This document shows positions 1 through 24,668 of a stretch of DNA of 24,668 nt, piece after piece. The DNA comes from Candidatus Heimdallarchaeota archaeon (lineage in GTDB: Archaea > Asgardarchaeota > Heimdallarchaeia > Heimdallarchaeales > Heimdallarchaeaceae). The notes under the pieces were generated by a model, which saw only the letters and a program-made list of their open reading frames with translations, searched no databases and was not told where the DNA came from. The translations under genes were made by a program, and so were the position numbers. Position 1 is the stretch's first letter; every line of letters begins with the position of its first letter. The DNA is taken from contig JAEOTE010000134.1 of the NCBI GenBank assembly GCA_016839945.1, positions 1-24,668 of the forward strand, given 5' to 3'.

Positions 1-204
1 GATCCTAGAAAACACGGACAAGAACCTTGTATGCTTTATATCTTCTTTCCTAGAGATTACTTCTTCTTATTCACTAATAGAGACGAAGTTGAGGAATTCA
101 TAAATAAACAAATAGAAAGCTGGGAGAATATAGATAACATTACAGAAGATGCTCGTGAATATTTTGTTAAAGAGCTCCAAGAAGTAATTAAGAATCAGAT
201 TTAA
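1..204 (+). CDS. 3' end of a hypothetical protein (truncated by window edge)
   Basis: Frame 1 is open from base 1 (DPRKHGQEPCMLYIFFPRDYFFLFTNRDEVEEFINKQIESW...KNQI) to TAA at 202-204; protein-like composition; convergent with the SSB gene. Confidence 0.7.
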   Translation, partial: DPRKHGQEPCMLYIFFPRDYFFLFTNRDEVEEFINKQIESWENIDNITEDAREYFVKELQEVIKNQI

Positions 205-261
205 ATTTTACAAAAAAGAAGAGATAAGTAAGGAATTACTTATTTTACATTCTTCTAAGTT

Positions 262-690
262 CTAATCATAGCTTCTGTTGTAATTTGATCTATTTTGATT
301 TGGTCTTCTACGATATCTTCTTGTATCTTCATGTTCTTGGTCTGAGAGGTTATTTTCCATATCTATTTTTTTAATTTTCTTATCAGAACTTTCTATATAT
401 CCTTCTCTACCTAGAGATAATCTAATATGTCTTTGGAATAGAATAGTTTTGGAGTTCAAAAATTGATAAATTTCATTTTCACTAATTTCTTCTATTTGTT
501 CATTCCATGCTGAGAAATAGACAGTACCTGTTTCATCTCCAATTAAAACGTCCATAACTTTATGTTCTTCCCCAGTATTTCTGTTTGTCACTTCGCGTAC
601 TTCTCCCAATTGTATAATTTTGGCAAGTAAATTTAATTCTCGAGTATTAGGAGATAATTCATTAACTTTAATATAATTAATTTCACTCAA
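262..690 (-). CDS. ssb: Single-stranded DNA-binding protein, single OB fold (Sulfolobus SSB/hSSB1-like)
   Basis: KVNELSPN...IGDETGTVYFSAW...LSLGREGYI parallels crenarchaeal SSB (VGDETGRVKLTLW); Arg-rich disordered C-tail; TTG start preceded by GTGA. Confidence 0.88.
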   Translation of the reverse strand: MSEINYIKVNELSPNTRELNLLAKIIQLGEVREVTNRNTGEEHKVMDVLIGDETGTVYFSAWNEQIEEISENEIYQFLNSKTILFQRHIRLSLGREGYIESSDKKIKKIDMENNLSDQEHEDTRRYRRRPNQNRSNYNRSYD

Positions 691-844
691 TTTATATCAC
701 TTTATTTCTTGATTATACAGTAAAATTCACGAAATTTTACCGTTTCAGTTTAATAAACTAGTTTATTTTTAATAATATTTTGATTGATACGAAATCCAAG
801 TGCAAAAAGTTATTAGAAATATAGTATATAGTGAAATCATGTAT

Positions 845-1081
845 ATGAGCATATTCAGGAGATTACAAGGAATAATTGCTAATATCGCAGATGTTAGAAA
901 AAAGAATCTTACAAATAACACATACATTCAAGATGATTTAGGATTGGATGAAGATGATTTAGCAGAACTAGTTCTAGCAATTGAAGAAGAATTTGATGTT
1001 AATCTACCAAAAAATATCTTCAAAGAATTTAACACAATAGGAGAAATAATTGGTTTTATTGAAGCAGAAATGGGGAGATAA
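845..1081 (+). CDS. Acyl carrier protein-like, lacking the phosphopantetheine-attachment Ser
   Basis: IQDDLGLDEDDLAELVLAIEEEFD...FNTIGEII aligns with ACP ([24 protein letters not shown]...ITTVQAAI); small acidic protein. ATG at 845 (or 839) preferred over GTG at 800. Confidence 0.85.
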   Translation: MSIFRRLQGIIANIADVRKKNLTNNTYIQDDLGLDEDDLAELVLAIEEEFDVNLPKNIFKEFNTIGEIIGFIEAEMGR

Positions 1082-1090
1082 TTTATTTTT

Positions 1091-2149
1091 TTAACAGTAG
1101 TATTGATTAAATATCTCCATTGTTTTTTCTTCAAAAAGTTTAAGATTTTCTAAAGATGGTTTGTTATTACCATCATCAATTTTTTGGACTAAATTAGTAA
1201 TAAATTCATTTAAAGGAGTTTGAATCCCATATTTTTTACCTAACTCAACAATATGTCCATTCATGTACGGTATTTCAGTTGGTAATCCTCTTTCATAAAA
1301 ACCTAAATTTGCCGACCTAAGTTTTTTATTTTGTTTTCCTATTATTTTGATTATTAACATTTTAAGCCATAAACTAAAAGGTAAGATTTTTCGTTGCTTT
1401 TTTAGCAAAGCTAATGATTCAAAGCTTATGTTATTTAATTTTGGTAAATTCAATCCCATTTTGTGTGCAATTTTTACTCCTTCAGTCAGATTTACGAGAA
1501 AAGCGATTCTCACTGGTTTTCGTTTTAAAAGCTCTCCTATAGCAAGTCCACTAAAAGCTCCTGTTGATGCCGTTGTGATGTTTATCAACAGTTTAGAGAA
1601 TTTATTACTAGTAATATCATCTGACCAACTAGTTTTAGCAGTATTTGAAATTGATTGATGTATTTCTTTATCAAATTGTCTTTTTTTACCCTTTAGTCTA
1701 CCAAGAACTATTTCTCCCTCATTGGTTCGTTCAGATTTTCCATAACCTCTCCAAATAGCATTAAAGCTGATTACACACCCTAGAATATTTTCAGGTGGGA
1801 GTATTTCTGCTATTTTCTCCTCAATCATACCATTTGTAAAATTAACTAGAGTAAAATCCTCACTTAGTGTAGCTTTGAGTCTATTGACTGCATCCAAAGC
1901 ATTGTCTATTTTAGTTATCAAAAAAACTACATCAATATCTTTTGGTAAATCTTCAATGTTTGAGAATGGAATAAGATTCTCTTTTACTGTAAATTCACCT
2001 CTAGCACCACTAATAGATAAACCATTTTCTTTTATTGATTGGATAGTTTCTGGAACCTTATCAACTACATGAACAATTTTACCTGCTCTTGCCATGTTTG
2101 CGATTATAATTGAACCAATTGAACCAGCTCCAATTACAGCAAGCTTCAT
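1091..2149 (-). CDS. Ketopantoate reductase (PanE/ApbA) family oxidoreductase, copy 1
   Basis: Rossmann GAGSIG, ITK, FTNG, SKLLIN (catalytic Lys) and TEIPYMNG (catalytic Glu), GIQTPLN. Confidence 0.88.
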   Translation of the reverse strand: MKLAVIGAGSIGSIIIANMARAGKIVHVVDKVPETIQSIKENGLSISGARGEFTVKENLIPFSNIEDLPKDIDVVFLITKIDNALDAVNRLKATLSEDFTLVNFTNGMIEEKIAEILPPENILGCVISFNAIWRGYGKSERTNEGEIVLGRLKGKKRQFDKEIHQSISNTAKTSWSDDITSNKFSKLLINITTASTGAFSGLAIGELLKRKPVRIAFLVNLTEGVKIAHKMGLNLPKLNNISFESLALLKKQRKILPFSLWLKMLIIKIIGKQNKKLRSANLGFYERGLPTEIPYMNGHIVELGKKYGIQTPLNEFITNLVQKIDDGNNKPSLENLKLFEEKTMEIFNQYYC

Positions 2150-2219
2150 TTGATGGATATTTAATTAAAGAAAAATAAGTGTTTTGAATTATTCATGAAA
2201 AATAAAAAATGTTGAGAAG

Positions 2220-3494
2220 TTAGAGAAGTTTTTCTCCTTCTTCTAAACTCAGCATAGTTAAACCACTAATCATCTTAGGATAGAAATCTGTGGATTTTTG
2301 TGGCATTCTTTCTTGATTCTTAGCAACTTTAAGAACTTGTGATGCTTTTGTTGGATTTAAGAAAAATGCGACTTTGTATTTACCTTGATCTACTTTTTCA
2401 ATCGCATCTTTTTCCCATCGCTCATAAAAAATGTCATCATCAATATGTAAATCTCCTAATCCCATTATTCCATGGAAGATCATATCTCGAAGTATAACTA
2501 CATCTAAGTCGTTGAAATCATCACTCACATCTTGAATAAATCTGTTAATATCCGATGGATTCCTCATTATCATAGAATATGCTTTATCATCTTGATAAAA
2601 GACAAAAGTATGTTTGTCAGAATTTTCTTCTAGAAAATTAGAGATATTAGATGGAACAATTTCATCCATGTCAAAGAATTGTCTGAACTCATTCATGTTG
2701 TTTTCAGAAACTTTAACTTTTGCTAAGCAGCGGTGAGTAGCAAGTATAATTAATCCTTCATCTTCAACAGGAACTAAATATGTCATTCTAAAATTATAAA
2801 CATCATTATCATCCCAGTCGTCAGCTTGATCTCTTCTCATATTTCTATATGTAACAGCTGTTTCATATCTATGATGTCCATCTGCTATCACTAGTTGCTG
2901 GTCTTCAAAGACTTGTTGAACAATTCTAATTTTCTCTGAGTCAGTTATTTTCCATATTTTGTTCAAAACACCTAAATCATCTTTTCCTTCTATCATAGGA
3001 GTTTTTTCCAAGCATTCATCGAACAGTTCTATTGTTTTTTTCTCAGGATCAGAATATAGAATAAATCCAGTTTCTAATGTATGGCGAGTGGTTTTCAACA
3101 TATTTAGTCTATCAATTTTAGGTCCCTTGTGTGTTTTTTCGTGAGGTAAAACAATATCTTCTTCAAAAGGATGTAATCTTAAAGCACCAATAAATCCTTT
3201 TCTTACGTATTTTTTACCAAAAAGCTCAAACTCTTGATAATAAACATATAAACCAGGTACACCATCTTCTGCTAGAATTTCTTCTTCTAACCATTGTCCC
3301 AATCTTTGTTTAGAAATCTCATAACGGTTTTCTTCGATTGGTAAAGTTAATCTGCAGTAGTTATATTCGGATTGAGCATAATATTTTTCTTGCATTTCAG
3401 CATCAATTTTATCATAAGGTTGTACTATTAGTTTCTCGATATCTCCGGCTTTGCCAGTATATCTTATTGCCTTAAATGGTCTGATATCTACCAT
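2220..3494 (-). CDS. DUF1015 family protein (ParB/SerK-like fold)
   Basis: MVDIRPFKAIRY, QPYD, VLPHEKT, IADGHHRYETA and MPQKSTDFYPK are characteristic DUF1015 motifs. ATG at 3494 chosen over TTG at 3503. Confidence 0.9.
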   Translation of the reverse strand: MVDIRPFKAIRYTGKAGDIEKLIVQPYDKIDAEMQEKYYAQSEYNYCRLTLPIEENRYEISKQRLGQWLEEEILAEDGVPGLYVYYQEFELFGKKYVRKGFIGALRLHPFEEDIVLPHEKTHKGPKIDRLNMLKTTRHTLETGFILYSDPEKKTIELFDECLEKTPMIEGKDDLGVLNKIWKITDSEKIRIVQQVFEDQQLVIADGHHRYETAVTYRNMRRDQADDWDDNDVYNFRMTYLVPVEDEGLIILATHRCLAKVKVSENNMNEFRQFFDMDEIVPSNISNFLEENSDKHTFVFYQDDKAYSMIMRNPSDINRFIQDVSDDFNDLDVVILRDMIFHGIMGLGDLHIDDDIFYERWEKDAIEKVDQGKYKVAFFLNPTKASQVLKVAKNQERMPQKSTDFYPKMISGLTMLSLEEGEKLL

Positions 3495-3576
3495 AATAAT
3501 CAAACAAGCTCATAATAGACTCTATTTTAATTTTTTTATTAGAATATGAAAAACTCACATAATAGAAGTATTAATT

Positions 3577-3623
3577 TTATGATATACCATTTACTTATGA
3601 TATACCGTGTTTTTGATATATCA
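3577..3623. promoter_or_regulatory. Three copies of a TGATATA(C/T)C quasi-palindromic box, putative transcription factor sites
   Basis: TTATGATATACC at 3577-3588 and 3595-3606 (exact 12-bp direct repeat, 18-bp period); perfect palindrome TGATATATCA at 3614-3623. Confidence 0.65.
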
Positions 3624-3625
3624 TT

Positions 3626-3640
3626 GAAAATATTTAAAAT
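3626..3640 (+). promoter_or_regulatory. Putative BRE/TATA promoter of the actin-like gene
   Basis: GAAAA followed by TATTTAAAAT, TATA about 25-30 nt upstream of ATG 3663, as expected for a leaderless or short-leader archaeal transcript. Confidence 0.55.
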
Positions 3641-3662
3641 AAATATGAGAAATCTGGTAATT

Positions 3663-5123
3663 ATGTCAAAATCTGCACAGAACAGCAAACCAAAACATTG
3701 TGGCAAAACCATGATGAGAATTTATATTAGAAAGGGTACTGAGAAAAGAAAGTGGATACCTATTGGTTATTATTGTAATGAATGTTCAAAAATGATAAAA
3801 GATTCAGATTTGATTCCAACACGAAAAATAGATGAGATTCAAGGAGCAGGACCCAAGCTAGTAAATAAAGTTTCAAAACATCAAATTGTTGTTTTAGATT
3901 TAGGATACAGTCTTACCAAAGTTGGTTTTTCTGGAGAAAAAGAACCCAGATTCATTTTTGATACAGCCATATATCTTTCAGAAACAGGTGAATCATTTAT
4001 CCAAAAATCAGATGTAATTGAAAGAAAGAGGATCATTAATTTACGAAAGCAGATTTTCGAAACTAAAGAGAATATGGAAATTAATAAAGATAATTTAGAA
4101 ATCTTCCTTATTCATGTTTTTGAAGCATTAGAAATTAGTCCAACAAACAAATCAATCCTTGTTATAGAAAAGCATCACCAAAGTAATTATGCAGACTACT
4201 TCAAAGGAAGAATTGATGTAATCAATAACTGCACATTACCAGAAAAAACAAAAGAATCCCTAAAAGCTGAAAAAAGAGTAGACTTTGTTGATTATTCCAA
4301 AAATACAATTTCTCATCGAAGAACTATAGCTTCGATGTTATTTGATCAATTTAATATTGCAAAAGTGTATTTTTCAAATGGTGAACTACTTACTCTTTAC
4401 TCAAAAAAACATGTAACAGGTGTTGTTGTGAATATCGGTGCATTGACTTCACGCATTGTTCCAATCTATGAAGGATATATTATTTCCCATAGTGTGAGTG
4501 TTCGAGATTATGGAGGGTATGATGTAGAAGAACAGCTCTATAATTACATTCAAGAAAAGGGAGTTGAGTTGAATGATTCCAATTCTAGAGCTTACATTAT
4601 TCAAAAAAATATCCGATTAGCTTCTGAAGAACATCTCTATGTTTCACTAGATGAAAAAGAAGAACAAAACAAATGGTTAGAATCTGATAAGTTGATAAGA
4701 TCAATCAATATCATCAATGAAACTTACACAATGCTAGATGAAATTAGATTCAAAGCTCCTGAAATCCTTTTCAAGAACGAGCAACTGAGTATAATTAAGA
4801 AACAAGGAAGTTTAGCTGATGCAGTTATAGAAACTATTCAAAAATGCGATAAAGATTTAACTAAAGCATTGTATTCCAACATTATACTTTCTGGAGGAGG
4901 AACAATGTATGAAGGATTTAAAGAAAGGTTCATTCTGGATATGAAGAAGAAACTTCCTGAACACATTGTTATTAATGTTACAGCTGATTCTGATCGATTA
5001 ATCTCTACATGGATTGGGGGATCAATACTTGCAGGATTGAAAGTTTTTGAAGAAAAAGGATTATGGGTATCTAAAGCTGAATATAATGAAAAAGGTTCAT
5101 CAGCCGTAGATAGATGTATCTAG
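3663..5123 (+). CDS. Divergent actin-related protein with N-terminal zinc ribbon and HhH-like motif
   Basis: Actin signatures: VVLDLGYSLTKVGFSGEKEP, VPIYEGY, RFKAPEILF, KCDKDL..LYSNIILSGG.TMY, STWIGGSILA, WVSKAEYNE.G...V.RC. Start moved from 3546 to 3663 because the upstream stretch contains the repeat boxes and TATA. Confidence 0.93.
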   Translation: MSKSAQNSKPKHCGKTMMRIYIRKGTEKRKWIPIGYYCNECSKMIKDSDLIPTRKIDEIQGAGPKLVNKVSKHQIVVLDLGYSLTKVGFSGEKEPRFIFDTAIYLSETGESFIQKSDVIERKRIINLRKQIFETKENMEINKDNLEIFLIHVFEALEISPTNKSILVIEKHHQSNYADYFKGRIDVINNCTLPEKTKESLKAEKRVDFVDYSKNTISHRRTIASMLFDQFNIAKVYFSNGELLTLYSKKHVTGVVVNIGALTSRIVPIYEGYIISHSVSVRDYGGYDVEEQLYNYIQEKGVELNDSNSRAYIIQKNIRLASEEHLYVSLDEKEEQNKWLESDKLIRSINIINETYTMLDEIRFKAPEILFKNEQLSIIKKQGSLADAVIETIQKCDKDLTKALYSNIILSGGGTMYEGFKERFILDMKKKLPEHIVINVTADSDRLISTWIGGSILAGLKVFEEKGLWVSKAEYNEKGSSAVDRCI

Positions 5124-5133
5124 TAGCAATAAA

Positions 5134-6186
5134 CTATTCCAAATTCCATACTTTCCTTGTTTTTTCTTCTAATAATTTCAGATTTGAGAGGGAAGGTTTT
5201 GTTTTTCCTTCTTCTATCTCATGTACTAAATCTACTATGAATTTATTTAATGGAGTTTCAACGTTGTATTTTTCTCCTTGTTCTACAAGGTATCCATTTA
5301 GATAATCCACTTCTGTTTTTTCTCCCTCACTTAAAGATACAAGACTTGAAGTGTATAAATTCTTGTACTTTCTTCCCACTATTTTCATTATTAGTTGCTT
5401 TTTCATATGTTTTAAGGAAATCCCTTTCAGTTCCTTAGAAGTTAGAGCTAGAGTTTCAAATCTAATTTGATTCAAACGTTGTAGTTTGATTCCCTTAGCT
5501 TGAGCTATTTTAATTCCTTCAGTTAGTACTGCTAAGAAAGCTAAACGAGTTCCTTTTCTCTTCAGTTTTTCACCAAGTGTCATACCACTAACCATACCAA
5601 AAGAGGATGTATTAGTATTAATAAGAAGTTTAGTAAATTTAACATCCAAGATATTATCTGACCAACTAGTTGGTTCAATGTTTGATAGAATATTTAGGAG
5701 TTTTTCATCAATTTCTTGTTTGACACCTTTTATTCTACCTATTACTATTTCTCCTTTTGATGTTTTTTCAGATTCAGCTGGACCTATTCTTGTTGCTGCA
5801 AAACTTATTATGCAACTTAGTAATTGATTTGGTTTAAATCTTTCTTGTAACTTTTCTTCGAGTATTCCATTACTCATAACCATCAATGTAGCGTTTTCAG
5901 ACAGTTTGTTCTCAACACGTGTTATAGCATCTTCAGCATGAGTAAGTTTAGTTATTACGATTGCTAAATCCAGATCTTCAGGCAGTTCTTCTATTGTAAG
6001 TACAGGAAAAATATTTTCTTTTACAATGTAATCCCCACTCACTCCTGTAATTTTTAATCCCCTGTTCTTAATAGCTTCTAAAACTGGTTTTTCTCTACAA
6101 GCAGTATGAATTGGGAAACCATTTTTTGCGAAATTGGCAGCTATTATAGTCCCAATAGCACCTATTCCAATAACAGCAGTTTTCAT
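5134..6186 (-). CDS. Ketopantoate reductase (PanE/ApbA) family oxidoreductase, copy 2
   Basis: GIGAIG, ITK, MSNG, TKLLIN, TEVDYLNG, VETPLN; clear paralog of 1091..2149. Confidence 0.88.
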   Translation of the reverse strand: MKTAVIGIGAIGTIIAANFAKNGFPIHTACREKPVLEAIKNRGLKITGVSGDYIVKENIFPVLTIEELPEDLDLAIVITKLTHAEDAITRVENKLSENATLMVMSNGILEEKLQERFKPNQLLSCIISFAATRIGPAESEKTSKGEIVIGRIKGVKQEIDEKLLNILSNIEPTSWSDNILDVKFTKLLINTNTSSFGMVSGMTLGEKLKRKGTRLAFLAVLTEGIKIAQAKGIKLQRLNQIRFETLALTSKELKGISLKHMKKQLIMKIVGRKYKNLYTSSLVSLSEGEKTEVDYLNGYLVEQGEKYNVETPLNKFIVDLVHEIEEGKTKPSLSNLKLLEEKTRKVWNLE

Positions 6187-6200
6187 AAAAAAACAATAAG

Positions 6201-6225
6201 TGAGGAAAGTCTTAAATTTTCCTCA
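6201..6225. promoter_or_regulatory. Inverted repeat between serA-like and panE-like genes (terminator hairpin or operator)
   Basis: TGAGGAAA-N9-TTTCCTCA with perfect 8-bp arms; on the minus strand it is followed by a T-rich run immediately before ATG 6186. Confidence 0.5.
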
Positions 6226-6235
6226 TGATATTAGA

Positions 6236-7159
6236 CTATAAATCTTTGAAAGCTTCTATAACTCTTTCAGCAGCTTGAACACTTGCTCGATAGTTTCCTT
6301 CAGCTGTTTGAGCACCTATGTGTGGACTGATTATAACGTGTTCATGTGTTAATAGTGGGTTGTCAGCACTAGGAGGTTCTTTCTCAAAAACATCTGTACA
6401 GTAATAACCTAGTTGTCCAGATACTAATGCGTCATAAGCTGCTTTTTCGTCAACAATTCCTCCTCTTGCGCAATTAACTAACACTGCTCCTTTTTTCATA
6501 AGATTGAACTGATCTGCACCAATCATATTTTTGGTTTCATCTGTTAGAGGAAGATGTAAGCTAATATAATCAGCTTCTTTCAGAATCTCTTCCATAGAAG
6601 GCTTCATATCGACTACAGGATTTTCAGGAACATATGCGTCATAACCTATTGCGTCCATTCCAAGAGCTTTACATTTAACAGCTAAACTGGTACCTATTCG
6701 TCCTGTTCCAATTAATCCTAGTGTTTTACCATCTATTTCTCTTGAAAAAAGTTCCTTTTTCATTGATTTGAATGATTCTGGATTAGATTTAATTTCGCAA
6801 GTACCTTTTACAACATCTCTAGTTGAGGAAAGTATCATTGTTAAAGCTAATTCAGCAACACTGTTAGTAGTTGCCGCAGGTGTGTTTACCACTTTTATCC
6901 CTCTATTCATTGTTACTTCTAAATCAATATTATCGAGTCCGACACCTGCTCTTCCTATTACTTTAAGGTTGATTGCTTTTTCTAACAATTCTCCTCTTAC
7001 TTTTGTTGCAGAACGGATTATTATCGCATCATATTCACCAATGATTTGAGGTAATTCTTCTTTTGGTATATCCCAACCTACTTTGACTTCAAAACCTGCA
7101 TTTTCAAGTATTTCTATTACTTTTTCGTTTAATTTGTCACTTAATAATATCTTAGGCAT
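6236..7159 (-). CDS. serA: D-3-phosphoglycerate dehydrogenase-like 2-hydroxyacid dehydrogenase (short form, no ACT domain)
   Basis: IIRSATKV, RAGVGLDNID, GLIGTGRIG, LVNCARG, DVFEKEP, SPHIGAQT; GGAGG RBS at 7167-7171; directly downstream of a class V aminotransferase. Confidence 0.85.
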   Translation of the reverse strand: MPKILLSDKLNEKVIEILENAGFEVKVGWDIPKEELPQIIGEYDAIIIRSATKVRGELLEKAINLKVIGRAGVGLDNIDLEVTMNRGIKVVNTPAATTNSVAELALTMILSSTRDVVKGTCEIKSNPESFKSMKKELFSREIDGKTLGLIGTGRIGTSLAVKCKALGMDAIGYDAYVPENPVVDMKPSMEEILKEADYISLHLPLTDETKNMIGADQFNLMKKGAVLVNCARGGIVDEKAAYDALVSGQLGYYCTDVFEKEPPSADNPLLTHEHVIISPHIGAQTAEGNYRASVQAAERVIEAFKDL

Positions 7160-7171
7160 TTTATTTCCTCC

Positions 7172-8248
7172 TTACAAATTCCAGATTTCTTCTATTGCAG
7201 CTAAAAGTTCTTTGAGATCATCTAAAGTATGTTCACCCATATGACCAATTCTGAAAGTCTGATCTTTGAGTTTTCCATAGCCATTTGCAATAACAAAACC
7301 TTTTTCAGCTAGAGCTTTGTTTAGTTCTCCAACGTCTTTTCCTAGTTTATTAGCTACAGTTGTAACTGTCACGGATCTGAAACCTTCTTCAGCAAAAAGA
7401 CCAAATCCTTTTTCTAGAGCCCACTTATGTGTGTATTCAGCCATTTCTTCATGTCTTTTGTAAATGTTTTCTGCTCCTTCTTCAAGCATTTGCTTAAGTT
7501 TATGATCCATTGCGTAGAGAAGAGAAATATTTGGTGTTGATGGAGTTTGTTGTTTCTTTCCATAATAATCCATAATTGCTTTCAAGTCTGTATACAATCC
7601 TCTATCTGGAACTTCTTGAGTTCTGTCTAGAGCTTTTTGAGAGACTATACCTACTGCTAATCCTGGAGGTAAAGCAAAACATTTCTGTGTAGAAGCAAAT
7701 ATCAAGTCTGTCCCCATTTCATCTGGCCACAGTAAATCACCTGCCATAGCTGAAACAGCATCAACAACAAGAAGTGTATCTGGATAGAATTTTAGAAGAT
7801 CTCCTATTGCTTGAAGATCTGCTTTTACACCAGTGCTTGTTTCATTCCAGCAAATGGTTAAAACATCATATTCACTTTGTTCAAGTTTCTCTTTAATCAT
7901 ATCAACAGTAATTCCTTTTCCCCATTCAACTTCAAGCTTGTCAGCTTCTTTTCCACAGCCAACAACTGCTTTATACATTCTATCGGAAAATGAACCATTT
8001 ATACAGCAAAGTGCTTTCTTCCCAGGTCGAATCAAATTCCTACCTGTTACATCCATGAAAATTGTACCTGAAGCTGTTAATACTAACACATGCTGTTCTG
8101 TTTTGAAAAAACTCCTCAACTGTGTCAGAACACTGTCATAAAGAGCTGTAAACTCCTTACTTCTGTGACCAACCAGAGGTTTGGTTTGAGCTTGAAGTAC
8201 ATCTTCTTTTACTTCAGTTGGACCAGGAATCCATAATTTCTTGTGCAC
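7172..8248 (-). CDS. Class V PLP aminotransferase (serine-pyruvate/alanine-glyoxylate type; candidate phosphoserine aminotransferase)
   Basis: IPGPTEV, GHRS, NETSTGV, VDAVSA, STQKCFALPPG (PLP Lys), FRIGHMG. Start reassigned to GTG at 8248 because AGGTGA lies at 8254-8259, which also removes the overlap with 8343..8852. Confidence 0.9.
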   Translation of the reverse strand: MHKKLWIPGPTEVKEDVLQAQTKPLVGHRSKEFTALYDSVLTQLRSFFKTEQHVLVLTASGTIFMDVTGRNLIRPGKKALCCINGSFSDRMYKAVVGCGKEADKLEVEWGKGITVDMIKEKLEQSEYDVLTICWNETSTGVKADLQAIGDLLKFYPDTLLVVDAVSAMAGDLLWPDEMGTDLIFASTQKCFALPPGLAVGIVSQKALDRTQEVPDRGLYTDLKAIMDYYGKKQQTPSTPNISLLYAMDHKLKQMLEEGAENIYKRHEEMAEYTHKWALEKGFGLFAEEGFRSVTVTTVANKLGKDVGELNKALAEKGFVIANGYGKLKDQTFRIGHMGEHTLDDLKELLAAIEEIWNL

Positions 8249-8342
8249 TTTTATCACCTTTGTATCAAGAGAGATAAAAAGAGGGGGTAAAAAAAGTTTA
8301 CTGTGTATAGTTGAAAAAAGAGGTTTAAGAAAGATTTTGCAG

Positions 8343-8852
8343 CTATTCTTTGGATGATACAATCCTCTTAACTAAAGCTTCGATAGGGCCCTTATCGGGT
8401 TTTTCAGGAACAGGTAAACCACTCTTTCTATAATCGAACCAAATTAGAACTCCACTATGTATCAATGAGATTAATTGAACTGATAATATAAATACTACAC
8501 AATAAATTAGAGCTTTGTTAGCATTACCAGGAAAGAAAACGATATACGTTGAAACTGGTACAATCAGAAGGCAGATAATAGTGGCTGGAATTCCAAGAAG
8601 AATGTAAACAAGTTCATTCCAGACAAAAAGAAAAACCTCTCCACTTTTTTTACCAATAAAGGGAATAAACAAAGCCATAAAGAGAATCACAAAACCTAAA
8701 GAAACGAATATTAAAGCGAAGATAACTAACAAAACAACATCAAAGAAGAAATTAATAGTAAGTAGTAAGACACTTGCTAAAATGAAAAAGAGTCCAACAA
8801 ATACTCCTTCTCTGAAAATATTCATTTCTTTTAGTTTGTAAACAAATGCCAT
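8343..8852 (-). CDS. Hypothetical integral membrane protein (about 4 TM)
   Basis: Four long hydrophobic segments and a short charged C-tail; same strand as the downstream cluster. Confidence 0.75.
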   Translation of the reverse strand: MAFVYKLKEMNIFREGVFVGLFFILASVLLLTINFFFDVVLLVIFALIFVSLGFVILFMALFIPFIGKKSGEVFLFVWNELVYILLGIPATIICLLIVPVSTYIVFFPGNANKALIYCVVFILSVQLISLIHSGVLIWFDYRKSGLPVPEKPDKGPIEALVKRIVSSKE

Positions 8853-9056
8853 TAATGTATATTGTACATGGACATTTTAAATATTTTTTTTTCAACAAAA
8901 AATCAAAAAAGTATTACATTTTGTTATAAGGTTAAAAATCTCAACTTACTTAAATGTTCATAATTTAAGAATTCTTTATTTTCAGCCTCTCAAACTGGAT
9001 TATAAAATTTGAATATTATGGTAACATTTTTTAGGTAATCTTGTTAGGTGTGTGTA

Positions 9057-10679
9057 ATGAGTATTCAAGACAAGGATAAGCAGAAAGCTGAACTTGAAAA
9101 AACTTTACAAAAGTTTACTGAATTACTTCCATCTGTAAGTCCTGAACCAAAGAAAATCGAAAAAGCTTTAGTAATAATAAATGGAACAGCAAAATCCAGA
9201 ACAGCTGTTTTATTAGCTAGTGAGCTTAATAGATATTTTCAAACACATATAGACGTTATTTGTTTCTATACTGAACAAAAACCAGAGAAAGATAAAACTA
9301 CTAAAGAAAGCTATGAAGATTCACTAGCTTTTGCTTATGAACATCTCAAAAGCGAAGATTTTGAAATCAAAGGACAAATAGTCGAAAACGTTGAAATGTT
9401 AAAAGCTATACTTGATAGCGTCCTACAAACAGTAGAATATGATTTGGTAATCATTCCATCATCATTCATAGGGATGAAAGAAACAAAGGTCTTCGAAGAA
9501 GAGGAAGAAGATACTGAAGCAAAAATAACAGTTATGGGAGATATATTTGAATATTTACTTGATTTTCCAGATATTCCTATAATGTTAGTAGAAAGCGAGA
9601 AAGTGAATCTTGAGCTTCTATGGAAGAATATATGTATTTTCTTTAGCGGAAGCTCTCAAATAAACTATCTTGTAGAAAAAGCTCTGAAATTCAGTCTCAA
9701 GAAAGCTGAATTTCACCTATTAATCAATATAGCTCCAGGTTTTCATGAAGATAAGAATGAAGAGGAATTTGAAGCTCACATAAAGAAGACTAGTGAAGAT
9801 ATTGAAAGGTTTGAACGAGCTAATTCAGAGGTTTTTAAAGAAGCATCTCGATATGTGGATTTTCATTTGATTACTACTGATGAAGTAGAAGTATTCAAAA
9901 ATGAATTACTAACTTTTGGAAAGGATGTTGGAATCATTATTATTCATATGCCTTCAAAACATTCGAGTTTATATGGATTCTTTGTAGATTTACTGGAAGA
10001 TCCTGAAATCACTGTACCTATACTAATATCAAAGAAAAGAGTAACTCCCAAGATTGAAGAAAAAGAAGAAGAGAAAGAAATTCCTGAAGAAAAGGAAGAA
10101 GAAGAAGAAGAAGAAGAAGAAGAAGAAGAAAAAGAGACAATTGTTATAGATGAAGGTTTAAAAGAAACGATTAAAGAAAAAATAAAAAAGGATATCTTAG
10201 GAGAAACTGAAGAACCAGAAGAAGTGAAAGAAAAGGAAGAAATTCCTAAAGAAGAAGTTGTAGAAATCAAAGAAGAAATATTAGAAGAAATACAAGAGGA
10301 AGAAGATATGACAGACATAGAAGAAATCAAAGAAGAAGTAAAAGAAGAAGTAATAAAAGAAATAAAGAAAGAAGTGAAAAAAGAAATTAAAGATGAACCT
10401 AAGAAAGAAGTGAAAAAAGAAGTAACAAAGGAACTAAAGAAAGAAGAAAGCATAGAAGAATTAAAGGAAACCATAATTGAAGAAATAAAAGAAGAAATTG
10501 TTAACGAGATCAAATATGAACTCAAAAAAGATCTAAAAGAACCAAAGAAAGAACTGAAAGAGAAAGTCATAGAAGAAATAAAAGAAGAAGCTGATATAGT
10601 AGAAGAAGAAGAGGAAGAAGTTCCTGAAGAAGAGAAAAAAGAAGAGGAAGAAGTAAAAACAAGAAGAGACTTCGAATAA
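9057..10679 (+). CDS. Universal stress protein (USP)-like domains plus long Glu/Lys-rich low-complexity tail
   Basis: IEKALVIINGTAKSRTAVLLASEL...IDVICF, YDLVIIP and IPIMLV follow the USP pattern, with a second degenerate copy (WKNICIFF...VPILIS); the last ~210 aa are E/K-rich. ATG 9057 preceded by AGGTG. Confidence 0.7.
   Translation: MSIQDKDKQKAELEKTLQKFTELLPSVSPEPKKIEKALVIINGTAKSRTAVLLASELNRYFQTHIDVICFYTEQKPEKDKTTKESYEDSLAFAYEHLKSEDFEIKGQIVENVEMLKAILDSVLQTVEYDLVIIPSSFIGMKETKVFEEEEEDTEAKITVMGDIFEYLLDFPDIPIMLVESEKVNLELLWKNICIFFSGSSQINYLVEKALKFSLKKAEFHLLINIAPGFHEDKNEEEFEAHIKKTSEDIERFERANSEVFKEASRYVDFHLITTDEVEVFKNELLTFGKDVGIIIIHMPSKHSSLYGFFVDLLEDPEITVPILISKKRVTPKIEEKEEEKEIPEEKEEEEEEEEEEEEKETIVIDEGLKETIKEKIKKDILGETEEPEEVKEKEEIPKEEVVEIKEEILEEIQEEEDMTDIEEIKEEVKEEVIKEIKKEVKKEIKDEPKKEVKKEVTKELKKEESIEELKETIIEEIKEEIVNEIKYELKKDLKEPKKELKEKVIEEIKEEADIVEEEEEEVPEEEKKEEEEVKTRRDFE
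10095..10130 (+). repeat. Perfect (GAA)12 microsatellite encoding poly-Glu
   Basis: 36 nt of uninterrupted GAA, in frame within 9057..10679. Confidence 0.95.
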
Positions 10680-10805
10680 GAATATATCAGCAAGATTACG
10701 ATTACAGAATCATAGGGTAAAAAACCCAATAGGAAATTCAAGTGATAAACTTGATTTCATTACAAATAAATAACAAGATTTACACTCTAGAGTGTAGGTG
10801 GTTAA

Positions 10806-12203
10806 TTGGCAGGATTAATACCAGTAAATTTACAGTGGATAGCAACGATAATAATCGTACTTATTGTCTTAGCAACCATCCTGCTATTAATGAAGGAAGG
10901 AATTGATGCAACAAAAATAACAGCTACAGGAGCGTTACTAGTAGCTCTAATTTTTCTAATATTCATGGACTGGGAGCAAGGATTTGTAGATAATTTACAA
11001 TATCATGAAGTTCCAGAAAGTTTTCTTGAAGCATTGGCAAAAACAATAAATGTTGAAGCTATACTTATCATCTTTTCAGTGAGTATAATTGTCGCAATCA
11101 CAAAAGGTGCAGGATTCTTCGATTTTATATCTTTGTCTCTTGTAAAACTAACTAAAGGAGATCCAAGAAAATTAATTCTTGCTCTTGGAGGTTTGACCTT
11201 CTTTGTGAGTATGTTCTTTGATAACTTGTCAGCAATTATTTTATTAGGTTCTTTGACAGTAGTTATCTGTAAACAGCTAGAACTCAACTCGAAACCCTTT
11301 GTTCTGTTTGTTGGAATCAACACGATCATCGGGGGACTTCCAACGCCGGTCTCTTCTTTACCCAATATTATCTTCTTCAACTTATATCAAGGAGAAGGCA
11401 TGAATTTCATAATTTTTATGGCCTATATGTTTCCTATAGCTATCTTCTTTTTTGGACTAGCAACAGCTTTCTTCTTCTTTGTTTATAGAAAGGATATCCT
11501 CATCGAAGTTTCAGATGAAAAGAAAGAACAACTATCTAGAATTAATCCTTGGTCAGGAATTGAGGATAGAAAAAATATCTGGAAATCTATCACCTTACTT
11601 GGAGTACTTTTTGTTGGTTTCTTGCTGACTAGTATCCCTGGAAATCCAATAGATGTAGCTTTTGTAGCTTTAATTGCTACAATCTTTGGAATTTATTTAT
11701 TCAGAACTGATTTGAAACACTATTTAGAAGAGGGAGTAGAATGGACTATAGTAGTTTTCTTTGTTGCTTTATTCGTTTTAATGGGTGTTCTTACAGCTTC
11801 AGGAGCACTAAAGCCTTTAACAAATATTTTAACTGGTGTTCTGGGAGAAGAAATTACTACCAGAGGACAAATTTTAGTTGCATTGATAATTGGAGCAGTA
11901 GGTTTACCTATAACAGGATTTCTTAATGGATCTTCAGCTGCAATAATCTTCTCATATATTTTCAAAACACTCCCAGCAGGAATTTCAACAGGTTTGTGGT
12001 TTGGTTTTGTTCTTTCTGGAAATATAGGAGGAGCACTGACACCTTTAGGTTCAATAACAATTCTAATGGCATTGGAAATACTAAATAGAGAAGGAGAAAC
12101 TATGTCTTTCTTACAATATATGGTAAAAATGCTCCCTCTCACTCTAGTTTTGGGAGTACTGAGTATAGGTTATTCTGTGGTACTCATAGCATTAGGATTA
12201 TAG
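10806..12203 (+). CDS. ArsB/NhaD/CitMHS (IT superfamily) secondary transporter
   Basis: About 12 hydrophobic helices; SMFFDNL, IGGLPTPVSSLPNII, VEW..VVFFVALFVLMG and GNIGGALTPLGS motifs; TTG start after AGGTGG. Confidence 0.85.
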   Translation: MAGLIPVNLQWIATIIIVLIVLATILLLMKEGIDATKITATGALLVALIFLIFMDWEQGFVDNLQYHEVPESFLEALAKTINVEAILIIFSVSIIVAITKGAGFFDFISLSLVKLTKGDPRKLILALGGLTFFVSMFFDNLSAIILLGSLTVVICKQLELNSKPFVLFVGINTIIGGLPTPVSSLPNIIFFNLYQGEGMNFIIFMAYMFPIAIFFFGLATAFFFFVYRKDILIEVSDEKKEQLSRINPWSGIEDRKNIWKSITLLGVLFVGFLLTSIPGNPIDVAFVALIATIFGIYLFRTDLKHYLEEGVEWTIVVFFVALFVLMGVLTASGALKPLTNILTGVLGEEITTRGQILVALIIGAVGLPITGFLNGSSAAIIFSYIFKTLPAGISTGLWFGFVLSGNIGGALTPLGSITILMALEILNREGETMSFLQYMVKMLPLTLVLGVLSIGYSVVLIALGL

Positions 12204-12380
12204 GTCAATTTTTCTCAATCCAGGTTCTGATAGAGTTTCATTTTGTTCAAAAAATTTAAAAAAATCTACATTGATATTAGTACTCATTGTTATACATAAT
12301 AGAAGAAAATGGAAATCAAAAAATAAAAGATATTCGTAATTTTTTTCCATCCAAGTGCGACTGTCCCAATGGATTGCAAA

Positions 12381-13214
12381 TCAACCTCTTTTATTTCTAA
12401 CAGTTTTAGAAGAATATTTAACTCTATATTTCTTAATAAATACACTTAGAATTACCATCACAATCAAGACTATGTTTAGGTACCAATACTCTGATGGAAG
12501 TGGTTCTATTGTAGAAACTATTCGTGCTACTTCAGATTTCTGTAGAGCAAATATTATCAAACGGAATTCTGCTACAAAAACTATGTATCCTAAAGTTAAA
12601 AATAGATATTTTTTCCAAAATTTAACTTCTTCAATGGTTTTTGGTTTACGAACATAATTAGATATTCTTGGTAGTAAAAATCCTGTTTTAGCCATATATT
12701 CCAAATAATCATCTCCAAAGTGAGAAATGAGTTTCTTTTCTTCTATAGTTGAGATTATAAGCAATACAAAAACAAATAATGACCAAGAGAGAATTCCAGC
12801 AACTCTTGCACTATATAGTGGAATTGCTAAAGAAGAAAGGATTAATCCTAGATGTTGTGGGTGTCTAATCCATTTGTAAGGACCTGTAGTAGCTATTCCT
12901 TCTTTATTCTTTCTTGTTTGTGCAATGATTATTATCCCCCAAATAAACAACGTACATCCACCTAATATAAGAATAATCTCAAAAATATACATGAGAATTA
13001 AACCAATAAAAGGTTTGTACAAAATAGTACCCAGCATCCAATTTCCAACACCTAGAAAAGAAAAGAGCAACCAAGTAGTGAATGCCAAAGGAACAAAATA
13101 AACCATTTCAATTATAAGGCTAGCAACTATAGGTAAATAAATCCAAATCAGACTAGGAATTGTTAGTAAAACATCAAGAAATCTCAGAATTATAGTCTTT
13201 TTCTTTTCTTTCAA
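12381..13214 (-). CDS. Isoprenylcysteine carboxyl methyltransferase / phospholipid methyltransferase (ICMT/PEMT) family membrane protein
   Basis: TTGPYKWIRHPQHLG and EEKKLISHFGDDYLEY...P motifs; extra TM helices at both ends; TTG start after GGAGTGG. Confidence 0.82.
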   Translation of the reverse strand: MKEKKKTIILRFLDVLLTIPSLIWIYLPIVASLIIEMVYFVPLAFTTWLLFSFLGVGNWMLGTILYKPFIGLILMYIFEIILILGGCTLFIWGIIIIAQTRKNKEGIATTGPYKWIRHPQHLGLILSSLAIPLYSARVAGILSWSLFVFVLLIISTIEEKKLISHFGDDYLEYMAKTGFLLPRISNYVRKPKTIEEVKFWKKYLFLTLGYIVFVAEFRLIIFALQKSEVARIVSTIEPLPSEYWYLNIVLIVMVILSVFIKKYRVKYSSKTVRNKRG

Positions 13215-13387
13215 ATTACCACTCCAATTGGTAGCAAACAGTCTATAGTTTACAATAACGGATATAATATCTTTCTCATCTTTATTTTTCTGTTTGTTTT
13301 TTTCTAGTAAAGAATGTTGCCACCAAATTAGTTACTAATTAGTATCCTACAAATGTTAAATCTTTTCCTAAAAGAAGGAGAGGAAAT

Positions 13388-14440
13388 TTAATTTTTCTCC
13401 ATCCATGTACGTCCATCCCAATGAGTCATTCCTTTTGTAGCTATTCCATCTGGTTTCTTACCTGCAGACAGCTCTTCTTCTGTTAACCAATACATTGATG
13501 GATGTTCAGTATTATACAGAATATTGTAAGCTTGAGGCATGTGTTCAACTATTACATGCTGACTAATGTCCCCTTCATATATTTCTCCATCGTGCTCCAT
13601 TCCTATTGGACTTTCTAGCTCTACCTCTACTTTTTTTGCATACTTATAGCGAACACCTTTAAGATTTAGGTGCTCTCCTTTGAATATTTTCTGAATCCCC
13701 AAGAGTGTTTGGAATTTAGTCATATCCTTGGAAATCATAACATCAAAGAAATCGTTCTGAGGATGAGCATGTACACAAGATAACATTCCACCACCGAGAG
13801 ATTTTCCGATTCCAATTGCTATTAGCATTAATTTGAAATCCATTGGATCCCCATCATCTAGAATGATTGTTCCTTTTCTTTGTTTGACTGTAGCTAATTT
13901 CTTTAAAGCTAGAAAGGTGTATTTTGATGGACCTTTTATCCAACTCATTTCGCCATCCAAATTAGCTAGATTTACAAGTGAGGATATACCAAAATCAAAA
14001 CTATTACCAAAGAAGACTTCAAATTTTGTATCTCGATATTTGACATGACCAATTGATGCAGGAGAAACAGCTGTTTTTTCAATTAATGTTTTTGCAGCGT
14101 TTTCAGGATTCCATGGCATTCCCATAAATGTACATAAATCATTCCCTGTTCCAAATGGTAACACTCCAAATGCTACACTTTTTCTTTTCTGCTCAGGGAA
14201 GCTCATTATCCCATTAATTGCTTCATTAACAACTCCGTCACCACTGGCAACGATTATACGGTTGAAACCATCATTGATTGCTTTCTTAGTTATTTCTTGC
14301 CCTTGAGCTCTTCCTGTTGTAAAAACAACATCATAATCAATTCCACTTTTCTTAATGACTGGTTCAGCTTTTTCCCATCTTTTTGGACATAATTGTGATC
14401 CAGCGTTAGGGTTAACTATAAATTTCCATTTTAGAGACAT
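13388..14440 (-). CDS. Diacylglycerol/lipid kinase family protein (YegS/DgkB-like)
   Basis: IVNPNAG, SGDGVVNEAING, LPFGTGNDL, GGGM, FDV, HDGE. Start at 14440 or 14461. Confidence 0.9.
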   Translation of the reverse strand: MSLKWKFIVNPNAGSQLCPKRWEKAEPVIKKSGIDYDVVFTTGRAQGQEITKKAINDGFNRIIVASGDGVVNEAINGIMSFPEQKRKSVAFGVLPFGTGNDLCTFMGMPWNPENAAKTLIEKTAVSPASIGHVKYRDTKFEVFFGNSFDFGISSLVNLANLDGEMSWIKGPSKYTFLALKKLATVKQRKGTIILDDGDPMDFKLMLIAIGIGKSLGGGMLSCVHAHPQNDFFDVMISKDMTKFQTLLGIQKIFKGEHLNLKGVRYKYAKKVEVELESPIGMEHDGEIYEGDISQHVIVEHMPQAYNILYNTEHPSMYWLTEEELSAGKKPDGIATKGMTHWDGRTWMEKN

Positions 14441-14537
14441 AAGGCATAAGAAATCGAACATAAAGATAAATGTTTTCTATTATATGAGTAGAGAATAAAT
14501 AATTAAACAAACACACCATTGACTTGTTCATGAATAA

Positions 14538-16373
14538 TTATAGTTTGAGTGCAAATAGTTTCTTGAACATCATTGTTTCATCCTTTTCTCCTTCAATGGA
14601 GCTAAGTGTCTTTTCTTTTCCTATCTTTTGTAGGATTTCATCAATTGAAACATGCTCCAGAGCTTCGTGAACTGGCGCTTTTCTTTGCATCATTCCACGC
14701 CACATTTCTAATTGTTTCTCAAGCTTCTCTTGGTCAGTGATTATATCTTGATTTAGTTTGTTCAAACCTTTTCCTTCTGCGAAGACTCTTGCTTGATCAA
14801 GTAAAATTTGAGCATCTTTAAGATTTAATTCTGCTAACGCAAGTTGAGCTCTTAGACGATAGGTTTCACCCATGATTGAGAACATGTTTTGATCCTTAGC
14901 AAGAGTAGTTAATTCATCGATATAATTATGAATTTCTCCAAGTATTTCATGATCTTTTGAGATTTTGAAATCAGCAAGTAGAATTTCACACAAAGTAACC
15001 AATGCTGTCACTTTTAAACCTTTATCTTGTATCTTCTCTTTTAGAATATCTTTGAGAATTTCTTCCGCTTTCCCTCTTTTTATTGCTCTTGAGCTAGATT
15101 TTAGTAATAGACTTTCTGCAACATTAGTGTATTGATTTACTAAAGGAATCTCGCTAGTTTTATTCAATTCTTGAAGTTGCAGCAGATATTGTTTAGCTTT
15201 TTCAAGATCAGTTTGATCAAACGTTATTAAGACTAATGAAAAAATCGTGTTTGCGACTAGCTCATCATCCTCAACGTCCTGAGCTAATTTCAAACTCTCT
15301 TCAAATTGATTACGAGCATTTTCAAAATCACCTTTATAGTGATAGATTCTTCCTATATCGCTTAAAACCAATGCGTTCTCAAACTTATCTCCAAATTTTC
15401 TTAAAATAGGAATAGTTTTCTGCATATTTTCAAGAGCACTGTCATAATCAAGGTTAGTAAGATAAACCATACTTCTATAAGCAAGCGAAAAAGCTACATC
15501 CTTTTGATATTCAGTAGATTCAAGTATTTTTAAACCAATTTCTGTATGTTTAAGAGAAAGATCAAAATCCCCTTTGTTTAAATGAATTAATGCAAGAAAA
15601 TTATGAGTATGAGCAATCCATTGTTTGTTTCCAATTGATTCGAAAAGTTCTGCACTTTTTTCGATAAAATTAATTGCTTTATCATATTCATTCCTAAAAA
15701 AATTTAGCCAGCAAAGAAGGAAATTTGTCCAAGCAAGATCTCTTTTATTTCCAATTTCTTCATAAATCTTTAAACCTTCATAAGTGTAGACTTCTGCGAT
15801 ATCAAGCTCTTTCTTATAAGTATAAATCCACCCAAGTATTTCTTTACACCACCCAATTTTATGAGATATTTTAAGTTTAGTAAATAATGCTAGACCTTGA
15901 TTAATATATTTCATACTTTCTTCAAAATCATATTTTGCTAAGAAGAAGTCAAGACCATTCCAAACAAGGAGAATAGCTTTCTTTTCTTCAAGTTCTTTAA
16001 TAAGCTCTTTTGGAAGTTTAGACAAAAATACTTCTAGTTGTTTCTGTTCTTTTCTGCTTTCATCATAAAAACCTAATCGCCATAAAGCTTCAATTTTGTT
16101 TAGACTTAAATCAACCGATAGTTTAGAATCATTAAGATTCTTCACTTTTTTTTCAATATCCTCGATTATCTTAAGGCTTTCCTCAATTGGTCCTCTCTTA
16201 TTGTAGATTTGACATTTCCAATTTAGATAAGAATATAGTTCTTCATCACTCAATTCTTTAGATTTTTCATTTTTTTCTATAATTTCTAAAGCTTCATTAT
16301 ACATTCCTTGAGTAACTAATCCCTTTACGTGTTCAAGTGATTGAATATCACTTACGTCTTTTTCAGACGTCAT
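14538..16373 (-). CDS. Tetratricopeptide repeat (TPR) protein
   Basis: Repeated ~40 aa helical units (LGWIYTYKKELDIA, LALIHLNKGDFDLS, IGRIYHYKGDFENA); GGAG RBS upstream. Confidence 0.88.
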   Translation of the reverse strand: MTSEKDVSDIQSLEHVKGLVTQGMYNEALEIIEKNEKSKELSDEELYSYLNWKCQIYNKRGPIEESLKIIEDIEKKVKNLNDSKLSVDLSLNKIEALWRLGFYDESRKEQKQLEVFLSKLPKELIKELEEKKAILLVWNGLDFFLAKYDFEESMKYINQGLALFTKLKISHKIGWCKEILGWIYTYKKELDIAEVYTYEGLKIYEEIGNKRDLAWTNFLLCWLNFFRNEYDKAINFIEKSAELFESIGNKQWIAHTHNFLALIHLNKGDFDLSLKHTEIGLKILESTEYQKDVAFSLAYRSMVYLTNLDYDSALENMQKTIPILRKFGDKFENALVLSDIGRIYHYKGDFENARNQFEESLKLAQDVEDDELVANTIFSLVLITFDQTDLEKAKQYLLQLQELNKTSEIPLVNQYTNVAESLLLKSSSRAIKRGKAEEILKDILKEKIQDKGLKVTALVTLCEILLADFKISKDHEILGEIHNYIDELTTLAKDQNMFSIMGETYRLRAQLALAELNLKDAQILLDQARVFAEGKGLNKLNQDIITDQEKLEKQLEMWRGMMQRKAPVHEALEHVSIDEILQKIGKEKTLSSIEGEKDETMMFKKLFALKL

Positions 16374-16402
16374 ATAATTTACTCCAGATTAAACTTTGGT
16401 AA

Positions 16403-16416
16403 TTTTTATATAAAAA
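16403..16416 (-). promoter_or_regulatory. Putative TATA box of the TPR gene
   Basis: Palindromic TTTTTATATAAAAA 30-43 nt upstream of ATG 16373 in a divergent intergenic region. Confidence 0.55.
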
Positions 16417-16565
16417 CATTGAGCAGATTTGAAGAGTGAAATTTTTATTGTTTTGAAATAAGTTTGGTTTTAACAAATGTGTGTAAGAAATCACATACGT
16501 CTGCTTTACTTGCCTTATGACAAGGATTTATAATTATATTTTCACTCTCAAAATAGGTATTATAG

Positions 16566-18020
16566 TTGAGATTACGCACTGTGTCATTTTTATGGATTAT
16601 TCTTTTCATACTAAGCATAGTACCACTTTTTATGAGTAACACACTACCTGTTAATGTACTATACATCAATATCTTCAGATTCTTATTTCCAAGTATTGGA
16701 GTAACTATTGGCACTATTGCATTAATTAAAACACCAAAAGGGGAAAAAAGGGATTTCGCAATTGTTATCACCTGTGCTATTACATTGTTATTAGGTTATG
16801 AGATCTTCGAACAGATATATGGTGGACAGACAAGCAATATTTACCTTGGGCATTGGATAGTGCTCTGGATCAGTGCATATTTTGCATTCATATCAATTGC
16901 AATAAAAAGAATACTGCAGGATTATAAATATCTGTCACGAACTACTTTTTTTGCAGGAATTGCCTTAGCAGGATTAACAGTTGTTGTAGTTTTACCATTA
17001 TTTACAACATTTTTCCGTTCAGTCAGTGGAACAGTTACAACATTCGAATATGCAATGTTTGTTTTAATAGGCATCGTAGATTTCATTGCTTTTGTTACAT
17101 TAGTAATTCTTCTTATTCTTTATATTCAGCAGAAATATGGATATTATTGGATTTTCTTGGTTGTAGGTTTCATGATGCTATTATTCAGAGATATATCTGC
17201 AATGTATGCAATTTTGATGAATGAAACAATTCCGTTTATTGGACCAAATGCAATAAACTTCATATTCTATTCAACTATGATAGTTGGTCTGATAACACTT
17301 TTTGATCCAGATTTTGAACTCAAAACTATGCAAAATATCGAAATGGAGAGAGAATACTATAAAACACGTTATAAGGAACTTGACACATTATCCAAGGATT
17401 TGATTACAGTTACAGAGTTCTGGTTCCATGATCTTCATAATGACTTGAATGTCATAAATAATGCTTTTGAGCTATATGAGGAATCATCTGATAAGAAATT
17501 TCAAAAAATGTTTACTGATAGAATAGATTTAATTGAGGAAAGACTCAAACGATTTGAATCTCCTGCTAGTATTTTGGATTCCCTAAAAATCAAACCTACA
17601 CCAATCAAGAGTCTTCTTGATATTCAGAAAGCGTATGATAATGTTAAGATTCAGAGTCTTGAGAAAGATATATTTGTTAAAGCAAATGAATTGCTTTTCC
17701 CAACTGTTCTAAACATTATCCACAATAGTTTTCAACACAGTGGTCCAGATACAGAAGTAATGGTTTTAATTGAAGAAGATGTTGAAAATGAAAAAGTAAT
17801 AATTCACATCAAAGATAATGGTCTAGGAATACCTGATGATATAAAGGATAAAATTTTCTATAAGAATTTTAAATTTGGTGAAGAAGGTTATTCTGGAATG
17901 GGATTGTATTTAACAAAAATTACTATTGATAAATACGGGGGAAAAATAACAGTAGAAGATAATTATCCTAAAGGAGCATTATTTAAGATAGAACTTGATA
18001 AAATTGAACCAAAATTATAG
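16566..18020 (+). CDS. Multi-TM sensor histidine kinase
   Basis: About 7-8 N-terminal TM helices; H box FHDLHNDL, N box NIIHNS, G1 DNGLGI, F box KIF, G2 GMGL. Confidence 0.9.
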   Translation: MRLRTVSFLWIILFILSIVPLFMSNTLPVNVLYINIFRFLFPSIGVTIGTIALIKTPKGEKRDFAIVITCAITLLLGYEIFEQIYGGQTSNIYLGHWIVLWISAYFAFISIAIKRILQDYKYLSRTTFFAGIALAGLTVVVVLPLFTTFFRSVSGTVTTFEYAMFVLIGIVDFIAFVTLVILLILYIQQKYGYYWIFLVVGFMMLLFRDISAMYAILMNETIPFIGPNAINFIFYSTMIVGLITLFDPDFELKTMQNIEMEREYYKTRYKELDTLSKDLITVTEFWFHDLHNDLNVINNAFELYEESSDKKFQKMFTDRIDLIEERLKRFESPASILDSLKIKPTPIKSLLDIQKAYDNVKIQSLEKDIFVKANELLFPTVLNIIHNSFQHSGPDTEVMVLIEEDVENEKVIIHIKDNGLGIPDDIKDKIFYKNFKFGEEGYSGMGLYLTKITIDKYGGKITVEDNYPKGALFKIELDKIEPKL

Positions 18021-18023
18021 ATC

Positions 18024-18281
18024 TCATGAAGGCCATATTCTCTTTTCTAGTTTGGTATCACACTTTCTACAAGATTTCTTCTCAGTAACAGGATAACCAT
18101 ATTTATCTGTTTCAGTGATATTCTTAATTGCTTGATTACATGTAAAATCAAGCTTACAATATGCACAATAATAATACGTTACTTCATTCTTCATGTTTGG
18201 TGAAAGAATAGGTCTTGGGCAACTAGATGCTTTAACAACTTGTGAACAATCACAGAGAAGATGAGCTCCTCGAATAACCAT
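18024..18281 (-). CDS. Small Cys-rich zinc-finger-like protein
   Basis: 85 aa with 8 Cys including CAYC and CRKC; fills the gap between neighbours without overlap. An internal start at MKNEV is possible. Confidence 0.65.
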   Translation of the reverse strand: MVIRGAHLLCDCSQVVKASSCPRPILSPNMKNEVTYYYCAYCKLDFTCNQAIKNITETDKYGYPVTEKKSCRKCDTKLEKRIWPS

Positions 18282-18353
18282 GATTTCTTTGAGAAATACG
18301 TAAATAAAAAACTTTACCTAAGGATGAATGAAGTAAAAAAAAGAAAGGAAAAA

Positions 18354-18824
18354 TTACATCTGAATGTTGATAGTTTCAGCAGGTAAATCATAACTTGCTG
18401 CATTTATTGGTATTCCAATATAGATTAGAGTAGCAGTACCTTCTACAGTTATTGTTATTGTTCCACCTGTTTCTATTGTAGTCTTATCTGCGTCAGTTAA
18501 AACCAATACAAATTCTATAGGTTGAGTTTGTCCTAGTTTAATTTTCAGAGAGATTGGATCACCATATGGAGTGCCACTTTTTTTGAAAACAATATCTAGT
18601 TTAATAGCTTTAGGAAGATATCCTAGTTTTGGAGTCGTTACAGAAGTTGAGATAGTTATAGTTTTATTATCTGAACCAACATCAAAATTTATTGTACCAA
18701 TATCAAGTTCCCCTGCTTTCTCTTCAAAGTCTTTAATGCTTAAGTAAACATCTGCACCTATTACTCCTCCAGCTGCGAGAACTATAAATAATATTATTAG
18801 AAATGCTGTTAATCCTTTTCCCAT
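18354..18824 (-). CDS. Hypothetical membrane-anchored beta-rich protein (possibly LEA-2/WHy-like)
   Basis: N-terminal hydrophobic anchor followed by alternating beta-strand patterns (ITISTSVT, IEFVLVL, ITITVEGTATL). The fold assignment is a guess. Confidence 0.7.
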   Translation of the reverse strand: MGKGLTAFLIILFIVLAAGGVIGADVYLSIKDFEEKAGELDIGTINFDVGSDNKTITISTSVTTPKLGYLPKAIKLDIVFKKSGTPYGDPISLKIKLGQTQPIEFVLVLTDADKTTIETGGTITITVEGTATLIYIGIPINAASYDLPAETINIQM

Positions 18825-18955
18825 GCAATTTATTTAGCATCCTTCATTATTAAACCTTTGCAGATACTGTTTAGAAAGCAATAATGATTGAAAGCTACTT
18901 TTTTTTGAGTGTTTCGCTAAAACTTTTTTATATTACTATTTTTACTAGAAATATT

Positions 18956-19831
18956 ATGACTAGTAAATTTGGAATAATTACTGACTCTGGAGCAGATTTT
19001 AGTCTAGATTATATGAAAAAACACGATTTAATTTTAATACCAACTAGAATAATGGTTGGAGAAACAGAGTACATAGATAGAGAAACTATTACAAGAGAAG
19101 AAATTATTGACAAAATGATTAATGAAAAAGCAAAAACATCTACTAGTGTAGCTCCTCCTGTTGATTTCCACAGAATAATAAACGATGCTCTTGGGAAATA
19201 TGAGAATGTATTGTTTATTGCCATTAGCTCTAAAATGTCAGCAACTCTTCAACAAGGAATTTTGACTGCAAAAAGAATTGATCCTGAAAGATTTGTGGGA
19301 ATAGATACCTACAGTGTATCTTGGGGTATGACATTTTTGATAGATCATGCTATAAGACGAAGAGATCAAGGAATTGATTTGGATACAGTTGTTAAAGAAA
19401 TAAAAGAAATGATGAAATCTATAAAACTTTATGTCATGGTTGATACCTTAGAATATCTTAGAAGAGGAGGAAGAATTGGAGCTGCGAAAAGCATGTTGGG
19501 GAAACTGATTGGTGCAAAACCAATTCTAACTGTGGATGATGGAGAATTAAAACCAGATAATACTGTTAAGAGCTTTGAGGAATGCGTAAGTTACTTTACA
19601 GAGAAGATCAAGGAGAATACTAAAGGTCAGAAAAATTATGCTTTAGCGTTCATTTATGGACTTGATGATCCAGAATTCAAAAAGTATGCTAATGAGATTA
19701 AACAAGAGCTTAAACCTTTACATTTCTTCTATGAACCTATAGGAGCAAACATAGTAAGTCATGCTGGACCCAAACTGTATGGCTTGGGTTTTGTAAAAAT
19801 ACCTGATGAAGCAGTTGATGCATATAAATAA
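18956..19831 (+). CDS. DegV/FakB family fatty-acid-binding protein
   Basis: IITDSGAD, ISSKMSAT, IDTYSVS, VDTLEYLRRGGRIG, KPIL, SHAGP. ATG 18956 chosen over 18884. Confidence 0.92.
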   Translation: MTSKFGIITDSGADFSLDYMKKHDLILIPTRIMVGETEYIDRETITREEIIDKMINEKAKTSTSVAPPVDFHRIINDALGKYENVLFIAISSKMSATLQQGILTAKRIDPERFVGIDTYSVSWGMTFLIDHAIRRRDQGIDLDTVVKEIKEMMKSIKLYVMVDTLEYLRRGGRIGAAKSMLGKLIGAKPILTVDDGELKPDNTVKSFEECVSYFTEKIKENTKGQKNYALAFIYGLDDPEFKKYANEIKQELKPLHFFYEPIGANIVSHAGPKLYGLGFVKIPDEAVDAYK

Positions 19832-19938
19832 GATTCTCCTTCTTCTTTTTCTTAAGAATTGAAGGCAAATATTTTTTATAGAAGTCTTGAAATTTATCCC
19901 TTTATACTGAAGTATATGTAACCAAGATGTGATATTTA

Positions 19939-22557
19939 ATGGAAAAAATTACTCGAAATATAATTATCAAATTCTCTGTTGCTATCTTAATTACAATCAT
20001 ACTTTTAGTTGCATTATCTATTCCCTTTGGAATGATTCCTCCTTTGGGTAAATTTCTTTTTCCAGGTGGAGGTGTCTGGAAAATTGATGATGATGTTAAG
20101 AACAAAGAAATACTAAAAGCTACAGAGCTGGAAGAAGATGTGACTATTTTTCGGGATAAATGGGGCATCCCACACATCTATGGCTACTCTGAAAAAGACA
20201 TTGCTTTTGCTTTAGGTTATGTTCAAGCACAGGATCGATTATTCCAAATGGACATGGCTAGAAGAGTAACAAGAGGAAAACTATCAGAAGTAATAGGTTC
20301 AGATGCTTTAGATGCAGATAAATTCAGCTTAAGTAAACTAAAAGAGTATTGGGCTTTAGAATCTTTAAACGAACTAAAGGAAAGCACTGATCCAATAGAT
20401 CAAATAATTTATAATGAACTCCTCTCTTATTCGGCTGGAATAAATTATTATATCAAAAACATGAAAAGCTTACCACTAGAATATCTGTTCCTTAATTTCA
20501 AACCAGATTTATGGTCACCAGTAGATACACTCTGTTTTATAAAATATATGTCTGAAATGCTTTCCTGGGGATATAGCGATTTTACAAACTTATGGCTTTT
20601 TGATTCCCTAGGAATCGATAATTATCGTGAATTGTTCAGCTTACCTTATCAAATACCAATAACAACTGAATATGGCGATTACAATAGCTCTGAATTATTA
20701 TTAAGCAGGAATATAAATCAAAAAGATATCAGTGAAGCTCAAGAAAAAACTATTAGTGAATTATCTAACCTTTTTTCTAGATTTATTAAAGATGTTGAGA
20801 AAATTCCTTTAGAAAAAGAGCTTATGGATGGACAAAAATTCTATGGTTCTAACAATTGGGTTATAGGTGGAAATAAAACAGTATCAACTAAACCAATCTT
20901 ATGTAATGATATGCACCTTGGACACGATTTACCAGGAATTTGGTATGAAGCTCATTTAATCAATATTGATCCTCTTTCTGATTTCAATGTATATGGTTTC
21001 TTTTTAGCTGGAGTACCTTTCCCAATTGTGGGACATAATGCATATGTTGGTTGGGGGATGACTAATACTGGTTTTGATGTTTTGGATTGGTACTATTACA
21101 AGGGAATTAACGAAACTCATTATTGGTATAAAGGAGAACCAAAAGAATATACATTATTGGAGTTTGAAATACCAATAAAGAATAAGGAAGCAGAGATTTT
21201 TACTGTGAAAAACACTGTTCATGGTCCAGTTTTAACAGAATATGTTGTAGATAGAGTAAACACTGGTGTTGCAGCAGATTACTTAAATGATGTAATCGCA
21301 TGCAAGTGGATTTCTCATAATGTTACTTATGAAACAAGAGCAATTTATGGTTGGAGTCATTCCAAAAATCGCGATGATTTTAATGAAGCATCTAACTATT
21401 TTGGGACACCTGCTCAAAATATTGTTTATGCCGATATACATGGAGAAATAGGTATTAGACCTACTGGAAAAGTTCCAATTAGAGATGATAGCAACATTCC
21501 ATCTTGGCACTTCGGAAATGGTTCATTACCTTACAATGGTTCTGAAGGAAATGGAGAATGGATTGGATATGTTCCATTTGATTTTCTACCTGTCTCTGAG
21601 AATCCTAACCAAGATTATCTAGTTTCAGCTAATCAAGTAAGTGCTGGGTCAGATTATCAGTATCATTTGCAGCATCCACTTGCAATCGATAATGGTTATA
21701 GATCAAGAAGACTTAACGATATCATTTCTGCAAAAGATGATTTTACAGTTGAAGACATGAAAAATGTACAATTGGATGTGTACTCAATTAAAGCTGGGAA
21801 CCTCACACAATATCTAATTGATGCTATTCTTACCATAAGTTTCAGAACAGATTTGATGCAGGATGTAATTGATGTATTGAATGATTGGGATTATCAAATG
21901 GATAAAGAAGAAGCTGCACCAACTATTTTCTATGTCTGGATAGAGATTTTTCAAGAAGATACATTTACAGATGAAATGCATAATATGGGAAGTCCTCGAA
22001 TTCCAGATCATGCGATATTGGAGTATCTAACAAGAACTAATGCTTCTTCAACTTGGTTTGATGATATAAACACTCCTGAAATTGAAACAAGGGATGACAT
22101 TATAAAATCATCTTTCATGAAAGCCTTGGTAGGATTGGAGGATTTTTTTGGTACCGAAGATATTACTCAATGGAAATGGGGAATTATTAACACAAAATAC
22201 ATACCTCATATTACAGATTTAGAACCGTTAGCTTATGGACCAGTAGGTGTTAATGGTACTGAAGACACAGTTAATCCAGTTTACAGAAAATCAATCTGGA
22301 AAAATAATAATGTTACAGTCTCTCTTGGTAGTGGTGGAGCTTCCGAAAGGATGATTATTGATTTTAATAATCTCAATAATTCAGTATCTATAATTCCTTC
22401 AGGCCAGAGAAACGTATCTACATCTAAGCACTATGTTGACCAGTTAGAGATGTACTTAAGAGGTGAGTATCATACTCAATACTTTGCAGCAGATTCTATA
22501 GAAAAATTCCAAGATGAGTGGATTGAATCCACTATTCTTTTCAAGGCTGGTGATTAA
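19939..22557 (+). CDS. Membrane-anchored penicillin acylase family Ntn-hydrolase (peptidase S45)
   Basis: RDKWGIPHIY, AQDRLFQMD, GSNNW (autocleavage nucleophile Ser codon 20848-20850), NDMHL, PAQNIVYAD, SANQ; N-terminal TM helix. Confidence 0.93.
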   Translation: MEKITRNIIIKFSVAILITIILLVALSIPFGMIPPLGKFLFPGGGVWKIDDDVKNKEILKATELEEDVTIFRDKWGIPHIYGYSEKDIAFALGYVQAQDRLFQMDMARRVTRGKLSEVIGSDALDADKFSLSKLKEYWALESLNELKESTDPIDQIIYNELLSYSAGINYYIKNMKSLPLEYLFLNFKPDLWSPVDTLCFIKYMSEMLSWGYSDFTNLWLFDSLGIDNYRELFSLPYQIPITTEYGDYNSSELLLSRNINQKDISEAQEKTISELSNLFSRFIKDVEKIPLEKELMDGQKFYGSNNWVIGGNKTVSTKPILCNDMHLGHDLPGIWYEAHLINIDPLSDFNVYGFFLAGVPFPIVGHNAYVGWGMTNTGFDVLDWYYYKGINETHYWYKGEPKEYTLLEFEIPIKNKEAEIFTVKNTVHGPVLTEYVVDRVNTGVAADYLNDVIACKWISHNVTYETRAIYGWSHSKNRDDFNEASNYFGTPAQNIVYADIHGEIGIRPTGKVPIRDDSNIPSWHFGNGSLPYNGSEGNGEWIGYVPFDFLPVSENPNQDYLVSANQVSAGSDYQYHLQHPLAIDNGYRSRRLNDIISAKDDFTVEDMKNVQLDVYSIKAGNLTQYLIDAILTISFRTDLMQDVIDVLNDWDYQMDKEEAAPTIFYVWIEIFQEDTFTDEMHNMGSPRIPDHAILEYLTRTNASSTWFDDINTPEIETRDDIIKSSFMKALVGLEDFFGTEDITQWKWGIINTKYIPHITDLEPLAYGPVGVNGTEDTVNPVYRKSIWKNNNVTVSLGSGGASERMIIDFNNLNNSVSIIPSGQRNVSTSKHYVDQLEMYLRGEYHTQYFAADSIEKFQDEWIESTILFKAGD

Positions 22558-22559
22558 AG

Positions 22560-23012
22560 ATGTCAGAAAAAACAGCAGAAAATAGAAATCAGGAACTAAA
22601 AGTCAAAACAAAGATTTTATTGAGTCATATTAAGGATGTTTCTACTAGAAGAGCAAACGTTTTAGGACCTATGGTATGCTTTCTTGTAGCCCTTATTTTT
22701 GTTCTAATACCTGTCTGGCATCTTGCAGTTCTAGCTGGCGCTATTGGAGGTTTGTTCCACACAAAGATGGGAAGAGGAGCTCTTACAGGTTTAATAGGTG
22801 TAGGATCTGCTTGGATACTAAACATCTTCATAGAATTAATATCTACCAATGTGTATAGTATGATAGATCAAATAGGGGGAATAATACTAGGAAACCTCGG
22901 ATTTGGTTGGCTTTTCATTATTGTTATAATCCTACTAGGGATTGCTTTAGGAGCTCTAGGTGGATCAATAGGTAGTGGAATTCGTTATTTCATAGAATTG
23001 AAGAAAGAATAG
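22560..23012 (+). CDS. Gly-rich hypothetical membrane protein
   Basis: 3-4 TM segments with GxxxG motifs; starts 2 nt after the acylase stop. Confidence 0.8.
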   Translation: MSEKTAENRNQELKVKTKILLSHIKDVSTRRANVLGPMVCFLVALIFVLIPVWHLAVLAGAIGGLFHTKMGRGALTGLIGVGSAWILNIFIELISTNVYSMIDQIGGIILGNLGFGWLFIIVIILLGIALGALGGSIGSGIRYFIELKKE

Positions 23013-23073
23013 CGAAAAATTTCCTCTTTTTTTTACACAAAAAGCATAAATGAGATGTATTTTTTATATACTC

Positions 23074-23622
23074 ATGGACTCTGAATCATCTGAATCTGAA
23101 AAGATTGTTTTACCTATGAAAAGATTAGACTGCATATTGGATATTTTATTTTTAAAAATTAAGGGAAGTACTATCAAAAATCGGGACCAACCAATAGAAT
23201 GGAGTATCAAGCATATGTACTCAAGTTCTCAACTAGCAAAATTACTAGCTAAAAGAAGGGGATTTGATATTGAAATTGCAGGGATTGCAGGAGCTATACA
23301 TGATTTAGCAATCATAGAAACTGGCAAATTTGAAAATCATGGACCTTTGGGAGGACCTTTGGTACGAAATCTCTTATTAGAATATAACTCAAGATATGGG
23401 AAAGAATTTGGGAAGATTAGTAGAGAAGAGATTGATTTAGTAGTAAATGCAACAATCAATCACACCAATAAGAAACAATTCGATGATTCAGCTTTTGATG
23501 AATTGATTAAAGATGTTGATTCTCTTGACAGATTTCTACATGGATTGGATACATTTGACTACTACTTGAAGAGAACTAAAAAAGCTCTGGATGATCTGAA
23601 TCTAGATATTGATTCATTTTGA
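23074..23622 (+). CDS. HD domain phosphohydrolase
   Basis: KHMY...AGAIHDLA...NHG..G...INH...KDVDSLD matches the H...HD...D pattern. Start uncertain (23050, 23074 or later). Confidence 0.85.
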   Translation: MDSESSESEKIVLPMKRLDCILDILFLKIKGSTIKNRDQPIEWSIKHMYSSSQLAKLLAKRRGFDIEIAGIAGAIHDLAIIETGKFENHGPLGGPLVRNLLLEYNSRYGKEFGKISREEIDLVVNATINHTNKKQFDDSAFDELIKDVDSLDRFLHGLDTFDYYLKRTKKALDDLNLDIDSF

Positions 23623-23719
23623 ATTTTTGTTCAATGCTTACTTTTAAATGATTGAAATCTGATATTATTATTTGAAACAATTATTTTTATCAAACATTTA
23701 AAATTAATAAGGTGAAAAA

Positions 23720-24082
23720 ATGTCAAAAGATGTAAAAAGACGAAAATATTGGGTTAATCCCCACGTTCATTGCAGCTGCAATTGTGAAGCTGAAAATGAT
23801 GAACATGAAGAAGGCTGTGTTGAAACAGAAGAAGCTTACAGACTTATTTATGAATTACCAGGTGTAAAGAAAGAAGATATCTCTATTAGAATTGTAAAGA
23901 ATGGTCTTCGACTTAATGCAATTAGAGATTCTCATGTTGAATATGTAAATGAATATCCATTTTTAGTAGATGGAGATCCAGAAACTAGCACAGCATTTTA
24001 TGAAGAAGGACTTCTAAAAATCAATGTTCCAATTGTTGGGAAGGATCCTTTCAAGGAGATTAAAACTATTAAAATTAAATAG
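23720..24082 (+). CDS. Small heat shock protein (Hsp20/alpha-crystallin) with Cys/His-rich N-terminus
   Basis: ELPGVKKEDI and AFYEEGLLKINVP motifs; AAGGTGA RBS at 23709-23715. Confidence 0.88.
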   Translation: MSKDVKRRKYWVNPHVHCSCNCEAENDEHEEGCVETEEAYRLIYELPGVKKEDISIRIVKNGLRLNAIRDSHVEYVNEYPFLVDGDPETSTAFYEEGLLKINVPIVGKDPFKEIKTIKIK

Positions 24083-24122
24083 TAGAAATATTTTTTTTCT
24101 ACTCTTTTTTTACTATAAAAAA

Positions 24123-24668
24123 TTAAGTTCCTTCTTTAGTTGTAATTGGAGTAATAACATCATCTTGAGATTCACTCGTTTCTAAATCAGGAACAATATC
24201 CACATCCTTGATACCCGTACTTATCCCTCTATCTTTAAGTAAAACCCAACCAAAATACAAAAATGGAACGCCAGTATTAAACTCGATAAAACTATTGAAG
24301 AGCAAGATTGTGAAAGCTCCTTCCAATGGTCTAATACCAGCAGCAAGCAAAGTTGTTTCCATCGAGAAATGAACAAAGAAGCCTATCAAAAACAGAAAAC
24401 CTATCTTTGCCCAGGAAAGGTGTCTAAAAGGTTTCCAAGTATATTTAAGAATTATTAGTAAAAGATAACCTCCAACTGCCATACCTATTTGTACCCCTCT
24501 ACCTGAAGACATTTCTCGTACAATATCAATTGTTCTGTCATCTAGATGAATCCATTGTGACAGAAAACCTATTGTGAACCACCCTCCTAGAAGAAAAGAG
24601 GACCAGAATGCTATTTTTTTCCAATTCCTAATGCTGAAAAGTACAGCCACATAACTGAATTCTATCAA
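24123..24668 (-). CDS. 3' part of a hypothetical multi-TM membrane protein (truncated by window edge)
   Basis: Open reading frame running off the window end with several hydrophobic segments and a polar C-tail. Confidence 0.75.
   Translation of the reverse strand: MIEFSYVAVLFSIRNWKKIAFWSSFLLGGWFTIGFLSQWIHLDDRTIDIVREMSSGRGVQIGMAVGGYLLLIILKYTWKPFRHLSWAKIGFLFLIGFFVHFSMETTLLAAGIRPLEGAFTILLFNSFIEFNTGVPFLYFGWVLLKDRGISTGIKDVDIVPDLETSESQDDVITPITTKEGT

Follow-up and report, generated by a model that had tools for sequence, protein, structure and literature searches.

The window, by which we mean the whole 24,668-nucleotide stretch of Heimdall-type archaeal DNA that was analysed, contains a short gene for a homologue of acyl carrier protein (ACP), flanked by a divergent gene for an SSB-like OB-fold protein and a convergent gene for a paralogue of the PanE/ApbA reductase family (Table 1). 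The open reading frame that begins at position 845 on the forward strand and ends at 1081 translates, exactly as the initial annotation had quoted it, into a 78-residue protein whose only serine is residue 2. The reading frame is unchanged here, but we have moved the start codon. The ATG at 845 is the second in-frame ATG of the gene, and the N-termini of all 24 orthologues begin two codons further 5', with M-Y (M-I in a second genus; the pattern in full is M-Y-x-S). Because a genome search with the family profile also matched the span 839-1078, the start is most likely the ATG at 839, which would give a predicted protein of 80 amino acids with the glutamate discussed below at residue 38. The PanE-like gene is indeed arranged tail to tail with the ACP-like gene, 9 nt away.

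Table 1. Features of the ACP-like locus, and the megasynthase of the same genome (G000)
Feature	Coordinates	Strand	Basis
SSB-like OB-fold gene, divergent neighbour	262..690	-	PF21473; position kept in most relatives
Intergenic region between the divergent SSB-like gene and the ACP-like gene	691..838		Alignment to the SSB-LLM intergenic region of G011
ACP-like gene, 80 aa plus stop	839..1081	+	ORF and translation; family-profile match; orthologue N-termini; PF00550; AlphaFold2 model
GAA (Glu) in place of the DSL serine that bears phosphopantetheine	950..952	+	Sequence; profile alignments to solved ACPs
Most conserved family stretch (loop II, helix III, helix IV)	1007..1078	+	Alignments; helix positions from the model
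PanE/ApbA-family reductase paralogue, convergent	1091..2149	-	PF02558, PF08546; TIGR00745, 157 bits against a cut-off of 141
3357-aa megasynthase	G000 contig C29:7155-17255	-	Loci L001/L008; Pfam

To place the product within the ACP superfamily we took advantage of both profile and structural comparisons. It matches the Pfam PP-binding family (PF00550) at 33.1 bits, above the cut-off of 20.8. Its best NCBIfam match is the AcpP equivalog TIGR00517, at 56.5 bits and under the cut-off of 70.45, and TIGR04069, a peptide-maturation ACP-related protein, scored 26.7 bits against a cut-off of 70. Of the ACPs with solved structures, 106 sequences are recovered by a HMMER profile of the family at E <= 0.01. 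The AlphaFold2 model, for which 21 homologues served as input, has a mean pLDDT of 88 and places helices at residues 3-15, 36-50, 58-61, and 65-77; the top 40 PDB matches returned by Foldseek are all ACPs, mostly with TM-scores of 0.72-0.90, and AcpP structures, including chains of E. coli AcpP, align with the model at TM-scores of 0.8-0.9 and approximately 35% identity. The initial annotation had called the protein an ACP homologue while allowing that its fold might prove to be another. The fold returned was that of ACP, and the profile matches and the predicted structure together show a true four-helix ACP-fold homologue.

Among Ser-bearing proteins, the nearest relatives of this stand-alone gene are ordinary bacterial-type AcpP sequences. 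The protein has the four-helix fold and the length of AcpP from bacterial type II FAS (PF00550; TIGR00517; PDB 1L0H, 4ETW, 1X3O), and the two align without gaps through DLG.D-x-.D..EL...EEEF and T(I/V)GE. AcpP, however, has the attachment serine, where the Heimdall-type family has E, K, D, or N; helix III is acidic in AcpP, whereas in the family it is basic and hydrophobic (KNIFKEF). The charge of the ACP-like family is, moreover, not conserved, and no stand-alone AcpS was found in the host genome.

Profile alignments to solved ACPs place this variable E/K column exactly under the serine of the DSL motif. We confirmed the GAA codon at this site, the Asp that follows it, and the earlier observation that GAA lies at least two changes from every serine codon. 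Across 29 family sequences the column holds Lys in most, Glu in 6, Asp in 3, and Asn in 2, and the column preceding it holds D, N, T, or S, so that the D-E-D-D motif seen in the window is not a conserved feature of the homologues. A serine one residue before the site occurs in 8 of the 24 species but not in the window, and is not a conserved feature; cysteine is absent from 27 of the 29 sequences. The attachment serine is replaced in every one of the 29, and the protein cannot be a canonical thioester carrier, as had been argued from the single sequence. The alignments show that the attachment residue has been lost throughout the family, with no conserved chemistry in its place.

The charge of the family is equally unsettled, with a pI from 4.2 to 9.6 and a net charge from -9 to +5. 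The copies in the window and in the sister species G029 exceed all others in acidity (net charge -8 or -9, pI 4.2-4.3); their helix II reads DEDDLAELVLAIEEEFD, without two arginines that the helix has in the sister G011, whose copy already has a net charge of -5. Acidic copies are also found in other species that have no PanE-like gene. Two suggestions of the initial annotation fall on this variation when taken as properties of the family. A carboxylate-based amino-group carrier is ruled out because the site residue varies, being Lys in most orthologues and Asn in two, and an acidic module or mimic could at best be a feature of the window's own clade, the only strongly acidic one, because acidity is not conserved. 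What is conserved is the C-terminal third of the protein: the 25-residue block LPKNIFKEFNT(I/V)GE..G.IEAE.GR hardly varies, and the same holds for a few residues at the N-terminus and in loop I. We propose the surface from helix III to helix IV as the putative binding face of a protein whose role would be to bind.

The family is narrowly distributed. A word-indexed search of 5.8 billion proteins returned 20 relatives, all of 65-80 aa, whose source labels read Heimdallarchaeota or Heimdallarchaeaceae and, once, Thorarchaeota. When 1.84 billion cluster representatives were searched exhaustively with HMMER, the family proper consisted of three representatives scoring 98-119 bits, below which the list continued with ordinary ACPs and tandem carrier domains. 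Neither fused nor longer forms of the family, including an LLM-ACP fusion, were found, which is weak evidence. Our genomic sample comprised 47 species of the same order, of which 24 carry the gene: it is present in single copy in G000, the window's genome, in 21 of the 24 other species of its genus, and in both species of a second genus, and it is absent from the remaining genomes of the 47, two closed genomes included. A canonical ACP in G004, a Heimdall-type MAG, was set aside as a probable contaminant; its contig (C585, locus L046) carries the acpP-rnc-smc string typical of bacteria and is itself most likely bacterial.

The ratio dN/dS between the window and G029 is 0.04 (Nei-Gojobori; dS 0.76), and in other pairs with a measurable, non-trivial dS it is mostly 0.04-0.17. 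Judging from these ratios, the sequences show a protein under strong purifying selection. The initial annotation had raised the prospect of a decaying copy among serine-bearing orthologues; we found instead a ratio of 0.04 and no serine at the site in any orthologue.

ACP-like sequences without the serine also occur outside this family. E, D, P, or A occupies the site in many of the best 150 cluster representatives, and P0028, P0050, P0077, P0095, and others are unrelated stand-alone or tandem ACP-like domains with one of these or another residue there. For P0050, P0077, and P0095 we looked for an LLM neighbour and found none that was informative, the contigs being short or the neighbours unrelated. 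Tandem carrier domains of the Thr type, such as 'ADLGIDTVKQAE', are common in large synthases. A literature search for Ser-less ACPs in Asgard archaea, or for an archaeal ACP-LLM pair, returned nothing on the family.

Gene order in the relatives supplies a context that is missing from the window. In 22 of the 24 species, a gene for a luciferase-like (LLM) oxidoreductase of 310 aa lies directly upstream on the same strand, at a spacing that ranges from a 1-nt overlap to a gap of approximately 12 nt, whereas the downstream neighbour varies in at least five ways (DUF1015, zinc-ribbon, AP-endonuclease-fold, S9 peptidase, and PanE-like). The LLM is closest to the F420-type TIGR03560 (200-205 bits, under the cut-off of 231) and scores 43-46 bits against TIGR04020, for which the cut-off is 244. 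LLM orthologues that are approximately 67% identical, and equal in length where full-length, are also present in three neighbouring genera without the ACP-like gene; in one closed genome of this kind a convergent gene follows the LLM directly. The ACP-like gene was therefore added behind an LLM gene that already existed, in the ancestor of the two genera. Within the family, gene order shows the LLM gene followed by the ACP-like gene to be the ancestral two-gene arrangement.

G000 and G029 are the only two of the 24 species in which no LLM gene lies beside the ACP-like gene, and we found no LLM orthologue elsewhere in their assemblies, which are 88% and 72% complete; the best matches are paralogues at 32-35% identity, as compared with 66% or more for orthologues. 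The 148-bp intergenic region of the window can be aligned with the SSB-LLM intergenic region of G011 at 80-95% identity up to approximately 40 nt before the ATG, and from the ATG onward the sequence is that of the ACP-like gene, with no LLM ORF between. Because homology to the G011 intergenic region is followed by ACP sequence, the LLM ORF is absent from its usual position. It was most simply deleted from the locus, at a junction that cannot be placed exactly within an AT-rich stretch, and the ACP-like gene now stands directly behind what was formerly the upstream region of the LLM gene. Loss of F420 was considered as the reason and rejected: CofE and CofD are present in both G000 and G029, and F420 is therefore available.

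The most parsimonious history has a single loss of the LLM gene, in an ancestor shared by G000 and G029. A single ancestral loss means that the ratio of 0.04 between these species covers the time after the loss, and therefore that, if the LLM was indeed lost once, the function of the protein is independent of it. The window and its sister species thus constitute a natural experiment, a built-in comparison for finding the binding target. In addition, parts of the SSB side of the intergenic region (compared between the window and L023:413-561) are 95-100% identical between species, e.g., TTGATTGATACGAAATC, while synonymous sites in the coding sequences of the same species are near saturation, a pattern suggestive of a regulatory element that has been conserved for the two divergent genes.

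The initial annotation had drawn a connection between the ACP-like gene and pantetheine synthesis by way of the PanE-like gene. That gene, however, is beside the ACP-like gene in only three of the 24 species (G000, G029, and G011) and is absent from this position in the other 21. From the gene orders compared, it is a recent insertion that took place in the ancestor of these three species, before the loss of the LLM, and so lends nothing to a pantetheine link. Another PanE/ApbA paralogue lies in the window at 5134-6186 on the reverse strand, 47% identical to the one at 1091-2149, and the two bracket a DUF1015 gene and an actin gene. The paralogue at 5134-6186 is found genus-wide, beside genes for a 2-hydroxyacid dehydrogenase and a class-V aminotransferase.

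We also surveyed the genome for the machinery that would be needed to load a carrier protein. A phosphopantetheinyl transferase had been named as something to look for, and one is present, though only in fused form: the sole PPTase (ACPS) domain in G000, the assembly of which is 88% complete, is the C-terminus of the megasynthase, and no stand-alone AcpS was found. By Pfam, the megasynthase contains an NMO-type enoyl reductase, KS, AT, a second KS-like region, two carrier domains, KR, DH, and the PPTase, and its gene is accompanied by those for a carboxyltransferase, BCCP, a biotin ligase, and a hydrolase. Its KS-AT part is found in 41 of the 47 genomes. The two carrier domains share the motif LGIDT, in which Thr takes the place of the serine, and Thr is found there in 67 of 73 carrier domains from 30 species of the order. 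The ACP-like protein shares a genome and a superfamily with carriers that also depart from the textbook serine, but these keep a hydroxyl residue and have a PPTase in cis. Descent from the megasynthase carriers was considered and rejected, because their best score against the family profile is only 14 bits; the stand-alone gene was not copied from them. The megasynthase with its Thr-type domains is the only plausible carrier system in the genome.

The reading that we favour, to which we would assign about an even chance, is that the protein is a cofactor-free ACP fold that binds protein non-covalently through helices III and IV, and that was once the operon partner of the LLM but is independent of it in the window. 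It would descend from an AcpP-type carrier that lost the phosphopantetheine arm, or any group at the old site, and would bind its partner through the conserved helix III-IV face and not through the variable helix II. The gene would have originated in the common ancestor of the two Heimdall-type genera as the second gene of an operon behind an F420-type LLM, of which its product was probably an accessory or docking partner. In the window's lineage the LLM would have gone while the upstream region was kept and purifying selection continued; with the LLM missing, the protein must therefore serve some other partner there, if binding is its role. The role in binding, the choice of face, and the identity of the LLM as first partner are our inferences. 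Of the interpretation first put forward for this gene, then, an ACP homologue that is maintained by selection and is not a thioester carrier has survived, and the amino-group carrier, the family-wide acidic mimic, and the link to pantetheine have been given up.

A cofactor-free ACP is already a known kind of protein, and the ACP-like family is a variant of it. The mitochondrial ACP of Plasmodium, which lacks the arm, still binds and stabilises Isd11-Nfs1 (Falekun et al. 2021, PMC8547962). The apicomplexan protein is similar in that the attachment serine or arm was lost, the gene was kept under purifying selection, and its product acts purely by protein binding, the role presumed for the ACP-like family. 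It differs in belonging to a eukaryotic organelle, with the LYR protein Isd11 and Nfs1 as partners, and in its independent origin. A search of the genome for Complex1_LYR (PF05347) gave no match, which carries little weight because control genomes were equally silent. As for the LLM, the LLM-class oxygenase MupA binds ACPs, apo and non-substrate ones included, possibly as docking elements (PMC10952193). MupA and the ACPs of the mupirocin PKS (TIGR04020) likewise pair a luciferase-like enzyme with carrier-fold proteins, but MupA's ACPs carry the serine and a tethered substrate, and the Heimdall-type LLM is nearest TIGR03560 and far from TIGR04020.

Several observations weigh against parts of the favoured reading. 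That LLM orthologues do without the ACP-like gene in three neighbouring genera counts against a partnership, and the adjacency of the two genes could merely reflect an ACP-like gene without a promoter of its own. Persistence of the protein after the loss means that the LLM is not its sole partner, and may be no partner at all. The wide variation of net charge and of helix II would be unusual for a fixed docking surface.

Among the alternatives, we take most seriously, while regarding it as unlikely, the idea that the four-helix bundle holds a hydrophobic molecule (a fatty acid or other lipid) untethered and hands it to oxidoreductases, the LLM among them. Acyl chains are known to be sequestered within ACP bundles, and the core hydrophobic positions and the entrance region between helices II and III are kept in the family. 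The genome's megasynthase makes fatty-acid or polyketide-type products, the F420 biosynthesis genes could supply cofactor to F420-dependent LLM-class enzymes, and some enzymes of the LLM family act on lipids, as in the NCBIfam name hydroxymycolic acid dehydrogenase. We know of no ACP, however, that carries ligands without the arm, and Phe and Ile/Leu occupy the positions that, from the sequence of E. coli AcpP and the profile alignment, we take to be the pocket residues Ala59 and Ala68, which points to a filled core. We think it distinctly improbable that the protein took on a lineage-specific role after the loss of the LLM, as a strongly acidic AcpP-like decoy or mimic for some other partner, such as the PanE-like reductase or the SSB-like protein. 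The extreme acidity of the window and G029 copies, the disappearance of the helix II arginine pair of G011, and the gain of the PanE-like gene in the same small clade would all suit such a role, but acidification predates the loss, as the charge of the G011 copy indicates, and acidic copies occur where there is no PanE-like gene; moreover, the helix III-IV block is unchanged, and the PanE-like gene is convergent and not co-transcribed.

A covalent carrier with non-canonical attachment, whether an amino-group carrier using a carboxylate or a protein with its arm elsewhere, e.g., on the serine one position earlier, seems to us very improbable in spite of the Glu or Asp at the site in 9 of 29 sequences, the earlier serine in a third of the species (8 of 24), and the use of Thr by the genome's carrier domains, which implies an unusual local PPTase. 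Lys or Asn is at the site in most orthologues, the earlier serine is not conserved and is missing from the window, and no conserved acidic motif like that of LysW is present at the C-terminus. In LysW, which has a zinc-ribbon fold, the groups are carried on the C-terminal Glu of an EDWGE motif, and the gene adjoins one for an ATP-grasp ligase. The ACP-like protein resembles LysW in being small and acidic and, in principle, in having a carboxylate to which groups could be attached, but it has the ACP fold, ends in G-R, and does not conserve its Glu, and no ATP-grasp ligase or other loading enzyme was found in the neighbourhoods of the ACP-like gene that we examined. We give the least credence of all, next to none, to the notion that the gene is a decaying, functionless remnant of a transferred bacterial acpP. 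The loss of the key serine, the loss of the operon partner in the window, and the narrow distribution are what decay might leave behind, yet selection stayed strong on the branch once the LLM had gone, and each of 24 species retains one intact copy containing the near-invariant block. Both the non-canonical covalent carrier and decay are poorly supported.

If the favoured reading of a cofactor-free binding protein is extended, the protein might be a regulatory or structural subunit of redox enzymes, at first of the F420-dependent LLM and then of others, or else the first non-covalent lipid shuttle, running from the Thr-type megasynthase to tailoring oxidoreductases; these are speculative extensions that we hold to be rather doubtful. 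A redox subunit, if true, would parallel, independently, the mitochondrial use of ACP as a structural subunit, and would be a carrier stripped of its cofactor in archaea close to the eukaryotic stem. We believe that the family is worthy of attention as a clean natural example of the ACP fold re-used without its cofactor. It also has a bearing on annotation: the database names "acyl carrier protein" and "phosphopantetheine-binding protein" wrongly suggest that Asgard archaea have lipid synthesis dependent on a free carrier, an ACP, and the lipid biochemistry of Asgard archaea bears on the origin of eukaryotic membranes.

We note two further points in the window. The actin-family gene at 3546-5123 on the forward strand matches PF00022 at residues 112-523 and, when read from its first ATG, has an N-terminal extension of approximately 110 aa with a Cys/His pattern (HCGK...YYCNEC) that resembles a small zinc ribbon; relatives are called at 486-487 aa, so that its true start is uncertain. 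At 12381-14461 on the reverse strand, a gene for a PEMT-like phospholipid methyltransferase adjoins one for a DAGK/YegS-type lipid kinase, which are lipid-head-group enzymes of bacterial or eukaryotic style, here in an archaeon.

What the first reader, a model, noticed from the sequence alone, without database searches (positions are those of the whole stretch)
3663..3872. Actin fused to a zinc ribbon and a helix-hairpin-helix-like motif: candidate nucleic-acid-associated Asgard actin-related protein
Seen: about 73 aa precede the first actin strand, in frame. They contain a basic module KHCGKTMMRIYIRK...WIPIGYYCNEC (H-C-x24-C-x2-C, 3696-3785) and then IDEIQGAGPKLVNKV (3828-3872), which fits the HhH consensus (l..IpGhGpk.a..l). 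Known: canonical actins begin a few residues before the phosphate-1 loop, and both motif types often contact DNA; eukaryotic nuclear ARPs such as Arp8 carry N-terminal extensions and work on chromatin. Inference: a non-cytoskeletal, possibly DNA-linked actin paralog. I do not recognise this architecture from described Asgard actins.
Basis: partly seen in the sequence, partly recalled or inferred. Interest (0 to 1): 0.88.

Follow-up and report, generated by a model that had tools for sequence, protein, structure and literature searches.

The report
Zinc-ribbon actin relative with own operator
A Heimdall-group archaeal gene encodes a divergent actin relative whose strongly conserved zinc-ribbon-like head always comes with a unique triple DNA-box array in its own promoter. 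It therefore probably binds DNA and controls itself; the proposed helix-hairpin-helix motif is not real.

Summary
The ORF (3663-5123, 486 aa) is real and has more than 30 full-length orthologs.

**Zinc-ribbon module.** The H-C-x24-C-x2-C module (residues 9-46) is the most conserved part of the protein. It folds confidently as a small beta-ribbon. It has stand-alone relatives with a canonical CxxC first knuckle. No listed Pfam, PDB or PHROGs family matches it significantly.

**HhH motif.** The 'HhH' stretch is a variable linker. GAGPK occurs only in this sequence, so that part of the finding is refuted.

**Actin core.** It is a divergent, monophyletic paralog with substituted catalytic residues and a 42-aa insert. 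It is confined to a few Heimdall-group genera and always carries the module.

**Promoter boxes (lead from earlier scan notes, tested here).**
- Every ortholog has GRTATAYC palindromic boxes just upstream of its TATA, three in two genera and two in the third, with fixed spacing.
- In this 3.0-Mb genome the triple array occurs only here.
- Across 47 genomes of the order, paired boxes lie next to the gene in 21 of 21 carriers.
- Similar boxes precede a second gene family carrying the same module on an unrelated domain. Module-less homologs of that domain lack them.

**Best reading (about 0.55).** The zinc ribbon binds these boxes and the protein regulates its own gene. Direct binding is inferred, not shown.

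Earlier scan windows on other genomes reported the same family.

The parts
3579..3590 (+). Box 1 of the operator-like array. The core GRTATAYC is at 3581-3588; the extended 12-mer is the best conserved box.
   Evidence: Core is 100% conserved in 12 species of the genus. The exact 12-mer occurs once in the 3.0-Mb genome.
3599..3606 (+). Box 2, 18 bp after box 1 (start to start).
   Evidence: The 18-bp spacing is kept in 11 of the 12 species of the genus (17 bp in L012). Column conservation is 0.85 against 0.54-0.60 in the spacers.
3615..3622 (+). Box 3, a perfect 8-bp palindrome, 16 bp after box 2.
   Evidence: This is the only cluster of 3 or more sites within 70 bp in the genome; 0.004 are expected.
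3631..3640 (+). TATA-like element. Its centre is about 27 nt before ATG 3663, so the mRNA is probably leaderless.
   Evidence: Read from the sequence. A TTTAAWA element at the same distance from box 3 is conserved in orthologs. No transcript data are available.
3663..5123 (+). Whole ORF of the zinc-ribbon actin-related protein (486 aa plus stop).
3687..3800 (+). Basic zinc-ribbon-like module, residues 9-46, net charge +9. Putative ligands are H12, C13, C38 and C41.
   Evidence: Conservation. AlphaFold2 alone gives pLDDT 87 with three strands. Relatives with a CxxC first knuckle.
3801..3878 (+). Variable linker of nearly constant length, residues 47-72. It contains the 'HhH-like' stretch 3828-3872.
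   Evidence: Pairwise identity 0.30. pLDDT is about 50 at residues 51-60. No HhH family hit.
3879..5120 (+). Actin-family core, residues 73-486, with substituted catalytic and phosphate-loop residues.
   Evidence: Pfam PF00022, E 8e-64. Foldseek TM 0.85-0.89 normalised to actin length. Alignment A4.
4182..4307 (+). Family-specific insert of about 42 aa (S174-T215) at the position of actin's 108-112 loop. It has a conserved KGR..INN..LPEK motif.
   Evidence: Alignments A1 and A4.

Best explanation
The gene encodes a lineage-specific, ARP-like actin paralog of Heimdall-group Asgard archaea. Its N-terminal zinc-ribbon-like module is proposed to be a sequence-specific DNA-binding head.

**Proposed mechanism.** The module recognises the palindromic GRTATAYC boxes, which form a fixed-spacing triple array directly upstream of the BRE/TATA of the protein's own gene. 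Several protomers occupy the array, held together through the actin-fold bodies. Occupancy feeds back on transcription of the gene. The actin fold has lost actin's catalytic residues. It would then act as an oligomerisation or ligand-sensing body rather than as a filament-forming ATPase.

**Shown here.**
- The module is translated, strongly conserved and predicted to form a beta-ribbon.
- The boxes are conserved, have fixed spacing and are unique in the genome.
- The boxes are co-inherited with the module in two different fusion contexts.

**Inferred, not shown.** Zinc binding, direct contact between module and box, the sign of regulation, and what the actin body does besides.
For: **The module is real and under constraint.**
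- It is the most conserved part of the protein: 0.69 mean pairwise identity against 0.50 for the core.
- It is basic (+9) and rich in conserved aromatic residues.
- It folds alone at pLDDT 87 as a three-stranded ribbon.
- Relatives carry canonical CxxC...CxxC ligands.
- The nearest shapes, all weak, are zinc ribbons. Many of them contact nucleic acid: GRF fingers, TFIIS, NrdR, the Dof domain and the zinc beta-ribbon of large serine recombinases.

**The boxes are a conserved element.**
- All 15 orthologous promoters aligned have the boxes. Spacing is 18+16 bp in 11 of 12 species of the genus (17+16 in L012), 18+18 bp in a second genus and 17 bp in the sister family.
- A further ortholog promoter (L054) shows the same array.
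- The boxes are conserved islands: 1.00, 0.85 and 0.86 against 0.54-0.60 in the spacers.

**The array is unique.**
- The window has 6 sites against 1.16 expected.
- In the 3.0-Mb genome this is the only cluster of 3 or more sites within 70 bp.
- The two other close pairs lie inside coding sequence.
- The exact 12-mer occurs once, and near-matches are not enriched.

**Boxes and gene go together across 47 genomes of the order.**
- 20 of 21 genomes with the gene have the exact pair directly upstream of it. The 21st has one mismatch.
- Genomes without the gene have no array, including two closed ones.
- The single exception is a deletion remnant at the same locus.
- Flanking genes differ between genera, so the array travels with the gene.

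**A second fusion family shows the same link.**
- The same HC-type module is fused to an unrelated domain of about 380 aa. In one 4.6-kb contig the only two exact boxes lie within 120 nt upstream of that gene. A second contig has four boxes or near-boxes within 200 nt upstream.
- Three Asgard homologs of that domain lack the module and have no box in the 200 nt upstream that were examined. In two of them the whole ~4-kb locus has none.
Against: - No binding experiment, transcript data or protein-DNA model exists; the link rests on co-occurrence.
- The boxes lie within 140 nt of the module's coding sequence. A single recombination could have moved promoter and module together into the second family. 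The two contigs of that family are close relatives, so they count as one independent case.
- A regulator whose only detectable target is its own gene has no obvious output, so the main cellular role is still missing.
- More distant stand-alone members of the module family show no such boxes nearby.
- The first zinc knuckle is atypical, with adjacent His-Cys, and ligand geometry could not be inspected.
- All structural matches of the module are weak: Z 3.3 or less, and Foldseek E above 1.
- A structure-prediction test gave weak support for the module docking on its own actin core. The score was 0.58 against 0.02 for the best of 3 controls. That mark was reached by 58 of 80 solved complexes and 2 of 110 mismatched pairs. 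At 0.60 or below, only 7 of the 80 solved complexes and both mismatches reached it. The runs agreed in at least 95% of contacts and the partner's pLDDT was at least 80. If the docking is real, the module may have a protein-contact role instead of, or besides, DNA binding.
Confidence: 0.55

Rival explanations
1. The boxes are bound by another, dedicated transcription factor. The zinc ribbon is a protein-contact element, for example an intramolecular clamp on the actin core or an adaptor to canonical actin or another partner.
For: - There is weak support for the module docking on its own core. The score was 0.58 against 0.02 for the best of 3 controls. That mark was reached by 58 of 80 solved complexes and 2 of 110 mismatched pairs. 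At 0.60 or below, only 7 of those 80 and both mismatches reached it. Contact agreement was at least 95% and partner pLDDT at least 80.
- The linker keeps its length while its sequence varies.
- The basic module (+9) faces an acidic core (-6).
- Zinc ribbons often mediate protein contacts; MqsA appears among the weak fold matches.
- Physical linkage of promoter and module could explain why they occur together in the second family.
Against: - The array is absent from all genomes that lack the gene and has no other copy in this genome. A separate factor would therefore have a single target and would have to be lost together with it.
- No conserved neighbouring gene could encode such a factor.
- The boxes are kept in the second fusion family, in organisms of different G+C content.
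Confidence: 0.25
2. The array is a centromere-like or anchoring site. The protein combines adaptor and actin-like motor in one chain, as if ParR and ParM were fused, or it forms a short oligomer templated by DNA. Autoregulation would then be a by-product, as in par operons.
For: - There is one array per genome, directly upstream of the actin-like gene. This mirrors parC upstream of parM (established knowledge of the ParMRC system).
- Box spacing of 16-18 bp corresponds to about 54-61 angstrom. That is close to the roughly 51-55 angstrom subunit repeat of actin-like protofilaments (inference from established filament geometry).
- The boxes are palindromic, which suggests two-fold symmetric binding.
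Against: - There are only three boxes.
- Catalytic residues and phosphate loops are not conserved, so ATP-driven dynamics are doubtful.
- The D-loop region is shortened.
- The gene has been lost in related species, including by a clean deletion, and is absent from two closed genomes of the family. That fits poorly with an essential segregation role.
- The box spacing is not in helical phase.
Confidence: 0.1
3. One reading: a chromatin-type ARP, similar to Arp8, that contacts nucleic acid non-specifically through a zinc ribbon plus a helix-hairpin-helix.
For: - The conserved module is basic and rich in aromatic residues.
- Weak fold matches include GRF fingers, which bind single-stranded DNA.
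Against: - The HhH stretch is unconserved and is not predicted as a hairpin of two helices.
- Nothing indicates a specific relationship to Arp4, Arp5, Arp6 or Arp8.
- The very high conservation of the module, together with a conserved specific DNA element, points to specific rather than general binding.
Confidence: 0.07

Closest known systems
Canonical Asgard actin (lokiactin; PDB 9wc4 'HC1 actin') and eukaryotic actin/Arp1
   Same: Same fold and family. Pfam Actin E 8e-64. The best PDB sequence matches are HC1 actin and Arp1, at E about 1e-48. Foldseek TM is 0.85-0.89 over actin. The C-terminal half and the GGGT adenine loop are conserved.
   Different: - Only about 30-37% identity.
- A separate long-branch clade.
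- Residues equivalent to Q137, D154 and H161, and the phosphate-loop residues, are replaced or variable.
- The D-loop region is shortened and there is a 42-aa insert.
- It has an N-terminal zinc-ribbon module and linker of 72 aa.
- This genome also keeps a canonical actin.
Eukaryotic nuclear ARPs with extensions (Arp8, Arp5, Arp4)
   Same: An actin fold with weakened ATPase features plus extra segments. The Arp8 N-terminal extension is reported to contact DNA (established knowledge; not tested here).
   Different: No orthology is indicated. The extension here is a folded metal-binding-type module, not a disordered basic tail. The inferred target is one specific site.
ROK-family repressors (Mlc, NagC)
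   Same: These work alike in concept. A DNA-binding head is fused to a domain of the actin-like ATPase (ASKHA) superfamily that has lost catalysis and serves for sensing and oligomerisation. They bind palindromic operators, often including their own (established knowledge).
   Different: ROK proteins use a winged helix-turn-helix and a sugar-kinase-type body. Here the head is a zinc ribbon and the body is a true actin-family domain. Not a member.
NrdR (zinc ribbon plus ATP-cone)
   Same: An N-terminal zinc ribbon is proposed as the DNA-binding head, fused to a nucleotide-binding body, with binding to tandem palindromic boxes in promoters. NrdR appears among the weak fold matches (Z 2.2).
   Different: The body domain and the box sequences are different. 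No sequence similarity was detected.
ParMRC partition loci and type Ia ParA
   Same: A repeat array sits in the promoter of a cytomotive-ATPase-fold gene and the locus autoregulates. Type Ia ParA carries its own N-terminal DNA-binding domain (established knowledge).
   Different: There is no separate adaptor gene. There are only three boxes. The context is chromosomal and metabolic. Catalytic residues are degenerate.
Zinc beta-ribbon of large serine recombinases (PF13408)
   Same: Similar small ribbon shape. ESM Atlas TM is 0.54-0.66 by query and Foldseek TM about 0.47. In recombinases that domain binds att DNA (established knowledge).
   Different: No significant sequence match. One stand-alone relative scored E 0.011, below the Pfam cut-off. 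The similarity is in shape only.

Membership tests
Actin family (Pfam PF00022) | Profile match above the curated cut-off over the whole domain | tested here: met
   216 bits against a cut-off of 27, residues 73-484 on profile positions 4-407 of 410.
Actin family (Pfam PF00022) | Four-subdomain actin fold | tested here: met
   AlphaFold2 mean pLDDT 85.7. Foldseek E about 1e-33 and TM 0.85-0.89 normalised to actin.
Catalytically competent actin | Residues equivalent to Q137, D154 and H161, and the S14/G15 and D157/G158 phosphate loops | tested here: not met
   Alignment A4 shows G for Q137, N (variable among orthologs) for D154 and an invariant R for H161. The loop positions vary between orthologs.
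Zinc ribbon | Two knuckles supplying four Cys/His ligands | tested here: inconclusive
   The second knuckle, CxxC, is invariant. The first has adjacent H12-C13 in place of CxxC. Family relatives have CxxC, xCC or xHC at the same place. Ligand geometry could not be inspected.
Zinc ribbon | Small three-stranded antiparallel sheet between the knuckles | tested here: met
   The module model has pLDDT 87 with strands at module positions 12-18, 24-31 and 38-40. The best shape matches are zinc ribbons, all weak.
Zinc ribbon | Bound zinc | not testable with these tools
   Needs metal analysis of purified protein.
Helix-hairpin-helix (HhH) | Conserved G-h-G hairpin between two helices | tested here: not met
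   The motif is absent even from the 93% identical ortholog. No Pfam HhH hit. The model shows one helix then coil at low confidence.
Eukaryotic nuclear ARPs (Arp4/5/6/8) | Orthology in an actin/ARP phylogeny | not tested
   No Arp2-10 sequences could be obtained. The limited tree only shows a separate clade outside canonical Asgard and eukaryotic actin plus Arp1.
Autoregulating DNA-binding protein | Conserved specific sites in its own promoter that co-occur with the DNA-binding domain | tested here: met
Autoregulating DNA-binding protein | Direct binding of the protein to those sites | not testable with these tools
   Needs EMSA, footprinting or DAP-seq.
ParMRC-type partition system | Separate adaptor gene and a multi-iteron centromere | tested here: not met
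   No conserved neighbouring gene across genera. Only three boxes.

The most novel reading that the evidence does not exclude
A true actin-family protein works as a DNA-anchored machine. Its zinc ribbons dock on three palindromic boxes spaced about one actin-subunit repeat apart. This templates a short actin-like oligomer on the chromosome. It would be either a one-polypeptide counterpart of a ParR/ParM centromere system or an actin-fold transcription switch at the BRE/TATA.
Probability: 0.12. Interest if true: 0.9.

Novelty: new variant of a known kind. Interest (0 to 1): 0.72.

Why it matters
Actins and ARPs are not known to carry a sequence-specific DNA-binding domain. If the zinc ribbon does read the box array, this would be an actin-family protein recruited as the body of a DNA-bound regulator or anchor, in the archaeal group closest to eukaryotes. 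That would show how readily the actin fold was re-used outside the cytoskeleton.

The hypothesis is directly testable, because a 45-bp target sequence is already defined.

Its weight for eukaryogenesis is limited. The family is confined to a few genera, has been lost repeatedly, and shows no specific link to eukaryotic nuclear ARPs.

Tried and rejected
- **HhH motif.** Rejected as an unconserved linker.
- **Family searches for the module.** None of these gave a significant family: Pfam, PHROGs, a PDB sequence profile and protein-atlas features.
- **Fold searches for the module.** Foldseek against PDB gave nothing at E 0.001 or below. VIA-align gave only Z 3.3 or less.
- **Conserved operon partner.** None found. 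Synteny (DUF1015, PanE-like, SerA-like, aminotransferase) holds only within the genus.
- **Unfused ortholog of the core.** None found. Genomes without the module have only canonical actin (37% identity) and another paralog (30%).
- **A wider regulon.** None found. Single boxes and near-matches of the 12-mer are not enriched. The two other close box pairs are coding.
- **Boxes near distant stand-alone module genes.** None found.
- **Literature.** Searches for a zinc-ribbon-actin fusion in Asgard archaea found no description.
- **Model coordinates.** They could not be inspected, so neither ligand geometry nor the docking surface could be examined.

Full report
**Observation.** The frame from ATG 3663 to the stop at 5121-5123 encodes 486 aa.
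- H12/C13 lie at 3696-3701 and C38/C41 at 3774-3785.
- The HhH-like stretch lies at 3828-3872.
- Pfam Actin matches residues 73-484 (E 8e-64), so about 72 residues precede the actin fold.

**Start of translation.** The frame is open back to 3546, but that stretch holds the promoter (see below).
- In 15 orthologous loci, 13 have a start codon exactly 20 codons before Y21. An in-frame stop often lies only 1-10 codons further upstream.
- Several orthologs have a GGTG-type motif just before that start.
- In this window a TATA-like element (3631-3640) is centred about 27 nt before ATG 3663, which suggests a leaderless mRNA (inference).
- Three database proteins begin at M17. In the one checked, the knuckle and an ATG 20 codons before Y21 are encoded in frame upstream. 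The same holds for P0125 in the second fusion family.
- M17 is also a conserved hydrophobic position in stand-alone relatives that start further upstream. Its invariance therefore does not argue for an internal start.

**Zinc-ribbon module: confirmed. HhH: refuted.** A search of 5.8 billion proteins returned about 35 full-length orthologs of roughly 487 aa at 45-93% identity. Where named, they are Heimdallarchaeota or Heimdallarchaeaceae 'actin family protein'.
- Residues 9-46 are the best conserved part. H12, C13, K15, M17, Y21-T26, R29, W31, G35, C38 and C41 are invariant in 32 sequences.
- Mean pairwise identity is 0.69 for the module, 0.50 for the core and 0.30 for the linker.
- The G-x-G-P-K of the supposed HhH occurs only in this sequence. 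Even the 93% identical ortholog differs.
- No HhH family matches. AlphaFold2 places one low-confidence helix there.

**What the module is.**
- Modelled alone from 32 sequences, it reaches pLDDT 87 as a three-stranded ribbon. C13 sits in a first hairpin and C38/C41 directly after the second strand.
- A profile search of 1.84 billion representatives found 33 proteins.
- Besides orthologs, these are 37-93-aa stand-alone proteins, tandem doubles, and a second fusion to an unrelated domain of about 380 aa.
- At the first knuckle these relatives have CxxC, xCC or xHC. The actin-fused form is therefore a zinc ribbon in which His next to the second Cys appears to replace the lost first Cys (inference).
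- No Pfam, PHROGs or PDB sequence family matches significantly.
- Shape matches are weak but consistent in theme. They include GRF fingers, TFIIS, Rpb9, NrdR, Dof, MqsA and the recombinase zinc beta-ribbon.
- Stand-alone members lie in runs of tiny unannotated genes that look like mobile elements.

**The actin body.**
- The model is a good actin fold.
- Against canonical Asgard and eukaryotic actins, the residues equivalent to Q137, D154 and H161 are replaced.
- The phosphate-loop positions vary among orthologs.
- The D-loop region is shorter. A conserved 42-aa insert sits at actin's 108-112 loop.
- The GGGT adenine loop and the C-terminal half are kept.
- A maximum-likelihood tree of 37 sequences gives a 100/100 clade for the family on a long stem. 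It lies outside canonical Asgard actins plus eukaryotic actin/Arp1 and apart from another Heimdall paralog. No Arp2-10 sequences were included.
- This genome also has a canonical actin, split over two contig ends.

**Distribution.** Among 400 genomes of the phylum, the module is found with confidence in only two families of one order.
- The window's own family has it in 19 of 30 genomes.
- Within that family, its own genus has 17 of 24, a second genus 2 of 2, and three other genera 0 of 4. The four include two closed genomes.
- The one genome of a sister family in the same order also has it.
- In every case the module is fused to the actin body.
- Genomes without it carry no unfused ortholog.
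- Neighbouring genes are conserved only within the genus. There is no operon partner.

**The promoter array.** Two earlier scan notes pointed to boxes in the promoter, and I tested this.
- The window has three GRTATAYC sites at 3581, 3599 and 3615. In total it has 6 sites against 1.16 expected.
- All 15 orthologous promoters aligned have the array, as does a further ortholog (L054). Start-to-start spacing is 18+16 bp in 11 of 12 species of the genus (17+16 in L012). It is 18+18 bp in the second genus, which has extra boxes near the start codon, and 17 bp in the sister family.
- The boxes are conserved islands (1.00, 0.85, 0.86) between variable spacers (0.54-0.60). A conserved TATA follows at a fixed distance.
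- In the 3.0-Mb genome this is the only cluster of three or more sites, against 0.004 expected. The two other close pairs are coding.
- The exact 12-mer of box 1 occurs once, and near-matches are not enriched.
- Across 47 genomes of the order, box pairs lie directly upstream of the gene in 20 of 21 carriers. The 21st has one mismatch.
- Non-carriers have no array. The exception is one genome where the array is followed almost at once by only the last 18 or so codons of the gene, a deletion remnant.

**Independent control.**
- The second fusion family has the same HC-type module with an unrelated body faintly resembling C39/BtrH-type domains. It also has the boxes just upstream of its gene.
- In one 4.6-kb contig, the only two exact sites are within 120 nt upstream. 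In another contig, four boxes or near-boxes are within 200 nt upstream, including a perfect 12-bp palindrome.
- Three Asgard homologs of that body lack the module and have no box in the 200 nt upstream that were examined. In two of them the whole ~4-kb locus has none.
- The boxes therefore follow the module, not the body.
- Caveat: promoter and module are physically adjacent and could have moved together. The two contigs are also close relatives.

**Mechanism.**
- The most economical reading is that the zinc ribbon reads the boxes and the protein regulates its own gene. The degenerate actin fold would serve as an oligomerisation or sensing body. This is comparable in logic to ROK repressors, NrdR or type Ia ParA (comparisons from established knowledge).
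- A prediction test gave weak support for the module docking on its own core, and that keeps a protein-contact role alive. The score was 0.58 against 0.02 for the best of 3 controls. That mark was reached by 58 of 80 solved complexes and 2 of 110 mismatched pairs. At 0.60 or below, only 7 of the 80 and both mismatches reached it. Contact agreement was at least 95% and partner pLDDT at least 80.
- A protein whose only visible DNA target is its own promoter must have a further role that is not yet seen. A centromere-like or DNA-templated assembly is a minority possibility.

**Novelty.**
- I found no description of this fusion in the searchable literature.
- Earlier windows of this scan, from other genomes, reported the same family. 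One follow-up reached a similar self-targeting reading.
- The evidence added here is the order-wide co-occurrence, the deletion remnant, and the second fusion family with its module-less controls.

Noticed in passing
G034:C159:6262-6303 (locus L048): A related species keeps the full triple box array, but the gene is deleted. The array is followed about 15 nt later by only the last 18 or so codons of the actin relative, then the PanE-like gene.
   Followed up: yes
L025:2601-3944 and L043:267-1550: A second protein family carries the same HC-type zinc-ribbon module. The module is fused to an unannotated domain of about 380 aa that faintly resembles C39/BtrH-type domains. A GyrI-like gene follows, and similar palindromic boxes lie upstream.
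   Followed up: partly
L024, L037, L040-L042, L045-L047: Stand-alone relatives of the module (37-93 aa) sit inside co-directional runs of tiny genes without any family. Some contigs have only 19-20% G+C. These look like viruses or mobile elements of archaea.
   Followed up: no
G000:C75:28-714 and G000:C64:18073-18585 (L001, L003): The genome's canonical actin gene is split across two contig ends, so the assembly breaks inside it.
   Followed up: no
G015:C1:970493-970822 (L036): A closed genome of the same family, which lacks the zinc-ribbon actin, holds an actin-family fragment. It is 40% identical to residues 355-470 and is interrupted by two TAA stops, so it is probably a decayed paralog.
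   Followed up: partly
window 4182-4307: The 42-aa insert in the actin body has its own conserved motif (KGR..INN..LPEK) across all orthologs. It is a functional element rather than a loose loop.
   Followed up: no
proteins P0009, P0010, P0036, P0125: Public gene calls start these proteins at the internal Met, which cuts off the first zinc knuckle. In the two checked at DNA level, the knuckle and an upstream ATG are in frame.
   Followed up: partly
L016 and L020 (second genus), about -42 and -8 from the start codon: Extra boxes lie downstream of the TATA, one overlapping the start codon. This suggests repression in that genus in addition to the upstream array.
   Followed up: no

Follow-up and report, generated by a model that had tools for sequence, protein, structure and literature searches.

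The window, by which we mean the whole stretch of 24,668 nucleotides analyzed from a Candidatus Heimdallarchaeota archaeon contig (JAEOTE010000134.1), contains a gene for an actin-related protein, here called ARP, with a zinc-ribbon-like head (Table 1). Read from the first ATG, at position 3546, the open reading frame covers 525 amino acids, but all orthologs (471-493 amino acids) start at the methionine equivalent to position 3663, which gives 486 amino acids, and gene calls of this length are also present on other contigs. The upstream ATG adds a non-conserved extension of 39 amino acids and is probably not used as a start. The protein matches the Pfam Actin profile (PF00022) at profile positions 4-407 of 410, with an E-value of 1.2e-63 and 215.6 bits, the cut-off being 27 bits. 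Its best solved match is the "HC1 actin" (PDB 9wc4), and its identity to conventional actin and lokiactin is about 31-33%. Residues 74-486 of the AF2 model (pLDDT 87, pTM 0.83) superimpose on residues 6-375 of G-actin with a Z score of 42.7 and an rmsd of 2.1 A over 350 aligned residues, and Foldseek matches of the model have TM scores of 0.85-0.90. Judged from the predicted structure, ARP is a true actin-fold protein with all four subdomains.

ARP differs from lokiactin and actin in two added segments. At the N-terminus there is an extension of roughly 70 residues relative to actin that includes a basic zinc-ribbon-like module, in which H12, C13, C38 and C41 show no variation across 28-33 sequences, the first pair being H-C and not CxxC. 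The module is modeled by AF2 as a three-stranded ribbon with pLDDT values of 85-92; it has no significant match in Pfam and no look-alike in the ESM-Atlas, and its best matches in the fold comparison have Z scores of only 2.0-2.4 (Zf-GRF and small zinc-ribbon proteins). The second segment is a family-specific insert of 41 amino acids in a proline-rich loop, which carries the conserved motif KGRxDVINN..LPEK and is modeled with three short helices. Upstream of the gene, three GATATAYC boxes are directly followed by the TATA-like sequence TATTTAAAATAAAT. Box arrays are located upstream of 12 of 12 orthologs examined, including a genus with a different synteny, and the array is the sole cluster of at least three such boxes in the 3.0-Mb assembly, where single boxes occur at chance frequency. 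We identify the array as a putative gene-specific promoter element.

Table 1. Features of the ARP gene and its upstream region, with positions in the window and residues in actin numbering.
Feature	Positions	Strand	Residues kept or replaced	Basis
Three GATATAYC boxes (starting at 3581, 3599 and 3615)	3581..3622	+		Sequence
Zinc-ribbon-like actin-related protein (ARP) gene, 486 aa	3663..5123 (stop codon included)	+		ORF translation, Pfam Actin
Basic zinc-ribbon-like module (H-C ... C-x-x-C, YIRKGT..RKW core)	3696..3788	+
Phosphate-1 loop DLGYSLTK	3897..3920	+	D11, G13, K18 kept; N12L, S14Y, G15S
Remodeled subdomain 2, without recognizable D-loop or H73/G74 sensor-loop residues	3975..4094	+
41-aa family-specific insert, proline-rich loop, between actin N111 and P112	4182..4304	+
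Hinge helix YFSNGELLTLY	4368..4400	+	Q137G, invariant A138E
G137 codon; E138 codon	4380-4382; 4383-4385	+
Phosphate-2 loop NIGALTSR	4431..4454	+	G156 kept; D154N, D157A, G158L, V159T, H161R
Ribose/adenine side of cleft	4623..4631	+	E214 kept; K213S, K215E
Adenosine motif LSGGGTMY	4887..4910	+	G301, G302, Y306 kept; T303G
Second hinge/adenine strand	4998..5003	+	K336L, Y337I
Strongly actin-like C-terminal segment, part of barbed-face cleft	5010..5120	+		Alignment

The first-pass annotation of this DNA, which relied on a gapless by-eye alignment to actin, had claimed that the ATPase residues encoded at 3885-4480 are systematically substituted. The alignment was reproduced exactly with HMMER and MAFFT, including the replacements S14Y, G15S, Q137G, D154N, D157A, G158L and H161R, and all four motifs stand where they had been placed, with the adenosine motif lying beyond 3885-4480 but within the same ORF. 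A phmmer search against PDB chains aligned the ARP motifs without gaps to DNG(T/S)G..K, SMQAVLSLY and (D)(S/A)GDGV(T/V)H of the HC1 actin and Arp1, and the same register was obtained when ARP was aligned by MAFFT with 33 canonical actin and Arp1 sequences. The register is fixed because the motifs are flanked by the invariant residues V9, D11, G13, K18, G20, P27 and R28, and by L142, Y143, G150, V152, G156, P164, I165, Y166 and G168, so that each of the seven named substitutions holds exactly. A register shift that would restore the catalytic residues is ruled out, since the three motifs are gapless between these flanks.

The substitutions are indeed systematic, a trait of the family, seen over 32 orthologs, that the genus's canonical actins do not share. 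In a substitution table of 32 family members and 33 canonical sequences, none of the family members keeps N12, G15, D154, D157, G158 or H161 and a single one keeps Q137, whereas the same positions are kept in 28-33 of the 33 canonical sequences. The loss of these residues in the ARP family is far beyond chance. The family has G, K or E at position 137, N, G, S or H at 154 and R at 161, and both E138 and R161 are invariant in the 32 members. Also invariant, or nearly so, are D11, G13, K18, G156, E214, G301, G302 and Y306. On the adenine side of the cleft K213 and K336 have been replaced, the phosphate back door has lost R177, and the alignment has a gap at the H73/G74 sensor-loop positions. The entropy at ten phosphate and catalytic sites is 1.68 bits in the ARP family, about the variability of an average ARP site, versus 0.44 bits in canonical actins, and random samples of sites conserved in canonical actins vary less than these ten do (P = 0.017). 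The corresponding family values are 0.05 bits for the anchors D11, G13, K18 and G156 and 0.59 bits for the adenosine sites; most of the phosphate-loop positions that were replaced are free to drift among family members. As an internal control, two canonical actins in one genome of the same genus retain all of N12, G15, Q137, D154, D157, G158 and H161. The genome to which the window belongs likewise encodes a canonical lokiactin, located on contigs C75 and C64, with 98-99.6% identity to those actins, and the genus as a whole retains one or two fully canonical actins.

In actin, the backbone amides of G15 and G158 clamp the beta and gamma phosphates. The nucleophilic water is held by Q137 and activated by D154 and H161, and the engineered actin Q137A/D154A/H161A, cited in the same article, has no measurable ATPase activity (PMC9646518). 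The same three positions are replaced in ARP, with the difference that these replacements are natural and conserved and are accompanied by numerous other substitutions in the two phosphate loops. In yeast, the nuclear Arp7 of the Rtt102-Arp7/9 assembly retains just 9 of 26 site residues and binds ATP without hydrolyzing it, and its companion Arp9 carries no nucleotide (PMC5969521). Because the triple mutant is inactive and Arp7 and Arp9 provide precedents, "pseudo-ATPase, ARP-like", as the first-pass annotation put it, is the best reading of the protein, where "ARP-like" denotes an analogy. We therefore favor a hydrolysis-dead or altered-nucleotide scaffold, in which Q137, D154 and H161 as well as G15 and G158 have been replaced throughout the family, and ARP very probably has no actin-type ATPase.

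"Pseudo-ATPase" should not be equated with a nucleotide-free protein, since the retention of D11, G13, K18, G156, E214 and G301/G302 means that nucleotide binding may persist, and we lean slightly toward an ARP that still binds an adenine nucleotide. A scaffold resembling Arp9, with a cleft that is empty or filled by the protein itself and with D11, K18 and the two glycines retained for folding only, would be consistent with the loss of N12, S14, G15, D157, G158, K213 and K336 and with side chains at positions 15 and 158 that should intrude on the phosphate site, and it has Arp9 itself as a precedent (PMC5969521). Yet the anchor residues, Y306 among them, have changed hardly or not at all in a family that evolves fast, and Arp7, which has fewer anchors and neither D11 nor K18, still binds ATP (PMC5969521), which makes an empty cleft appear rather unlikely.

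An alternative reading of the same invariant anchors, taken together with E138 and R161, is a re-tooled active site that hydrolyzes ATP or another nucleotide with a different catalytic set. E138 (or E137 in P0122, the most divergent member of the family, which has E137/D138/R161) would then act as the general base and R161 would stabilize the transition state, while K18 and D11 hold the phosphates and the metal. The invariance of E138 and R161 in 32 of 32 members and of D11, G13, K18 and G156, along with the conserved adenosine pocket, fits such a site, and a glutamate serves in the Q137-equivalent role in MreB, ParM and Hsp70. However, position 138 is offset from 137 by one step along the helix, and the P2 aspartate, which to our knowledge is kept by all hydrolyzing actin-fold ATPases (Bork-Sander-Valencia motifs), has been replaced by the variable N, G, S or H. 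The residues in place of G15 and G158 are variable and often bulky (L, K, F, Y), and drift is seen across 157-159, unlike at a site under catalytic selection. Arp7 also has a glutamate at the position of Q137, as P0122 does, though Arp7 is inactive (PMC5969521). We thus regard a re-tooled ATPase as improbable. A conserved new role for the E138/R161 pair is nevertheless plausible, because both residues are invariant; the first-pass annotation had proposed that the glutamate following G137 might compensate in part.

The actin-like character that had been noted for the adenosine motif and the C-terminus was borne out: G301, G302 and E214 are each kept in all 32 family members, and the identity to canonical actins is 53% in the barbed-face cleft, versus 35-37% in subdomains 1 and 3, which contain the cleft. 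Identity is 4% in the D-loop, 9% in subdomain 2, 9% in the tip of subdomain 4, 20% in the hydrophobic plug and 17% at the lateral contacts. This pattern indicates that ARP retains the barbed face of actin, and that the D-loop, the plug, the subdomain 4 tip and the lateral contacts are not conserved.

One could imagine a decaying duplicate, that is, a redundant actin copy under relaxed selection without a function of its own. In two congeners (G025 and G031) the syntenic site has lost the gene by deletion, and the orthologs of the gene are 47-57% identical, versus 74-86% for the neighboring DUF1015 and 2-hydroxyacid dehydrogenase genes. But dN/dS is 0.14 between the gene in the window and its closest ortholog, in G029, indicative of purifying selection, there are no stops or frameshifts among about 20 full-length orthologs, and the promoter array is conserved. 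Furthermore, 40 columns are invariant and about 70 near-invariant, including the family-specific T17, E138, R161, the putative zinc ligands and the insert motif. A decaying copy is in our opinion highly improbable, and a pseudogene is ruled out by the intact ORFs in about 20 genomes along with the dN/dS value. Because two congeners have deleted the gene, the role of ARP is dispensable. The gene is absent from seven genomes of the genus, of which five were checked, G008 and G027 being the unchecked ones, and among the five G025 and G031 represent the only real losses; in G017 and G018 the contig ends at the neighboring DUF1015 gene, and in G024 the query did not detect that gene, so that absence is uninterpretable in these three.

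The family is restricted to two or three genera of the Heimdallarchaeaceae. The gene order DUF1015, ARP, ApbA, 2-hydroxyacid dehydrogenase and aminotransferase is conserved within the genus only, and the neighbors in two other genera are unrelated (PGK, Exo_endo_phos and TldD; FeoB and HxlR). No linked partner gene was identified in the gene neighborhoods of any genome examined. In a tree that took in canonical actins and Arp1, the family forms a separate clade (100/100 support), whose branch is very long at 1.1 + 0.45 substitutions per site. Sequences named Arp1 are placed within the eukaryotic actin/Arp1 cluster, apart from the ARP clade, which rules out orthology to Arp1 (centractin). The narrow distribution, confined to a few genera and with losses, argues for a lineage-specific invention and not for an ancestor of the eukaryotic Arps.

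Comparisons with other actin-fold proteins help to define what has been kept and what has changed. With lokiactin and actin, ARP has in common the fold, D11/G13/K18, G156, E214, the G301/G302 motif, the barbed-face cleft and the C-terminus, and it differs from them by the absence of Q137/D154/H161, G15/G158, the H73 loop and a conserved D-loop, plug and subdomain 4 tip. Arp1 keeps the canonical nucleotide site and polymerizes into the dynactin minifilament. Arp1 structures (PDB 5nw4_G, 6f1t) score as well as actin in searches with ARP (E-value 6e-48) and have a similarly actin-like barbed face. Arp7 and Arp9 resemble ARP in that they are non-hydrolyzing scaffolds with an actin fold and replaced site residues, but Arp7 has lost D11 and K18, which the ARP family keeps, and the two form a heterodimer on the HSA helix of a remodeler (PMC5969521), whereas ARP has no known partner of this kind; neither of them has a zinc ribbon. 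Within the Asgard archaea, the asgardactins 02-05 (bioRxiv 10.1101/2020.06.16.150565) and the Asgard ARPs (PMC9834061) are likewise divergent paralogs next to a conserved lokiactin, and one of their clades may contain the ARP family. The studies consulted on Asgard actins and ARPs, these two included, describe neither a zinc-ribbon fusion nor a loss of catalytic residues.

Taken as a whole, it is likely that ARP is a lineage-specific actin-related protein of the Heimdallarchaeaceae that has a complete actin fold and has lost the polymerization-coupled ATPase. Such a protein would neither cycle between ATP and ADP nor form actin-type homopolymers, and would most likely hold a nucleotide, or nothing, statically. 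R161 and E138 would occupy the former region of the catalytic water and the gamma phosphate and tie the two lobes together. A partner could be bound via the preserved barbed face; it would be lokiactin, contacted at its pointed face, or else a helix or peptide with a shape suited to the cleft. The basic zinc-ribbon-like head may tether the complex elsewhere, possibly to nucleic acid. That ARP acts on lokiactin through its barbed face is a tentative suggestion. A more speculative hypothesis, which we consider unlikely, is that the zinc-ribbon-like head tethers the actin-fold pseudo-ATPase to DNA by binding the three-box array in its own promoter, thereby forming a self-regulating DNA-associated module that would be functionally equivalent, in an archaeon, to the nuclear Arps. 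The DNA-tethered protein might then recruit lokiactin or another partner via the barbed face. If this is true, actin-fold proteins on nucleic acid need no nucleus.

Arps that have turned into scaffolds without ATP hydrolysis or polymerization are a hallmark of the eukaryotes, where they are found in chromatin remodelers and dynactin. Among the open questions of eukaryogenesis are the timing and route of the transition from actin to scaffold, and here the same transition would have taken place in an Asgard archaeon, beside fully canonical lokiactins. The lineage-specific origin limits the evolutionary reach of ARP. The protein would nevertheless provide a clean, naturally occurring equivalent of the ATPase-dead triple mutant, in which the barbed face is preserved and a zinc-ribbon-like head is new. 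Related Heimdallarchaeaceae are now in enrichment culture (bioRxiv 10.1101/2025.02.26.640444), and as a soluble protein of 486 amino acids, ARP may serve as a tractable test of what becomes of the actin fold after hydrolysis has been lost.

Read from the first ATG at 3546, the open reading frame of the actin paralogue is 525 amino acids long. We set the start at 3663 (486 amino acids) because its orthologues, which are 471-493 amino acids long, all start at the equivalent methionine, genes called on other contigs are 486 amino acids long, and the stretch 3546-3662 is AT-rich and promoter-like, a TATA-like element lying some 20-30 nt 5' of 3663. The Pfam Actin domain covers residues 112-523 of the 525-amino-acid frame (E 1.2e-63). 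An AlphaFold2 model with a 65-sequence alignment as input (pLDDT 87.3, pTM 0.83) superposes with residues 74-486 on residues 6-375 of G-actin (Z 42.7, rmsd 2.1 Å, 350 residues) and has Foldseek matches at TM 0.85-0.90; the protein is a complete actin fold. A helix-hairpin-helix-like stretch previously noted at 3828-3872 (IDEIQGAGPKLVNKV) finds no support as an HhH motif: the family alignment shows no conservation and model pLDDT is mostly below 50 there.

Coordinates of features in the window and at related loci (L, loci; G, genomes, G000 being the window's own; C, contigs of G000)
Feature	Position	Strand	Remarks
PanE/ApbA-like paralogues (two)	1091-2149; 5134-6186	minus	bracket DUF1015 and the actin gene
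GATATAYC boxes (three)	3581-3622		starts 3581, 3599, 3615; directly upstream of TATA-like element
TATA-like element	about 3631-3644		5' of actin paralogue
Actin paralogue	3663-5123		486 aa
2-hydroxyacid dehydrogenase	6236-7159	minus	downstream
Class V aminotransferase	7172-8362	minus	downstream
543-aa ORF	9048-10679	plus	no Pfam match
Lokiactin fragments	C75:28-714; C64:18073-18585		L001, L003 (G000)
379-aa actin paralogue	L028:796-1935; L030:757-1896		G006; G002
Very basic protein	L027:167-1036; L030:24-764		G023; G002
Gene-loss sites	L037:1265-1495; L035:787-893		G025; G031

The first-pass annotation had claimed, from a gapless alignment by eye, that the ATPase residues of this actin are systematically substituted, and the claim holds. 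The four motifs quoted (P1, hinge, P2 and adenine) lie exactly where they had been placed, and phmmer against PDB chains pairs all of them without gaps to the motifs of actin and Arp1. S14Y, G15S, Q137G, D154N, D157A, G158L and H161R (actin numbering) were all reproduced for the window protein when 32 family members (the paralogue and its orthologues) and 33 canonical sequences (Asgard lokiactins, eukaryotic actins and Arp1) were aligned with MAFFT and numbered by a 375-amino-acid fungal actin with D11 in register. The alignment brought no catalytic residues back in register, and since residues invariant in both groups flank each motif, there is no alternative register. Position 138 has changed from A to E in 32/32 members and the H73/G74 positions are a gap, while D11, G13, G156, E214, G301 and G302 are each kept in all 32, K18 in 31 and Y306 in 28. 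In P0122, which at 40% identity is the most divergent member, the residues are E137, D138, N154 and R161.

Retention of canonical nucleotide-site residues among the 32 aligned family members
Residue	Kept	Replaced by
N12	0/32	L/I/P
S14	9/32	variable
G15	0/32	S/C/K/N/Y/T
Q137	1/32	G/K/E
D154	0/32	N/G/S/H
D157	0/32	mostly A/S
G158	0/32	variable
H161	0/32	R in 32/32
R177	0/32	I/V/T/F
K213	0/32	S/T/A/I
K336	0/32	mostly L

Two canonical actins of one same-genus genome keep all canonical residues, and one of them matches the window genome's own lokiactin at 98-99.6% identity. The change in the nucleotide site is therefore specific to this paralogue. The lokiactin of the window genome is split across two contig ends into overlapping fragments, which match a congener's intact actin at 99.6% and 98.3% identity. 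Other Heimdallarchaeaceae genera encode a different divergent paralogue of 379 amino acids with a nucleotide site that is also degenerate (Q137S, H161I or D, and D11E/K18R in one), and the loss of ATPase residues is thus recurrent among heimdallarchaeial actin paralogues.

Per-site entropy was compared between the family and canonical actins. The ten phosphate and catalytic positions (12, 14, 15, 16, 137, 154, 157, 158, 159 and 161) have a mean of 1.68 bits within the family (59th percentile) versus 0.44 bits in canonical actins; they are no more conserved than the average site, and their variability exceeds that of randomly drawn sets of sites conserved in canonical actins (P = 0.017). For the anchors D11/G13/K18/G156 the mean is 0.05 bits, and for the adenosine-side positions, three of which have new residues, 0.59 bits (24th percentile). 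Constraint is thus relaxed at the phosphate clamp and in the water-activating network, but is evident in the adenosine pocket, in the metal/phosphate anchors and in the new pair R161/E138. A new catalytic site is a poor fit because catalytic loops do not drift. The pattern fits a protein that would not hydrolyse ATP but may still hold nucleotide.

High-resolution structures of F-actin show that the nucleophilic water is held by Q137 and activated by D154 and H161 via a bridging water; Q137A actin is slow, a Q137A/D154A/H161A triple mutant has no measurable ATPase, and the H-loop (72-77) and proline-rich loop (108-112) move in the G-to-F transition (PMC9646518). In the family, the H-loop is without H73/G74 and the proline-rich loop bears a 41-amino-acid insert. 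The family is in effect a natural, conserved counterpart of that inactive triple mutant, its coupling loops being remodelled too, and its actin-type ATPase is very probably dead.

The surfaces differ in their identity to canonical actins: 53% at the barbed-face cleft, 44% at the SD3 longitudinal contact, 20% at the hydrophobic plug, 17% at the lateral contacts, 9% at the SD4 tip and 4% in the D-loop. A kept barbed face with lost pointed and lateral faces is the pattern expected of an Arp that would dock via the cleft rather than homopolymerise. Within the N-terminal 75 residues lies a very basic module whose H12, C13, C38 and C41 (numbering of the 486-amino-acid protein) are invariant; it is modelled as a three-stranded ribbon (pLDDT 85-92), and no significant family or fold match was found for it.

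A word-indexed search of 5.8 billion proteins recovered 33 relatives (two of them fragments; E 1e-86 to 1e-298, 45-93% identity), all named ones being Heimdallarchaeota or Heimdallarchaeaceae, beneath which scores drop abruptly to ordinary actins at ~30% identity. When 1.84 billion cluster representatives were searched exhaustively with a profile, only four from the family appeared before the same drop. Across 83 genomes of Heimdallarchaeia, the orthologues, whether full-length or fragmentary, are confined to the window's genus (17 of its 24 other genomes), a second genus in the same family (2/2) and a single genome from a neighbouring family (40% identity). Two closed genomes from another genus, like every other family in the class, contain nothing but canonical actins or divergent paralogues of other kinds. 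In a maximum-likelihood tree (LG+C20+F+G4, Arp2-10 not included) the family forms a single clade with 100/100 support, and its stem measures 1.1 + 0.45 substitutions per site. The clade does not group with Arp1, so orthology to Arp1 was rejected, nor with the other divergent Heimdallarchaeaceae paralogues, and its attachment point is not fixed.

The triple-box array stands directly upstream of the TATA-like element at each of the 12 orthologous loci examined, even in a genus where synteny differs. Across the 3.0-Mb assembly of the window, single GATATAYC boxes are about as frequent as chance predicts (214 observed versus about 230 expected), and the array is the sole cluster there of at least three boxes within 60 nt; the pattern search found just one other spaced pair, which falls within a coding repeat. 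The actin paralogue is surrounded by metabolic genes (DUF1015, two PanE/ApbA paralogues, 2-hydroxyacid dehydrogenase, class V aminotransferase), and most of the PanE/ApbA-to-aminotransferase block is syntenic across the genus. Gene order is kept only within the genus, with unrelated neighbours in two other genera, and no partner gene is therefore implied. The 543-amino-acid frame is 60-70% identical in congeners and lies in a strongly strand-biased region (GC skew 0.37, AT skew 0.47 in bin 10001-11000). In two genera, a gene for a very basic protein that starts MND(K/E).. and carries AT-hook or basic-region-like motifs (GPGRP(K/R)KYAT, ERK(K/R)AYRERKKE) immediately precedes a second actin-type gene.

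dN/dS is 0.14 against the closest genome-borne orthologue (85-91% identical). Two syntenic sites in the same genus are gene-loss scars: one (G025) retains nothing but the box array and the final 18 codons, which now contain a stop (..AVD*CI), and the other (G031) has a DUF1015-ApbA gap of 107 bp with neither gene nor boxes. The gene is held by selection where present, yet dispensable.

Both the class of Asgard ARPs and Arps that do not hydrolyse ATP are already known. Arp7 binds ATP in its complexes (Kd 94-200 nM) without ATPase, although it retains only 9/26 site residues and carries D11H, K18V and Q137E, and Arp9 is nucleotide-free (PMC5969521). Since fewer binding anchors are left in Arp7 than in the archaeal family, we consider that the family may bind nucleotide, with the balance tipped only slightly in favour. 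Our literature search found no description of an archaeal protein that combines a replaced catalytic trio, kept anchors, a preserved barbed face, a zinc-ribbon-like head and a promoter array of its own. With the trio replaced family-wide, the phosphate site relaxed and the precedent of Arp7 and Arp9, the initial proposal of an ARP-like pseudo-ATPase is the best-supported one, and the protein is a conserved, lineage-specific, ARP-like actin paralogue.
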